Part shown: positions 1-50,187 of the stretch, one piece after another
Layout of the letters: each line of letters starts with the position of its first letter
Position numbering within the stretch: position 1 is the first letter of the stretch
Source: a virus
Taxonomy: Duplodnaviria > Caudoviricetes
Reading direction: 5' to 3' (one strand)
Virus record (IMG/VR): IMGVR_UViG_3300037424_000162
Coordinates: 1-50,187 of that record
DNA length: 50,187 bases
Program-made: the position numbers and the translations under genes
The notes under the pieces: model-generated
The model's input: the letters and a program-made list of their open reading frames with translations, nothing else
What the model was told of the DNA's origin: nothing
Databases searched by the model: none

Positions 1-127
1 GACCAGTTCCCGCTCATGGAACACAAGACCGGGGCTACTGGTAACGTGACCATGGAAATCTTCGGAGTCGCCGACAAGTCCAGCCTCCAGGAACAGCTTT
101 TCAGCGGGTTCTATGACCTTGGGAAGC
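1..127. repeat. Terminal direct repeat, identical to 50061-50187 (circular assembly overlap)
   Basis: 1-127 matches 50061-50187 exactly; it falls inside an open reading frame; 127 is a common assembler k-mer length. Confidence 0.95.
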
Positions 128-753
128 GTAACGACGCCGTCGCCCGTGGGTATGCCGCCCTTCGCAACTCTCGCAACGTTCTGGGCAAAATGGTTGCCAA
201 GACCACCGCTACCGGATGGGACGCAAACCAACAGGTTGCCCCCGATGCTACCGCGAGCGCCGCGAAAGAGGAATTGCTGTACAACACCATGGTTTCGGCC
301 ATCAAGAAGATGTATCTCTTGACTGACCCCCAGACCGGGTTGCCCATCGATACCCCTGAAATGTTCCTGGCCATTCCCAAGGGAACCGAGTTCGCTTTTC
401 AGCGCGCCTTGAACGGACAGCTCCAGAACACCGGTAAGGCCAAGGTTGGTAACTATGAGTCATTGAACCAGATTTCGACGGTCATCCCCTACCGTGGCGA
501 CACGATCTACATGGGTAAAAAGACCTATGCTTACCCAGGCGTTGCCAGCGGGAAGGCGTATCTCTTCGTTCCCAGGGTTGCGAACTTCACCATGACTAAG
601 CGCGGATTGACCACGGAAATGGGAACAAAGTACGACGACATTACCAAGTGGTACGGGTGCCAGATTGAATACGACACCGAGTTTTTCGGTGGATCTGCCT
701 CGCTGACGGCTGGTAGTGGGTACTGCCTAGAGGTGAGTCTGCCCACCCTGTAA
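1..753 (+). CDS. Major capsid protein, 3' part (full gene 49620-50060 joined to 1-753, ~397 aa)
   Basis: Frame is continuous across the junction (MAIFLDQK...NNDQFPLMEHK...SLPTL); lies after the protease and decoration genes; followed by a strong terminator. Confidence 0.8.
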   Translation, partial: DQFPLMEHKTGATGNVTMEIFGVADKSSLQEQLFSGFYDLGKRNDAVARGYAALRNSRNVLGKMVAKTTATGWDANQQVAPDATASAAKEELLYNTMVSAIKKMYLLTDPQTGLPIDTPEMFLAIPKGTEFAFQRALNGQLQNTGKAKVGNYESLNQISTVIPYRGDTIYMGKKTYAYPGVASGKAYLFVPRVANFTMTKRGLTTEMGTKYDDITKWYGCQIEYDTEFFGGSASLTAGSGYCLEVSLPTL

Positions 754-759
754 TAACGT

Positions 760-787
760 GGGGAGTCCTTCGGGGCTCCCCTTCTTT
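760..787 (+). terminator. Intrinsic terminator after the capsid gene
   Basis: GGGGAGTCC-TTCG-GGGCTCCCC followed by TTCTTT. Confidence 0.8.
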
Positions 788-812
788 CCATACCGTAATT
801 TAGGGGGCCAAA

Positions 813-1286
813 GTGGCAACGTTTCTTCAACTGACCGAGGTAAGGCTCAGTATCAACGATCCCGTAGGCGGGGCTGAAAGAATCGTCGATTTCCTCGAAG
901 TTGCCACGCTCCCGGCTGTTGGTTCTGCGGTTGCCCAGACCTCGTACAAACTAACCACGAACGGGACCTACAACCTCGTGGTTGACGGTGCCTTTACGGT
1001 TATCCCTGTCCAGGTGTCTGATTCCCGCATTGGCGGATGGATTGACGCTTTCGGAATCGACGGGGCTATCCGCAAAAGCATTCAGGCGATTATCTCGGGA
1101 CTTGCTTCGCAGTTGCAACTTGTCCGTAATTCGGACGGTGCCGAGGAATCGGAGTGGATTCGGCTTAACGATTTGCATAAGTTCTATCGGCAACTGCTGG
1201 CTGACCTACCGACTCAAGAAACCGTGTCCTCTACGGGGCTTTTTATGGCGACCAAAACGCCGGAGATTGCGGGGGGTAACCTCTGA
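813..1286 (+). CDS. Putative head-tail adaptor/connector protein
   Basis: 157-aa ORF directly after the capsid gene; synteny only. Confidence 0.5.
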   Translation: MATFLQLTEVRLSINDPVGGAERIVDFLEVATLPAVGSAVAQTSYKLTTNGTYNLVVDGAFTVIPVQVSDSRIGGWIDAFGIDGAIRKSIQAIISGLASQLQLVRNSDGAEESEWIRLNDLHKFYRQLLADLPTQETVSSTGLFMATKTPEIAGGNL

Positions 1287-1909
1287 ACAACGCCTTGGCA
1301 TTGAACCAACTTCGGAAGGCCTCCGCCCAGCACATTGCTCAGAATCCAGAAACAATCATCATGCGCAGGACCACTGACGCCAATGACCCTTTTGCAAGGA
1401 CTACGACCGTAACTTATACCGGGAGACTTAGCCACGAACGGGCAGGGGTCAAAGAGGTGCAAGAGTTCCCGAGCGGTTTGGACACTGCTTTGACGCTCTG
1501 CCTCCAATCCCCTTGGAACGTCGCCCCCGTAGACGGTGAAATCATCGTGGCCCGTGGCAAAGCTTACAAGGCCGGGCCTGTTGACCCTCTCAAGAGATTC
1601 GGAGGTGTCCACCGCAATCAAAGCCCCTTGTACCCCGCTGGCTCCGCTGACGGATGGGTTACCGGTGTCACCGTAAGCGGTTCCGACCCCGAGGCACTGT
1701 CACCTCTCGGGACACTGCAATTGACCGCAACCATTGCTCCCCTGTCTGCCGTTGATACCACGGTGCTATGGTCATCCTCCGACGAGGACGTGGTAACGGT
1801 CGATTCTGAGGGCCTTGTTACGGCTGTGGCGGTTGGGACTGCTACGGTGACGGCGACTACTCGGGATGGGTCGTTTACTGACACTCGGGAGTTTGAGGTA
1901 TCGGTATGA
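1283..1909 (+). CDS. Putative head-closure protein with C-terminal Ig-like (Big_2) domain; start CTG 1283 or TTG 1295
   Basis: C-terminus VTGVTVS..TLQLTATIAP..V.WSSSDEDVVTVDSEGLVTAVAVGTATVTATT.DG is a typical Big_2 pattern; neck-region position. Confidence 0.7.
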   Translation: MNNALALNQLRKASAQHIAQNPETIIMRRTTDANDPFARTTTVTYTGRLSHERAGVKEVQEFPSGLDTALTLCLQSPWNVAPVDGEIIVARGKAYKAGPVDPLKRFGGVHRNQSPLYPAGSADGWVTGVTVSGSDPEALSPLGTLQLTATIAPLSAVDTTVLWSSSDEDVVTVDSEGLVTAVAVGTATVTATTRDGSFTDTREFEVSV

Positions 1910-2214
1910 AAGGACGGAGAATCTACAAAGAAGACCCTTCAATCCTTGAGGGTGTGGAACCTGGCGACTACTGGAAAGATCCAGATGGGTCATGGATGGC
2001 GGCTTGTCCTGAACAGAAGTTGCCAGCATACAAACCGGAGTACGCTCATCGGATTTGTTTGGCCGGGCTCAGTAGGCATGGGATCGTTGAGCACGAGGAT
2101 GGGACTATCACGGTTTCTCCGTCAATCCTTGTTTCGTCTACCTGGGGGCCGGATCGCGTTAACCACGAATGGTATCATGGGTTCCTTGAGCGCGGTGTTT
2201 GGAGATCGGTATGA
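1906..2214 (+). CDS. DUF6527-like protein
   Basis: Motif EHEDGTITVSPSIL...WYHGFLERGVW resembles DUF6527. Confidence 0.55.
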   Translation: MKGRRIYKEDPSILEGVEPGDYWKDPDGSWMAACPEQKLPAYKPEYAHRICLAGLSRHGIVEHEDGTITVSPSILVSSTWGPDRVNHEWYHGFLERGVWRSV

Positions 2215-2552
2215 GTTTCGGGCCCCGGATGAATCAGATATTTGATGCTCGCCGGGTGAAGTTGGTTGCCTACTGTACGCTGTTGGCTGGGCTTGCCTTG
2301 CAGTCCATGCAGGAAATCCAGATTGACAACGGAGTCTGGCAGAACGAGACTTCACAAGCTCTTCTTGGGCTTTTCTCCGGTGTAATTGACGAAGGTGAAG
2401 TTGTAGGGTTTTTCGTAGCCCACATGATGGAATACGGCGTGTTCCTTGAGCTTGCAAATGATCGTAAATATGAAATCTTGCGCCCCACTGCCGAACGTTT
2501 TGCTTTGCTCTTAAAACTCTACGCACAGGAACTCTATGGAGCCGCCGCATGA
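2211..2552 (+). CDS. Tail completion/neck protein (HK97 gp10-like)
   Basis: T.QA..G..., MEYGVFLE and ILRPT motifs; synteny. Confidence 0.6.
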   Translation: MSFGPRMNQIFDARRVKLVAYCTLLAGLALQSMQEIQIDNGVWQNETSQALLGLFSGVIDEGEVVGFFVAHMMEYGVFLELANDRKYEILRPTAERFALLLKLYAQELYGAAA

Positions 2553-2902
2553 ATGATTTGATCATAGCAAAGCTGAAAACTGGACCAATCAAAGCTGTCA
2601 TCAAGTTTGGAGAAACTATGCCTTCCGCGCTGACATATGCAGTAGTGATTGAAGAGCCTACGCAATTCGGGTACACTCGCTACAGAGTCAATGCCCACAT
2701 GCAACCAGGTCAACAGGATGCCCTTAGACTCTACTGCAAGAAGACTGTTTTCGACCTGTTAGCATACATCGAAATGACAGGATCGGAAGACCGTAGATTT
2801 GAATTGAAGCCGTTGGGAATTAGTAAAGTTGTGACTACGAATACTGACAAGACCATAAGCCAAGAGGCTATTTTTAGCCTACCAGAAATGAGCTACGTTT
2901 AA
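2549..2902 (+). CDS. Putative tail terminator protein
   Basis: 117-aa ORF immediately upstream of the major tail gene; synteny. Confidence 0.45.
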   Translation: MNDLIIAKLKTGPIKAVIKFGETMPSALTYAVVIEEPTQFGYTRYRVNAHMQPGQQDALRLYCKKTVFDLLAYIEMTGSEDRRFELKPLGISKVVTTNTDKTISQEAIFSLPEMSYV

Positions 2903-2915
2903 AAAGGAGAATGCC

Positions 2916-3851
2916 ATGGCGCTTCGTGAGAGTACTGCTACTGGTTTTTTGTTCGGGCCGACTATTTGCCGGTTCATCCCCAAGAATGCTGACGGAGGAT
3001 ATGCGGACCCGACCCGCGTGGTATCTTCCACTTCTGGCCCGTTTGACTTTTCGGATGCCGCCGTTCCTGCCGCTGTAACGGTCACTCTGAAGCTTGACGA
3101 TGCGACGGCAATTGCCGAGACGCTTGACCTTTCCGCAGTTGCCGACATTGCCGCTGTTACTGTAGCCGAGCTTGCTACGGCGTGGACTGCCGCGAGTGTT
3201 GCCGGATACACGGGGACCGCCGAGGCTGTAACCGGGTACTTCAAGATTGCCAAGACCACTCCCGGAACCGCGAAGTATCTCCAGATTGGTGGAGAGGTTG
3301 CGCTCTATACGGGAATGCCAGTCGCTATCATCCCCGTCAACACCCAGGTTTCTGTTGCCATCGAACAGGTCAACAAGGATGGAGAACGGATCTCCATCAT
3401 TGACTCCAATGGCCTTGAGACTGCTGTCATCACCGATACCTACCCCACCGGGGCCAATATCACGGTGACCGACTCGGTCTATGACCAGAATATTCGGGCA
3501 CTTGTTGAGGGAGGAACCCTTGAGACGGTGGCCGGATATACCAATAAGAGGTACCAATCTGCTGGTCCTGGCTCAACTCCAGGGGACTTCGTTTTCGAGG
3601 CGTTCAATTCGATGTATGCCCGTGACGATTCGCAACGGTCGAACATTAAGTCCTATCGGTGGAGACGGTACAAGGCCGTCAAGGGATACAACGGCGGGGA
3701 ATCTGGCGACCAAGCTTTCCAGACCGGTGTTTACACTCTTGCTGCCGTGCCGTATCTCGACCCCATCACCAGCGTCAAGGAAACCTTCGTCTACGAGGAG
3801 TACATTTTGACTCCCGCCGAGTTCACTGCCCTCAAGGTCAAGAGCGTCTAA
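2916..3851 (+). CDS. Major tail (tube) protein
   Basis: 311 aa, Ala/Thr/Gly-rich, strong RBS AAGGAG, followed by a terminator, upstream of chaperone and tape measure genes. Confidence 0.7.
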   Translation: MALRESTATGFLFGPTICRFIPKNADGGYADPTRVVSSTSGPFDFSDAAVPAAVTVTLKLDDATAIAETLDLSAVADIAAVTVAELATAWTAASVAGYTGTAEAVTGYFKIAKTTPGTAKYLQIGGEVALYTGMPVAIIPVNTQVSVAIEQVNKDGERISIIDSNGLETAVITDTYPTGANITVTDSVYDQNIRALVEGGTLETVAGYTNKRYQSAGPGSTPGDFVFEAFNSMYARDDSQRSNIKSYRWRRYKAVKGYNGGESGDQAFQTGVYTLAAVPYLDPITSVKETFVYEEYILTPAEFTALKVKSV

Positions 3852-3869
3852 GGGTTCTGATTCACATAC

Positions 3870-3896
3870 GGGGCCGGGGAAACTCGGCCCCTTTTT
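3870..3896 (+). terminator. Intrinsic terminator
   Basis: GGGGCCGGG/CTCGGCCCC hairpin followed by TTTTT. Confidence 0.8.
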
Positions 3897-3908
3897 ACAG
3901 GGGGAGCC

Positions 3909-4586
3909 GTGAAGCGAAAACATGAACCGACAGAAGAAGAATTGAAGGCCATCGAAGCGAAACGGCTTTACGATATCACCTATCCCATCCTCATGGCTCC
4001 GTGGCATGGAACTCTTACGCCTATTCGCGTCCGCCTTCTAGGGGACTCGACTACGCTGGCGTGTGGAGATTTTGGACTAATCAAGTCATTCGGGGAGAAC
4101 TTGTCCAGTGAGTTCGGGCCGACCCTTGAGGAAATGAATGCCTACGCCGAAAGGCACCACGAGATTTGCAAGCTCACCATGGTTAACCCAACTTTTGACG
4201 AGATGTTCGCCATTGCTGGGGCACATATTGATTCCAAGGAAATCGACAAGCGCCTAAAGGACATTGAAGACGTTTGGAAAGAAATGCCCCCCGGACCTGA
4301 CAGGGTGAAACTGAAGAACGAGTTCGACCTTTTGGAACTGTCTAGCAAGTTCATTCTCCCTCCCGACTTCACAGCGTTCATCGTAAACTACGCTTTGCAA
4401 ATTGACAAAACAGACATCAATGATGTCACAGAAGATGTTTTAATGAATGCGGCCATCATGACCAACCGCTGTGGGGGGGCTCCTCATACTCATTTTCCCG
4501 GGGTCCTGACCCCTCGCATGGTTAAGGAGTTTGACAACGCCGCGCTAGTTTTGTTTGACAAGAAAACCAAGAAGAAGGCGTCCTAA
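3909..4586 (+). CDS. Putative tail assembly chaperone
   Basis: Lies between the major tail and tape measure genes. Confidence 0.55.
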   Translation: MKRKHEPTEEELKAIEAKRLYDITYPILMAPWHGTLTPIRVRLLGDSTTLACGDFGLIKSFGENLSSEFGPTLEEMNAYAERHHEICKLTMVNPTFDEMFAIAGAHIDSKEIDKRLKDIEDVWKEMPPGPDRVKLKNEFDLLELSSKFILPPDFTAFIVNYALQIDKTDINDVTEDVLMNAAIMTNRCGGAPHTHFPGVLTPRMVKEFDNAALVLFDKKTKKKAS

Positions 4587-7500
4587 TGGCCGCCGAAGAC
4601 GCTGGGTCGATTTACAGTGAAGTCAGAATCAAGATTGATCAACTCCAGAAGGATATTGCAACCGCCGTGTCCGTCATGGACAGGTTCGGCCAGAAGGTTG
4701 TCGATTCCGGGAACATCGCATCAAACCTTTTTTCAAACTCATACAGCCAGTCAGTCAAGAAAGTCGAATCCTACGTCAAGTCTCTCGACAAGGCGGTAGC
4801 GGACGGGGCGTTGACTCAACGTCAAGCCATCTCCTCTGCTATCGATGCACGCAAGGCGGAACTAGCATATATCCAAGCGACTGCCGCGAGAAAAGGCGGG
4901 TTCACTGACCAGGAAATCGGAGATCTGAAACGGGTCAAGACAGAGATTTCCAGTCTGACGGAACAGCAGAAGAAACTGGGTTCTGAGGTTGAAAAGTCTT
5001 CGGGGTCATTCAAACTTTTAGCCCTTGCCGCATCGACATTCATCATTACGCAATTCCGCGCCTTGATTACCTCAAGCGCCGCCTACTCCGAGGCCTTGGG
5101 GGATTTACGGGCCGCAACTAAGGGCAACGCCGAGGGATTGGATGAACTGGCTAAGGCCGCTGAGGGTGCCGGTAAATCCGTTGCCGCATCGTCCACTCAG
5201 GCCATTGAGGCGGAAGTTGCACTTGCCAAGGCGGGTGTTTCTACGGCGAACATCTTAGGCGGGGCGCTCACCGGAGCCTTGACCCTCGCCGCTGCCGGGA
5301 CGATGGAAGTAGCCGACGCCGCCGAGATTGCCGCCGCAACAATGACCCAGTTCAACCTTGACGGTCAGGACGTGGTACATATCGCCGACCTTCTAGCCGC
5401 TGGAGCTGGTAAGGCTCAGGGCGAAGTATCAGACCTGTCCCAAGCCTTGAAGCAAGCTGGTCTGGTGGCCTCTCAGACGGGTCTTTCGGTTGACGACACC
5501 GTGGGGACCCTTGCCGCATTTGCCTCGGCTGGACTATTGGGAAGCGATGCTGGTACCTCGTTCCGAACCATGCTCCTACGGCTTACCCCTCAAAGTAAGG
5601 AAGCCGCTGGGGAAATGAAACGCCTCGGGCTTAATGCGTTTGACGCCAAGGGCGAGTTTATTGGTATTGAGAAGTTCGCAGGTCAACTCAAGGACCAGCT
5701 TTCAGACCTGACTACCGAACAGCGTAACTCCGCGCTTGCTACGATTTTCGGGACAGACTCTATCCGAGCCGCTAACGTGCTATACACCCAGGGGGCTAAG
5801 GGAATCTCGGAGTGGATTGGTAAAGTTAATGATACCGGGTTTGCGGCAGAGGTAGCCAGGATCAAGCTTGACAACCTCGCCGGGGACCTTAAAAAGCTTG
5901 ACGCCCAGGTAGCCACGTCATCGGCCAAGATTGGCGGGTCGCTTGACCCCTCTCTGCGGGGCCTTGCTCAGGGGGCTACAGCGTTCCTTGACTTCCTCGA
6001 CGATATTCCGGCGCCTATTGCCGCGTTCATCACCGCCGCCGGGACTCTTGCCTCCGGAATCGTTGCAGTCACCCTTGGGGTAGGATTCTTGACCCCGGCA
6101 CTGGCAATGATGGGGATTACGGTGTCGGCCGCCTTCGGGCCAATTGCCCTTGCCGTAGGAGCCGTCACTGCGTTGGCTGGTGGTATTATCGCCATGACTA
6201 ATGCCGTCAATGCCGCCGATGTCGAGAAGGCTGGAAGGATTTTCGGGGATATCGCGGTCGAGGCTGGATTGTCAGGCGAGGAACTGGCCAAGTTCAACCA
6301 AAGAGCCAGTGATGCGGAGAAGTTCCTCCGGGCTATGGAACTCGACGGGATGGCTAGTGCCAAGTCGTTTGAGACCCTAGCCAAAGACCTGGGATTGACC
6401 AATGACCAACTTGCCCAGATTGCCATTCGGTCCAGGACAAGCGGTCAGGAGATCAAGAACATTGCTTCAGGGTACCTTGACGGTGCCGCCGCCGCTAAAA
6501 GATTTGCCGAAGCTAACGTCACCCTTGCCTTGACCCTCCGGGATTCCTGGAGATCGGCCACCCCTGCCGAAATCAAGAAGGTCGAAGATGCCCTGACTGG
6601 AATACCAGTGGCCGTTGAAGATGCCTCGGCGCTGACTGCAAGCGAACTTGAGGAACTGACTGCCCGTTACCGTGCCACAGCGGACAGAGTCGCAGACATT
6701 GTCGGTTACATGCGGGCCACACGCGAGAAGGAATCCATTGCTGAGGCTGATGCGATTGCCTCCAGTAACGAGACCATCATTGGGTCCTATGCCTACGCTC
6801 AAAACAGGGTTCGGGGCATCATTGAAGCCAGGATCAAGGCTACGGCCAAGGAAGAAGAGAAAGTCCAGCTTGAGACTAATGTCAAGCTTGCAGAGTCAAT
6901 CCTAAACACCTTTTCAGGTCTTACCAATGCTCTGGCCGACATTTTCGCATCTCTTAGCGATAAGCAAATCAACGCACTTGAAAGAGTCTATGACCACGAA
7001 CGAGAACTCATCGAGAACAATGGTCTGACGAAAAAACAAGCCCTTGAAAAAGATGTTGCCGATGCGATAACTGCGGGAGACGCTACCGCTCAAGCTGACG
7101 CACAACGGGCTCTTGATCTATATAACCTAGAGGCTGATTTCACAAGAAAAAAGGCCCAACTTGAATACGAAGCGGCTATGACCCAATGGAAGTTCAACCT
7201 TGTGATTGCCGCCGCCAACGCCGCTAACAGCATCCTTAAGGCCGTGGCAAGTGCCGCCTTCCCCCTCAACATCCCCGCCATTGCCTTCGCATCCCTGGTT
7301 GGTGGTGCTCAGACTGCCGCCGTGTTTGCCGCCCAACCTCAGCCCCCGGCGTTTGCTACAGGTGGTATTGTGTTGCCCTCTGGCAACGCGGGAAGACAAG
7401 TCACGGTTGCCGACAAAGACGGAGGAGAAATCATGTTCGGGACCGGCGCAATGGGCGCCCCTATGATGCAAGCCTTCGTGAGTGCCGTTGCCTCAGAAGT

Positions 7501-7624
7501 TGTAAGCCGGTTGTCAGGGATGGGAAAACCGCTTACAATCCAGGTAGACGGACACGCGCTTACTACCGTCGTAGTTAAGTATGTCGATGACGGACTAGTC
7601 AAAGCGAGGTTTGCTAACCGATGA
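4586..7624 (+). CDS. Tail tape measure protein (TP901/PhageMin_Tail family)
   Basis: 1012 aa, Ala-rich; GLLGSDAGTSFRTMLLRL and IFGTD motifs; FATGGIV C-terminal motif. Confidence 0.95.
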   Translation: MAAEDAGSIYSEVRIKIDQLQKDIATAVSVMDRFGQKVVDSGNIASNLFSNSYSQSVKKVESYVKSLDKAVADGALTQRQAISSAIDARKAELAYIQATAARKGGFTDQEIGDLKRVKTEISSLTEQQKKLGSEVEKSSGSFKLLALAASTFIITQFRALITSSAAYSEALGDLRAATKGNAEGLDELAKAAEGAGKSVAASSTQAIEAEVALAKAGVSTANILGGALTGALTLAAAGTMEVADAAEIAAATMTQFNLDGQDVVHIADLLAAGAGKAQGEVSDLSQALKQAGLVASQTGLSVDDTVGTLAAFASAGLLGSDAGTSFRTMLLRLTPQSKEAAGEMKRLGLNAFDAKGEFIGIEKFAGQLKDQLSDLTTEQRNSALATIFGTDSIRAANVLYTQGAKGISEWIGKVNDTGFAAEVARIKLDNLAGDLKKLDAQVATSSAKIGGSLDPSLRGLAQGATAFLDFLDDIPAPIAAFITAAGTLASGIVAVTLGVGFLTPALAMMGITVSAAFGPIALAVGAVTALAGGIIAMTNAVNAADVEKAGRIFGDIAVEAGLSGEELAKFNQRASDAEKFLRAMELDGMASAKSFETLAKDLGLTNDQLAQIAIRSRTSGQEIKNIASGYLDGAAAAKRFAEANVTLALTLRDSWRSATPAEIKKVEDALTGIPVAVEDASALTASELEELTARYRATADRVADIVGYMRATREKESIAEADAIASSNETIIGSYAYAQNRVRGIIEARIKATAKEEEKVQLETNVKLAESILNTFSGLTNALADIFASLSDKQINALERVYDHERELIENNGLTKKQALEKDVADAITAGDATAQADAQRALDLYNLEADFTRKKAQLEYEAAMTQWKFNLVIAAANAANSILKAVASAAFPLNIPAIAFASLVGGAQTAAVFAAQPQPPAFATGGIVLPSGNAGRQVTVADKDGGEIMFGTGAMGAPMMQAFVSAVASEVVSRLSGMGKPLTIQVDGHALTTVVVKYVDDGLVKARFANR

Positions 7625-8469
7625 AAATCCTCTTTGACGACAAAGCCAGAACGGCGACCATCACGGCTCTTTACGAGACTCTAGAATATCCCGCCTCCAA
7701 CCTTGCCGACATCTTCCTGAACCGGCCTTACATTGGGATGATTACCGAAGATGTCATCACGCTTACCATGGCGGCAGAGGTCGCAGTTGACTCGGTGTTC
7801 CTGGCCGGATGTAACTGCGCATTCGTCCACGTGGAACTTTTCGACGATGCCGACGTGTCTCTTTACTCGGTGACTAAGAACGTCCTGAGGCCCGTTGAAA
7901 CCGTCTACTTCACTTCAGTCATGGCCAAGAAGGTCGTCTTGACAATGGACCTTGACAACGGGATTGCCCCGTGGGTTCTCGGGTATCGCGGGTCAATTCT
8001 GATCAAGCGAATGAAGGCCGATCCAACCATAACAGCTTTCGACGGGAACGCCGTCACGTACACCGGGGGCAATCTGTCCTTTGACTACACCGTGGCATAC
8101 GAAAACGTCAAACTCAAGGGCGTGGGGTTCGGGGCCTCGGACAAGTTTAGCGGGGCGCTATGGGCTCGAAACAGAGCCAGGGCCAGCACTACTACCGCAG
8201 TCAGGTCGCCCATGGGTCAGGTCATGCGGAACAAGGGCGCTGTCTTGAGATCCTACACTCTGACGGTGCCGAACCTGAACATGGATGATTTCAGGGACCT
8301 CGACGAAACGCTTATGACACTGGACAAAGACTACCCGGTGTACATCGATATCACCGAAGATACAGATGGTTCCGAAGACCCAATTTACGCCACTGTTGAC
8401 GACAACTGGTCGGTGTCCGACCGTGGCCGTGAGCAAGATATATCTATCCCGATTTTGGAGGCCCGCTGA
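7621..8469 (+). CDS. Putative distal tail/baseplate protein
   Basis: 282-aa ORF immediately after the tape measure gene. Confidence 0.5.
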   Translation: MKILFDDKARTATITALYETLEYPASNLADIFLNRPYIGMITEDVITLTMAAEVAVDSVFLAGCNCAFVHVELFDDADVSLYSVTKNVLRPVETVYFTSVMAKKVVLTMDLDNGIAPWVLGYRGSILIKRMKADPTITAFDGNAVTYTGGNLSFDYTVAYENVKLKGVGFGASDKFSGALWARNRARASTTTAVRSPMGQVMRNKGAVLRSYTLTVPNLNMDDFRDLDETLMTLDKDYPVYIDITEDTDGSEDPIYATVDDNWSVSDRGREQDISIPILEAR

Positions 8470-9311
8470 TGAGTCTAGACAGAGTTTCCGTTGTAACCCC
8501 TACCGCTCCGGTGGCGGTTGCTGACTACCAGGCCAACATTGCCCAGCTCGAAGCCAGGCTTGACGCATTCTCTGGCCGTGAGATCGTAGACGGTTCAACT
8601 ATCCGCGCCGGGGCTATCGTGGTCATTGGAGGGGTTGCGTACAAGGCGACGACCGATACAGCCATCACCGGAACCCCCTCCGCATACGTCAAGATTACCC
8701 CTGCTGGCGCTACTGCCTCTGCGGCTTTTGTTGCGTCTTTGAGTGGTGTTGCGTGGTCACATACCTATGGTGGGTACTATGATGGGTCTGGCAGTGGAAG
8801 CAATTTGGTGGTGTTTGATGAGGATCTAGCAATCTCAATCGGCGCTATGACTGGTAGCCCTAGAACGATAGCAGGACGATCAAAGGTCCCTGCAGGAACC
8901 GTGGCTATCTGGAGCGTTGCCGCGATGCCTGGAGGTTGGCTTGAGTGTGCCGGTCAGGCCGTCAGCCGAACGACATACGCAAGGCTATTCGCCATTGTCG
9001 GCACCACCTACGGAGTTGGTGACGGTACCACAACGTTCAATCTCCCAGACCTGAGGTCCGCTTCGATTCGTGGCGTCGGCACCCCGACAAGGTTCACCGA
9101 TGCAACGGCGGTAACCCTGAACCAAACGATCAATGATGCGCTTCAGGCGCATACTCACACCTACGACAAGCCGAACGGCGGGGCTGCTGGTCCGTTTTCT
9201 GGTGGCGGGGTTTTCAACTTCGTATCTACAAACTCCGGGGCGCATAACGGTCGATCCGCATCGGAGACTACGGGAAAGGCTGTGGGTATGTACTACATAA
9301 TCAAGGCCTAA
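8469..9311 (+). CDS. Tail fibre protein with phage tail collar domain
   Basis: VPAGTV..W....PGGWLECAGQAVSRTTYARLFAIVGTTYG.GDGTTTFNLPDLR is the canonical collar motif. Confidence 0.9.
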   Translation: MSLDRVSVVTPTAPVAVADYQANIAQLEARLDAFSGREIVDGSTIRAGAIVVIGGVAYKATTDTAITGTPSAYVKITPAGATASAAFVASLSGVAWSHTYGGYYDGSGSGSNLVVFDEDLAISIGAMTGSPRTIAGRSKVPAGTVAIWSVAAMPGGWLECAGQAVSRTTYARLFAIVGTTYGVGDGTTTFNLPDLRSASIRGVGTPTRFTDATAVTLNQTINDALQAHTHTYDKPNGGAAGPFSGGGVFNFVSTNSGAHNGRSASETTGKAVGMYYIIKA

Positions 9312-11144
9312 ATGCTCCTAACCATCCTAGCCTCCACAAGGAACTTTACCTCCCTCGCCTACGTCGATTCCTTCGTTGTCTCGTCGCTTTTCAGCTACCA
9401 AATGGCCGACTGGTGGACCGTGACGTTTGGGGCGCCGGATGAATCCGTTATCCGTGCTCGTCCGCTAGTGCTCAACGTCCGGGCTGACAACGTGGACTAC
9501 ACCCAGGTTTCAACCTACGCCGCATGTCTTGCGCTAGAACGATCTTGGTACATCTCAGACACGGCCTTTTCCATCCATCTAGATCATGACATCGTCCATG
9601 AAGGCGTAGTAATCCAGTACGGCAACGGTCAGGGATTCTCGGACACCGACGTGGTCTACATCGACGACGTGGAATACCTCCCGCTTATCACTCAAGCCCC
9701 GAGCATCAACCGCGCCGAGGATATCCAAGGATACTCAAAACTCAGGCTAATCTCCGGGTCCTTGGGCCTGTCTAATCGTGGCGGGCGACTGGACTACCTC
9801 AAGGATTTCAGCGTTATCGGGAACGAGGCCCGACTGTCCTACCTCGACAACACCAATGTAATCGACAACCAAGCGCAAACCTCCGCCGTAGTGCCTCAAG
9901 CGGCCTACTTCGTCGAGGAAGCTGAGTACGGGAACGCTGAGACCGGCATGGCTCTACAAGATACCAGGAAGCTCGACAAGCTAGTCCCGGCTCGGTTTTT
10001 CGACTCCACAACCTATCCCTACCTGAACGACTCAATTGACGGCAAGGTGGTGCCCCTGGTCTTCGGGGTATGTCGGTCGGTCAAGTGCATCCCGGTCAAT
10101 ACCGAACTCACCGGCACGCTATCGGCAACCTACCGGTGTTCCGAACTCCTGACCAGCATCTCCGAGGTCAGGGTCAAGATCGACGACACATGGACCGTAG
10201 TCGCCACCTCATCGACCGATCTGCCTAACGGGACATTTACCATCGCCACGGCTAGAGCATCAACGGGACAGGCCCCATACGAGTGCCAAGCTGACGTAGT
10301 TGGAATCCCGGTGGTCAACGCGCCGGACATCATCGAATATCTCTACCTCAACTATGAAAACCAGGCGTTCAACGGTACGTTCTACGACACCACTACCTGG
10401 ACAGCGAACAAGGCCGGTATCCCGACTTGTGGCCTGGTCATCGACAAACAGCGGGCCATTCTTGACGTCATCCCCGATATCCAAAACGGCGTGTTCCCGA
10501 CGTTCCGATTTGATACCGTGGTTGGTGACACTAGAAAGACCATACGGCTAGACGATAAGACACGGCCCGTTGACTGGTACGTGTCGAGTCTGGATGTGCT
10601 GAACATCGACGATCTCAACCCTAAGGATGTTTCGGACTACCTTTTCGGAGAGGTTACAGTCGAGTACGATCAGGACCACAGTAACGACGAGTACCGTAAA
10701 ATCACAGTAGACACCTACAAACAAGACGTAATCGAGAACTACCAGTGGTCGAACTCTAAGTCACTCCCAACACTCCTGACGAACTCGACGGATGCTCAGA
10801 CTATGGCAGACGCAAAGGCTCTAGAGTTCTCGGTTCCGATTCGGACCATTGACTTGATCCTTATGGGGCAACGGTATTTCGGTGTTGAGATTTTCGACAT
10901 CATGCAAGTCGATACCGCCATGGGCCGAGAAGAGTACTACACCGGGGATTGGACGGGCCGGGAGTTTCTAGGAGTCATCAAGGTCCAGGTGATTGGAATC
11001 CAACCGGATTACGGTAGCCTAACCACGGCGTTTACTTGTAAAATACTATCGACGGTTGCACTCGTCGTACAACCGGATTTCCTGGTGACCGAAGACGGCG
11101 ACTACATCCTGACCGAAGACGGCTATTTAATCGAGGTGGAATGA
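9312..11144 (+). CDS. Putative tail tip/baseplate hub protein
   Basis: 610 aa; G..VPLVFG motif; C-terminal L.TEDG repeats; tail-region synteny. Confidence 0.6.
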   Translation: MLLTILASTRNFTSLAYVDSFVVSSLFSYQMADWWTVTFGAPDESVIRARPLVLNVRADNVDYTQVSTYAACLALERSWYISDTAFSIHLDHDIVHEGVVIQYGNGQGFSDTDVVYIDDVEYLPLITQAPSINRAEDIQGYSKLRLISGSLGLSNRGGRLDYLKDFSVIGNEARLSYLDNTNVIDNQAQTSAVVPQAAYFVEEAEYGNAETGMALQDTRKLDKLVPARFFDSTTYPYLNDSIDGKVVPLVFGVCRSVKCIPVNTELTGTLSATYRCSELLTSISEVRVKIDDTWTVVATSSTDLPNGTFTIATARASTGQAPYECQADVVGIPVVNAPDIIEYLYLNYENQAFNGTFYDTTTWTANKAGIPTCGLVIDKQRAILDVIPDIQNGVFPTFRFDTVVGDTRKTIRLDDKTRPVDWYVSSLDVLNIDDLNPKDVSDYLFGEVTVEYDQDHSNDEYRKITVDTYKQDVIENYQWSNSKSLPTLLTNSTDAQTMADAKALEFSVPIRTIDLILMGQRYFGVEIFDIMQVDTAMGREEYYTGDWTGREFLGVIKVQVIGIQPDYGSLTTAFTCKILSTVALVVQPDFLVTEDGDYILTEDGYLIEVE

Positions 11145-12916
11145 TGGGAAAAGTTAAGATTAGCGCGCTCACAGAAGCCTCAAGCGGAAGCGGAACTGAT
11201 GTAATTCCCGCCGTGGTGAGCGGGGTCACCGTCAAGGCCGCTAGGGCTAGAGTTGTAACCGTCGATACGATTGCCGCCCTCAGGACCACTTCACTTAACC
11301 GCCTTCGCGGATGCTCTATCCATGTCGCCGGATACTACGATTTCGGTGATGTGAAAATGGACCCTTATCATCTTGTCGAAGGCGCGGCCCCCGGAACCTA
11401 CGTTGACAACGGAGGGTCGATCATTGTTCCGACTGGCGGGGATGGGTCGTCGGCGTTCATTTCAATCCCAATTGGCGATGTTGATGTCAAATCATTTGGA
11501 GCCAAGGGTGACGGTATTACGGATGATCATTCGTGCATCCAGAAAGCTATGACTTTTGCTGTAGCAAACAAGAAAAGGATCGTTATTCCTGGTGGTACTT
11601 TTCCTTCGTCGTCTGCTTTGGTGACAAGCGGATACCCCGTGTCATTGTCAGGGTCCGGAGTATCGGTAACTAAAATTATTTTCACGTCGACCACTGGTGG
11701 GATGCGGTTTAATGTTGATCCACAGGGAGCAGGAATCCCGCCAGACCAAGCAACAATTTCCGGACTGACGATTGAATCTCATGCAGTAGTCTCCACTCCA
11801 GCTTTGTACATATCGTGGACCACGTATCAGCCCAACGCCCAAGGACAACTTTGGATTCAGGACCTAAACATTTGTCGAAATGGGGAGACTGGAACAGGTT
11901 CGTTTACATCAATGATTAAGCTTGAAAACTGCATTGTTGGATTTGTTTCGAGGGTGACTATTGTTGGCGATGATTCCAGGACAGCAGATTACGCAATTTG
12001 GCTGTTAGACTGCGTTGGAATTAGGATAACTGATTGCGACATAAATAGGACAAAATATGGCATTCACATAACAAAAAGTTCTGCCGTACAAACAGAAGGG
12101 ATATTAATATCAAACTCCTTTATTTACGACGTAAACCGAGGCGTCAATGCTGTAACAGCTATACATGTAAACATAATTGGGACTCATATAAACACAAATG
12201 GGGCATCGTGTGATTTTTGCGTTGTTTATGATACAGTATCTCAATCAATAATTTCAGGTTGCCTTTTGTATTCTGGAGGAAATCCTGGAGACGCAACAGG
12301 CCAGACAACAATCTACCTTGTTAGTGGATCAAATAACATTGTAACTAATAACCTGTTTGTGGCTCTAATCAAGGCAAACACATCATTCGGAATACTTCTG
12401 GGTTATTGCTCTTATTGCGACATCAATGGTAACAATATTAACAACTATCCGATTGGTGTAAACCTATCAATTGACGCAAGTACTATATACAACATGGTAT
12501 CATCAAACCAATTCACAAGTTGTACGCAAAATATTAACGATGCCGACACAACCTTAAGCAATTACAAAAACGCTAACTTTTCGACTACTGGTCCAGTTTC
12601 CGGTGTTTCATGGGGGATTAATACCGGTACATTTGGGGTTGGTGAGATAGGGTCAGATGCAAACTGGGGCGGCTACATGCGAGGCCGGTCCGGCACATTG
12701 GCCGATCTTGCATTTGCTGATTCTTTGGCAAATGTTGCCGCCGCAGTGAAAGATAAGTCTTTTAGAGTTGCTACATTTGCAAAAGCATCCCTTCCTATCG
12801 TCACTTCCGCTGGGGGTGGTTGCATATGTGTATCTGATGATGTGGGAGGGTTCACTCTTGCTTTTTGCGATGGGACAAATTGGCGACGAGTGTCTGACCG
12901 TGCTATTATTTCCTAA
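11141..12916 (+). CDS. Tailspike/receptor-binding protein with right-handed beta-helix (pectate lyase-like depolymerase)
   Basis: DVKSFGAKGDGITDD...IQKA motif followed by Asn/Ile-rich beta-helix repeats; N-terminal KISAL; C-terminal DGTNWRR. Confidence 0.85.
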   Translation: MMGKVKISALTEASSGSGTDVIPAVVSGVTVKAARARVVTVDTIAALRTTSLNRLRGCSIHVAGYYDFGDVKMDPYHLVEGAAPGTYVDNGGSIIVPTGGDGSSAFISIPIGDVDVKSFGAKGDGITDDHSCIQKAMTFAVANKKRIVIPGGTFPSSSALVTSGYPVSLSGSGVSVTKIIFTSTTGGMRFNVDPQGAGIPPDQATISGLTIESHAVVSTPALYISWTTYQPNAQGQLWIQDLNICRNGETGTGSFTSMIKLENCIVGFVSRVTIVGDDSRTADYAIWLLDCVGIRITDCDINRTKYGIHITKSSAVQTEGILISNSFIYDVNRGVNAVTAIHVNIIGTHINTNGASCDFCVVYDTVSQSIISGCLLYSGGNPGDATGQTTIYLVSGSNNIVTNNLFVALIKANTSFGILLGYCSYCDINGNNINNYPIGVNLSIDASTIYNMVSSNQFTSCTQNINDADTTLSNYKNANFSTTGPVSGVSWGINTGTFGVGEIGSDANWGGYMRGRSGTLADLAFADSLANVAAAVKDKSFRVATFAKASLPIVTSAGGGCICVSDDVGGFTLAFCDGTNWRRVSDRAIIS

Positions 12917-12926
12917 AGGAGTATCC

Positions 12927-13328
12927 ATGAGCAATATACGAGAGTTTATTTACCAAGGTCCAGGGCGCTGCGGTGTCACTGGAATCAATGCGCAACGGTG
13001 GGGAAAGAAATACGTCACTATTTTTAATGACGAAATAGCCGATCCTAACTCGGTCTTTGCCTTGCAGGACGGCGAAACCATCGAAGACCGCTTTGACGTG
13101 CTCAATGGGCTTTACATGGCGTGTGGTGCTCGGCGTGAGAAGGTGGCTTTTTACATTGGAACCCTCATGCTTGCGGCCATGTCTTGTGCGGTGGCCAAGG
13201 GTTACACCGAGTACACCGGGCCTAAGGAGCGACTGTATGCGGTCCTGAAAGCGCAGGAGCCTGACAACGCCAAGATGTCCGCTGTCATGAGCGTTGACGA
13301 GGCTTCGACTATGACCTTCTGGGATTGA
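12927..13328 (+). CDS. Hypothetical protein
   Basis: RBS AAGGAG with ATG at 12927. Confidence 0.7.
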   Translation: MSNIREFIYQGPGRCGVTGINAQRWGKKYVTIFNDEIADPNSVFALQDGETIEDRFDVLNGLYMACGARREKVAFYIGTLMLAAMSCAVAKGYTEYTGPKERLYAVLKAQEPDNAKMSAVMSVDEASTMTFWD

Positions 13329-13329
13329 C

Positions 13330-13887
13330 ATGCTACATTCACGAATCGCCATTCTGTTCGGAATGTTTTGCTTTGCTCTGACCGTCCGGCATTTGATGAC
13401 GCCGGAGAACCCGGACCATGTTGCAAATCTCCTATATCAGATCCCGATGGCGATTCTGTTTTTTCTTTCCTCCAGGCTTTCCGTGAAGGCGTGTCGAATC
13501 ATTCATCCCGCCGCTTTATTTCTCGGGGCTGCGATAACCGTTTGGTTTGGCAACTTCCCGGTTGCCGCGATAATCTTTTGTCTGGCCACACTTCTGTACT
13601 ATTCCTACGGTGGGTTCCGGTCATTCAACCTTGTTCAATCGATCATTTCTTTTGGTGTGATTTTCTTGGCATTTTTGGCCGGAATCGTGACAAGTAAGTA
13701 CGGTATTGGTCCCGCGTACTGGACCGCGTTAGTGTGGGCGTCAACGGTTGTCAGTGGATTTTATCTCATCTGGCTTGTCCTACAGTACTTTGCATCGGAT
13801 ATAATCAGTCAAAACAGGGATCTCCTGGAACAAAACAAAAAACTGATCAAGGGAGATTGCAACGATGTCGCCACAAAGGGAAGGTGA
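13330..13887 (+). CDS. Multi-pass membrane protein (lysis region)
   Basis: About 5-6 hydrophobic segments. Confidence 0.65.
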   Translation: MLHSRIAILFGMFCFALTVRHLMTPENPDHVANLLYQIPMAILFFLSSRLSVKACRIIHPAALFLGAAITVWFGNFPVAAIIFCLATLLYYSYGGFRSFNLVQSIISFGVIFLAFLAGIVTSKYGIGPAYWTALVWASTVVSGFYLIWLVLQYFASDIISQNRDLLEQNKKLIKGDCNDVATKGR

Positions 13888-14182
13888 AACCGAAGAAATG
13901 TACATGTATCGGCTCGAACTTACGCAAGAGGACCACGAAACTCGTCTAAGTAAAGTTGAGTTTGTGGCTATGGAAGCCCGGGAAATGGCCGTGGAAACTA
14001 AAGTCCTTGTGCTATCGATGCCTCAAGAAATCATCAAGGCCATCGACGAAAGAGAGATCCAAAAGCGCAAAGAACAAAAGATGGACAGCCGGGAAAAGCT
14101 GTTTATTGCCATGGGGATCATCGGAACTCTGGGCGGTGTTGCCGGGGCGATTGCGTCGATTAAACAGGTTTTGGGAGGGTGA
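13865..14182 (+). CDS. Coiled-coil protein with C-terminal TM helix (holin/antiholin-like)
   Basis: Charged helical N-terminus, hydrophobic C-terminus, directly upstream of the peptidase. Confidence 0.5.
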   Translation: MSPQREGETEEMYMYRLELTQEDHETRLSKVEFVAMEAREMAVETKVLVLSMPQEIIKAIDEREIQKRKEQKMDSREKLFIAMGIIGTLGGVAGAIASIKQVLGG

Positions 14183-14183
14183 G

Positions 14184-14756
14184 ATGATCAAAGGAACCAA
14201 GTACTGGAACGACCGAAAGACCTTTTCGGTGCAGACAAACAACGCTGTTGAAAACCTTCTCCGATTGTGGTCGGGTAAGGATCGTGGTTATTACGAATCC
14301 TGCGGTCCAACCTCTGCAATCAACATCCTGGAATCCATGGGGCACCCCGTGGCCATCATGTCGCCAGCTATGGCTATAGTACAGCCGGAAGACTTTCTTT
14401 TGATCTGGATGAACGACCCCAAGAATGCGCCAGGGTTCCCCGTAACTCAGCCAATCAACGAATATCCGAAGGCCTACCCGAACGCCATCACTAAGGTTTT
14501 CGGACACGCTTGCCGATACCTTGAGGCGCAATCATTTGAGTGGGTCGCTTCGATGGTCTCCGGTGGAACTGGGTGTATGATCTGCCTCAAAGATCCAGGC
14601 CACTTCCTGGCGGTTGTGGCATTCGACAATTTGACCAACGAACTGATCTACCGTGACCCGTGGCCGAATCGCACCGGGACAGACGGGTACAATCTTCGCA
14701 TGGGCAAGAAAGAGTTTGACACTAACGTCAAGCCTTATGTGGTGGTGTTTGGATGA
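14184..14756 (+). CDS. Peptidase C39-like protein, putative endolysin
   Basis: ESCGPTSA (catalytic Cys), GHFLAVV (His) and YRDP (Asp) motifs. Confidence 0.8.
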   Translation: MIKGTKYWNDRKTFSVQTNNAVENLLRLWSGKDRGYYESCGPTSAINILESMGHPVAIMSPAMAIVQPEDFLLIWMNDPKNAPGFPVTQPINEYPKAYPNAITKVFGHACRYLEAQSFEWVASMVSGGTGCMICLKDPGHFLAVVAFDNLTNELIYRDPWPNRTGTDGYNLRMGKKEFDTNVKPYVVVFG

Positions 14757-15121
14757 CCTTTAAACGGTGGATCGCAGAGGTATGGGACGACGCTTTGGTG
14801 TATCTTGTCTCCATTGTTGGGTCCATCACGGCGTTGTGGTGGGCTTCTGACAAGATCGGCGAGAAGTTTGTTTTCAAGTGGGGCTATATTGCCGTAGCGG
14901 TTGGCCTCGCCATCGTGATCATGGCCGCTATCGAGACGGCTAGGCATTCTGACGCCGTGAAGAAAAACGAATTGGCCGCACACGTACTAGGTAAGCGCCG
15001 TAGACTTGTAAGTCGATTGGGGCTGTCGTGGGCCGTTGGGTTCATAGGACAACTAGCCTTCCCTGGTGTGGTCGAGAACGTTGTCAATTTAATCATTGGC
15101 GTCACAAGGTTCGGTGGATAG
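14753..15121 (+). CDS. Putative holin
   Basis: 122 aa with about 3 TM segments, downstream of the endolysin. Confidence 0.55.
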   Translation: MTFKRWIAEVWDDALVYLVSIVGSITALWWASDKIGEKFVFKWGYIAVAVGLAIVIMAAIETARHSDAVKKNELAAHVLGKRRRLVSRLGLSWAVGFIGQLAFPGVVENVVNLIIGVTRFGG

Positions 15122-15122
15122 T

Positions 15123-15485
15123 GTGCGGTATGCGATTTGTGTTGCTCTTAGCGCTATTACCGTCGCTTGCCTTTGCGGATGGTGGATACTTGATGGATCA
15201 GGCCGCGAGGCAAGACTCATTGCAGACCTTAAACGAAGTCGAGTCGAACTTACTGAGTCTCAAGAACGACTTACAGAAAGCGATAGACTACTCACAGAAG
15301 CTAGACGAGAGATTGACCTTGGCGCTGTCGAGCTTGCAAAAGTCAGAAGAGAGCTTAACCAAAGCAAGGCTGAACTTAACGGACTCCGAGACAGCCTTGG
15401 AAGAGGCTCAGAGCGCGTTGACGGAAGCCTCGACGGCGTTGCAAGAATCCGAGCAATCCTGGAAGGACTACCGCTTCTGGAGTGA
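15123..15485 (+). CDS. Spanin-like protein 1 (N-terminal hydrophobic/Cys segment plus coiled coil)
   Basis: MRYAICVALSAITVACLCGWW followed by heptad-rich sequence; end of the lysis cassette. Confidence 0.55.
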   Translation: MRYAICVALSAITVACLCGWWILDGSGREARLIADLKRSRVELTESQERLTESDRLLTEARREIDLGAVELAKVRRELNQSKAELNGLRDSLGRGSERVDGSLDGVARIRAILEGLPLLE

Positions 15486-15549
15486 CGTTAAGGTCTACTT
15501 TTTGGCGGTAGTCGCTGTCGTTTGCGCGGTGGGATGGGCTGTGTGGTAG
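15130..15549 (+). CDS. Spanin-like protein 2 (signal peptide, coiled coil, C-terminal TM), +1 frame overlap with the previous gene
   Basis: MRFVLLLALLPSLAFA/D signal peptide; clear heptads; C-terminal VYFLAVVAVVCAVGWAVW. Confidence 0.6.
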   Translation: MRFVLLLALLPSLAFADGGYLMDQAARQDSLQTLNEVESNLLSLKNDLQKAIDYSQKLDERLTLALSSLQKSEESLTKARLNLTDSETALEEAQSALTEASTALQESEQSWKDYRFWSDVKVYFLAVVAVVCAVGWAVW

Positions 15550-15553
15550 GCGG

Positions 15554-16051
15554 TTACAGCGTATCGTCGCAGAGAATGGTTTCATCCTGAGCAACAATGA
15601 TTCCATGCCCATAATACCCGTTGTGAGCATTGTACACGGCCAACTGGAAATCGCCCTTGTCAGTCTTGAAATTGACGAACTGGATTCCCCCGGAATCAAG
15701 GCCGTACTCTCCGAACTTCTGGTTAATAACTTCAGCCTTCGATTCAGAGTCCATCAATGATACCTCAAGAAGGTTAGAGCCAATGAACTCGCTCATGTTG
15801 TCCTCGGTGGAGAAATACCCCCACGATTCACAACACGAGGACTGATCGTCAATCAAGACTACAATTTCGTGGCCATCCGTATTGATCTTGTACCCTTCCA
15901 TGGACCTCCCACCTCCGAGAACCGACAGCATTCCAGAGAATCCAAGTCTTGACCCGGCATCCCCGTTTAACTTGGCGTGATTACCCACGCCAATGCCATG
16001 CACCTCTTCGATAGATTCAATCTTTCCTAGCATCACTCTCTCCTCTCTCAC
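15554..16051 (-). CDS. Conserved-looking phage hypothetical protein
   Basis: Q.CCE and YN.HNGYYGH motifs typical of a widespread phage family. Confidence 0.7.
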   Translation of the reverse strand: MREERVMLGKIESIEEVHGIGVGNHAKLNGDAGSRLGFSGMLSVLGGGRSMEGYKINTDGHEIVVLIDDQSSCCESWGYFSTEDNMSEFIGSNLLEVSLMDSESKAEVINQKFGEYGLDSGGIQFVNFKTDKGDFQLAVYNAHNGYYGHGIIVAQDETILCDDTL

Positions 16052-16083
16052 ATTCCACCTTCATACGAGGGTGGGGGTTATTG

Positions 16084-16272
16084 CTAGTATTCGTCGGCCA
16101 GTTCGTCGGCCAGCCATGCGCCGTATTCAATCTCTTGGCGTTTCCATCCGTTGCGTTGATCATCGTTGAGTAACGTGTCGAACTTTACGCCATCGTAAAA
16201 GGCTCGTTTTCCGATCATGAAATCGGTTGATCCCCGGTGCTTTTCCATGACTTGATCAATGGTTAGATCCAT
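16084..16272 (-). CDS. Hypothetical protein
   Basis: ORF with purine-rich RBS. Confidence 0.6.
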   Translation of the reverse strand: MDLTIDQVMEKHRGSTDFMIGKRAFYDGVKFDTLLNDDQRNGWKRQEIEYGAWLADELADEY

Positions 16273-16276
16273 CCTC

Positions 16277-16453
16277 TCACTCCTCCTCAATCTCTTGCGC
16301 TTCGCCGATGGTAAGATTCATCCTAGCGGTCAACAGGTTCGCTTGTTCGTGGCGTAGAGCATTGGCCTCTTCACTGTTCGCCGGTAGCGCGGTCAGTAGC
16401 TCGAAGTTGGCGTTGATCCTGTCGGTTAGTTGATCTTGACGTGTCATATCCAT
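16277..16453 (-). CDS. Hypothetical protein
   Basis: ORF packed in the leftward operon. Confidence 0.55.
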   Translation of the reverse strand: MDMTRQDQLTDRINANFELLTALPANSEEANALRHEQANLLTARMNLTIGEAQEIEEE

Positions 16454-16457
16454 ATCC

Positions 16458-16679
16458 TTAGTTGACTCTGTACCGATACTCATAGTCCAACGTTGCCTTC
16501 TCCGGCTTATTACCTCCAGCCATGGTGAAAATGATCTTCGGTTGATCTTCGTATGCCAGTGACGAGGAAACGATATCGCACCAGAAGTCTTTGCCGATGT
16601 CAATAGAAACCCTGTCTCCCCGCATTACCATCTGGCGAATGATTTTTGCCGATCCTTTTTTGAAAGTGTACTTACCCAT
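16458..16679 (-). CDS. Hypothetical protein
   Basis: RBS GAGGGG with ATG at 16679. Confidence 0.6.
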   Translation of the reverse strand: MGKYTFKKGSAKIIRQMVMRGDRVSIDIGKDFWCDIVSSSLAYEDQPKIIFTMAGGNKPEKATLDYEYRYRVN

Positions 16680-16680
16680 C

Positions 16681-16755
16681 CCTCTATCCTTGACTCCCAT
16701 CCTTGCTTACAACGCAATCCCACGGGCTTGTCACCGGGGTGCATGGTTAAGGAGG
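16681..16755 (-). ncRNA. Twister self-cleaving ribozyme (type P1, with P5)
   Basis: Minus-strand RNA reads UCCU-UAA-CCAU-GC-A-CCCCGG-U-GAC-AAGC-CCG(U)GGG-A-UUGC..GCAA-GG-AUGG-GA-GUC-A-AGGA. P1, P2, P4, P5, the conserved UAA/GC/AAGC/GA residues and both pseudoknots (GAC:GUC and GC:GC) are present. Confidence 0.85.
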
Positions 16756-16777
16756 CCCCCGGGTGGGGGATTTGACG

Positions 16778-17014
16778 CTAGAGAACTTCCTTCTTAGCTT
16801 CCTCTTCGTCATCTTTGCCTTGGATTGCATCCAGAACATCATGGACCTGAGACTTGGCTTCCTGGATCAAGGAATTGACGCCGTTCTTCATTCCATTTAC
16901 CTCGTAAGATCCGCCTACCGACTTCTCAGTCTTCGCAAGAATAGACGTTTGATAGCTGTTCGTACTGAACACCTCAATCGTGACCTTGATTTGGACGTTT
17001 TCCCGTACTTTCAT
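16778..17014 (-). CDS. Hypothetical protein, first gene of the leftward operon
   Basis: RBS GAGGAG; downstream of the leftward promoter. Confidence 0.65.
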   Translation of the reverse strand: MKVRENVQIKVTIEVFSTNSYQTSILAKTEKSVGGSYEVNGMKNGVNSLIQEAKSQVHDVLDAIQGKDDEEEAKKEVL

Positions 17015-17049
17015 CTCTTCTCTCCTCGGCGTCAACCGCCTATGTAGAG

Positions 17050-17140
17050 AGTATAGTACGGGGTTGGGATGGTGTCAACAACAATATTGAGGAAAGTTAA
17101 AAGATTTATGGTTGACAAGTTGTGGGTTGGGGTCTATTGT
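17050..17140. promoter_or_regulatory. Divergent sigma70-type promoters
   Basis: Leftward TTGACA(17078-17073)-17bp-TATACT; rightward TTGACA(17112)-17bp-TATTGT; GGGTTGGG occurs in both spacers. Confidence 0.75.
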
Positions 17141-17158
17141 ATAGGTATAGGAGACGCT

Positions 17159-17356
17159 ATGAACGAACAAACACAACCCCCTAAGAACATCAAACGCAAC
17201 GTCCAGACGGTCCACCAGTCAAGGGAAACCTTTGACGAGGTAGAGCGGTATCTTGCTTTCTTGAAGGGCTTGAGCGGGATTTCAGAGGGCCGGGCTTACG
17301 TGCAAGCCCTAACGGAGAAGATGGATCGCGAACGGGAGGCCGGACGATGGAAGTAG
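17159..17356 (+). CDS. Small putative DNA-binding (ribbon-helix-helix-like) regulator
   Basis: 65 aa; strand-helix-helix-like pattern; first gene after the promoter. Confidence 0.45.
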   Translation: MNEQTQPPKNIKRNVQTVHQSRETFDEVERYLAFLKGLSGISEGRAYVQALTEKMDREREAGRWK

Positions 17357-17486
17357 TTTTGATTGTGATCATGATCATGCTGTGCATTGTCACGGTATCA
17401 CTTAACATTAGGATCAATGAACTCGAAAGGCGCATCAACGATCTTCCGGCGTTCATTGCACGTGAGAAGAAGGCGGGGAGGTACCA

Positions 17487-17918
17487 ATGATGGAACATAC
17501 TAAAGAACCGTGGTCACTTGGTAAGTGGATTGACGACCAAGAACGGTACATCGATGCCATCCAGGGGGACGCTGATTTGAACTTTAGCAAGTGGGAAGGC
17601 CTTGCCGTGGTATTCGGTTCCGACGATTTTTCTGGTGGCCATGAAAAGTGCGAAGCCAACGCCCGCCGCATCGTGGCTTGCGTAAATGCTTGCAAGGGCC
17701 TGTCTACGGAGGCCATTGAAACATTTGGCGAGTCAATTCCTGGCGGGATGGTTTTCTACCTTGAGAAAGCGAACAAAGATCGTGACGCCGCGCTTGCCAT
17801 GGTGAGGGAGTTGGTGAACTGGGGGATCAACATCGAAAGCGATCCCATGCATACCCTCAGAATACAACAGATTTGGACGTTTCACGAACTCAAGAACAAA
17901 GCCGGGGCCCTGTCATGA
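17487..17918 (+). CDS. Conserved phage hypothetical protein
   Basis: HT.EPW and ANARRIVACVNAC.G motifs. Confidence 0.7.
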   Translation: MMEHTKEPWSLGKWIDDQERYIDAIQGDADLNFSKWEGLAVVFGSDDFSGGHEKCEANARRIVACVNACKGLSTEAIETFGESIPGGMVFYLEKANKDRDAALAMVRELVNWGINIESDPMHTLRIQQIWTFHELKNKAGALS

Positions 17919-19627
17919 TCATCTATACCTGTTTTGCACGGGTAAGCTCCGACGGTTGGAACTTCCACAAATGCGGAAAGCGTGCCGTTGTAGCCTTCCT
18001 CCACAAGGGCAGAGACAAGGCAACGCCATACTGCGGAATCCATGCCAGGAAGTATCGAGGAAAAGAAGGACATCAAGAAGTCCAGATCCCTACCGAGGTG
18101 AAATCATGATCCAAGAAACCCACACCCAAGGCCCATCCATGGAAGAGTCCGAAGCGCTCTACCGTCTCAAGCTTTCCCGGGTCAACATCCCCGTCACCAT
18201 CAAGACCGGCGACCAGGCTCAAGGCTTGCGGGAGCTTGTTCAAAGTCAAGAAGGGGCTAAAAAGTTTGTAGCATCTCTGGGGCTTTATCTGGATGGTGTC
18301 GAAGATGAGGATGAGGATGGGGACGACTACAAGCCATGGTCCGGCATCACGATCCGAGAGGAGAAGCACTTCAACGATAATCGGTTTTTCATTTACGAAA
18401 ACGGCGTCACCGTGGGTTCCATCGACGCTTCCGCCCCTCGTGTTGCCGAGCTTTTCCAGCTGGCCATCATGGAGCACGTTCGCCCGGCGACTGATGAGAC
18501 TTTTGCACAGGTGAAGGCTGATATGGGAGGTGGGAGATGAAATCCAGGGAATTGAGATACGGAAATGAGTACAAAGATGCTACTGAAAAGATGTCCTTCT
18601 TGAAAGAAAAGCTCCGAGATGGCGTAGAAGTTGCTATCTTCCGCGACAACGGATGGGGTGATGACCCCGAGTCTGGCGGGAGCAGCTATACCATTATCGT
18701 GGATGGCAACGGTCAGATTTCTATGGGGGACATTTCGCCCAAGTGCTTTGAGATGCTTTTGGAAAATGGCGTGATCGAGCACAATACGCTCCGAACATAC
18801 AAAGATCGTGGATACCACAAGTTTTTAGGCCCCAAGGAGGCCACAGAATGAACGAAGTGAAGACGAAGCAGACATACGAAGAATGGATAAATTCACGTGT
18901 CGGAATGGCCGTACCGGCGGATGAGTGTTGGAACGCCGCCCTAGCCAGCGTCATCATGCCCGAGACGATGAACATTGATGACATTCAGCGCTGGAGCCAT
19001 AGCGTTCCAGGGGCCGTACCGACACCCTATGGTGAATGGGTCAAATATGCGGACGTTGCCGGAAAGATCACCGTCCAGGAACCGGTGACCCGTGCTGGCG
19101 GATTGGGTTGGGAAGCTGTCGAGAAGATCATCGCGCCCCTCATGACAAAACAGCAGTACGATATGAACGACTTCGAGGGCGTCCGGCATTCCTCAGTGAT
19201 CGCCAAGCGCATGGCCGGACTGATCTCCACCACCGAAGCCATGGTGAGGGCGGAGATCGTGGAATTGATGGCGATGAATCAGGGTGTAATTAACGACCTC
19301 CACACCCAAATTGTCGCCAAACCGGAGATTGAGATTCCCGATCCGAAAGACTGGCCGGAAAACGCAACCGCCGTCGAAGTCCGGTTTGTCCGAGAGTGGA
19401 ACCATGCCACCCAGGAGCTTGGAATCATAGCAACGTTTTCCCGTCCCCAGCCGCAAAAGATGACCCCCGAGGAGATGGCGGAGGCGTGGAAAATATGGTG
19501 GTCTGCGAAGCCTGAAGCTCGTGTCTATCGTGGCAATGCAAAGGACGCGCTACTCGGAGAACTACTCAAAGGCCGCACCATCGCTGAACTGTACGCTGAA
19601 ACCATGCTCTCCGCCACGCAAAAATAG
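17915..19627 (+). other. Run of coupled small hypothetical CDSs (17915-18109, 18106-18540, 18537-18851, 18848-19627)
   Basis: ATGA stop/start overlaps and RBSs. Confidence 0.7.
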
Positions 19628-19640
19628 TTTACGAATAATG

Positions 19641-19669
19641 TTGACAGCTTAGTTGATTCGTGGTAAACT
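19641..19669 (+). promoter_or_regulatory. Sigma70-type promoter
   Basis: TTGACA-17bp-TAAACT. Confidence 0.7.
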
Positions 19670-19703
19670 ATATTTAGTGGTGAGAGCCACTAAGGAGTAC
19701 AAG

Positions 19704-20142
19704 ATGGAAATCAACGGAATCAGCGTGACAATCGAGACCAGGACGATAAACGGAGGAAGTGATGTGGCCTCCCAGGTTGTTTTGACCAAGGATGGAAAGG
19801 TCCTCAAGTCATTTGATTCACACGAGATTAACCTTTTTATTGGTCCCAATAATCGGGAAGCTGTTAAGGCCTTGGCCTTGGCCGCAAAAAATAGTCACGG
19901 GTTTTCCGCTGAAGACATTGCTCTTGCTAAACAGCATGCCGAAGTTGACGCCGTTTGTGCCCATCAGGATACCATGGCCAAGGGAATGGGGTACTAAGAT
20001 GACCAAGTTTGTTGAGGCCAAGACCAGGAAAGAAGCGATCAAAAACTTCACCGGTTCCTGGACGGTCTGCAAAAAGGTCAGAGGAGGATGGATGTTTTTC
20101 GAGACCTGGACCGATTACGAGGTTTGGAAAGGTCAGAAGTAA
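19704..20142 (+). other. Two small hypothetical CDSs (19704-19997, 19999-20142)
   Basis: RBS AAGGAG; tight packing. Confidence 0.65.
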
Positions 20143-20183
20143 CAACAAGTCCCTCTTCGGGGGGACGTTCCCTTGGAGGAACC

Positions 20184-20375
20184 ATGAGCGAAGTATCGAA
20201 AAAGCGAGGCCGCCCGGCAACGGGCACCTCTGCAAAAGCAAAGCGCCTCCTGTCCGTCAAGATCGACCCGGAGGACCACGAAAGCCTTCCGCGCAACGCA
20301 AACGGCAAGATTGACCCGTCTTGGGTACGGGCAGCGGTGAAAGAAAAGCTGGCGCGAGACGCCGAGAGGAGTTAG
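20184..20375 (+). CDS. Small DNA-binding protein (RGRP AT-hook-like motif plus RHH-like segment)
   Basis: KKRGRPATG...LSVKIDPE...SWVRAAVKEKL. Confidence 0.6.
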   Translation: MSEVSKKRGRPATGTSAKAKRLLSVKIDPEDHESLPRNANGKIDPSWVRAAVKEKLARDAERS

Positions 20376-20377
20376 TG

Positions 20378-21988
20378 ATGGGCCAACGCAAAAATCCAGC
20401 AGATCCGCCCGAACTGGCGCTAGACATCCGAAAGGCCGTAGTTTTGCTTGAGGAGGCCTCAGGTATGGTGTACCCAGGGCTTGGCACTCATGCTAGGATC
20501 GCGGAGGCACTTGAACTTCTAACTGGGAAGAAATACCGGATCAAGAACGTATTGCTCAATGGACAATTGGAGGAAGTGAAATGACCAACCGACAGACCGA
20601 CCGGGAAGCGATGACGGTAGGGATGAATGAGTGGTTCCAGCACCATTTTCCGGGTAGTGGGGCTATCAACTCGACTCTAGAGGACTTGAGGGACCGCCTC
20701 CTCTCCATGGGCTTCCACCGAGCCGGGAGTGGGGTGAGCCGGGAAGAGATTCTTTCCGCTGTGTCTCACCATTTGGGATTTACTGGTATCGAGAATATGT
20801 TTTGGGAAGGGAGTTTCAACGTCGATCTTCTGGTTAATAGAGTCTTTAAACTCGTTTCGGATCGATCTCTCCCCACCCCATCGCACGGGGTAGACCTGAC
20901 AGTGCTAGATGTTCGCACGCTAGAGGACTGGGACTGTGATTGGACGGAGCCGATGGTCAAGCTTTCCGATGTCGTCGCACTGATCGAAGGTCACAAATGA
21001 CATTATTCCAGCGCGACCAGCAAGCCTACGACCGCCAACTCCCACTGGACGACAAGCCCCGGGAACTGCCTACTCTGGGCGCCTGTCCCTACTGCCGGAC
21101 CAATCTCACGGTGGACGCTACCGGCAAGTGGTGTGTCAGGTGCCACTCTCGCGGGGACTTGGGGACCTATCCCATTGAGGAGCTGTACGACTGCACTTTG
21201 GACGAGGAAGCTAACCGGAAACGGTATCAGGAAGGAGAAAAGAGATGAATGGGAAACTGGTCGAGGCTCAAAAGGCCTACATCAAACTGTTAGAAGAAGC
21301 TTGCGGAAACGGGGCAATCTTTATGCACCTTCACGGGGTTAGAGCCCCTCAGTCCGACATCGACGAAGGGGTCCGACTCCGTGCGCTCATCGCTGAAGCC
21401 GAGAAATCTGCCGTTCAAGCCCCAGCGTGGCATACAAAGGAACAGCTCGGTCAAGACCTTCGCCTAGCCTTTATCTACGGAGCTAAGTGGTGGGAGTATC
21501 ATTCTACAAAGGGCACGATGTGGCAATCAGATCAGCACCTAGTTGCGGAGGCGGCAGAACGGCGATACCACGGATACCAGAAGCAGTTGGATGGTGAGGC
21601 GTGCAAAGAGTGCGGGGGTCACCAGGACATCGGGGTTTGTTGCATCTGCGGCGGTACAGGTAAAGCCATCCCACCCCCAACCACCCCTGAACCACCTGTC
21701 AAGGATTCCTTGACAACTCAGGACCGGGAGAGGGTGATGGGGCGACTGATCAACGAGGAACTGATACACAACATCATGGAGCACCTCAAGAATCCCCAAA
21801 GCATTCTCGGAGGATTCCTTTTAGCCAAGGCTATTGGCGGCTCTCCTACTATTTCCTTCCCAAGTATTTCTGTTGATCAAGCCGCCGATATCCTCGATGA
21901 ATTTACTCGATGGGGGACTAACAACCCCGCGAGTCTGCAAAAAATGATAAATGACCTCCTTATAGATCTCTATGAGGCCAAGCCGTGA
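20378..21988 (+). other. Small hypothetical CDSs (20378-20584, 20581-21000, 20997-21248, 21245-21988), two with Cys-pair Zn ribbons
   Basis: Overlapping start/stop codons; CPYC..CVRC and CKECGG..CCICGGTG motifs. Confidence 0.65.
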
Positions 21989-22266
21989 ATGATTTCAACG
22001 GCCCTCTTACGAAATACATGAGTGAAGTTTCTCCGTGCCCATGTTGCGGAGGTGTTGCCGTTGTCGAAGTAGGACGACAGTACAAGGTGCTTTTGCAGGA
22101 TTGGCATGATCCAGATGAGGCTTTGTATCTTCCTGCGACTGTTAGGTGTACCAGTTGTGGACTTCGAGTCACCAGGTCAGGAAATAAGGCCGAACATAAG
22201 GGTGCAAATGGGGCGGCTAGGTCTGCCAAAGAAGAGGCTAAAAAAGCATGGAACCTACGATCATGA
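21985..22266 (+). CDS. Lar-family restriction alleviation-like protein
   Basis: PCPCCGG...VRCTSCG...AKKAWN.R pattern. Confidence 0.7.
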   Translation: MNDFNGPLTKYMSEVSPCPCCGGVAVVEVGRQYKVLLQDWHDPDEALYLPATVRCTSCGLRVTRSGNKAEHKGANGAARSAKEEAKKAWNLRS

Positions 22267-22548
22267 CCACCCTCCAACGCCTCTGCCTATACGCACTATC
22301 CGCCGTAGCCATCCTGCTGCTCGTAGCCCTCAAAAATCCCGAGGTTGACACGATCCATCCCCGATACATCGTCGAGCGAGGCTATGAGTATCTGGACACT
22401 AGGGCAGTCCCCTACCGTGGCACATGGCGTTTGAAGACCGAGTGGACCACGATTCCGAGACGACGCCAACCGGTACGCCACCTACGAGCGGGCACTGGAC
22501 GACGCGAGGGAATGGGGCGGGGCGCCAGTGACTGTGGGGAGGGAGTGA
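22263..22548 (+). pseudogene. Small membrane-anchored ORF with apparent 1-nt frameshift near 22450
   Basis: The shifted frame gives RDDANRYATYERALDDAREWGGAPVTVGRE*, ending in a TGATG overlap with the next ORF (22548-22679). Confidence 0.5.
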
Positions 22549-22675
22549 TGAGCATAAAGAAAGGGAATAGGCGACGGTGCAAACGGATTTACTGGTGCGA
22601 AGGTTATATTAATGCCGGTCATTGCTATGACTGGAAAGCCATTAAGGCCTCATCCAGATTGGTAAGGAGTTGGGA

Positions 22676-24267
22676 ATGACCGAATCAGAGAAGATCCTGC
22701 GCGAGGGGATTGATGCCATTGCCGATCAGGATATGTTCGAGGAGTACGAACTTCGTCAAGTCGCCCGCGAGGCCCGCGCCAAAGCTGACGCGCTGACAAA
22801 GGGAAAGTGTCCCCATTGCGGAGGTACTGGCGTTGACACGGATCAGATTGATCAGTGCCCCACGTGCAAGGGGGCACGGTTTGTGGACAAGTCTGATGCC
22901 GTGAAAACCGACTACCTACGAATAGTAGAGCAAGCATTCATCGATTGCGGAGCACCACATGACTATCCGCTCATCATGGAGATTGCCAAGCGACTAACCA
23001 AGGCCCAAGGAGGGCCAAAAATATGCTAGACCTTCTTCTCATTTGCTTCTTCTCCGGGGCATTCTTAGCCCTGTGCGCATCCGTTGCCGTGATGGCTTTG
23101 ATGGGGATGGGGAAACGTGTCAAGTAATTCTTGACAACATTGAAGTTACGATAGACAATAACTTCAAGGAGATACCGATGAAGACAAAACAAACCGGTGA
23201 CCGCGCAACGCAGATTCAAGAGGATCAAATGCTTGTTCATGCCCACCTTCGGGGTATTCGTCGCCGTGCCGCGATGGCTCAGGTTGCTTTTGACATGGGG
23301 ATGGAGATCCTTGAGGCCAAGCTCCCTGAGAACTGGGAGGCAGTTGCTAAGGAACTGAAGGAATCGGGAGGGTGGACGTAATGGACCAAAGCACCGCCAT
23401 CGACTACATGGAAGACGAGATCCTTGCATGGGGCTCTGTGCAGGGGTTGGCCAAGCACCTCTATGACAAGGGCTACCGACTCGACCCATACCCCAACGGA
23501 AAAAGCAAGGATGAGCTTCTGGCGATCATTGACGCGAAGGAAGAGAAGTTGGCGAGGGCTAGGAACTTGCTTCGTGACCTTTCTGCAAACCTCGGCGATC
23601 TTGGATACTACTTGCAGGACCATAAGGCTATCAATCTCAAGAAGATCGCCGACAATGTGGCCAATGCTATGGCCTTCCTCGCCGAAACCATCACGGTGAA
23701 GTCGTGAGTCTCGACGTTTACTTGATGGTGACGAAACCTACAGAGGTGTATGAGGCTAACATTACTCACAATCTTGCAAGGATGGCCGAGGAGGCCGTTT
23801 TGTATATGCCACTGTGGAGACCTGAGGAAATGGGATTTGTAAAAGCTGGCCAACTCATTACCATGCTCGAAAAAGGGTTAGAAAGGCTCAAGGCTAGACC
23901 TGAGCACTTCAAGACTTTCGACTCGCCGAACGGATGGGGAAGATACGTTCATTTTGTCCCGTGGGTTGAAAAGTACCTTGAAGCCTGTAAAGAAAATCCT
24001 GACGCTGACGTTATGGTATCGCGTTAATCCGACCCCCGGCGGTTTCCGGGGGAAAGGGAGAGTATGGACGAGTTTCTTGAAGAGTTATACCAGTTGCTTG
24101 AAAAGCACAATGCCGCAATTGTCAGGAGTGCAAACCAGACAAACAGTCTTGTGCTTTCCGTTGGAAAGATTCCTGCCGGTAGTTCCGTCATGAAGTTCAG
24201 TGAACTTGAGTTCGATGAGGACATCGTGAAAGAGTCCATCAAGCACAAGTGGTATAGGGAAATCTAA
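22676..24267 (+). other. Small hypothetical CDSs (22676-23029 DnaJ-type Zn finger, 23178-23381, 23381-23707, 23704-24027, 24064-24267)
   Basis: CPHCGGTG..CPTCKG motif; MSLDVYL..NITHNL..MA motif of a common phage family; promoter-like TTGACA at 23131. Confidence 0.65.
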
Positions 24268-24501
24268 TCTCCGGGAGGGGCGTCCGGTGCGACGAGATGG
24301 ACACCGTAGTACAAAAAGGCCACAACCAATAGCCGCTAGGCCAGCGGATCGAAAGACGCGAACGCCTCTTAATAATGCGCAACAATCGCCGGGATCGTTA
24401 GCCCGATACGGATGGGAGTAGGTAGTGTTTGCCCATGGCAGACCGGATAGACGGTCACTTTTGCCCCGCTCCTTTCGTTGACTGGAACGGGGTTTTATTT
24501 T
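24268..24501 (+). ncRNA. Candidate structured non-coding RNA ending in an intrinsic terminator
   Basis: At least 6 hairpins in a gap lacking a convincing ORF; terminal CCCCGCTCC/GGAACGGGG stem followed by TTTTATTTT. Confidence 0.45.
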
Positions 24502-24566
24502 GGCTACCTCCACCGGTGGCCGTGTTCGTTAGTCTAACTCCACCCACTCATTCCAAAGCCTGACGC

Positions 24567-25442
24567 TCATTTCTCTCTCCTCACCGTAGTATAAAGCGTC
24601 TCCTGGAGTACCCAAAAGATACAACCAAACATCACCAACGCGATGAGCATAGCAATCTCGGGCCCGAGTACAACCCAGTGACCAATAAGTGCCCGTGGTA
24701 TTGCAAGGAATATGTCATATGCCTTGATTGTAGGGGCCTCCTGCGGCTTCGATGCTACCAGGGTGCGGTATTCACTAGCCTTTACCGAAGCGGCGTCAAA
24801 TACGGCTTGCTGGCCCTCTATCTGCCCCTTGTATCCCTCACCTTTCTCAAGTTGCTTCGCCTTCAATTCCTCAAGGTAGCTTGAGGCGTTTAGCTCTGCC
24901 GTCTCTAGTACCTCAAGCTGTCGGTCTGCCGCCGTTCGGTTGGTTTGGTAGTCAATTCCAACCAGGACGAAAGAGGTGTCTAGGAACCCCGCTAGGATGG
25001 CACACATGAGCCATAGGCGCATTCTCCCCCGGATCAAAGCCCTGAGCCCAAAAAGTACGATGATGAACGCGATGGCGACGAAAGCGACTTTCTCTAGAGC
25101 GGAAGGCCCCATGATGAAAAGGCAGATGCCAGAGAGAACGAGGTCGATAATCACAGCGGTCAATACCGTCCCGCTATCCACCATCCAGTCGGCGACATCT
25201 GCCGCAACCTCATGCCATTTCTTCTTGGACTTCTCCTCAACCATTTTCCCGGCGTCGGCAATATGGTCCCCTCGCACCCTCTCCCCATACTTCTCCCGAA
25301 AAGCGTTAAGCACGGCCTTGGCTTCGTCCTCGGTCATACCGTGGGACTTTGCCAGGGAATCGAAGCGTGTCAGGCGTCGGCCTTGGGCGCGGAGTTCGGA
25401 GAGGTGTTTCTCGATATCGGCGGGAAGTTTACTTTCGGCCAT
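24567..25442 (-). CDS. Multi-pass membrane protein with coiled coil
   Basis: About 4 TM segments; last gene of the leftward recombination operon. Confidence 0.7.
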   Translation of the reverse strand: MAESKLPADIEKHLSELRAQGRRLTRFDSLAKSHGMTEDEAKAVLNAFREKYGERVRGDHIADAGKMVEEKSKKKWHEVAADVADWMVDSGTVLTAVIIDLVLSGICLFIMGPSALEKVAFVAIAFIIVLFGLRALIRGRMRLWLMCAILAGFLDTSFVLVGIDYQTNRTAADRQLEVLETAELNASSYLEELKAKQLEKGEGYKGQIEGQQAVFDAASVKASEYRTLVASKPQEAPTIKAYDIFLAIPRALIGHWVVLGPEIAMLIALVMFGCIFWVLQETLYTTVRREK

Positions 25443-25761
25443 TGAGGGCTCCTCTTACATCTTCAACGGAATAAACGACGTGGTACTCAAAGTCACGTTC
25501 CTCAAGTTTTGACTGGAACAATTTCTGTTCTTTCTTTTGAGTTCCCTTGATTGGGTCCTTTACTTCCAGGTAGACCCCAATTCCACCGTGAAGACAGACC
25601 ACCAAGTCCGCCGTGCCCTTCCTCATGCCCAGGGAAATTAGGTGCGTGATTCGTGACACGTTCCCTCCAGCCCCCTCGTTCGGGACCGAGTAGAACCAAT
25701 AGCCTTCACCTTGCAACCATTTCACGATTTGATACTGGATTTTGTCTTCTGGTCGGTTCAT
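25429..25761 (-). CDS. VRR-NUC domain nuclease (resolvase-like)
   Basis: E..IQ..IV.WL, VPNEG, G...G.ADL, YLEVK and Q..EQK.F motifs. Confidence 0.9.
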   Translation of the reverse strand: MNRPEDKIQYQIVKWLQGEGYWFYSVPNEGAGGNVSRITHLISLGMRKGTADLVVCLHGGIGVYLEVKDPIKGTQKKEQKLFQSKLEERDFEYHVVYSVEDVRGALNGRK

Positions 25762-25774
25762 AATTTAGCCCCCA

Positions 25775-27415
25775 TTAAAAAGGCGCATCCTCCTCCACTT
25801 TTTCATTCGCCCACTCCTGCCCTACAATGCGCGGATACTTTCCTTCCATCTTGAAAAGCACCTTTGTCGGCGGGTAGGCCCGTTCCATTCGTTCGGTTGC
25901 ATCGTCGCCTTGAAGTTCGTCCCAAGGTACGTTGCAACCTTTCGAAAGCTCCCGTAGTCTTGCCGAGGCCTTTTGTGCCGCAAAACCGTCATGCCATAGG
26001 CAAAGATACTCTTTCAAAACTTCTGTCACCCTGCCGTAATAACTGACGACAATCATAGGGAGTTCGCTTTTCTTGGACTTTGCAACCGTCCAGGTCCACG
26101 ATGTTACGACCATTTCTGATGGTTCGCGCCCCATGATATCGTCGTTTCTTAGCACTAGCTGTTCTTTTTGTGGCGGGGGGAAGTTGAACCCGCACCCGGG
26201 GCAAATCCTTGTCGCTGTGGCCACAATCTCCCCGCACTCGGGGCAGGATTTTGACGGTGGGATACCGTCAATCTCACCGTATTTTGTGGGGATCTTGAGG
26301 GCGGTAATCGGCCCGTGCCTTGCGATGACTCCGGCAAAGTCGAGAATGAGGCAATGGTCGGTATGAGCCTTTACCCGGAACCCGCGGCCCACCATTTGCA
26401 GGAAAAGGCCAGGGCTCTCGGTTGGCCGAAGTAGCGCTATTAGGTCGGTGTTCGGTGCGTCGAAACCAGTTGTAAGAGCCTGAACGCTTACTAGCGCCGT
26501 GATTCGACAGACTTTGTAGTCTGCGAGAATCCTTGCCCGCTCACCGTTCGGCGTTTCCCCGGTGACGGTCTCGGCACTAATTCCGCGAACTCTCAAGGCG
26601 TCCCTGACGTGTTCGGCGTGTTTGACGCCGGCGCAAAAGAAAAGCCATGACCGGCGAGTTCCGGCCCGCGCAATGACTTCCTCTACAATCGCGACGTTAT
26701 GAGGTTCCGTGTCTACGTGCGCCTGGAGTTCCGACTCAATAAAGTCGCCGCCTCGCTTATGGACCCCGTTAGTGTCGAGTTGAGCTGATGTCACCTTAGA
26801 TCGAAGCTGGGTTAGAAACCCGGCGTTCTGCAATTCCTCGATTGTCACCGGCTCTAGCAGTGCGTCAAAAATAGCCGGGGCTTCTGTGATAAGTCCGTGT
26901 CCGAGGCGATACGGAGAAGCCGTTAGCCCGATGATCCGAATCGAAGGATTGATTTCCCCAAGGGCCTTGAGGAGTTCCCTATAACCGCCCTCGTCTTTGT
27001 GAGAAATCGTGTGAGCCTCGTCAACGATGACTAGGTCAATATGGCCTAGCATTGAAGCCTTACCACGTAGCGACTGAATACCGCCAAAGGTGATAGCGTC
27101 AATTTCCTTTCGGCCAAGTCCTGATGAGAAGATTCCCAGGGGCGCATTAGGCCATACCAGTCTCACCTTCTCGGCGTTCTGGGCGATAAGTTCCTGCACG
27201 TGCGTTAGCATGAGAATCTTGGTTCCGGGCCAACTCTGGATAGCTTCCTTGCAAAGCATGGCGATAATGATCGATTTGCCAGCGCCAGTCGGAAGGACGA
27301 GGCATGGGTGGCCCTGGTTATTCCTTAACCAATCCCAGGTCATTTCCACGGCCTTGGATTGGTATGGGCGCGGGCTAAGCGTCGAGGTGAACGCTAGACT
27401 TGTTTCAACGGCCAT
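25775..27415 (-). CDS. SF2 DEAD/DEAH-box helicase with C-terminal Zn ribbon
   Basis: PTGAGKS, DEAH, GLTASP, TTGFDAP, QMVGRG and CPEC..CPGC motifs. Confidence 0.95.
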   Translation of the reverse strand: MAVETSLAFTSTLSPRPYQSKAVEMTWDWLRNNQGHPCLVLPTGAGKSIIIAMLCKEAIQSWPGTKILMLTHVQELIAQNAEKVRLVWPNAPLGIFSSGLGRKEIDAITFGGIQSLRGKASMLGHIDLVIVDEAHTISHKDEGGYRELLKALGEINPSIRIIGLTASPYRLGHGLITEAPAIFDALLEPVTIEELQNAGFLTQLRSKVTSAQLDTNGVHKRGGDFIESELQAHVDTEPHNVAIVEEVIARAGTRRSWLFFCAGVKHAEHVRDALRVRGISAETVTGETPNGERARILADYKVCRITALVSVQALTTGFDAPNTDLIALLRPTESPGLFLQMVGRGFRVKAHTDHCLILDFAGVIARHGPITALKIPTKYGEIDGIPPSKSCPECGEIVATATRICPGCGFNFPPPQKEQLVLRNDDIMGREPSEMVVTSWTWTVAKSKKSELPMIVVSYYGRVTEVLKEYLCLWHDGFAAQKASARLRELSKGCNVPWDELQGDDATERMERAYPPTKVLFKMEGKYPRIVGQEWANEKVEEDAPF

Positions 27416-28443
27416 TCAATGACTTCCTCTACAGACTGTTCGCCTTTTACTTTCACAATATCACTAGGCCCTACCAACTCCCTGGAATCAACCCCATCCT
27501 CGCCGTTGACGATAACCACGCCGTCCTTTTCGTACCTTGCCGAGTTCCCAACACCGTCGAGCATCTTCCACGGCACTAGGTCAGGGTGCAAGACATGCGA
27601 CCGACAGCCGACGCGCTGGAAATCGACGGGGATGTTTTTACCATGGAGCACACAGGACCAAGTTCCATCAGCTTCAGCCGTACTATGCGAGCAAGTTCGG
27701 CAGTTTATTTCCTTGGTGGTTTTCGACACGTGGCAGAAGTTGTGCATAGGACACATTTTACATTCATACCACGACGAATCGGTACTAATTGGCGGCGGCA
27801 ATCGGTCGGCGGTTGCAATCCGCTTGCCACGTTCAATGATCGCCTCGGCCTTTGGTTTGTCGAGCCTGATGCGTTCGGTGTAGATGTCGTCGGTGTTTTT
27901 GTTGACGGCGGTGTAAAGTAATCGGTCAATCTTTCCGAAACCGTTCTCTTCGATGAACTTAGGATCGAAAGTTCCTAGCATGTATCCTTGGGCCTGGGCA
28001 TAGTGTTCCGGTTTGGATTTCTCGACGCCATCCTTTTCCACCGACCGGAAAGACTTCTCGCCGTGTGATTTATTTTCCCAGATATGAACTTTCTCGGGAG
28101 CCTCTGGCACGCCGGATACGATAACCCCGTCCATCGAGCCGGAGACGTGAGAGCCAAAATCTACACGCTTTTGATCCCATCCTGTGAAACGAAGGTCAAG
28201 ACCAGCGTTCCGCAAGTCTTGGGCCATGGTAGGTTCCTCGTTGTGTCCCCTGCGAAAAAGCCGGAGAATCCTGCCAGGGAACTTTTGTATGACTGCCCAT
28301 CGAAATCCAAGCCACAAGCGCCGGTCACACGTGTAACCGAGGGTAGAAATACCCATGTGGGGACGGGGCGGTTCCGCCTGGGATTCGTGATAGGCGTCAA
28401 TTTTAGCGACAAGCGGGTTTAGAAGATTGTCTGGAAGTTTCAT
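27394..28443 (-). CDS. Cas4-like/PD-(D/E)xK exonuclease
   Basis: GSMDG, WENKS, HYAQAQ.YM and C..C..H..C motifs. Confidence 0.85.
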   Translation of the reverse strand: MKLPDNLLNPLVAKIDAYHESQAEPPRPHMGISTLGYTCDRRLWLGFRWAVIQKFPGRILRLFRRGHNEEPTMAQDLRNAGLDLRFTGWDQKRVDFGSHVSGSMDGVIVSGVPEAPEKVHIWENKSHGEKSFRSVEKDGVEKSKPEHYAQAQGYMLGTFDPKFIEENGFGKIDRLLYTAVNKNTDDIYTERIRLDKPKAEAIIERGKRIATADRLPPPISTDSSWYECKMCPMHNFCHVSKTTKEINCRTCSHSTAEADGTWSCVLHGKNIPVDFQRVGCRSHVLHPDLVPWKMLDGVGNSARYEKDGVVIVNGEDGVDSRELVGPSDIVKVKGEQSVEEVIEWPLKQV

Positions 28444-28517
28444 CTATGCTCCTAAGGAAACGAAAATGGACCAAGGCTCACCACCTGGTTTACGTCCAGG
28501 AACGCCCTCCCAAGGGA

Positions 28518-29000
28518 TTACGTGGACGGTTTAGCCCAAGGCGGCGCAGGAATACCGCTGGCAACGGGCGCAACGCCCTGCGAACGAGGCAACGGCGGGG
28601 CGCTTCCTTCGATGGCCTTGAACCCTCGAACTTCGTTGCGCTGGTCGAAACCTTCCTGCTTTTTGCTCAAGGCAACTTTGATTTGTAGGACGCCACCGAT
28701 GAGTTGGTCCGTGTCCTGAATCTTTGCAATCCCGATAGACCCCATGACCTCGCCGAGTTGCTGGAGCCCAATTCGCTCAGCCTCGGGATTCTTATTCTTG
28801 ATGTTCAAGTTCCCGAAGATCACCCGCCCGGCGTGAGTCGGACCCGTAATCGAGTACTGGACCGCGATGTATTGGCCGTCGTTCGCTTTAGTGGGCTTCA
28901 ACTCCGCCCCCTTGATTTGCGCGTTGTACCACCCGTCCGGCACCGGGTCGTAGCCCTGGGATTCGGGGAGATCGTCACGAGAAATATTCAAACTAGCCAT
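28518..29000 (-). CDS. DUF669 family ssDNA-binding protein
   Basis: YDPVPDGWY.A.I..AE.K, GRVIF..LN and C-terminal PPW motifs. Confidence 0.85.
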   Translation of the reverse strand: MASLNISRDDLPESQGYDPVPDGWYNAQIKGAELKPTKANDGQYIAVQYSITGPTHAGRVIFGNLNIKNKNPEAERIGLQQLGEVMGSIGIAKIQDTDQLIGGVLQIKVALSKKQEGFDQRNEVRGFKAIEGSAPPLPRSQGVAPVASGIPAPPWAKPST

Positions 29001-29412
29001 TAGTTGGCCTCCTTTTTGGTCGAATCTGCATCAACAGACTTTACAGTAATGCTAAACGAAGGCCTTCCCGGTTTCGTGGTGATTGCCCCTGACAACTTGT
29101 CAGTAATCTCCGGGGCCGTAGCTTTCCATGCCGTCAACTTAACGTCGGCCTCCCACTTGAAGAGAGTTTGCAGGAAAGTCTCAAGGCCATTTTCTCGGGC
29201 AAGGTCTTGCAGGGCATCGCGCTATCAACCTTTCGGTTCATCCGGCCAACGATCTTGACCACGTGCCCATCATGCTCAAAGGTGGTGGTCCCTTCGGAGT
29301 TAGGATCAAAGCCAAAGAGCGAAGCCATTTGATCTTCCAACTGGCGACGAGTTTCGACGGCCTTAGCCTCGGCTTCTTTGGCGGCTAGCCATTCGGAGGG
29401 GAGGTTGGTCAT
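29000..29412 (-). pseudogene. Conserved recombination-operon protein interrupted by a 2-nt frameshift at ~29217-29222
   Basis: Removing one GC from AGCGCGAT gives ...KVDSDALQDLARENGLETFLQTLFKWE...AITTKPGRPSFSI...KKEAN*, ending in a TAATG overlap with the SSB gene. Confidence 0.8.
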
Positions 29413-29639
29413 GATTCCTCCCCATCAAGGATCGCTTGAAGAAACTTTACGGCGGAAGGCTCCGAGTCGAAATCATTGGTTTTGAAGACTTGGAAACCAG
29501 ACTTCATATAGAAGTTGAAAACCGTTGTTTTGATAAGATCCTTACCCTTTCCGCTTGATTTCTTGACGGCGGTCACGGGCCCGACCCAGGTCAAGTTCTC
29601 ACGGGCGACTAGGCCGTCACTAACTTCGTAGAACTTCAT
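29409..29639 (-). CDS. Hypothetical protein
   Basis: ATGA overlaps on both sides. Confidence 0.7.
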   Translation of the reverse strand: MKFYEVSDGLVARENLTWVGPVTAVKKSSGKGKDLIKTTVFNFYMKSGFQVFKTNDFDSEPSAVKFLQAILDGEES

Positions 29640-30313
29640 ACCGCCACCCCCTTAACCTTGCGAATGATTTCCCCGAGGTCGGGCTGTTCCCACATTTCCA
29701 GCCGTCCGCCTCGGTTTTTCGCTTGCCAAAGTCCGTCGGTCTGAGTCTGAAACATGCGGACGATTTGCCCTTCGTTAAGTTCCGCACGGAGGGCCAGAAC
29801 AATGTCAAAGAAAAATGGAAGTGACTGAGTCAGCGTTTTGCCGGGCATCGACGGCCCGTAAAGCATCCGCCCCTTTTCATCCTGGACCTTGTCTAGCTGG
29901 GCAGAAAAGTAGATGTTTCTCCCAGGGAGGTCTCGGAACTTTCGGATACGTTCGGCGATAACGTCGGCCATGTTGCCATACGCCGCCCGACCGTCCGCAG
30001 ACTTCTTTTTCTCGGCGTTAAGGCACACCTCGGCAATGTCAGTAATCGAGTCTAGGGCAATCGACTCGAAAGATTTCCCGACAGGATCATTGACAATGAA
30101 GTCGTACATTTCGTCCAACTTGTCGATGTTGTCAATCGCCTCATAAGGGAGTTCAAAGTCAGAAAGAGAGAGAAGCCCCTTTTCCGTCGAGAGAATCAAC
30201 GGATTCGGAAGCGTTCGGATGGCCAAGGTCTTCCCTGCACCACTCTCCCCGTAACACAGAATCTTGACGCCGTCAGTACCGCCGCCCTTGGTACTTTTGA
30301 GGGTGACTGCCAT
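29636..30313 (-). CDS. AAA_24 ATPase (Sak4-like recombinase)
   Basis: YGESGAGKT Walker A, LDSIT Walker B and AKNR motifs; adjacent to DUF669 and the exonuclease. Confidence 0.9.
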   Translation of the reverse strand: MAVTLKSTKGGGTDGVKILCYGESGAGKTLAIRTLPNPLILSTEKGLLSLSDFELPYEAIDNIDKLDEMYDFIVNDPVGKSFESIALDSITDIAEVCLNAEKKKSADGRAAYGNMADVIAERIRKFRDLPGRNIYFSAQLDKVQDEKGRMLYGPSMPGKTLTQSLPFFFDIVLALRAELNEGQIVRMFQTQTDGLWQAKNRGGRLEMWEQPDLGEIIRKVKGVAV

Positions 30314-30377
30314 AATACTCCTTTGCGAAGCCTTGCGGTCATTCGCTGGAATCGGTTCGATTTCGTTTCGATTCCTA

Positions 30378-30411
30378 TAGACACCTTATCAAATATATTA
30401 TAGGCTGTCAA
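30378..30411. promoter_or_regulatory. Overlapping divergent promoters
   Basis: Leftward TTGACA(30411-30406)-17bp-TAAGGT; rightward TAGACA(30378)-17bp-TAGGCT. Confidence 0.65.
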
Positions 30412-30412
30412 T

Positions 30413-30610
30413 ATGAAAATAGAGGAAATCGTCGAAGAACTGAAGGATAGACGGCTCTATCGGGTCGCTTCGGTTACTGGATTAAGCTATCAAACGTTAA
30501 GGAACATTGTCACGGGAAAGAACCGGAACCCGACAATGGATACCGTCAACGCTCTTGAGGCGTATCTCAAAAAGGAACAAAATGGGCAACCTAACGCCGT
30601 TCCTCTCTGA
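30413..30610 (+). CDS. Cro/XRE-like helix-turn-helix regulator
   Basis: VASVTGLSYQTLRNIVTGKNRNPT..T..AL pattern. Confidence 0.9.
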   Translation: MKIEEIVEELKDRRLYRVASVTGLSYQTLRNIVTGKNRNPTMDTVNALEAYLKKEQNGQPNAVPL

Positions 30611-32624
30611 TTACGTCCAGACACCAGAGCCGGTAGAATCGCAACTCGCAACGGCCATGCGAGGGGCTGGGATTGAGCCTCCTTCGCATCTAGTAATAGA
30701 CGGTCAGATTCATAGATTCTCGACCTCGCCACATGGAAAGGACGATAACGGCTGGTATTGTGTCTACGGTGACAACATTCCTGCCGGGGCATTCGGCGAC
30801 TGGTCCGGCGTTCAGTCGGTCAACTTTGTGGCCAACATTGGCCGAACTATGACGCCTGTCGAGCAAATGCAGAATGCTCAAAGGATGGCCGACAGTAAGA
30901 GAAGGCATGCCGAGGAAAGACGGCTGAAAAACGAACGTGCCGCCGAAACGTGTCAATCAATTTGGGATTCCGCTTCTGGCGCGTCCGCCGACTATCCTTA
31001 CCTAAAGCAAAAAGGAGTTTCTGCCCATATCGCAAGACTTGCCCCAGACGGTCGGTTAATGCTTCCGCTTTTTGACGAAAACGGGGACCTGTCAACAGTT
31101 CAATACATCGCGCCAGATGGCAAAAAGTTGTATCATCCGGGTGGCGCAACAAAGGGCGCATTTTGTCAGCTTGGTGTCTATACTTCGGGAAGAATCTATC
31201 TTGCCGAGGGGTACGCAACCGGGGCAACAATCCATGAAGTAACCGGAACTGCTGTCATTATTGCATACTCATCCGGCAACCTTGAGCCCGTAGCCGGGAT
31301 CATTAGAAGTAAATATCCCGCTTGCGATTTAGTGATAGTTGCAGACAATGACAAGCTAGACATAAAACAGGGGGTATACCCAGGGAAGCACCATGCTGAC
31401 ATTGCGGCAAGGGCTCATGGGGCATCTGTCGTTATGCCACCCGGAGAGCCGGGGTCGGGAGACGCGAACGATTACCGTGCAAACGGTGGGGATCTAATTG
31501 CTTTATTGACCCCGTCTCTAGACATGGTTGCAAAACTAAAGGCTGTCTATGGCGATGATCTAGGTGAGGAATACAAGGCCCCGGACGAGGTGGTCCAGGG
31601 CTTGATTGTTGCCAAAGCCCAAACGGTGATTTACGGTGATTCCAACTCTGGTAAAACTTTCTTCGCATTGTCGCTAGGATATGCCGTTTCCGAGGGTGTT
31701 TCCTGCTATTCAAGACAGGTTGACGGGGGGTTAGTTATTTACCTTGCAACCGAGGCTCCTGGGTCGATTCGAGCCCGTATGCAAGCTATTAAGAGGTTTC
31801 ATAACACAACGCTTTCTAAACTAATTCTCGTCCCGGTACCACTCAATTTTTACTCCGGACCTACCGACGCTTCTGATGTAATTAGGTTGGTTGAACAGGT
31901 TTCACTTGCAAAGAAATTGCCGGTTAGAATGATTATAGCCGACACCTTAGCAAGAATGTCTGCCGGTGCAAACGAGAATAGCGGAGAGGATATGGGACCT
32001 GTCATGGAAAGGTTTTCTCTTGTCGCCGAACATACCGGTTCGGCAGTTGTAATTATCCACCATAGTGGAAAAGATCAGGCTAGAGGCGCGCGAGGGTGGT
32101 CAGGGATTAGGGCTCATATCGACACGGAAATTGAGGTTGAAGAGTCTGATGGGTTGCGATTTGCCAAGGTTACGAAACAACGTGAATTAGCGTCAAAAGG
32201 TGACGAGATTGTTTTTGAATTGTCTGTTGTACAAATGGGAATATCTAAGTTTGGCTCGGAAGTGACAACATGCGTTGCTATTGAATCGAGTGGCGAGAAG
32301 GCCGTAAAGGTCGATAAGACAACTAGGGAAAGGCACAGAATCCTAAACTCTGCTTTTGAGTTTAGCGGAATGGACACGCTAGACGGCCTCCCATATATCA
32401 CAAGATCCTCACTCCTGGACTACCTAGACAAGAAAGAGGATAAGCGAGGGAGTCCGGCAATGAAGTTCATTTCCGAGGGCGAGGGAAGGTTTATTGGGTC
32501 GCTGATTATTGCCGGGACTATCCAGCCGAGAGGCAATGGGTGGGTTGTAACCGATCCTGTAATGGGGTCCGCTATGAACATTCGAGCCTCGGCTATGCGA
32601 AAAAGCACTAAAAATGCTACCTAA
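30582..32624 (+). CDS. Primase-helicase (Toprim domain plus AAA_25 RepA-like helicase)
   Basis: AEGYATG and ADND (Toprim); YGDSNSGKT, IADTL and IHHSGKD..RG.S (SF4-like helicase). Confidence 0.92.
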   Translation: MGNLTPFLSDYVQTPEPVESQLATAMRGAGIEPPSHLVIDGQIHRFSTSPHGKDDNGWYCVYGDNIPAGAFGDWSGVQSVNFVANIGRTMTPVEQMQNAQRMADSKRRHAEERRLKNERAAETCQSIWDSASGASADYPYLKQKGVSAHIARLAPDGRLMLPLFDENGDLSTVQYIAPDGKKLYHPGGATKGAFCQLGVYTSGRIYLAEGYATGATIHEVTGTAVIIAYSSGNLEPVAGIIRSKYPACDLVIVADNDKLDIKQGVYPGKHHADIAARAHGASVVMPPGEPGSGDANDYRANGGDLIALLTPSLDMVAKLKAVYGDDLGEEYKAPDEVVQGLIVAKAQTVIYGDSNSGKTFFALSLGYAVSEGVSCYSRQVDGGLVIYLATEAPGSIRARMQAIKRFHNTTLSKLILVPVPLNFYSGPTDASDVIRLVEQVSLAKKLPVRMIIADTLARMSAGANENSGEDMGPVMERFSLVAEHTGSAVVIIHHSGKDQARGARGWSGIRAHIDTEIEVEESDGLRFAKVTKQRELASKGDEIVFELSVVQMGISKFGSEVTTCVAIESSGEKAVKVDKTTRERHRILNSAFEFSGMDTLDGLPYITRSSLLDYLDKKEDKRGSPAMKFISEGEGRFIGSLIIAGTIQPRGNGWVVTDPVMGSAMNIRASAMRKSTKNAT

Positions 32625-32636
32625 TAAATCTCCAAA

Positions 32637-32756
32637 ATGTCGAGACAAAAAGGACATTTTTAAAATGTCCGAAATGTCCCATATGTCCGAAAATGGCGGA
32701 AAGAACGGACAGACAGGACATTCCCCCTATAGGGAATGTCCGAAATGTCCGTCCGC
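32637..32756. repeat. Putative replication origin (ATGTCC iterons and palindromes)
   Basis: ATGTCC at 32665, 32674, 32683, 32736 and 32745; inverted repeats at 32652-32670 and 32716-32741; directly downstream of the primase-helicase. Confidence 0.65.
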
Positions 32757-32791
32757 AATTCCCGAAGTCTGTCTTGTTTCAAAACTTCCCC

Positions 32792-32820
32792 TTGACAACT
32801 ATAACCGGTTGTTATAAGCT
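32792..32820 (+). promoter_or_regulatory. Sigma70-type promoter
   Basis: TTGACA-17bp-TAAGCT with a palindromic spacer. Confidence 0.65.
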
Positions 32821-32827
32821 CTAAAAC

Positions 32828-32959
32828 ATGGAAAACGAAACCAAAGACAAGTTTACGGAACACCAGCGCAAGGCTGGACAGTCAAAGTCGGAGGCAAAGC
32901 GTAAAGCCGCCGCCGAGAATCTACGCAAAGCCCGAGAGGCCAAGAAGCGGAAGGGGTGA
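32828..32959 (+). CDS. 43-aa basic protein (not in the ORF track)
   Basis: MENETKDKFTEHQRKAGQSKSEAKRKAAAENLRKAREAKKRKG*. Confidence 0.65.
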   Translation: MENETKDKFTEHQRKAGQSKSEAKRKAAAENLRKAREAKKRKG

Positions 32960-32960
32960 T

Positions 32961-34427
32961 GTGATGACAATCGGTAGTCAGGAACTTATCGACATGATGG
33001 CCAGCTTTGAACGTGAGTGTAAAGAAGGGCGGTTGGATCGTGAAGATAAGGCGCTATGGTCCCGTGGTAATTACTACCAGGACGGAACCGTCAATAATCT
33101 GTGGCGCTGGTTTCAGCGCGGTTACTCGAATGGCCGTGCAGTGTATTTGAATCCCTAGCGGAATAGGGGGAACGTGTGAGTAAGTTGACGAGAGAAAAAT
33201 GGATTAACGAGTTTGGGAGCATTGGTTGGGACACAATAGAGGTCCACACCGCCGAGTGCGTTGCGGAAGCGGTGGCGGAGGTGAAGAAGACGCATTTTGA
33301 GATTGACCGTAGCGGTGACCCGTTGAACGAAGCGTCATGGTCATTCATCGAGTCGGCAAAGAAAATTGGGATCAGGCTCAACGGGGAACAGTGGAATAAC
33401 TGCAAGCAGGGGATTGTTTATCCGGTGATTAAGGCTTACTTGGATGAGTTGAAGCCAAAAGTCACCACTCGTCCAATGACTGAAGATGAGCTTACTGGAG
33501 CCATGTTGGACCATCTGAAAAAGCCATATGATAAGTTCTCCCGCCCCACCCTCGAAGCCATGGCCAGGGACTTGGGGATCGATACGAAGGTTGAAGCGTG
33601 AGTATCACGGAAAACTTTCAAACGCAATGGATGCCAATGATTAAAGGGCATCACTGTCGAGAGGCTGTCAATCAACTCCTTGACCACGCCCGTCAACTCG
33701 AAGCTCGCAATCGTGAGCTGGTGGCTATGTTGAGGAAGCATGAGTGGGTGCTAGAAAGCATTGACGATGATGACATCTGCTGGGATTATTGCCCGGAGTG
33801 CCGAGTCTATAAGCCGCAAACGGATGGAAAGCACAAAGACGACTGCCAACTCTCCAAGCTGATCGGAGGGTTGGAGTGATTCCTAAAAAGCTTTTTTACC
33901 ACAACAACGGAGTGACCGAAAAAAGAACAACCAAGGAAGACGTTGAGTTTATGCAAACTAGCGACCACGCCGCCGAACTCGCCAAGGTAAACGCACGGCT
34001 GGAGGTTGCGGTGGAGGCGTTGAACGGCGTAATCTACCGGTGCAATACCTACGAGGACCGTAATACTTGCGAGAACGCCCTCGCCAAACTAAGGAGCATG
34101 GAATGAAACGACAATCAACGCTGACAAACTGGAAGATCGAAGACCGGGGCGACTGGTATATCCTTCTCGGCATCGTATTGAACGATGACCGATTTCCTGA
34201 CGGTGAAGTTGTCAGGACTTCCATGCTTGAACGAATCGACTTCGTTGCCGGAGTCGCGGAAACCAAGAACACGGTTTATAGGTTGGTGTGAAATGAAAGA
34301 CCTAAAAGAGTTCCTCGAAACCGAGGAGGCTAAAAAGATTAAAGCCCTTGAAGAATCAACCGGATTGCGCCTTGACGGAATGATGATGACCGCCTACGAG
34401 GAATGGTCAAAGGATGGTAAGATATGA
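32961..34427 (+). other. Small hypothetical CDSs (32961-33158, 33176-33601, 33598-33879, 33876-34106, 34103-34291, 34293-34427)
   Basis: Coupled ORFs with RBSs. Confidence 0.65.
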
Positions 34428-34483
34428 AAGACACAAGCGGACCGGCGTTGACAAAGTAATCCATGGTATGATACCATCGCAAC

Positions 34484-35041
34484 ATGAAATGTTCAAGATG
34501 TGACAAAGAAAGCGTTATCAAGCAGGGTCATATATGGCTATGCGAAAAGCATTATAGATTTGGGTCTATGCGCGCCAAGGCAAAGGCATGCGGTAAGATT
34601 GTTCCTGATCATTCTTGGCTTGAGGCAAACGTACCAGATGATATGGTTTGCCCATATTGCAGAAGGAAAATGAACTGGAGAAAGAAGGACGGAGCGTCAA
34701 CGGTAATGACACTTCAACATAATAGAGATGGATCGTTATGTCTAATTTGCCTTGCTTGTAACGTAAGACATGCCTCGTTTCATGGAGACTCATTCTATGA
34801 GTTACCAATTGATCATAGAGTGTGCTATGCGTGCAAGAAGACGCTTCATATTGGTAGCTTTTATAAATCTAATGATACTAGATGGGAAAACCGAATGGCT
34901 ATGTGCAAAGAGTGCTCGAATATAAGGACTGAAAAGTGGAGAAAGGAAAATAAGGATACATTTAATGAATATCAAAGGAAGTATAGGAAGAAAAGAAAAG
35001 AAGCAAGGTCCGACGCCATGCTAAGGGAGCTGGAGAAGTGA
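34484..35041 (+). CDS. HNH/endonuclease VII-like Zn-binding nuclease
   Basis: CPYC...LQH...C..CN motif plus additional CxxC pairs; AT-rich; own promoter (TTGACA at 34448). Confidence 0.7.
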   Translation: MKCSRCDKESVIKQGHIWLCEKHYRFGSMRAKAKACGKIVPDHSWLEANVPDDMVCPYCRRKMNWRKKDGASTVMTLQHNRDGSLCLICLACNVRHASFHGDSFYELPIDHRVCYACKKTLHIGSFYKSNDTRWENRMAMCKECSNIRTEKWRKENKDTFNEYQRKYRKKRKEARSDAMLRELEK

Positions 35042-35195
35042 ACATTTTGAAACAAGAATATATTGTCAGCAACCCATTTAACAAAGATATGGCAATCACG
35101 GCATTGAAAGACCAACTTGAAAGCACAATCTTTGATGAACTGATCAAAAACGAAAAGGACCATGTGAAGGTTACTTTCTTGATTGAGGTGTTTGA

Positions 35196-36452
35196 ATGAC
35201 CTCCGAAGAACTCTGCAAATCCAAAGTCCGCGCCGTGCTGGCGTTGATGCACCCTGCAAACAAGTGGGCCGCAATGGACGAAGACGGGACATGGTATGCT
35301 TTCGGAAACAAGCCAGATTGCCATCCCGCTGATACGTACTGGTTCAACGGTGTGGATTGTGAAGAGATTGTTGAACTTTTCGATATACCATTTCCCGGAG
35401 ACTGGCGCGAAAGTTTGGTGGAACGATGACCGTCACCCTACTACACGTATGCGACTCCCGGGGAACTTGGTCCGTCGTCGGAGTTTTTGGCGACACCAGC
35501 AAAGCAGAAGTAGAGGCGTCAAGGGCCGGTTACACTAATTGGTCAACCTCGGAATGGGGAGTTATCGTATGAAACCAGACTACTACGACCACGAAACAAT
35601 CGAACTAACCCTGACCCTCAGGGTCTCCTGGAAAGCCGGTAACGAGGCCGCGAAGGCTCACGCAATGGAAGAAGCCCAAGATGTCTTTGTCGGATTAAAG
35701 TCAGGCGCTCATGTGGACTATGGGTGCTATCGGGTGGAGAGAGTATGAGCACCCCCTCAAAAGCCTACCTCGACGACTACAAGGCCAAGAACAAAGCCAA
35801 ACTTGCCGCCCAACAATCCGCCCGGGATGCGAAGAAGCGCGTTGCCCGACAGACCGACCCCGTCGCCATGGCGGCATATCGTGCCAAACGTCGCCAGGAG
35901 TACCTTAAAACACATCCTGAGGCCAAGACCAGGGAAAGTATCGTCGAGGCCGCAAGGCTTGCCAAAAGCACTGCCACGCGCGCCAAAACTGAAATCACGG
36001 TTGATGGCACAACTCTAAGGACCTGTCAGAAGTGCCAAGATCCCAAAACCCTGGACAAGTTTCCCCGCCAAGGAGTCTACGGCCACAAGAAGGTCTGTAA
36101 GGAATGCTCCAAGCCAGTGCCAAAGATCCGTACCACGAAGGCTCGAAAGCAGACCGGAAAAGAACTCCCGAGGTTTGTGGTCTCGGACGAGCGTAAGGTC
36201 TCTATCCCCAACTTCAAGACCCCCTGGGACGCCAAACTCCTAGCCGAGGGATGGGTCAAGCTTCTTGGGTTGACGGACATCAGCGAATGGTGCAAGGTTT
36301 ATATCCGACACGGGGTTATACTCTACGTCCGAGGCTCCCTCGGATCGTACTCGACCGGTAAGCAGACCTATGGTGTCATGTTCGATGACTCCGGTAAGCG
36401 CTACCCAACCCTCGGAGCAGCCGAGAAAGTGGTGCAAAGGATGCAAGCGTGA
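35196..36452 (+). other. Hypothetical CDSs (35196-35429, 35426-35572, 35569-35748, 35745-36452 basic protein with CxxC pairs)
   Basis: Coupled ORFs. Confidence 0.6.
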
Positions 36453-36531
36453 AGACGGCCTACAAACTCTACTGCCAACTCTCCCTAATCCTGGACTACA
36501 CCCTCGAACGACTCGGCGTTAAGGTGGGGAT

Positions 36532-36714
36532 GTGATGGAGTGGATTAGTGTGGAAGACAGACTTCCCGAGGTTTGTCAGCTGGTTCGGGTTATGGGGCCC
36601 GGTGTAGATGGAGCGGATTTCTGTTTTTCTCACGACCCAACAAAGTCGAGATGGGATTGCCATTGGAACGATGAGGTGACTCACTGGATGCCAATAGAGG
36701 ACACCATACTTTGA
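36532..36714 (+). CDS. DUF551 family protein
   Basis: EWISVEDRLPE...VTHWMP. Confidence 0.85.
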   Translation: MMEWISVEDRLPEVCQLVRVMGPGVDGADFCFSHDPTKSRWDCHWNDEVTHWMPIEDTIL

Positions 36715-36914
36715 AATCCTGCCGTTGCCGAAAGTGCCTTGCCATCCTAGACAAGACTGATACCACTTGGAAGATGATTCCTTTTCCGAGAGTGCTAATG
36801 GAGTTCCCTATCTGCCATGAGTGCGGAAACAAACGGTGCCCCAAGGCAACCGACCACAATCTTGAATGTACAGGGTCCAATGAGCCTGGACAGACGGGAA
36901 GTGTTTATGAGTAG
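36711..36914 (+). CDS. Cys-rich conserved phage protein
   Basis: C..CGNKRCPKATDH.L.CTGSNEPGQ.GS.Y motif. Confidence 0.7.
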   Translation: MKSCRCRKCLAILDKTDTTWKMIPFPRVLMEFPICHECGNKRCPKATDHNLECTGSNEPGQTGSVYE

Positions 36915-36924
36915 ACACCCCACT

Positions 36925-36953
36925 TTGACAATCCACAAAAAACGCGGTATGGT
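36925..36953 (+). promoter_or_regulatory. Promoter upstream of the terminase genes
   Basis: TTGACA-17bp-TATGGT. Confidence 0.6.
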
Positions 36954-36982
36954 GGTGGCATGAGTGACGGGAGATAATTGAC

Positions 36983-37360
36983 GTGCCAAGGAAAGGCGGT
37001 ACACCAAAAAACTTAATCCCAAACCCCGAACGAAGCCCGGAAAAGCTCAAGGAAATGGGGGCCTCTGGCGGTAAGAAATCCGGAGAGGTCCGCCGTGAAA
37101 AAGCAAAGGTGTCTTCGATCATGGCCAATCTGCTAATGCAGGAACATGACATCGAAATCGATGGCGTATCCATGGGGAAAATGAGTGGCGAGAAACTACT
37201 CGGGGAAGTGGCCGTTAGGATCATCGCCAAGGGTGATAATACATCGGTTGCCATGATGCGCCTTATCCTCGACGCCACCGAGGGGAGCAAGTCCCAATTG
37301 ACCGGAGACGGTGGAGCACCGCTGAAAATGACAGTAGAAATTGTTGATCCGAAAAAGTGA
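36983..37360 (+). CDS. terS: Terminase small subunit
   Basis: NLIP...GG..SG.VRR N-terminus and LTG.GGAPL C-terminus; overlaps terL. Confidence 0.75.
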   Translation: MPRKGGTPKNLIPNPERSPEKLKEMGASGGKKSGEVRREKAKVSSIMANLLMQEHDIEIDGVSMGKMSGEKLLGEVAVRIIAKGDNTSVAMMRLILDATEGSKSQLTGDGGAPLKMTVEIVDPKK

Positions 37361-38631
37361 AACTTAATAGAACGTATCAGCAACTTCTGGGCTCTGATGG
37401 GACACTCCGAAAGGACGTTAGATACTTTGAGGTCTACGGTGGGCGACGATCAGGCAAGAGTCACGACGTTGACGCGATTGTCGGGCTTACTGCCACGGTT
37501 GAGCCGGGGCATTTTATCGTCGGGGTTCGCAAGGTGGCCACTACCCTAAAAGATTCGATCTTTGCCGAGTTCAAAGGGTTCTTTCGGGACAACGAAATCC
37601 CGGTTCAGACCAACGAAACCGATAAGGAAATCCGTCTTGCCAACGGGAGCCGTGTTCGGTGTTTCGGCCTAGACGACCCTGAAAAGCTCAAGTCACTCAA
37701 GGGCGCAACAATCATCGTCCTGGAGGAGGCCAACGAGCTAACCGAGGACGATTTTGACAGCCTAGACGCCGGGCTGTCTCCGTCAAACTACCCTGGCCGA
37801 ATCATCCTGCTACATAACCCGGTGCCAAAGGTTCCGGGGCTGGACTACTGGTATGAGAAGCGATTCCAGAATATTCCGCATGAACTATCCAAGGCAATAA
37901 TCAACGAACCGTCTAACGCGCTAGTCCTTAGGACGTGGTACAAAGACAATGCCTTTTGCCCCCCCGAGTCTATCCGCGTTCTCGAAAACTACCGACTTAC
38001 CAATCCGCAGAAGTACAAACTATGGGCGCTGGGCGAGTCGGTGCGCGTCGAGGGCGTGGTGTTCAACAATTGGGATATCGTGCCCGAGGTTCCGAAAAGG
38101 ATACTTCACGATTCCATGGGCGTCGGTCTCGATTTTGGTTTCAGCAATGATCCATCTGCCGCCGTTCGGGTCTGGATTCGGGATGACGAAATGTGGGTCA
38201 AACTCCTGGTATACTCGACCGGGCTCCATAACGAGATGCTTCTCAAGGCCCTCAAGGAATCCGGGGTAGACGAGCACGAAAGCGTGATAGCTGACTCGGC
38301 CCGACCCGACATTATCGAAGACTTACACCGCCGGGGGCTTCGCGGCGTAAAGGGTGTCTCAAAGCACAAGGGGTACAAAGAGGACATTGCTAACCGTGCC
38401 ATGTCATTCAAGATTCACCTTATCGAAGGTGACACCGACCTGATACGTGAGTTCTCGACCTACGCATGGGCCAGGGATAAAACAGGGAAGCCGTTGCCGA
38501 AACTCCAGGACGGAGACGATCACGGTATCGACGCCATGATTATGCTTCTAGCCGATTCTAGCAAGTTCAACCTCCCCCTCATCATCACCGAGCAGGACCG
38601 GGCGAGTCTGGCGAGTAGGTGGAGGAAGTGA
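37357..38631 (+). CDS. terL: Terminase large subunit (PBSX-type)
   Basis: YGGRRSGKS, GLDDPEKLKS, LEEANE, GLDFGFSNDP, ADSARP and DHGIDA motifs. Confidence 0.95.
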   Translation: MKLNRTYQQLLGSDGTLRKDVRYFEVYGGRRSGKSHDVDAIVGLTATVEPGHFIVGVRKVATTLKDSIFAEFKGFFRDNEIPVQTNETDKEIRLANGSRVRCFGLDDPEKLKSLKGATIIVLEEANELTEDDFDSLDAGLSPSNYPGRIILLHNPVPKVPGLDYWYEKRFQNIPHELSKAIINEPSNALVLRTWYKDNAFCPPESIRVLENYRLTNPQKYKLWALGESVRVEGVVFNNWDIVPEVPKRILHDSMGVGLDFGFSNDPSAAVRVWIRDDEMWVKLLVYSTGLHNEMLLKALKESGVDEHESVIADSARPDIIEDLHRRGLRGVKGVSKHKGYKEDIANRAMSFKIHLIEGDTDLIREFSTYAWARDKTGKPLPKLQDGDDHGIDAMIMLLADSSKFNLPLIITEQDRASLASRWRK

Positions 38632-38641
38632 AAGAAAGCTA

Positions 38642-38670
38642 TTGACAATGTTTGATTGTAGGTTTAGATT
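38642..38670 (+). promoter_or_regulatory. Promoter of the tRNA-like RNA
   Basis: TTGACA-17bp-TAGATT. Confidence 0.75.
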
Positions 38671-38675
38671 GATTG

Positions 38676-38815
38676 TGGAACGTGACGGAATTGGTAGACG
38701 TGCAGCGGGTTGCGACTTAGCCGGGCCGTGTGACGACACATAAAACACGTTGACCGCCCCGGAGAGCCCAAATCGGGCCTTTGAAGCAGTATGGGTTCGA
38801 GTCCTGTCGTTCCAT
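38676..38815 (+). ncRNA. tRNA-like RNA (~140 nt) with acceptor stem, Leu-type D arm and T arm but an expanded multi-hairpin centre
   Basis: TGGAACG/CGTTCCA acceptor; ACGGAATTGGTAGACGT D arm; ATGGG-TTCGAGT-CCTGT T arm; about 88 nt in between; own promoter and terminator. Confidence 0.75.
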
Positions 38816-38821
38816 CTTAAC

Positions 38822-38848
38822 CCCTAGTTTTACTAGGGTTTTTCTTTT
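38822..38848 (+). terminator. Intrinsic terminator
   Basis: CCCTAGT-TTT-ACTAGGG followed by TTTTTCTTTT. Confidence 0.85.
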
Positions 38849-38864
38849 GTTGAATCTTTGCATA

Positions 38865-38899
38865 AACCTATTGACGTATTCTCTCGGTAGGTTTATACT
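38865..38899 (+). promoter_or_regulatory. Promoter with AACCTA-N17-TAGGTT inverted repeat
   Basis: TTGACG-17bp-TATACT. Confidence 0.75.
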
Positions 38900-38920
38900 G
38901 TACTTAGTGAGGGAAACGAA

Positions 38921-39232
38921 ATGACAAAGTTGATTGAGGCCGAAGCCGGAAGCGTTGACTGGGATGTTTACTCTGACCTCGAAACCATCGATGAGGAAGG
39001 GAACGAAATCTACAGCCCTGAGTACGTCAAGATCGATAACCTTTTCGTCAAGCCTGAGTTCAGAGGAAATGGCGTTGCTCGTTCCCTGATGGCTCAGGCT
39101 ATTGCCAAGATCGAAGCAGACTTCCCCGGTATGACAATCAAGATCGTTCCCGAGCCCAAGAGCACGGGCACCGACCTCTCCAGACTTGCCGCTTTCTATG
39201 AAAGCCTTGGCCTTGAAGTGGTTGCTTTCTAA
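38921..39232 (+). CDS. GNAT-family N-acetyltransferase
   Basis: LFVKPEFRGNGVARSLM acetyl-CoA-binding motif; FYESLG motif. Confidence 0.9.
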   Translation: MTKLIEAEAGSVDWDVYSDLETIDEEGNEIYSPEYVKIDNLFVKPEFRGNGVARSLMAQAIAKIEADFPGMTIKIVPEPKSTGTDLSRLAAFYESLGLEVVAF

Positions 39233-39238
39233 GTGATT

Positions 39239-39273
39239 AACCTATTGACACCATCCGTTACTAGGTTTAGTAT
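39239..39273 (+). promoter_or_regulatory. Promoter with AACCTA-N17-TAGGTT inverted repeat
   Basis: TTGACA-17bp-TAGTAT. Confidence 0.7.
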
Positions 39274-39294
39274 GTGGGAGTGAGGAGACGAGAG

Positions 39295-42200
39295 ATGAAA
39301 ACAATAGAAGAATCGTTAAGCGAACTTAGTTTTGATGTCAAACTAACGAATTACCCGCATTCGTATGGTCTTCTGACATTTGATACCACTGTTGGATCAG
39401 TATCAACGCTACTTCCAGAAGGGTTCCCAGCGGCTAGTCCCGCATATTTTATGGTATCAGAAAAACAAGAAGCCTCGTTTCCAAGGATCAAATGTGATGG
39501 CGGCAGTAGGCTTGCTATTCCCATTCTCAGAAGGGGGTGGCCAATTAATGATATGGTTACCATGGCATTTAGACCGACAAAATGGAACCCAAACAGAGAT
39601 AACGCCCATACCTGGGTCAGGATGATCAAGAATGCCTTGACCGATGCCACCGATATGGCGGTAGACATCGAATGACCCCCGCCGAAAAGCTCGAACACCT
39701 GGAGCGAAAGTGAAAGTGAAAGCCGTCGTGACCGAAGTTTGGCACATTGAAACAGACTGCACTCTTGATGAGTTTCAGACTGTCGATGTAGAGGGTGTTC
39801 GCGATGGCGGTGCTTTGGTTAGCAGGAAGATGAAGCTGTCAAAGTACCGAACACCGGAAGAGGTTCTGGCCGAGAATCGCAAGGTGGTGACGCCCAAGCG
39901 CGCCGAGTCGTCTAGGGCCAACGCGAACAAGCCCCCCAAGGCCGGCAAGATGGCTAGGGGGAGGCCGAGGAAGGAAGCAAAGGAGACACAAAAATGATTT
40001 CTAAGATCATCAAAGGTTTTGGAAAGCAAATGCCTATCGAGGTCGCGCACAAGTTGGCCGAACGCCATGTGATTATGGCTGGAGACTTCGAAGTCGGTGT
40101 ACTGCCGATACCAACAGGCTTCTATGGCTTAGAAATGCCTCCTTTCAATCCTATCACAGTTGTCTTGCCTTATCTGAACCTTGATAGGGCCGAGGAAGGT
40201 GAAGGATGAGCAGAACTAAACGGCGGTACAGCACCCGTGCCATGATGGCAACATCGCACCCTGATCGTGATGGACAAAGCCATCACGGCGTAGGTTTTGA
40301 GTGGATGTCCGGACGACTTGGGAATATGTTTGATCAACCAGGGCCGTACACGAAGAAGCTGACACATAGAAAAGAGCGTCGTACCTCTATTGTAAAGGAT
40401 GAGTGAAGCCGAGTTGAAGCACGTCAAGAATGTGATCAGCGGCTGGAAGAAGTCTTGGTCGATTAGTCTTTCGTCTCGTGCCGAATGTGCATTGCGCGAA
40501 AGGATTGTTAGGATGATTCAAGAGCATGGCGCAACCGAAATCGCCCCGATTGTGAAGGAGTGTGTGGAGTGAGTATACCGCTTGACTATGAAGAAAAACT
40601 TTCCGCAAGACTTAGGGCAAAACACCGATCATGGTACTACAGGATCAGGCGATCAATTGACTTTATCAACTTGGCCGAGAGCGATTGGCAACGGTGGAGA
40701 CACCATGTCGGGGAGCGCGTTGGGAATAGAGACATTTTCTGGACAAATGCTTTGTCGGTGGCAACGCTGGAAGAGCTCGAAGACCTAGACGAACTCAGAA
40801 ATGAAAAGCGGCTAGGGATCTAGCTACCAACCCCACAAACCTAAACTTACCGGGAGGTAGTGATGAAATTGCTTAGACTGATTTACCACTGGATTGCATG
40901 GAAGACCTTTGGAAGCGGTGATCCTGACAAACACCAGTGCGATTTCAAGCATTCCGGCGAACCAGGTGGATGGTGGGTAAATCTCAATGACTTTGAGGGT
41001 TACTACTGCGAGCGAACTAAGGATCATTTTGGAGAGCATAAATGACCCGCACCGAACTAGCGCAAGAGTTCATCCTAGAAATGGAAATCGTCCTCGACAA
41101 CATGACGCCACTTGATAAGGAACATGCAAAGGACCGTTTGCAGTGTAAGCGGCTTTTGACCGAGGCCAAGACTGACGACGACCGGGCCACTATCCTAGCT
41201 CTCTACCTTGCCACGGTTGCCGATAAGTCCGAGGTGGTCAACTCCGAACTCACTGCCAATGGTCGGGCCGGTGATAAGGTGTCGATTGCCAAGTGGTCGC
41301 GTATCGCTGGACTGGTGTTGCAGTTGAACCGCTCGGGCGGGAGTTATGGTAGGATGATTGGGTGGAGTGGGTTGAAGATGGAGGTAATGGGATGAACAAA
41401 GTAGACCTTGGTGAACTCGGAGTCTGGGAAGAAACCGAAGCTCCGAACGAGTACAAGAATCTCAAACTTGAGTCCGGCGATGTGACTCTGAGCAATGATC
41501 GGTTTGTAACCATCGTTGCCGAAACAATGACAATGAACTGGTGGAGGCGTCTTGTTTTTCTCATCACTGGTAGACTGTCACTTGTGGTAAAAGACCCTTT
41601 GAAGGATGGTATCAAATGAAAGTCCGCCTACTTGAATCGGCTCACGACACGTGGGCACCTGCGGGGACCGTGGGGGAGCTTAAATACATGCCTGACGTTC
41701 TCGGAAAGCCTATCTATCGTTTCTATCCTGACCATCAAAACAAGCCCCTACTGTTCAAGTCGCATGACGGCGGCCTCTGGATCGGTCGCGTGAAGTGGGA
41801 AGAGGTTTCTCATGGTACAATGGAAACAGAACATGGGCCTGTTCCGGTGTTTGTAGAGGATAGCGCCGATAACATTCAAGTGGCCGTTGCCAATGCTTTG
41901 GTTAAGCCACGGAAGCGGGGGAAGTGATGGAATGGCTTACTGTTTTGATGGTTGGACTTCTTGTCGGTGTGATCATGGGTCAATTGTCAGTTTGGCATTG
42001 GCTTAGGAAGCGTGGATATTCCAGAGAGGATCTTGAATAATGTACCTAGTCGGCCACCTAACCAAAGCTCATGGCGCGGAGGACCCACAGTGGCACATCA
42101 TCTCCCTCCGGTGGCGTTTCAAGACGGCGTTGAAAGAATGTATGCAAAGTGACGCCTACTTTTACATTCCCATCAAACTTGGTAGACTACCGTCATCGGC

Positions 42201-42462
42201 CCAGGCCGTGTTCCCGAGGAGGTAGCTAATGACAGGGCTGGAGCTGGCTAATGCGGTGTCAAGGAATGTAATGAACGGTATCACGCCTATCAATAGTAGG
42301 TACATTAGATCAAGAGCGGTTGATGATATTTGCTCCATGTACCCTGACTTTGACCGATCTATTGCCGAGAAGGCGTGGGATATGGCAGGAGAAATCAAAG
42401 GCGCGGCACACTGGGAAGCCTTGCAAGCCCTTCTGGAAATGGCCAAGGAAGGGTTGCTCTAA
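39295..42462 (+). other. Block of ~12 small hypothetical CDSs between terL and portal (e.g. 39295-39675, 39710-39997, 39994-40209, 40206-40406, 40399-40572, 40860-41045, 41042-41395, 41616-41927, 42040-42225, 42229-42462)
   Basis: Coupled short ORFs. Confidence 0.65.
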
Positions 42463-43856
42463 TGCTCTGGAACATCCCCGCCGACCAGCAAGAACGCTCG
42501 AACCCGATGAAAACGCAGTCCAGACGCCCAAACAACCTAGATGAAACAGAAAGCTGGATCGTAGACGACGCCTTCGCCGAGGGCCTATACAACGGAACTA
42601 TGCCGGGGTTCAAGCTGGCTTCTGCCCTGGTATTCCCTATCGTTTCGGTCCCCGTGGCGTTCATGGGTCTCCCTATCCCGGTGTCAAAGTCCAAGAATAA
42701 AGCGTCCCAGGCCATGCTAGACCTACTCATCAAGGAAACCGCCCAGACCTTGACCCAAGTGTTCACCAATCGCCGCAAGGTCGGCACAGGGTGGGTGTGG
42801 CCGAATTATGACGCCAAATTAGGGAAGATAGTTGACGAGCTTATCCCCAACGCCTCGGTGGTCGATATCATCAAGGATCATGATAACGGATCGGTCAAGA
42901 TGATTATCACCGATGAACAAATGACCATCCAAACCGGCGAGAACAGGCAAAGCGTCATTCGCAAGAAACGGTACTTTACGCCGCAATCGGTCAAGGTGGA
43001 ATACTCGGGGGACGTTCCTCCGGGGCTAGCCAATCGCACTATGAAGAACCCCTCCGGCGTTATGCCGATATGGTTTCCCATGGGTTCCGATGGTCGAAAG
43101 TGCCGAGGTAATCCGGCTGTCATGCGCGTGGTGTCTCACCTCAAGAACTACCATGACAATTTGCTAAAGTGGCACGAATCCCAGGTTAAGTTCAATACCA
43201 AGATGTTCATTACCGGGATCAAGAATGTCTCGGAGTTCCTGAAAAACAACGGCCTAACATCGCTGTCAGAAGTTGACGTATCAAAGGGCGACTTGCTTCT
43301 TTTGCAGGAAGGCGAAGCGGTTGACATGACCTTTGCCTCTGGCATGGGGGAGTCTTTCAAGATCCTTGCCGAGGTCAATTTTATCAACATCGTTGAAGGC
43401 GTAATGGTCCCTGAAATCGCCTTCGGTATCTCGACCACTGGGAACCACGCTTCAGCAGAACAGGATATGACTGTCCTAGCGAACACCGTGAACAACGAAC
43501 AGGCCGAGGTTGACCGCCCGGTGCGGGAATACTTCGCCGCCCGTCTACGCCTCATGGCCGGGGCTGGCATGCTGTCGGTTGACCAGGATTTCGACATCTC
43601 GTGGAACGACATTGAGGTGGTGAGTCAGGAAGTCAAGGCCAAGATTCTCCAGGCCCAGGCCGATGCTATCGCTAAACTCGACGTCAACGCTTCGCTTGCC
43701 CTTGAGGACAAACACAAGTGGTTCCTTGCAATCTGGCCCAGGACTACCGAACCTGATTTTGAGAAGTGGAAAGCTGGTCTTTCCGAGGCGGCGAAGTTCA
43801 AGCAGTACCGGGATGCGAGTTTGACCGATGCCGCTGATATGGTGGGGGCGGTGTGA
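42462..43856 (+). CDS. Portal protein
   Basis: About 464 aa; size and position between terminase and head morphogenesis genes. Confidence 0.75.
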   Translation: MLWNIPADQQERSNPMKTQSRRPNNLDETESWIVDDAFAEGLYNGTMPGFKLASALVFPIVSVPVAFMGLPIPVSKSKNKASQAMLDLLIKETAQTLTQVFTNRRKVGTGWVWPNYDAKLGKIVDELIPNASVVDIIKDHDNGSVKMIITDEQMTIQTGENRQSVIRKKRYFTPQSVKVEYSGDVPPGLANRTMKNPSGVMPIWFPMGSDGRKCRGNPAVMRVVSHLKNYHDNLLKWHESQVKFNTKMFITGIKNVSEFLKNNGLTSLSEVDVSKGDLLLLQEGEAVDMTFASGMGESFKILAEVNFINIVEGVMVPEIAFGISTTGNHASAEQDMTVLANTVNNEQAEVDRPVREYFAARLRLMAGAGMLSVDQDFDISWNDIEVVSQEVKAKILQAQADAIAKLDVNASLALEDKHKWFLAIWPRTTEPDFEKWKAGLSEAAKFKQYRDASLTDAADMVGAV

Positions 43857-44032
43857 GCCTAGACAAGGCCATTGCACACGGGAAAGAGTATCGTCGCGAG
43901 TACCGAAAAAGCAAGCGGTTTGATAGGACGTGCCGCAACCATGGATCGTGCCCAGTGTGCAAATCTAACCGAACTCACCACGGTATAAAGGTTGTCATGG
44001 AATCGAAAATGGCCGTAATGGAAGCAGAATGA
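43853..44032 (+). CDS. Conserved small phage protein (not in the ORF track)
   Basis: MSLDKAIAHGKEYRREYRKSKRFDRTCRNHGSCPVC..NR. Confidence 0.7.
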   Translation: MSLDKAIAHGKEYRREYRKSKRFDRTCRNHGSCPVCKSNRTHHGIKVVMESKMAVMEAE

Positions 44033-45006
44033 CAGCCGAAGAGTATCGGGGTCGCTACGCAAAAGAGCGCAAACAATGGCCCCAACTAACCAACTCGACC
44101 CGTAGAAAGATCAAGGTTGCCTACACTGCCGCCGCGAAAGCAATCGCCGACATCATCCGCGAGGGTGAGCTAGTCGGTGACCAGCTATCTTTCGACACTC
44201 AGCGCCGCCTAGATCAAGCAATCCTAGAAGGTTCCAAGGCCATCGGCGATGCCATGCGGGCCGAGATTCCAGCGCTACTAGAAACAGCCGCCTCCGGGTA
44301 CGTGGCAATCGAAACCGCATTCGTAGCCGATGCGTTCCGCGACTTGACCAGTCGTGTCACCAGGGACGGTATCGAAAAGATGTTCGCCAAGGTAGCGCGG
44401 GAGACGGTGACTCGGTCGCTAAACTCGCCACTTGCCGCCGATGGGCTGGTCTTCTGGTCCCGTGTTCCGAATATCTCAAAGGAGTTCGGCGACGACGTCG
44501 TGAACCTGGTCAGGGCCGCAATCAGTCAGGGGCGCGACTTGGGGAAGATCGCCGCCGATATCAATAAGTACGTCAAGGACGGGAAACCGGGAACAATCCA
44601 CCGATGGGGTGAGGTTATTGAGCCGGATTCTAAACGACTACTTCGTAGGGTGCCGGAGCAAGTGGACTACCGAGCACTTCGCCTTGCACGGTCGGAACTT
44701 GGGAGGGGATTGCAGGAGACTGCTAAGGCCAACGGGCCGAACAACCCCGGGGGGTCTGGTTGGTACGATTGGGTTAGGATCAACGTTATTGACTGGGGGT
44801 GTAATTGCCCGTCGAATGCCGCTAACGGGCCGTACTTACTTGAGAACGTCCCACCATACGATCATCCAAACGACGCTTGTATTATTCGCCAACGCATGAA
44901 AGACGGTAACGATTTCCGGCGTGAACTGGAAGAATGGGCTAATGGTGGGGCTAACGCCGATCTTGACCGGTGGTATGCGGAAAGGTATTTGCCGGGGCAG
45001 TTTTAG
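44029..45006 (+). CDS. Minor head/head morphogenesis protein (gp7/MuF-like)
   Basis: RLARSE...C.C....PP..HPN..C motifs; directly after portal. Confidence 0.75.
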   Translation: MTAEEYRGRYAKERKQWPQLTNSTRRKIKVAYTAAAKAIADIIREGELVGDQLSFDTQRRLDQAILEGSKAIGDAMRAEIPALLETAASGYVAIETAFVADAFRDLTSRVTRDGIEKMFAKVARETVTRSLNSPLAADGLVFWSRVPNISKEFGDDVVNLVRAAISQGRDLGKIAADINKYVKDGKPGTIHRWGEVIEPDSKRLLRRVPEQVDYRALRLARSELGRGLQETAKANGPNNPGGSGWYDWVRINVIDWGCNCPSNAANGPYLLENVPPYDHPNDACIIRQRMKDGNDFRRELEEWANGGANADLDRWYAERYLPGQF

Positions 45007-45007
45007 C

Positions 45008-45037
45008 TTGACAGGGTAGCACTTAGCGTAGTAGGAT
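45008..45037 (+). promoter_or_regulatory. tRNA operon promoter
   Basis: TTGACA-18bp-TAGGAT. Confidence 0.65.
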
Positions 45038-45046
45038 TTACGTCAT

Positions 45047-45130
45047 GGAAGGCACCTCTGTAATGGACGGAAACTAGTCTTGAAAACTAGGGGGTGGGAA
45101 ACTATAGGGGTTCGATTCCTCTGTCTTCCG
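45047..45130 (+). tRNA. tRNA-Ser(TGA)
   Basis: CTAGT-CTTGAAA-ACTAG anticodon arm, long variable arm, TTCGATT T loop, G73. Confidence 0.85.
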
Positions 45131-45133
45131 AAT

Positions 45134-45207
45134 GACTCCATAGCCCAACTGGCAGAGGCAAGCGTCTCAAAATCGCAGTGTTCTTGGTTCGAATCCAAGT
45201 GGAGTTA
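45134..45207 (+). tRNA. tRNA-Leu(CAA), short variable loop, weak anticodon stem
   Basis: GACTCCA/TGGAGTT acceptor; loop CTCAAAA; CTTGG-TTCGAAT-CCAAG T arm. Confidence 0.75.
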
Positions 45208-45209
45208 AC

Positions 45210-45282
45210 GGCCCTCTAGCCCAATGGCAGAGGCACCAGATTTAGGATCTGGTCAGTCTGGGTTCGACTCCCAGGGGGGCTA
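45210..45282 (+). tRNA. tRNA-Leu(TAG), short variable loop
   Basis: CCAGA-TTTAGGA-TCTGG anticodon arm; CTGGG-TTCGACT-CCCAG T arm; A73. Confidence 0.85.
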
Positions 45283-45289
45283 AGTTCTT

Positions 45290-45361
45290 AGCCGGATTGG
45301 TGTATCGGTAGCACATGGGCCTTGGGCGCTCAGGGGTCCGGTTCGAATCCGGGTTCGGCTA
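45290..45361 (+). tRNA. tRNA-Pro(TGG)
   Basis: TGGGC-CTTGGGC-GCTCA anticodon arm; TCCGG-TTCGAAT-CCGGG T arm. Confidence 0.75.
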
Positions 45362-45406
45362 TGTGGGTAGTCGCAAAAGTGAGATTCCGGTGAGCGATCC
45401 GGGCAT

Positions 45407-45492
45407 GGCACGGGATACCAGTAGGGGGCTGGACGAGACTGTAAATCTCGGGCGCTTTCGCGTTCCGTAGGGTTCGACTCCCTCACGTGTCA
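45407..45492 (+). tRNA. tRNA-Tyr(GTA)
   Basis: CGAGA-CTGTAAA-TCTCG anticodon arm; long variable arm. Confidence 0.8.
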
Positions 45493-45495
45493 AAT

Positions 45496-45580
45496 GGATT
45501 ATGCAACCCAAGGGGATTTGGGCGCTGTTTGCTAAACAGATGGAGGCGAAAGCCTTGGCGTTCGAATCGCCGCTTTTCCG
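45496..45580 (+). tRNA. tRNA-Ser(GCT), mismatched acceptor stem
   Basis: CTGT-TTGCTAA-ACAG anticodon arm; variable arm AGGC-GAAA-GCCT; G73. Confidence 0.7.
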
Positions 45581-45583
45581 TAT

Positions 45584-45652
45584 GGGCCTTGCTGACGGCA
45601 AGCACGAATCCTTGCAAGATTCTGTGAATCGGTTCGATCCCGATAGGGTCCA
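45584..45652 (+). tRNA. tRNA-Ala(TGC), shortened D region
   Basis: GAATC-CTTGCAA-GATTC anticodon arm; G3.U70 pair; A73. Confidence 0.8.
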
Positions 45653-45653
45653 A

Positions 45654-45751
45654 GTGTTCGCGTGGTGGAATTGGCAGACACCCCCGTGATTAAGTTGCAT
45701 GGGGCCCGCGTTAATTCAGGCGGGTTATCGGTTCGAGTCCGATCAGGATAC
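45654..45751 (+). tRNA. Aberrant tRNA-Leu-like gene (possibly TAA) with extended anticodon arm
   Basis: GTGGTGGAATTGGCAGACAC D arm; CCCCGTG-ATTAAGTTG-CATGGGG; CCCGC/GCGGG variable arm; ATCGG-TTCGAGT-CCGAT T arm; poorly paired acceptor. Confidence 0.55.
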
Positions 45752-45754
45752 GTT

Positions 45755-45779
45755 AAACCAGCTTCACGGCTGGTTTTTT
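45755..45779 (+). terminator. tRNA operon terminator
   Basis: AAACCAGC-TTCACG-GCTGGTTT followed by a T tract. Confidence 0.85.
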
Positions 45780-45895
45780 ATTGCCTGGACAGTTCTGAGA
45801 TTATGTTGTATTTTTATGGTAGTGATACGCATGATCCAATGGATCAAGGCGCTGGGGGATCGGTTGACAGCCGAGTCCCTTTTTTATTGCCTAGA

Positions 45896-45922
45896 CAAAA
45901 GAAAGCCCCTCCGAAGAGGGGC
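45896..45922 (-). terminator. Terminator of the leftward accessory operon
   Basis: GCCCCTC-CGAA-GAGGGGC with a T tract on the minus strand. Confidence 0.75.
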
Positions 45923-45928
45923 GATTAG

Positions 45929-46204
45929 TTACTTCCTTGCCAGCTTTTCTGCTTCCCGATAAGCTCGTTTGTACGAACTTGAGTAGCAACCGGAAGCGCA
46001 ATAGACAACAGCCCTATCGCTGTAATGATGGCTTCTGGCCTTGAGAACTTCGTTAGCCTCTTCTCGACTAAAGAACGGGCCGGTAATCATCCCGATCATG
46101 ACGGCATATGGATCAGGCTTCATCATTTGCTTAGGATCTACAATGACCCACCATGGCTCTGCCGTTCCTTCGTTCTTGTCCGATACGTCAATTTTTACTT
46201 CCAT
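45929..46204 (-). CDS. Conserved phage hypothetical protein
   Basis: NEGT.EPWW.I.DP...ITGPFFSREEA...Y...AVVYC.SG motif. Confidence 0.7.
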   Translation of the reverse strand: MEVKIDVSDKNEGTAEPWWVIVDPKQMMKPDPYAVMIGMITGPFFSREEANEVLKARSHHYSDRAVVYCASGCYSSSYKRAYREAEKLARK

Positions 46205-46206
46205 CC

Positions 46207-46593
46207 CTATCGCACCTCCTCGGGCTTTTGCTCGTGAATGTTGCCGATGACTTCGATGGTTGAATCCATTCGGTTTCCGATCTCAAAAAACGATGCATAT
46301 CCCTTGATGTAAAACCGTCCATTGTGGAACGAAACCTCATCCTCAAAAACAGATCCCGTATCAAACTCATATACGTTAGCCGTTGAAATAAGTCTGACAA
46401 TATCGCCCTCAAACACTTCTCGGCCATTTTTGTCACGTAGTCCGGTGAATTGCTCGACAGTGGATGGATCGACCTCTTGTTCATCAATGACCCCTGGACT
46501 GAGAATGTAGGCCTTCCCATAGAGTTCATAGAAGAACCCATACACCAATTCTCCGGTCGAAATCAACCTTCCTCGAAACTTAATCCCTCTCAC
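46207..46593 (-). CDS. YopX family protein
   Basis: IKFRG, V.QFTGLRDKNG.E.FEGDI and EVIGNIHE motifs. Confidence 0.9.
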   Translation of the reverse strand: MRGIKFRGRLISTGELVYGFFYELYGKAYILSPGVIDEQEVDPSTVEQFTGLRDKNGREVFEGDIVRLISTANVYEFDTGSVFEDEVSFHNGRFYIKGYASFFEIGNRMDSTIEVIGNIHEQKPEEVR

Positions 46594-46721
46594 GCCTTCC
46601 TCTCCTTATTCTTCGCACCCTTCGGCCTACCCTTGGACTTCTTCCCGTTCTCGCTCCTGGCCCGTTGCTGTGCCTCGGTGTTCGCGTTGCCGCCTTTTCG
46701 GCCAGCTTCCTGGGTAGTCAT
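46590..46721 (-). CDS. 43-aa basic protein (not in the ORF track)
   Basis: MTTQEAGRKGGNANTEAQQRARSENGKKSKGRPKGAKNKERKA*. Confidence 0.65.
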   Translation of the reverse strand: MTTQEAGRKGGNANTEAQQRARSENGKKSKGRPKGAKNKERKA

Positions 46722-47646
46722 ACTTTGATGTCCATGGGGTTTAGTTTTTCCGTCTTACCAAAAAGCCACCGAAACAACTCTTTCGAGCACGAATTACACA
46801 GTTCAGCGCGTCCGAAGCCTACAAACGGTCTGTGGTCAAGAATGGCACACTGTATCTCAGATTCTTTTCCGCAACGGTCACAATAATTTTTAGTCATACA
46901 AACCACCTCCAGAACTGCCACCACTTGCGAGTCATGCGAATGAAGATGAGTTGCCGCTCTTTTTGCATCATCCCACCACCTTCTTTCCGCAGGGGGGGCC
47001 GTCGAGGAAGGTCCAGTTTTCTAGGAACTCTTTGAACGTGCATGCTATAGATGGCCAAATCTCAACACCGATACTGCTAAATCCTTGCACACCAACTCCA
47101 CCAACTGTTTTAGACGACTTAGTCCTGACAACCTTACCCATAAACAACTCCCAATCCTCCGCCGTGAACGGAACCCACTTCTCGACGGGAATGGGCTCGG
47201 GGCTGAAAAACTGAAACCATTCGTTACGTTCCTTGCATCCGAATGGAAAACCGAACTTGCCCCATGGCACGTAAAGAGTCCCGGCGTAAGACTTGTCAGT
47301 GTTGTTTTCAAGATCGCTCAGGATATTGCTGAAGTACCCAGTCTTTCCTTGATATTGCTCTGCTTCCTTAACGTCCTTATACGTGAATACCTTTCGTCCC
47401 ATTGGTTGCTCCTTTAGATGTTTGTTTGCATCCGCAAAACAAATGCGGATAACTTCCTCGATGTCCCTATCCATCCGATCTCCTTTCCGGTGATACGCGC
47501 CGGGACGGTTAGCGGTACTCTTTCCATTCCTTTAACGTCGGTGGAACAAGGTCATCGGCCCATAGTTCATAGCAATACTCGGAGTATTCACCCCACAAGG
47601 GGTCGTCATGATCAGATACAGGGTTGCCCCAATCATCCTTTTCCAT
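46718..47646 (-). other. Leftward hypothetical CDSs (46718-46897, 46968-47474, 47509-47646)
   Basis: RBSs; leftward promoter TTGACA(47691)-16bp-TATAAT. Confidence 0.6.
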
Positions 47647-47663
47647 ACTTCACCTCTCCCAAC

Positions 47664-47830
47664 ATTATACAACCGCTTGCGTTAATGTCAAGGAAACCTA
47701 TCAACGTTTACAAAGTGTCTACTTTTGAATACAGTGTATCATTTAGTATACATGTATCATTTTGTTGACGTGTACTAAAAACTAGACAGTAGGTGTAGAC
47801 AAAAGTAGACACCACTATTAGACTGGAGAC
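47664..47830. promoter_or_regulatory. Divergent control region upstream of the head operon
   Basis: AT-rich; three TAGACA copies; inverted repeat GTGTCTACTTTT/AAAAGTAGACAC; two TGTATCATTT copies. Confidence 0.55.
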
Positions 47831-49180
47831 ATGGCCAAACTATACTGGACTGGGGCTTTCGGATATCTCGACAAAGAAACCGGTGACGGTATTCTTTCCT
47901 CTAGGATCAAGAAGGACATTGACGCTTCGGCGGGCGGCCCACTTGAGGTTGACCTCATGTCTCCGGGTGGCGACTTTTGGCAGATTGCCCCGATCATGGG
48001 GATGATCCGAGGCCATAGGGGTCAGACCATTTTGAACATGGTTGGGCTTGTCGGTTCCGCCGCCTCAGCCGTTGCCATGGCATTCACCGAGCGTGTTTCT
48101 TACGACCTTTCCGTGTTCTTCATTCACAACGCCCAGGGAATGGCCGGTGGTGACCATAACGCCATGGGAGAAAGGGCCAAGGAACTAAAAGAGCTTTCCG
48201 AAATGATGGCCGCTGAATACGTTCGTGCGACGGGTCTTCCTATGGCCAAGATCAAGGAACTTATGGACGGTGAAAGCGGTAATGGCACTTGGATCACCGG
48301 TAAGAAAATCCATGAACTGGGATTCTCGACTCGGCACGTTAGCGAATCTGACAGCCGCCCTATCAATGAAACCATGATGCTGTTTTCGGCTAAGGCCAAC
48401 TTCCGAGACATGGTTTCCATGCTGGCCAAGTCTACGCCGGAAACTCAGTCTTTCGATATGGCCACGGCTAAGGCCATAGAATCCCTAATCGACTCAGGCG
48501 CAATCGACAAGCTGTCGGCCATGCCGACCGTCAAGGATTCTGACGTTACCCTAAGCATTGAAAAGAACCCAGTCGCCATTAATGGCAAGGTCTATCGCTC
48601 CTCGCTCCGAAGCATTTCGGCCCGAGCCGCGAAAGATGAACCTGAATTGGCCAAGTGGGCTACGGCGATGATCGCCAAGATCGACGCCAAAGGAGATTTG
48701 AAAGTGAACAAAGAAGCTGTATTGGCTTGGCTCAAGGATAACCCCGGGTGCGCGTCGGAAGTCGCCTCTACCATGGGGCTCAACCTTGTGACCGAAGCCG
48801 TGACCAAGGCCGTGGAGATGAAAGCGAAGTTGGAAGCCGCGAACGTGGCCGACCCGCTGGCGCTTATCGCCACCATGAAGGCCGATCTTGAGAAGGTCGA
48901 GGCCGCCAGGATCGAAGCCGCCATGAGCGTGTTCGGCCCCAAGGTTTCGCCCTCTGGTGCCAAGAACAAGTCCCGCGAGTTCGCCGAGCTTGCCCTTCGC
49001 GGTGTCAAATCCGACGAGATCGAAGCCAAGATTGAAGAGGTCAAGAAGAACGAAGTCTTCCTTGCTCTTCGTGGCGAACTGTTTGACGTGAACTCCGACT
49101 GGAATATGATCGGTGTTTCGGAGATGGGTGGCGACCGTGCGCCCAAGGGTGACAAGTTTGAACGTCACCTGAAACTGTAA
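47831..49180 (+). CDS. ClpP-like prohead protease fused to a scaffold-like C-terminal region
   Basis: SPGGD, GSAAS (Ser) and FFIHNA (His) motifs; Ala/Lys/Glu-rich helical tail. Confidence 0.88.
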   Translation: MAKLYWTGAFGYLDKETGDGILSSRIKKDIDASAGGPLEVDLMSPGGDFWQIAPIMGMIRGHRGQTILNMVGLVGSAASAVAMAFTERVSYDLSVFFIHNAQGMAGGDHNAMGERAKELKELSEMMAAEYVRATGLPMAKIKELMDGESGNGTWITGKKIHELGFSTRHVSESDSRPINETMMLFSAKANFRDMVSMLAKSTPETQSFDMATAKAIESLIDSGAIDKLSAMPTVKDSDVTLSIEKNPVAINGKVYRSSLRSISARAAKDEPELAKWATAMIAKIDAKGDLKVNKEAVLAWLKDNPGCASEVASTMGLNLVTEAVTKAVEMKAKLEAANVADPLALIATMKADLEKVEAARIEAAMSVFGPKVSPSGAKNKSREFAELALRGVKSDEIEAKIEEVKKNEVFLALRGELFDVNSDWNMIGVSEMGGDRAPKGDKFERHLKL

Positions 49181-49192
49181 GGAGACTAAAAA

Positions 49193-49603
49193 ATGGCTCT
49201 TCCCGCTTCTGAAAATACCACCACTTTGGTTGACGGTTACGTGATCAAAGAAACCGTTCCTGGTGGAAACGATCATATCCCGATTACTGCCGGAGCTACG
49301 ATTGCCCAGGGCGACCTTGTAAAGGCTACTCCCTATTTCGGGATCGCTGATACTGGGATTGCTAACGGTGCTGTTGGAACCATCCACGTGGGCCAGCAGG
49401 TGCGATTCGGTGCCGCCGTTACAGGTGCCGCTCAGACCTTCTATACCTGGGGTCAGGCGGTCTACTATGACACTACTGACGGCCTGTTGTACGAGGCTTC
49501 TGCCGCCAACCGAATGCTCATTGGTTACGTCAACGAGGTTGCCAGCGCCTCGAATGCCGTTTTCGCTGTTGACTGCCTCCGCTTCCATGGCGCTGTGGCC
49601 TAA
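49193..49603 (+). CDS. Head decoration/capsid cement protein (DUF2190-like)
   Basis: 136 aa Ala/Gly-rich, G.A...IANGAVG and GQAVYYD motifs; between protease and capsid genes. Confidence 0.65.
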   Translation: MALPASENTTTLVDGYVIKETVPGGNDHIPITAGATIAQGDLVKATPYFGIADTGIANGAVGTIHVGQQVRFGAAVTGAAQTFYTWGQAVYYDTTDGLLYEASAANRMLIGYVNEVASASNAVFAVDCLRFHGAVA

Positions 49604-49619
49604 TAAGGAGTAATGCAAA

Positions 49620-50187
49620 ATGGCTATTTTTCTTGACCAGAAAGCCCTGATCCAAAAGCGGATCGAAGAGGGTTATACCGTTACCAATAAGGCGTTCAGG
49701 GGGACCGCTGAGGAGAACCTGAAGGCATCCGTTCCTAGTCAGCTTGCCGATAGTGACAAGGATTTTTTCATCACCATGGCCACTCCTCAGTGGGAAGGCT
49801 CTGAGGGCCATGCGAAGATTTGGAACCGTCTCGACGATCTCCACTCAAAGTTCGTTGTTCGGAACGCCGCGATGCTCCCCGACGATTGGAATCTATTCCA
49901 GACCTTGACCCGGCAGGACGTGACTCGGCGTTTTATGGCCGAACGGGACTATACCAACATCGTTGGATCTGAGTTCATCAACCCGGCGTATTCGAAGATC
50001 GTTGCCCTTGACGAGGTTCTGCCTTGGGGCGCGGCCATGGAAACCGTCTACGGTAACAATGACCAGTTCCCGCTCATGGAACACAAGACCGGGGCTACTG
50101 GTAACGTGACCATGGAAATCTTCGGAGTCGCCGACAAGTCCAGCCTCCAGGAACAGCTTTTCAGCGGGTTCTATGACCTTGGGAAGC
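49620..50187 (+). CDS. Major capsid protein, 5' part (continues at the window start)
   Basis: RBS AAGGAG, ATG at 49620, open to the window end and in frame with 1-753. Confidence 0.8.
   Translation, partial: MAIFLDQKALIQKRIEEGYTVTNKAFRGTAEENLKASVPSQLADSDKDFFITMATPQWEGSEGHAKIWNRLDDLHSKFVVRNAAMLPDDWNLFQTLTRQDVTRRFMAERDYTNIVGSEFINPAYSKIVALDEVLPWGAAMETVYGNNDQFPLMEHKTGATGNVTMEIFGVADKSSLQEQLFSGFYDLGK

What the first reader, a model, noticed from the sequence alone, without database searches (positions are those of the whole stretch)
16681..16755. Twister ribozyme inside a leftward early operon, overlapping the next gene's RBS
Seen on the minus strand: P1 UCCU/AGGA, L1 UAA, P2 CCAU/AUGG, P4 CCCCGG/CCG(U)GGG with loop UGACAAGC, P5 UUGC/GCAA, and GA-GUC able to pair with the loop GAC. 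Established: this matches the twister consensus, which cleaves at U^A (predicted between 16749 and 16748). The 3' extension of P1 (GAGG) is the Shine-Dalgarno of ORF 16679-16458. Inference: self-cleavage processes the polycistronic mRNA and may release or stabilise translation of the downstream genes.
Basis: partly seen in the sequence, partly recalled or inferred. Interest (0 to 1): 0.8.

Follow-up and report, generated by a model that had tools for sequence, protein, structure and literature searches.

The report
Phage twister ribozyme between two genes
A self-cutting RNA of the known twister type sits in the short gap between two small genes of an uncultured tailed phage, overlaps the next gene's ribosome landing site, and is kept almost unchanged in a related phage whose neighbouring genes have been swapped.

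Summary
On the minus strand, 16753-16687 has every sequence feature of a type-P1 twister ribozyme, with a P5 hairpin and an upstream P0 hairpin (16769-16756). Rfam misses it: 15.0 bits against a cut-off of 67.2. A general twister descriptor hits the window once, here, and 0 of 300 shuffles. The loop GAC / 3' GUC pseudoknot replaces the consensus CCC/GGG. It defines a subgroup found in at least 117 viral stretches and 44 bacterial-genome stretches, with covarying P1, P2 and P4. A related metagenome contig, L119, keeps the P0-to-P1 block at 79 of 83 bases while its flanks are no more alike than random DNA.

One correction: the likely Shine-Dalgarno is AGGA, the 3' strand of P1, 7 nt from ATG 16679. 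"Early" is not shown. Cleavage and its effect on expression are inferred, not tested.

This scan has reported phage twisters many times on other DNA. It is a new member of a known kind. The modest added interest is a natural SD-in-P1 layout that matches an engineered twister switch.

The parts
17050..17078 (-). Sigma-70-like promoter (TTGACA-17-TATACT) upstream of the leftward gene cluster
   Evidence: 11 of 12 consensus matches. This is a consensus match only, not shown to function.
16778..17014 (-). Upstream ORF (78 aa, unknown function); stop TAG 16780-16778
   Evidence: no PHROG match; AGGAG 7 nt before its ATG.
16756..16769 (-). P0 hairpin CCCCC-ACCC-GGGGG, two bases upstream of P1
   Evidence: Identical in L119. 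A P0-like hairpin is present in 72 of 112 subgroup members against 129 of 2260 random positions.
16687..16753 (-). Twister ribozyme proper, type P1 with P5
   Evidence: RF03160, 15.0 bits; R1, 19.0 bits, E 0.0038; descriptor: 1 hit, 0 of 300 shuffles; minimum-energy fold of the 67 nt is the twister secondary structure.
16750..16753 (-). P1 5' strand UCCU
   Evidence: L119 has U at 16752, changing C-G to U.G, which still pairs.
16747..16749 (-). L1 5' strand UAA; predicted cut between U16749 and A16748 (A16748 general acid, A16747 essential)
   Evidence: roles as given in the CHiTA preprint.
16743..16746 (-). P2 5' strand CCAU
   Evidence: Pairs with AUGG 16700-16697. In relatives P2 is 100% paired and all 4 pairs covary.
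16741..16742 (-). L2 GC, partner of loop G16727-C16726 (pseudoknot T2 of PMC5408937, PK1 of CHiTA)
16719..16739 (-). P4 (CCCCGG / CCGUGG with a C16737.U16722 mismatch) and loop L4 UGACAAGC 16733-16726
   Evidence: L119 has A at 16737, giving a perfect 6-pair P4.
16703..16717 (-). P5 hairpin UUGC-GUUGUAA-GCAA (optional stem)
   Evidence: L119 has an 8-pair version with 7 extra bases.
16697..16700 (-). P2 3' strand AUGG
16691..16696 (-). L1 3' strand GAGUCA: G16696 is the general base; A16695 G16694 U16693 C16692 pair with loop A16729 C16730 A16731 G16732 (pseudoknot T1 / PK2)
   Evidence: roles.
16687..16690 (-). P1 3' strand AGGA, probably the Shine-Dalgarno of the downstream ORF (7 nt before ATG 16679)
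   Evidence: L119 has AAGGAG 6 nt before an ATG of an unrelated ORF.
16458..16679 (-). Downstream ORF (73 aa, unknown function)
   Evidence: three homologues at 81, 68 and 61% identity, all 71-73 aa, so the start at 16679 fits better than ATG 16700; no PHROG match.

Best explanation
This is a genuine type-P1 twister self-cleaving ribozyme with two optional hairpins, P0 upstream and P5 inside. It lies in the 98-nt gap between two small co-directional genes of a siphovirus-like phage.

What the sequence shows: it carries all the nucleotides the family needs for folding and catalysis. It belongs to a widespread phage and prophage subgroup in which the L4-L1 pseudoknot is GAC/GUC instead of CCC/GGG.

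What is inferred:
- As the leftward transcript is made, the RNA folds and cuts itself between U16749 and A16748.
- The upstream message then ends in the P0 hairpin plus a 2',3'-cyclic phosphate.
- The downstream message starts with a 5'-hydroxyl and the compact ribozyme body.
- The 4-pair P1 falls apart, freeing AGGA, the likely ribosome binding site of the next gene.
- The two cistrons thereby become uncoupled in stability and translation.
For: Identity:
- Sub-threshold RF03160 hit at exactly this place (E = 0.076 over the genome).
- A general descriptor gives 1 hit in the window and 0 in 300 shuffles.
- The site is the top hit of a model built without the window.
- Each required base is present: A16748, A16747, G16696, T2 GC/GC, T1 three Watson-Crick pairs plus A.A, the G-C and U.A extension of P4, and A of L4.
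- The minimum-energy fold of the 67-nt RNA is the twister structure.

Family:
- P2 is complementary at 4 of 4 positions in 70 of 71 unique members, although the pattern did not ask for it.
- On 40 members, P1, P2 and the outer P4 pair covary, with a covariation score of 0.292 against 0.116 in shuffles, 0 of 500 reaching it.
- 13 twister-P1 matches in the 12 loci scanned, the pattern members among them, score 34-47 bits to RF03160, E from 1.5e-7 to 8e-4.
- Hatchet, pistol, hammerhead II and RAGATH RNAs lie nearby in those loci.

This copy:
- L119 keeps P0..P1 at 79 of 83 bases, with flanks at random level.
- Its changes fit the structure: C-G to U.G in P1, A-U in P4, and a longer P5.

Function:
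- The element is on the sense strand between co-directional ORFs, with a promoter-like site upstream.
- AGGA is 7 nt from the ATG, the phage's usual spacing.
- L119 uses the same strand (AAGGAG, 6 nt) for an unrelated ORF.
- An engineered P1-format twister masking an SD gave about 5-fold more expression when active in E. coli (PMC5052635, passages read).
- Processing of polycistronic mRNAs has been suggested for bacterial twisters (PMC6765202, passages read).
Against: - Rfam's own threshold is far from met: 15.0 against 67.2 bits.
- The family-model E-value is only 0.0038 with a rough calibration. The subgroup was retrieved with a pattern taken from the window, so its core letters are not independent evidence.
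- G16701 stands where 102 of 113 subgroup members have A.
- P4 has a C.U mismatch.
- In the CHiTA assay, twisters with a P0 cleaved less: mean 0.40 against 0.85.
- With downstream mRNA included, the predicted minimum-energy fold is a competitor that pairs the cleavage-site region with the start-codon region. It scores -34.8 against -22.9 kcal/mol for P0 plus the nested twister stems, pseudoknots not counted. The 106-nt region folds no better than shuffles (z = 0.13).
- SD-in-P1 is rare. Only 4 of 113 members show it, two of them ambiguous; 58 have a separate SD downstream and 51 have none within 120 nt.
- The window and L119 share two other conserved segments (16312-16270 and 16080-15572), so block-limited conservation may mark a recombination joint rather than selection for catalysis.
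- The engineered study saw no effect of 5'-UTR cleavage as such on mRNA level.
- There is no cleavage or expression data for this element.
Confidence: 0.72

Rival explanations
1. It is a twister by descent that no longer cuts, or cuts poorly. It survives as a structured intergenic spacer and recombination joint at which small phage genes are exchanged, and P1 and P0 act only as RNA structure.
For: - G16701 stands where 102 of 113 members have A.
- P4 has a C.U mismatch.
- P0 lowers cleavage in vitro.
- The window and L119 share other short conserved junctions between unrelated ORFs.
- Only one close relative was available.
Against: - Every base reported as catalytically or structurally essential is intact.
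- CHiTA found about 94% of tested natural twisters active, with broad tolerance of P1, P2 and P4 imperfections, and every P5-bearing twister above 0.80.
- The four substitutions between the window and L119 avoid the invariant core.
Confidence: 0.17
2. It is an active twister whose main role is not RBS release. It defines mRNA ends: a protected 3' end for the upstream message (P0 hairpin) and a structured 5'-OH leader for the downstream one, or it is regulated through P5.
For: - P0-like hairpins abut P1 in 72 of 112 subgroup members against 129 of 2260 controls.
- Most members have a separate SD downstream (58 of 113), so RBS masking cannot be the general role.
- P5 differs in length between the window and L119.
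- P1 and P5 were proposed as possible regulatory sites (PMC5052635).
Against: - There are no stability data.
- The engineered E. coli constructs showed no change in mRNA level from 5'-UTR cleavage alone.
- P5 here is a plain short hairpin with no sign of an aptamer.
Confidence: 0.3
3. It is a chance resemblance to the twister consensus with no common descent or function.
For: The Rfam score is only 15 bits, E = 2.2 in the local scan, and the thermodynamic z-score is 0.13.
Against: - The descriptor gives 0 hits in 300 shuffles.
- There are hundreds of relatives with the same core and covarying stems.
- L119 is a near-identical orthologue with unrelated flanks.
Confidence: 0.02

Closest known systems
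Twister self-cleaving ribozyme, type P1 (Rfam RF03160, clan CL00120; Roth et al. 2014 as summarised in PMC5408937 and in the CHiTA preprint 10.1101/2024.07.11.603121)
   Same: - Order P1-L1-P2-L2-P4-L4.
- UAA at the cut site and a 4-pair P2.
- The L2 GC pairs with the L4 GC.
- L4 pairs with the L1 3' strand through three pairs plus A.A.
- G directly after P2's 3' strand.
- Optional P0 and P5.
   Different: - The T1 pseudoknot reads GAC/GUC instead of the Rfam consensus CCC/GGG. This is a compensatory change that a covariance model cannot credit.
- It has a 16-nt P5-bearing insert.
- G, not A, precedes P2's 3' strand.
- It scores 15 bits against the 67.2-bit cut-off.
Engineered SD-masking twister expression platforms in E. 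coli (Felletti et al. 2016, PMC5052635; passages read)
   Same: The ribosome binding site is paired in a ribozyme stem that cleavage disrupts. In the engineered P1 format, the active ribozyme gave about 5-fold more reporter than the inactive one.
   Different: - That system is artificial and sits in a 5'-UTR, based on the env-9 twister. Here the layout is natural and lies between two cistrons.
- No expression effect has been measured here.
- The authors noted that the ribozyme body left upstream of the SD damps translation in the P1 format.
Proposed processing of bacterial polycistronic mRNAs by hammerhead and twister ribozymes (review PMC6765202, passages read; its refs 41 and 148 were not held)
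   Same: An intergenic, sense-strand ribozyme between co-directional genes in a phage-related context, with the idea that cleavage gives transcripts of different stability or translation.
   Different: The review treats this as an untested suggestion. Nothing here adds experimental proof, only a well-defined natural example with a relative.
Earlier reports of this scan on phage twisters (902 findings in at least 601 genomes)
   Same: Sub-threshold phage twister variants with P0 or P5, located between small early or accessory genes; twisters at gene-cassette joints.
   Different: Those are on other DNA. This case adds the overlap of P1's 3' strand with the downstream SD in two relatives that have unrelated downstream ORFs.

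Membership tests
Twister ribozyme (RF03160 type P1) | Score at or above Rfam's gathering threshold | tested here: not met
   15.0 bits against 67.2. Subgroup relatives also stay below it at 34-47 bits, so the threshold excludes the whole subgroup.
Twister ribozyme (RF03160 type P1) | Stems P1, P2 (4 pairs) and P4 in the right order around loops L1, L2 and L4 | tested here: met
   The descriptor matches once in the window. The minimum-energy fold of the 67 nt gives P1, P2, P4 and P5.
Twister ribozyme (RF03160 type P1) | Cut-site dinucleotide N-A followed by A (general acid A1, essential A2) | tested here: met
   U16749, A16748, A16747 (roles).
Twister ribozyme (RF03160 type P1) | General-base G at the first position of the L1 3' strand | tested here: met
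   G16696, directly after P2's 3' strand (role).
Twister ribozyme (RF03160 type P1) | Pseudoknot between the L2 GC and the L4 GC (T2 / PK1) | tested here: met
   G16742-C16741 with G16727-C16726.
Twister ribozyme (RF03160 type P1) | Pseudoknot between four L4 bases and the L1 3' strand: three Watson-Crick pairs plus A.A (T1 / PK2) | tested here: met
   G16732-C16692, A16731-U16693, C16730-G16694, A16729.A16695. The letters differ from the consensus on both sides.
Twister ribozyme (RF03160 type P1) | G-C pair and U.A pair extending P4 into L4; conserved A of L4 (A6) | tested here: met
   G16734-C16725, U16733 and A16728 are present. That they actually pair is inferred from sequence only.
Twister ribozyme (RF03160 type P1) | Stems supported by covariation in relatives | tested here: met
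   on 40 relatives: 10 of 18 pairs change on both sides, P2 is 100% paired, and 0 of 500 shuffles reach the covariation score. T1 and T2 are invariant there by design of the search.
Twister ribozyme (RF03160 type P1) | Site-specific self-cleavage giving 2',3'-cyclic phosphate and 5'-OH ends | not testable with these tools
   No RNA run was listed.
GAC/GUC phage twister subgroup (defined here) | A immediately 5' of the P2 3' strand (102 of 113 members) | tested here: not met
   The window and L119 have G (G16701).
SD-masking ribozyme switch (works-like comparison) | SD lies in a stem that cleavage releases, at working distance from the start codon | tested here: met
   AGGA 16690-16687 is P1's 3' strand, 7 nt before ATG 16679. 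L119 has AAGGAG 6 nt before an ATG. The effect on translation was not tested.

The most novel reading that the evidence does not exclude
The P0-twister-SD block is a portable intercistronic joint. Phages exchange small genes at it, and it supplies whichever ORF lands downstream with a ribosome binding site that becomes available only after self-cleavage, while the P0 hairpin caps the upstream message. That would give bacterial and phage twisters a concrete job and explain why they cluster among variable small phage genes.
Probability: 0.2. Interest if true: 0.65.

Novelty: new member of a known kind. Interest (0 to 1): 0.35.

Why it matters
The review read here (PMC6765202) says the biological role of bacterial and phage twisters has not been determined. 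This copy is a clean natural test case, with several useful properties:
- a defined cut site between two co-directional ORFs
- a likely SD inside P1
- an upstream capping hairpin
- a close relative in which the ribozyme block is kept but the neighbouring ORFs differ

It also shows that Rfam's twister-P1 threshold misses a subgroup with a compensated pseudoknot, present in at least 117 viral and 44 bacterial-genome stretches. That matters for annotating phage genomes.

Tried and rejected
- Rfam at gathering threshold found only three tRNAs. At E up to 0.5 over the whole window it found only tRNA-like hits, so no second ribozyme class is in this phage.
- The phage record collection had no DNA match to 16300-17200.
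- The small flanking proteins had no close relatives in viral contigs. The alignment of the downstream ORF with its three homologues found no locus in metagenome or viral contigs.
- The copy-specific pattern gave 0 hits in viral contigs and 0 in genome contigs.
- RNA evidence: no RNA holder was listed.
- Thermodynamic folding of the 106-nt region is uninformative: z = 0.13, and pseudoknots are not modelled.
- R1's secondary hits in the window (9889-9951, 14 bits; 6870-6905, 13.3 bits) lack the L4 core and lie inside tail genes, so I treat them as chance.
- R1 aligns only the P4/L4 part of L119, because the long P5 insert is penalised.
- 'P1 3' strand = SD' as a general rule for the subgroup is rejected: 4 of 113. 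An earlier version of that classifier let SD cores inside the ribozyme body count and misfiled L119; one search replaces its SD counts.
- My first P1 count was one base out of register. One search replaces it.
- My rough estimate that the pattern should give only a few chance hits is my own arithmetic with an unknown collection size, not a tool result. The unrequested P2 complementarity (70 of 71) is the real control.
- Literature searches listed no paper describing a natural twister whose P1 carries the SD. That is three keyword searches of the held library, not proof of absence.
- Roth et al. 2014 and Felletti et al. 2017 are not held and supplements are closed. I therefore could not check whether published twister alignments already include GAC/GUC members.

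Full report
THE OBSERVATION.
- P1 UCCU (16753-16750) / AGGA (16690-16687)
- UAA with the predicted cut between U16749 and A16748
- P2 CCAU (16746-16743) / AUGG (16700-16697)
- GC (16742-16741)
- P4 with loop UGACAAGC (16733-16726)
- a P5 hairpin (16717-16703)
- GAGUCA (16696-16691), whose GUC is complementary to the loop GAC

Rfam at its own thresholds reports only tRNAs in the window. With permissive filters on 351 bases, twister-P1 (RF03160) aligns to 16687-16753(-) end to end, but at 15.0 bits against a gathering score of 67.2, E = 2.2. Over the whole 50,187-bp virus record E = 0.076. The alignment shows why the score is low. The loop reads GAC where the consensus has CCC, and the 3' strand reads GUC where it has GGG. 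This is a two-sided change in a pseudoknot, which a covariance model cannot credit. There is also a 16-nt insert.

IS IT MORE THAN CHANCE? I wrote a descriptor from the published requirements. It fixes only AA, GC, AAGC and GA. P1, P2 and P4 need only be complementary, the three pseudoknot letters are free but must be complementary, and the gaps may be up to 40 nt. It hits the window once, at 16687-16753(-). It hits none of 300 dinucleotide shuffles, and 9 of 300 when P1 is not required. Folded alone, the 67-nt RNA has the twister secondary structure (P1, P2, P4, P5) as its minimum-energy fold at -18.8 kcal/mol.

RELATIVES. Most of the genome hits are Ruminococcus, Oscillospiraceae or other Clostridia MAGs; others are Nitrospira, Acidobacteriaceae, Verrucomicrobia and more.
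- Among 71 unique copies (70 from viral contigs plus the window's own), the two 4-base P2 strands, which the pattern left free, are complementary at 4 of 4 positions in 70, with 11 different combinations.
- On a MAFFT alignment of the 40 compact members of the 66 unique copies listed, window excluded, 91.6% of cells pair against 81.6% in shuffles. Ten of 18 pairs change on both sides. The covariation score is 0.292 against 0.116, reached by 0 of 500 shuffles. Slid registers drop to 10-36% paired.
- The two pseudoknots are invariant there by construction, so they say nothing.
- The 13 twister-P1 matches in the 12 family loci scanned score 34-47 bits to RF03160, E from 1.5e-7 to 8e-4. None of 14 loci reaches the 67.2-bit cut-off. 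The subgroup is therefore clearly twister, yet invisible at Rfam's threshold.
- Hatchet, pistol, hammerhead II and RAGATH-6/-7 RNAs lie next to several of them. From memory, that is the usual neighbourhood of twister and hammerhead ribozymes.
- A covariance model built from the 40 relatives ranks the window site first: 19.0 bits, E = 0.0038, with a rough calibration.

MEMBERSHIP, FEATURE BY FEATURE. I read passages and sections of the CHiTA preprint and passages of the review PMC5408937. From these, the family needs:
- A at +1 (general acid) and A at +2
- G at the first position of the L1 3' strand (general base)
- the L2 GC pairing with the L4 GC
- four L4 bases pairing with L1 as three Watson-Crick pairs plus A.A
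- a G-C and a U.A pair extending P4
- the A of L4

All are present: A16748, A16747, G16696, G16742/C16741 with G16727/C16726, G16732-C16692, A16731-U16693, C16730-G16694, A16729.A16695, G16734-C16725, U16733 and A16728. P0, P3 and P5 are optional in the family.

Deviations:
- G16701 stands where 102 of 113 subgroup members have A.
- P4 has a C16737.U16722 mismatch.
- A P0 is present, and in CHiTA P0 went with lower cleavage (0.40 against 0.85). The same study found P1, P2 and P4 imperfections well tolerated and every P5-bearing twister above 0.80.
- Cleavage itself cannot be tested here, and no RNA run was listed.

A CLOSE RELATIVE OF THIS COPY. A pattern carrying this copy's own P2 letters found one 1,146-nt metagenome contig, L119.
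- From the first base of P0 to the last base of P1, the two are identical at 79 of 83 aligned bases, plus a 7-nt indel in the P5 loop.
- The 60-150 nt on either side are 47-55% identical per column, the same as unrelated random pairs (0.49 +/- 0.03).
- The substitutions are C16752 to U (C-G becomes U.G in P1), A16740 to G (unpaired L2), C16737 to A (which makes P4 a perfect 6-pair helix in L119), and changes that lengthen P5 from 4 to 8 pairs.
- The ORFs downstream are unrelated. The upstream ones share only a 16-residue match, 7 of 16, E = 0.008 for the single comparison.
- The two phages are related: the terminal gene of the cluster is 143 of 154 residues identical.
- An exact-match map shows three shared segments: the ribozyme block, a junction of about 43 nt carrying the next gene's RBS (16312-16270), and the terminal gene with its leader (16080-15572). 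Unrelated ORFs lie between them.
- The ribozyme block is thus one of several conserved joints in a mosaic cluster. This fits selection on the RNA, but a recombination joint would look the same.

CONTEXT.
- The record is a complete siphovirus-like genome with terminal repeats. It has tape measure, tail, terminase, portal and protease genes on the + strand, and helicase, Cas4-like exonuclease, Sak4 and primase genes further on.
- The ribozyme lies in a five-ORF minus-strand cluster (17014 to 15554) of unknown function. The cluster sits just after the tail module and diverges from + strand genes at 17069.
- A promoter-like site, TTGACA-17-TATACT (11 of 12), lies at 17078-17050 on the minus strand.
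- Nothing shows that the cluster is 'early'.

THE RIBOSOME BINDING SITE.
- Of the 22 genes listed outside the ribozyme's two candidate starts, 18 have an SD-like core, mostly 4-9 nt before the ATG. This counts any of the six motifs at any spacing within the 25 nt shown.
- For ATG 16679, AGGA (16690-16687, the 3' strand of P1) is 7 nt away.
- Three homologues of the downstream ORF are 71-73 aa, so the 16679 start fits better than ATG 16700.
- In L119 the same strand reads AAGGAG, 6 nt before an ATG of an unrelated 39-aa ORF.
- Across the subgroup this is unusual. Only 4 of 113 unique members have an SD core overlapping P1's 3' strand, two of them ambiguous. 58 have a separate SD further downstream (median start +34), and 51 have none within 120 nt.
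- What is common is the upstream hairpin: 72 of 112 members against 129 of 2260 random positions in the same loci.

MECHANISM.
- Shown: a twister-family sequence with all required bases, on the sense strand between two ORFs, conserved as a block.
- Inferred: co-transcriptional cleavage at U16749^A16748; an upstream product ending in P0 and a cyclic phosphate; a downstream product starting with 5'-OH and the ribozyme body; loss of the 4-pair P1 and exposure of AGGA.
- Precedent: in E. coli, an engineered P1-format twister masking the SD gave about 5-fold higher expression when active, through SD accessibility rather than mRNA level (PMC5052635, passages read).
- The review PMC6765202 (passages read) records the suggestion that bacterial twisters and hammerheads process polycistronic mRNAs, and says that the reason for their gene associations is undetermined.
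- Against a strong effect: P1 is only 4 pairs, and the ribozyme body stays just upstream of the SD after cleavage. A competing fold that pairs the cut-site region with the start-codon region is predicted when downstream RNA is included (-34.8 against -22.9 kcal/mol for the nested twister stems plus P0, pseudoknots not counted).

VERDICT. The identification as a twister is right, the SD assignment needs correcting, and the function is a reasonable but untested inference. This scan has already reported phage twisters on other DNA many times (902 findings in at least 601 genomes), including variants with P0 or P5 and twisters at cassette joints. This is a new member of a known kind. The modest added interest is the natural SD-in-P1 layout, seen in two relatives with different downstream genes.

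Noticed in passing
window 45133-45492 (+), also 45047-45129: A cluster of four tRNA genes by ARAGORN: Leu-CAA, Leu-TAG, Pro-TGG and Tyr-GTA. Rfam adds a weak tRNA-like hit just upstream at 45047-45129 (tRNA-Sec model, 31.2 bits, below threshold).
   Followed up: partly
window 16312-16270 (-) and L119 378-420: A second short conserved junction between the two phages. It holds the end of one ORF plus GGAGGAGTGAGAGG-ATG, the RBS and start of the next gene, and is followed by unrelated ORFs in the two phages. It looks like a cassette boundary.
   Followed up: partly
window 16080-16046 (-) and L119 637-671: A conserved 35-nt leader with a hairpin lies upstream of the terminal 165-aa gene (PHROG 10011/2650, unknown function). 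On the + strand the same stem is scored terminator-like at 16053-16076.
   Followed up: no
window 16751-16743 with 16679-16671 (-): A predicted alternative helix pairs CUUAACCAU, which spans the cut site, with AUGGGUAAG, the start codon region. It dominates the minimum-energy fold when downstream RNA is included. It could hold uncut RNA in a translationally silent state, or it could be chance.
   Followed up: partly
L006, L015, L030, L044, L051 (viral contigs): In one common lineage the GAC/GUC twister sits directly between a RAGATH-6 RNA and a RAGATH-7 plus RAGATH-7-assoc RNA, with hatchet ribozymes and tRNAs nearby, forming a dense RNA island.
   Followed up: no
L078 919-969, 1211-1265, 1891-1942; L035 139-197 and 533-591; L052 4576-4634 and 4704-4762: Several contigs carry two or three twisters in tandem within about 1 kb.
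   Followed up: no
subgroup loci L002-L163: P0-like GC-rich hairpins abut P1 in 72 of 112 members, far more than the roughly 10% the CHiTA preprint reports for its twister pools. The 3' strand of P1 is 84% purine, 211 of 252 bases.
   Followed up: partly
window 35-77 and 50095-50137 (+): Two identical weak R1 hits at the two ends of the record (9.6 bits each) reflect the direct terminal repeat reported for the record. They are not ribozymes.
   Followed up: no

Follow-up and report, generated by a model that had tools for sequence, protein, structure and literature searches.

Morons and the PeSL mobile regulatory cassettes of T4-type phages (PMC3594210, PMC2839356, PMC4122927) are the described systems closest to the locus analysed here. 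As presented in these sources, they share with it non-essential, often orphan genes placed between conserved genes under a strong sigma-70-like promoter of their own. Further likenesses are a stem-loop terminator right before the next promoter, which one unit of our locus has, and a repeated promoter motif that recurs before other cargo in a relative. Our phage differs from the PeSL phages of these accounts in being a 50-kb, non-T4 phage with only three copies in one island, one of them with an RNA as cargo, and its repeated unit is a promoter in a 6-bp inverted repeat plus a leader, not a promoter/stem-loop per copy. For the cargoes, the nearest precedents are AcrVA5, a mini-GNAT anti-CRISPR protein acetylating Cas12a (PDB 6iuf; bioRxiv 10.1101/2021.11.16.468554), the TacT/AtaT/GmvT/KacT toxins, prokaryotic E2/UBC-like proteins, and the tRNA genes of Lak megaphages with their introns, termed "enigmatic" in the report on them (PMC6784885).

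The window (the whole stretch of 50,187 nucleotides that was analysed) is a whole virus genome of 50 kb with terminal repeats, of sediment origin, and the phage is apparently lytic. We consider it probable that the segment studied holds three independent moron-type units, each gained or assembled on its own copy of a single portable regulatory cassette, in an island between terL and the portal gene.

The island between terL and the portal gene

The features discussed are:
37357-38631, + strand: terL, large terminase gene (Pfam Terminase_3, 1.9e-33; Terminase_3C, 3.1e-11), left border of the island
38636-38670, + strand: promoter P1 with AAGCTA / TAGGTT; -35 TTGACA at 38642-38647, -10 TAGATT at 38665-38670
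38676-38815, + strand: tRNA-like RNA (Rfam tRNA, 25.4 bits, E 0.0023; gathering score 29)
38822-38848, + strand: intrinsic terminator of the RNA unit, a 7-bp stem followed by a T run
38865-38899, + strand: promoter P2 with AACCTA / TAGGTT; -35 TTGACG at 38871-38876, -10 TATACT at 38894-38899
38921-39232, + strand: mini-GNAT acetyltransferase, 103 aa (Pfam Acetyltransf_7, 3e-8)
39239-39273, + strand: promoter P3 with AACCTA / TAGGTT; -35 TTGACA at 39245-39250, -10 TAGTAT at 39268-39273
39295-39675, + strand: ORF126, an orphan of 126 aa without a family; ATG at 39295, 7 nt after GAGGAG
39710-39997, + strand: ORF95, the first of about ten closely packed small ORFs
42375-43856, + strand: portal gene (PHROG phrog_146 portal, 1.6e-8), right border of the island

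The interval between the end of terL (38631) and the start of the portal gene (42375) is 3.7 kb, and the segment would be the left end of an accessory island inserted there. In the closest TerL relative (L002, TerL 86% identical), terL (2618-3859) is followed after 64 nt by a portal/head-morphogenesis gene (3923-6184; phrog_2662, 4e-113). GNAT and ORF126 were present in none of 21 TerL-related loci (0/21), the longest blastn match of the tRNA-like RNA to these loci was at most 14 nt, and positions 37357-40400 gave zero matches in the GenBank phage collection. Own promoters, a site between conserved genes and absence from close relatives are the features of morons; the identical type of regulatory cassette before a different cargo in another phage (L069) is that of a mobile cassette. 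The units are independent in that a terminator follows the RNA, and GNAT and ORF126 each have their own Shine-Dalgarno sequence. No terminator-like site was found on the + strand from 38848 to 40265, and transcripts from P2 and P3 would run into ORF95 and the about ten small ORFs. The C-terminus of ORF95 contains an RGRPRK stretch common to small ORFs of L002 and L069.

Promoters P1 to P3 and their inverted repeat

Indeed, as the preliminary description had it, three consecutive promoters have an inverted repeat around the -35 box: AAGCTA-N17-TAGGTT at 38636-38664, and AACCTA-N17-TAGGTT at 38865-38893 and 39239-39267. The cargo that it had named also proved to be as described, i.e. a tRNA-like RNA (below the Rfam gathering score), a GNAT (by Pfam) and an ORF without a known family. 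A search for the repeat returned three + strand sites, plus the third site read in reverse, against 0.01 expected (100 shuffles); the repeat of the first site is imperfect (5/6 complementary). All three promoters are of the sigma-70 type, TTGAC(A/G)-17-TAnnnT, with a promoter-like score of 10/12. The genome contains 15 promoter-like sites of at least 10/12, and the flanks are present at P1, P2 and P3 only. The common block, AA(G/C)CTATTGAC-N12-TAGGTTTA, is longer than previously given. CTATTGAC has three genomic copies, all in the three promoters, and the same is true of TAGGTTTA (3/3). The two blocks comprise 19 invariant columns, and the 12-nt spacers have nothing in common.

Since the flanking blocks are identical, the spacers have diverged and the outer hexamers AACCTA and TAGGTT are mutual reverse complements, common regulation of the three units is plausible. 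The earlier proposal of one promoter design under common regulation stands for the design, which is common to all three units and, judged from sequence, is maintained by selection; the regulator was not found. Pfam scans of 30 further ORFs gave no DNA-binding family (they returned helicase, primase-helicase, AAA_24, DUF669, DUF7448 and DUF551). We infer that the repeat most likely binds a single dimeric regulator, which would cover -41 to -13 and switch the three units together, and we regard their co-regulation as likely. With 23 bp between their centres, the half-sites are spaced unusually for a simple dimer, and the conserved blocks could serve to adjust promoter strength instead. If the repeat is an operator, the locus would represent a compact natural portable promoter-operator cassette that places unrelated accessory genes plus an RNA in one circuit.

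Several other readings of the repeat were rejected. The arms of P3 are complementary at 9/11 positions, and an extended 11-bp palindrome (L065, L067, L070) is not general, the inner arm positions being complementary at 0 to 4 of 5 depending on the site. Reading TAGGTTTA as a Bacteroidetes-type -7 box requires the wrong spacing, and the other promoters of the genome are sigma-70-like. LexA, FNR or CRP boxes do not fit by their consensus sequences.

In IMG/VR, the motif had six exact matches, compared with two and one for two controls in which one half-site was reversed. Because the controls themselves gave 1-2 matches, part of the six outside matches may be due to chance. The whole records of five TerL relatives all lacked the motif, with up to two mismatches allowed. 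Four motif-bearing phages (G001-G004) have zero proteins in common with the window except for a weak TerL match, which makes one shared phage-encoded regulator unlikely; no protein is common to all motif-bearing phages, and G005 alone has proteins in common with the window. In L069, a related phage sharing proteins with the window at 11.1-18.5 kb and at 34-36.5 kb, an unrelated ORF of 59 aa is driven by the same promoter, whose leader is near-identical to the P2 and P3 leader. To judge by this recurrence, promoter and leader form a portable cassette. It would consist of a near-consensus sigma-70 promoter, whose -35 box and spacer are bracketed by the 6-bp AACCTA / TAGGTT, and of a leader and ribosome-binding site common to the two protein units. 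The host polymerase should transcribe all three units, presumably early.

The preliminary description had named promoter duplication as an outcome that would refute its proposal, and the portable promoter and leader in L069 come close to it. In its plain form, this alternative holds that a strong promoter was copied by recombination, in the manner of the PeSL cassettes of T4-type phages, giving constitutive early morons, and that the palindrome has no regulatory meaning. P2, P3 and L069 have homologous leaders, pointing to common descent, which agrees with it, as do the terminator-plus-promoter composite at 38822-38899, the matches of the reversed controls and the failure to find a regulator in the Pfam scans or among the proteins of motif-bearing phages. 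It does not account well for the fact that the spacers have fully diverged, yet the six bases preceding the -35 box and six bases within the spacer are unchanged at 3/3 window sites and in L069. Moreover, each hexamer is exactly the reverse complement of the other, and the motif outnumbers the reversed controls. We therefore regard plain duplication as possible but rather unlikely, and prefer moron-type units on copies of a regulatory cassette.

The tRNA-like RNA

The 5' end of the RNA coincides with the predicted transcription start, and CCA is not encoded. It has a 7-bp acceptor stem (7/7 pairs, U1-A72), a Leu-type D arm and a T arm, all with high posterior probability, and 82 nt in the Rfam alignment where the 15-nt anticodon region would be (about 82-89 nt for anticodon and variable region together). 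No anticodon arm with a 7-nt loop could be recognised in it, and the Rfam score is below gathering. At the default threshold, ARAGORN did not call the RNA whether or not introns were allowed; a call required introns and a lowered threshold and was a poor Ala(UGC) solution. Over its whole length, the RNA is no more stably folded than shuffled sequence (z -0.01), and imposing the tRNA fold costs 7.9 kcal/mol (-40.5, against -48.4 when unconstrained). No sequence relatives were detected: the GenBank phage collection gave only matches of up to 34 nt to tRNA D/T arms, a search of genome contigs found no RNA-like pattern, and the stretch before the T arm, used as a pattern, matched L054 alone, with an unrelated interior. 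Since a structured 80-90-nt domain replaces the anticodon arm, a decoding function is unlikely. The RNA could be a decaying tRNA gene.

Other RNA classes were considered and rejected. A tmRNA was found neither by ARAGORN -m nor by Rfam (E up to 10); a 13-codon frame that might resemble a tmRNA tag frame is present, and its ending is not tag-like. For a YrlA-type Y RNA the order of the arms is wrong, and no Rfam match was obtained.

With Lak-type intron tRNA genes (PMC6784885), the RNA has in common that a tRNA-type gene of a phage carries a large insert in the anticodon region, and many such long genes exist in IMG/VR. Thus, it might be an intron-bearing phage tRNA gene, spliced to a working tRNA and located here by chance. 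A pattern search of IMG/VR, with a spacing of 75-105 nt required between a Leu-type D loop and the T loop, yielded 28 loci, in line with this reading: 22 of these 28 long loci were not called by ARAGORN at default settings, 21 of the 22 were called when introns were allowed, and 5/12 long loci tested, taken at full length, scored at or above the Rfam tRNA gathering cut-off. ARAGORN at its default threshold, introns permitted, found 0 genes in the window RNA, in contrast to these 21/22. By reading of the sequence, no excision gives a loop with U33 and purine 37 at either candidate anticodon stem, so that, unlike the Lak-type genes, the RNA is not restorable to a canonical tRNA. It also differs in standing alone, 6.3 kb from the tRNA operon of the phage, with its own promoter and terminator and without a sequence relative. 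We consider the intron reading very unlikely. A hammerhead-like core suspected in one group of the long tRNA genes (L038) had no Rfam match.

Mini-GNAT, ORF126 and possible host-directed roles

The GNAT exceeds the cut-offs of Pfam Acetyltransf_7, Acetyltransf_10 and Acetyltransf_1, and it has the acetyl-CoA motif (R48-G-N-G-V-A53) and an invariant C-terminal tyrosine (Y93). With 14 homologues of 102-117 aa, it belongs to a family of about 15 mini-GNATs. The AF2 model (mean pLDDT 91.6) had its best PDB match in AcrVA5 (6iuf_B; Z 10.6, rmsd 2.2 A, 84/95 residues; Foldseek TM 0.61/0.65), a match just 1.1 Z above the next GNAT. Both are GNATs of a mobile element, of about 95-100 aa, without the usual N-terminal helices. 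They differ in that sequence similarity was not detected, AcrVA5 being absent from the 46 PDB sequences matched by the family profile at E up to 1, and in that no anti-CRISPR-associated regulator gene was seen by the window GNAT. PADLOC returned nothing for four proteins, and the search of genome contigs found no GNAT relative. The GNAT is catalytically equipped and probably acetylates a host protein.

Twelve loci of homologues were analysed, leaving out the closest ones (P0002-P0008, 66-77% identical, on contigs <1.1 kb). A promoter-like site of at least 10/12 lies within 41-66 nt upstream in 6/12 loci, two of the 12 having <70 nt of upstream sequence. In diverse phages, the relatives come first after a strong promoter and have varied neighbours; the uncharacterised AcrVA5-like family is a lead in itself.

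The preliminary description had proposed that GNAT and RNA form a translation-targeting module under one regulator, in which a TacT/AtaT-like GNAT acts on tRNA or translation and the tRNA mimic serves as its substrate, decoy or RNA antitoxin. The two adjoin and have the common promoter design, and the tRNA-acetylating toxins AtaT2, GmvT and TacT1 match the GNAT structurally (Z 8.7-8.9; 7.9-8.9 across the TacT/AtaT/GmvT/KacT toxins), with the same fold, acetyl-CoA motif and C-terminal Tyr. Such toxins contact the acceptor stem, which is retained in the RNA. Co-occurrence, however, was negative in every direction testable: the 12 GNAT loci contained no tRNA-like gene (0/12; ARAGORN, blastn), motif or ORF126, the five other motif-bearing phage records contained neither GNAT nor RNA (0/5), and the terminase relatives lacked all three cargoes. 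The toxins have 150-175 aa, compared with 103 aa for the GNAT, whose alignments to 7f37, 9ilr, 7ak8, 6ajm and 5fvj start at chain residues 41-44, so that it covers only residues ~42-155 of TacT/AtaT-type toxins and the N-terminal third is missing. No toxin family was matched by sequence (the NCBIfam matches were to generic GNAT models, all far below threshold), and no RHH/DUF1778-type antitoxin gene adjoins it, the neighbours being RNA, terminator and promoter upstream and ORF126 downstream. A terminator and a separate promoter lie between RNA and GNAT, and the relatives of the GNAT have their varied neighbours. We consider the module highly improbable; adjacency and a common promoter are here no evidence for a toxin-antitoxin-like RNA-enzyme pair. 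In the sequence collections searched, the three cargoes are unrelated in distribution.

ORF126 had no homologues among 5.8 billion clusters or 1.84 billion representatives and 0 matches to PDB sequences at E up to 10. Weak, convergent hints suggest that it may have an E2/UBC-like fold. Pfam Prok-E2_E gave E 0.09 (13 bits versus a cut-off of 25; 8.9 bits in the genome search). The Atlas model (pLDDT 0.60) reached TM 0.70 to an E2/UBC cluster (feature score 0.90), and its alignments to prokaryotic E2/UBC-like proteins (Prok-E2_E PF14462, E2-CBASS PF26395 in Pfam) had TM 0.70 and 0.68 over 109-116 residues; a single-sequence AF2 model was unusable (pLDDT 35). Like prokaryotic E2/UBC-like proteins, ORF126 is of similar size and has a single Cys (residue 67) after the fourth strand. 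In contrast to them, it is a phage-encoded orphan below the Pfam cut-off, with no E1, ubiquitin-like or JAB partners nearby.

Counter-defence cargo is possible in the moron-type units that we prefer. A specific version would be a co-regulated counter-defence island with a single palindromic operator and three modes of action. As a decoy or sponge, the tRNA mimic (acceptor plus elbow) would draw off tRNA-targeting nucleases of the host or tRNA-sensing immunity, an immune protein of the host would be disabled by the AcrVA5-like mini-acetyltransferase, and the stand-alone E2-like protein would disturb Bil or type II CBASS, which are ubiquitin-like conjugation defences. We regard this combination as decidedly unlikely. 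Besides the mini-GNAT family, the locus offers two leads, an orphan phage protein that may adopt an E2 fold and a tRNA-shaped RNA unlikely to decode, and all three cargoes are cheaply testable as candidate counter-defence factors.

An alternative GTG start of ORF126 at 39274 abuts the -10 box of P3 and would therefore fall outside the P3 transcript.

Three units behind one promoter design

The three promoters with a flanking inverted repeat (P1, P2 and P3), located in the accessory island between terL and the portal gene, were confirmed exactly at the positions first reported. Against an expectation of 0.01, the inverted-repeat pattern had three + strand matches, and the third also matched when read in reverse. 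The common block extends further than the preliminary description stated, to AA(G/C)CTATTGAC-N12-TAGGTTTA, and all three genomic copies of CTATTGAC, like all three of TAGGTTTA, fall at these sites. Each is a promoter-like TTGAC(A/G)-17-TAnnnT site with 10/12 consensus matches; among the 65 promoter-like sites listed genome-wide, 15 score at least 10/12 and only P1-P3 have the flanks, which are missing from the promoters before terS (36925) and the tRNA operon (45008). The P1 repeat is imperfect (AAGCTA, 5/6 complementary). The design that the three promoters have in common is real, and it is an unusual one.

Features of the island and its surroundings
36983-37360: terS-like gene, directly 5' of terL
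37357-38631, + strand: terL (Pfam Terminase_3, 1.9e-33)
38636-38670, + strand: P1
38676-38815: tRNA-like RNA
38822-38848, + strand: terminator-like 7-bp stem and T run, 3' of the RNA
38865-38899, + strand: P2
38921-39232: gene of a 103-aa mini-GNAT acetyltransferase (GNAT)
39239-39273, + strand: P3
39295-39675: ORF126, encoding an orphan 126-aa protein
42375-43856, + strand: portal gene, 2.7 kb downstream of the three-unit segment
44029-45006: head-morphogenesis gene, after the portal gene
47831-49180: head protease gene

Since the -10 box of P1 ends at 38670, transcription is expected to start at about 38676-38678, which corresponds to the first acceptor-stem base of the RNA. P2 begins 17 nt past the RNA terminator, and a GAGG-containing leader separates it from the GNAT gene; P3 begins 7 nt past the GNAT stop codon, with a GAGGAG downstream of it and the ORF126 ATG another 7 nt on. 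The start codon listed for ORF126, GTG at 39274, abuts the P3 -10 box and therefore lies outside the expected transcript. As no terminator-like site was found on the + strand between 38848 and 40265, transcripts from P2 and P3 are expected to enter ORF95 and about ten further small packed ORFs that extend to the portal gene. Two relatives, L002 (the closest by TerL; 1641-1808) and L069 (reverse strand, ORF49), have an intact copy of a conserved small ORF whose C-terminus includes an AT-hook-like RGRPRK; in the window (39672-39997), a stop terminates the first 13 codons of this ORF, and ORF95 consists of the conserved C-terminus behind an N-terminal part of different sequence.

The promoter in other phages

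An exact search of IMG/VR with the 19-base motif returned six loci, and control motifs with one half-site reversed returned two and one. All six outside loci have a TAnnnT box directly 3' of the motif and a small ORF downstream, each ORF being different, and the five records checked contain one motif-type site each. The phage L069 is genuinely related to that of the window, the two having proteins in common at window positions 11.1-18.5 kb and 34-36.5 kb. At the L069 site, the motif and the ATAA upstream of it recur, with a leader that hardly differs from the leaders of P2 and P3; the promoter drives an unrelated 59-aa ORF, and the next small ORF is homologous to the C-terminus of ORF95. The other four motif-bearing records have no protein in common with the window except for a weak TerL match, and both GNAT and the RNA are absent from them. 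Judged from these sequence comparisons, the P1-P3-type promoter is a portable cassette. In the AT-rich phages L065, L067 and L070, the motif lies inside a longer palindrome with arms 9-10/11 complementary and a 7-nt A/T spacer.

To decide between an operator and mere promoter duplication, we aligned nine sites. The 19 invariant columns all fall within the two blocks or at the last -10 base, the 12-nt spacers have nothing in common, and in two of the three window sites each outer hexamer is exactly the reverse complement of the other. The conservation of the blocks, the reverse-complement hexamers and the excess over the controls together point to selection on bases other than those of the -35 and -10 hexamers, and the blocks could be read as the binding site of a putative dimeric factor covering -41 to -13. 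Real points against an operator are the lack of a regulator among the ORFs scanned and of any protein common to all motif-bearing phages, the unusual half-site spacing of 23 bp, and the complementarity of the inner arms, which varies from 0 to 4 of 5. We consider a true operator at P1-P3 slightly less probable than even, and common regulation of the three units in a wider sense somewhat probable. Of the co-regulated cassette proposed earlier, the single design is retained, with common regulation as a fair inference from it, but the functional pairing of RNA and GNAT is not.

Genome setting of the island

The window is a complete virus record of 50,187 bp with direct terminal repeats. The replication module (helicase, primase-helicase, AAA_24 and DUF669 by Pfam) lies elsewhere in the genome, and no integrase or repressor was found among 30 further window ORFs scanned. 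In L002, whose TerL and terS are 86% and 81% identical to those of the window, 64 nt separate terL from the next gene, a portal/head-morphogenesis gene encoding 753 aa (phrog_2662, 4e-113). Neither GNAT nor ORF126 is encoded in any of the 21 loci with TerL relatives, where the longest match to the RNA was at most 14 nt, and a scan of five TerL relatives over their entire records (at least 97% complete for three) found no copy of the motif with up to two mismatches. By this comparison, the three-unit segment is an insertion between the terminase genes and the portal gene. The best description of the region is an accessory island, missing from the nearest relative, that carries three moron-type cassettes on one portable promoter.

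Just 5' of terS, the window encodes a 60-aa DUF551 protein (36532-36714), and a similar small ORF is present in the corresponding region of L069. A perfect 12/12 sigma-70 consensus promoter, TTGACA-16-TATAAT, is located on the - strand at 47664-47691, pointing leftward between head genes.

The RNA, the acetyltransferase and ORF126

The Rfam tRNA model aligned with the acceptor, D and T arms of the RNA, skipping 82 nt (25.4 bits). The RNA has a D arm of the bacterial tRNA-Leu type, a U-A pair at 1-72 and U at position 73, and its gene does not encode CCA. When the acceptor, D and T arms are imposed on the fold, the interior forms a CAGCG/CGUUG stem around ~39 nt and a long hairpin of ~38 nt at the place of a class II variable arm. 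Compared with shuffled sequences, the RNA is no more stable (z -0.01). Phages commonly have long tRNA-type genes: 28 IMG/VR loci matched a pattern in which 75-105 nt separate a Leu-type D loop from a T loop. Six of these were ordinary neighboring tRNAs, and 21 of the remaining 22 were called intron-bearing tRNAs by ARAGORN, several inside tRNA arrays. The nearest published parallel is the 'enigmatic' tRNA introns of Lak phages (PMC6784885). For the window RNA, 6.3 kb away from the tRNA operon of this phage, ARAGORN made no call with the settings used on the 22 comparison genes, no sequence relative was found in the loci and collections searched, and no excision choice leaves a loop with U33 and a purine at 37 on manual reading of sequence and fold. 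A non-decoding tRNA mimic is more likely than a spliced, intron-bearing tRNA, and a decaying tRNA gene is possible.

The tRNA operon of the window (45047-45751; promoter at 45008, terminator at 45755-45776) contains several tRNA genes of unusual form. Leu(CAA) and Leu(UAG) are of class I shape and lack the long variable arm, two genes are matched by the tRNA-Sec model alone and below threshold, and the last, Leu-like gene (45654-45751) has the D arm and T loop in common with the RNA at 38676 and no Rfam family at E up to 1. Among phage long tRNA-type genes, those of L038, L043, L058 and L064 share a conserved interior hairpin and the same insert borders beside different apparent anticodons, pointing to a possible family of mobile inserts in the tRNA genes of phages. 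In the tRNA arrays of phages L061 (1710-1834, 4626-4820) and L062 (380-496, 792-920), several genes attain the Rfam tRNA gathering score despite lengths of 117-195 nt, and a 62-nt tRNA-model match lies inside one of the long genes.

GNAT fits the C-terminal half of Pfam GNAT models with residues 31-97 and has 14 homologues of 102-117 aa (51-77% identical), among which R48-G-x-G-x-A53 and Y93 are conserved. The best solved structural match of its AF2 model (mean pLDDT 91.6) is AcrVA5, over the full AcrVA5 length (Z 10.6, rmsd 2.2 A, 84/95 residues); the next GNAT has Z 9.5. The tRNA-acetylating toxins reach Z 7.9-8.9 and align only from about toxin residue 42. No toxin family matched by sequence, and PADLOC returned nothing for GNAT. 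In 12 of the 14 GNAT-relative loci examined, the gene is complete or almost so; L035 covers just 30 residues, and L036 is probably no relative. None of the 14 has a tRNA or tmRNA gene (ARAGORN), an RNA match, ORF126 or the inverted-repeat pattern. The proposal that a TacT/AtaT-like GNAT acts together with the RNA as its substrate, decoy or antitoxin failed the co-occurrence check in every testable direction (GNAT loci, motif records and TerL relatives). A promoter-like site of at least 10/12 lies 41-66 nt 5' of the gene in six of the 12 loci, as a rule behind an AT-rich stretch; for two of the 12, the sequence 5' of the gene was shorter than 70 nt. In the locus L023 the gene is the first of a rightward operon beside divergent recombination genes. 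We read GNAT as an early, host-directed acetyltransferase, for which an AcrVA5-like mechanism would be an analogy, not membership. By structural analogy and weak hints, the cargo of the island may be counter-defence genes.

ORF126 had no relatives in either large protein search, and its only Pfam match was Prok-E2_E (E 0.09 over 24 residues; 8.9 bits in another search). Its sequence is present in the ESM Atlas, where a feature search gave 0.90 with 186 features shared with Prok-E2_E-bearing clusters, and the Atlas model (pLDDT 0.60) aligned with an E2/UBC cluster at TM 0.70 and with a type II CBASS E2 cluster at TM 0.68; among shuffled proteins, 4-10 of 100 reach such scores by chance, and the two Atlas searches count as one source. 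The single-sequence fold, unusable as a model, has a strand-strand-strand-strand-helix order that fits E2. On these predictions, the odds that ORF126 has an E2-type fold are roughly even. Across ORF126, the GC content dips to 0.43, compared with 0.52 for the genome.
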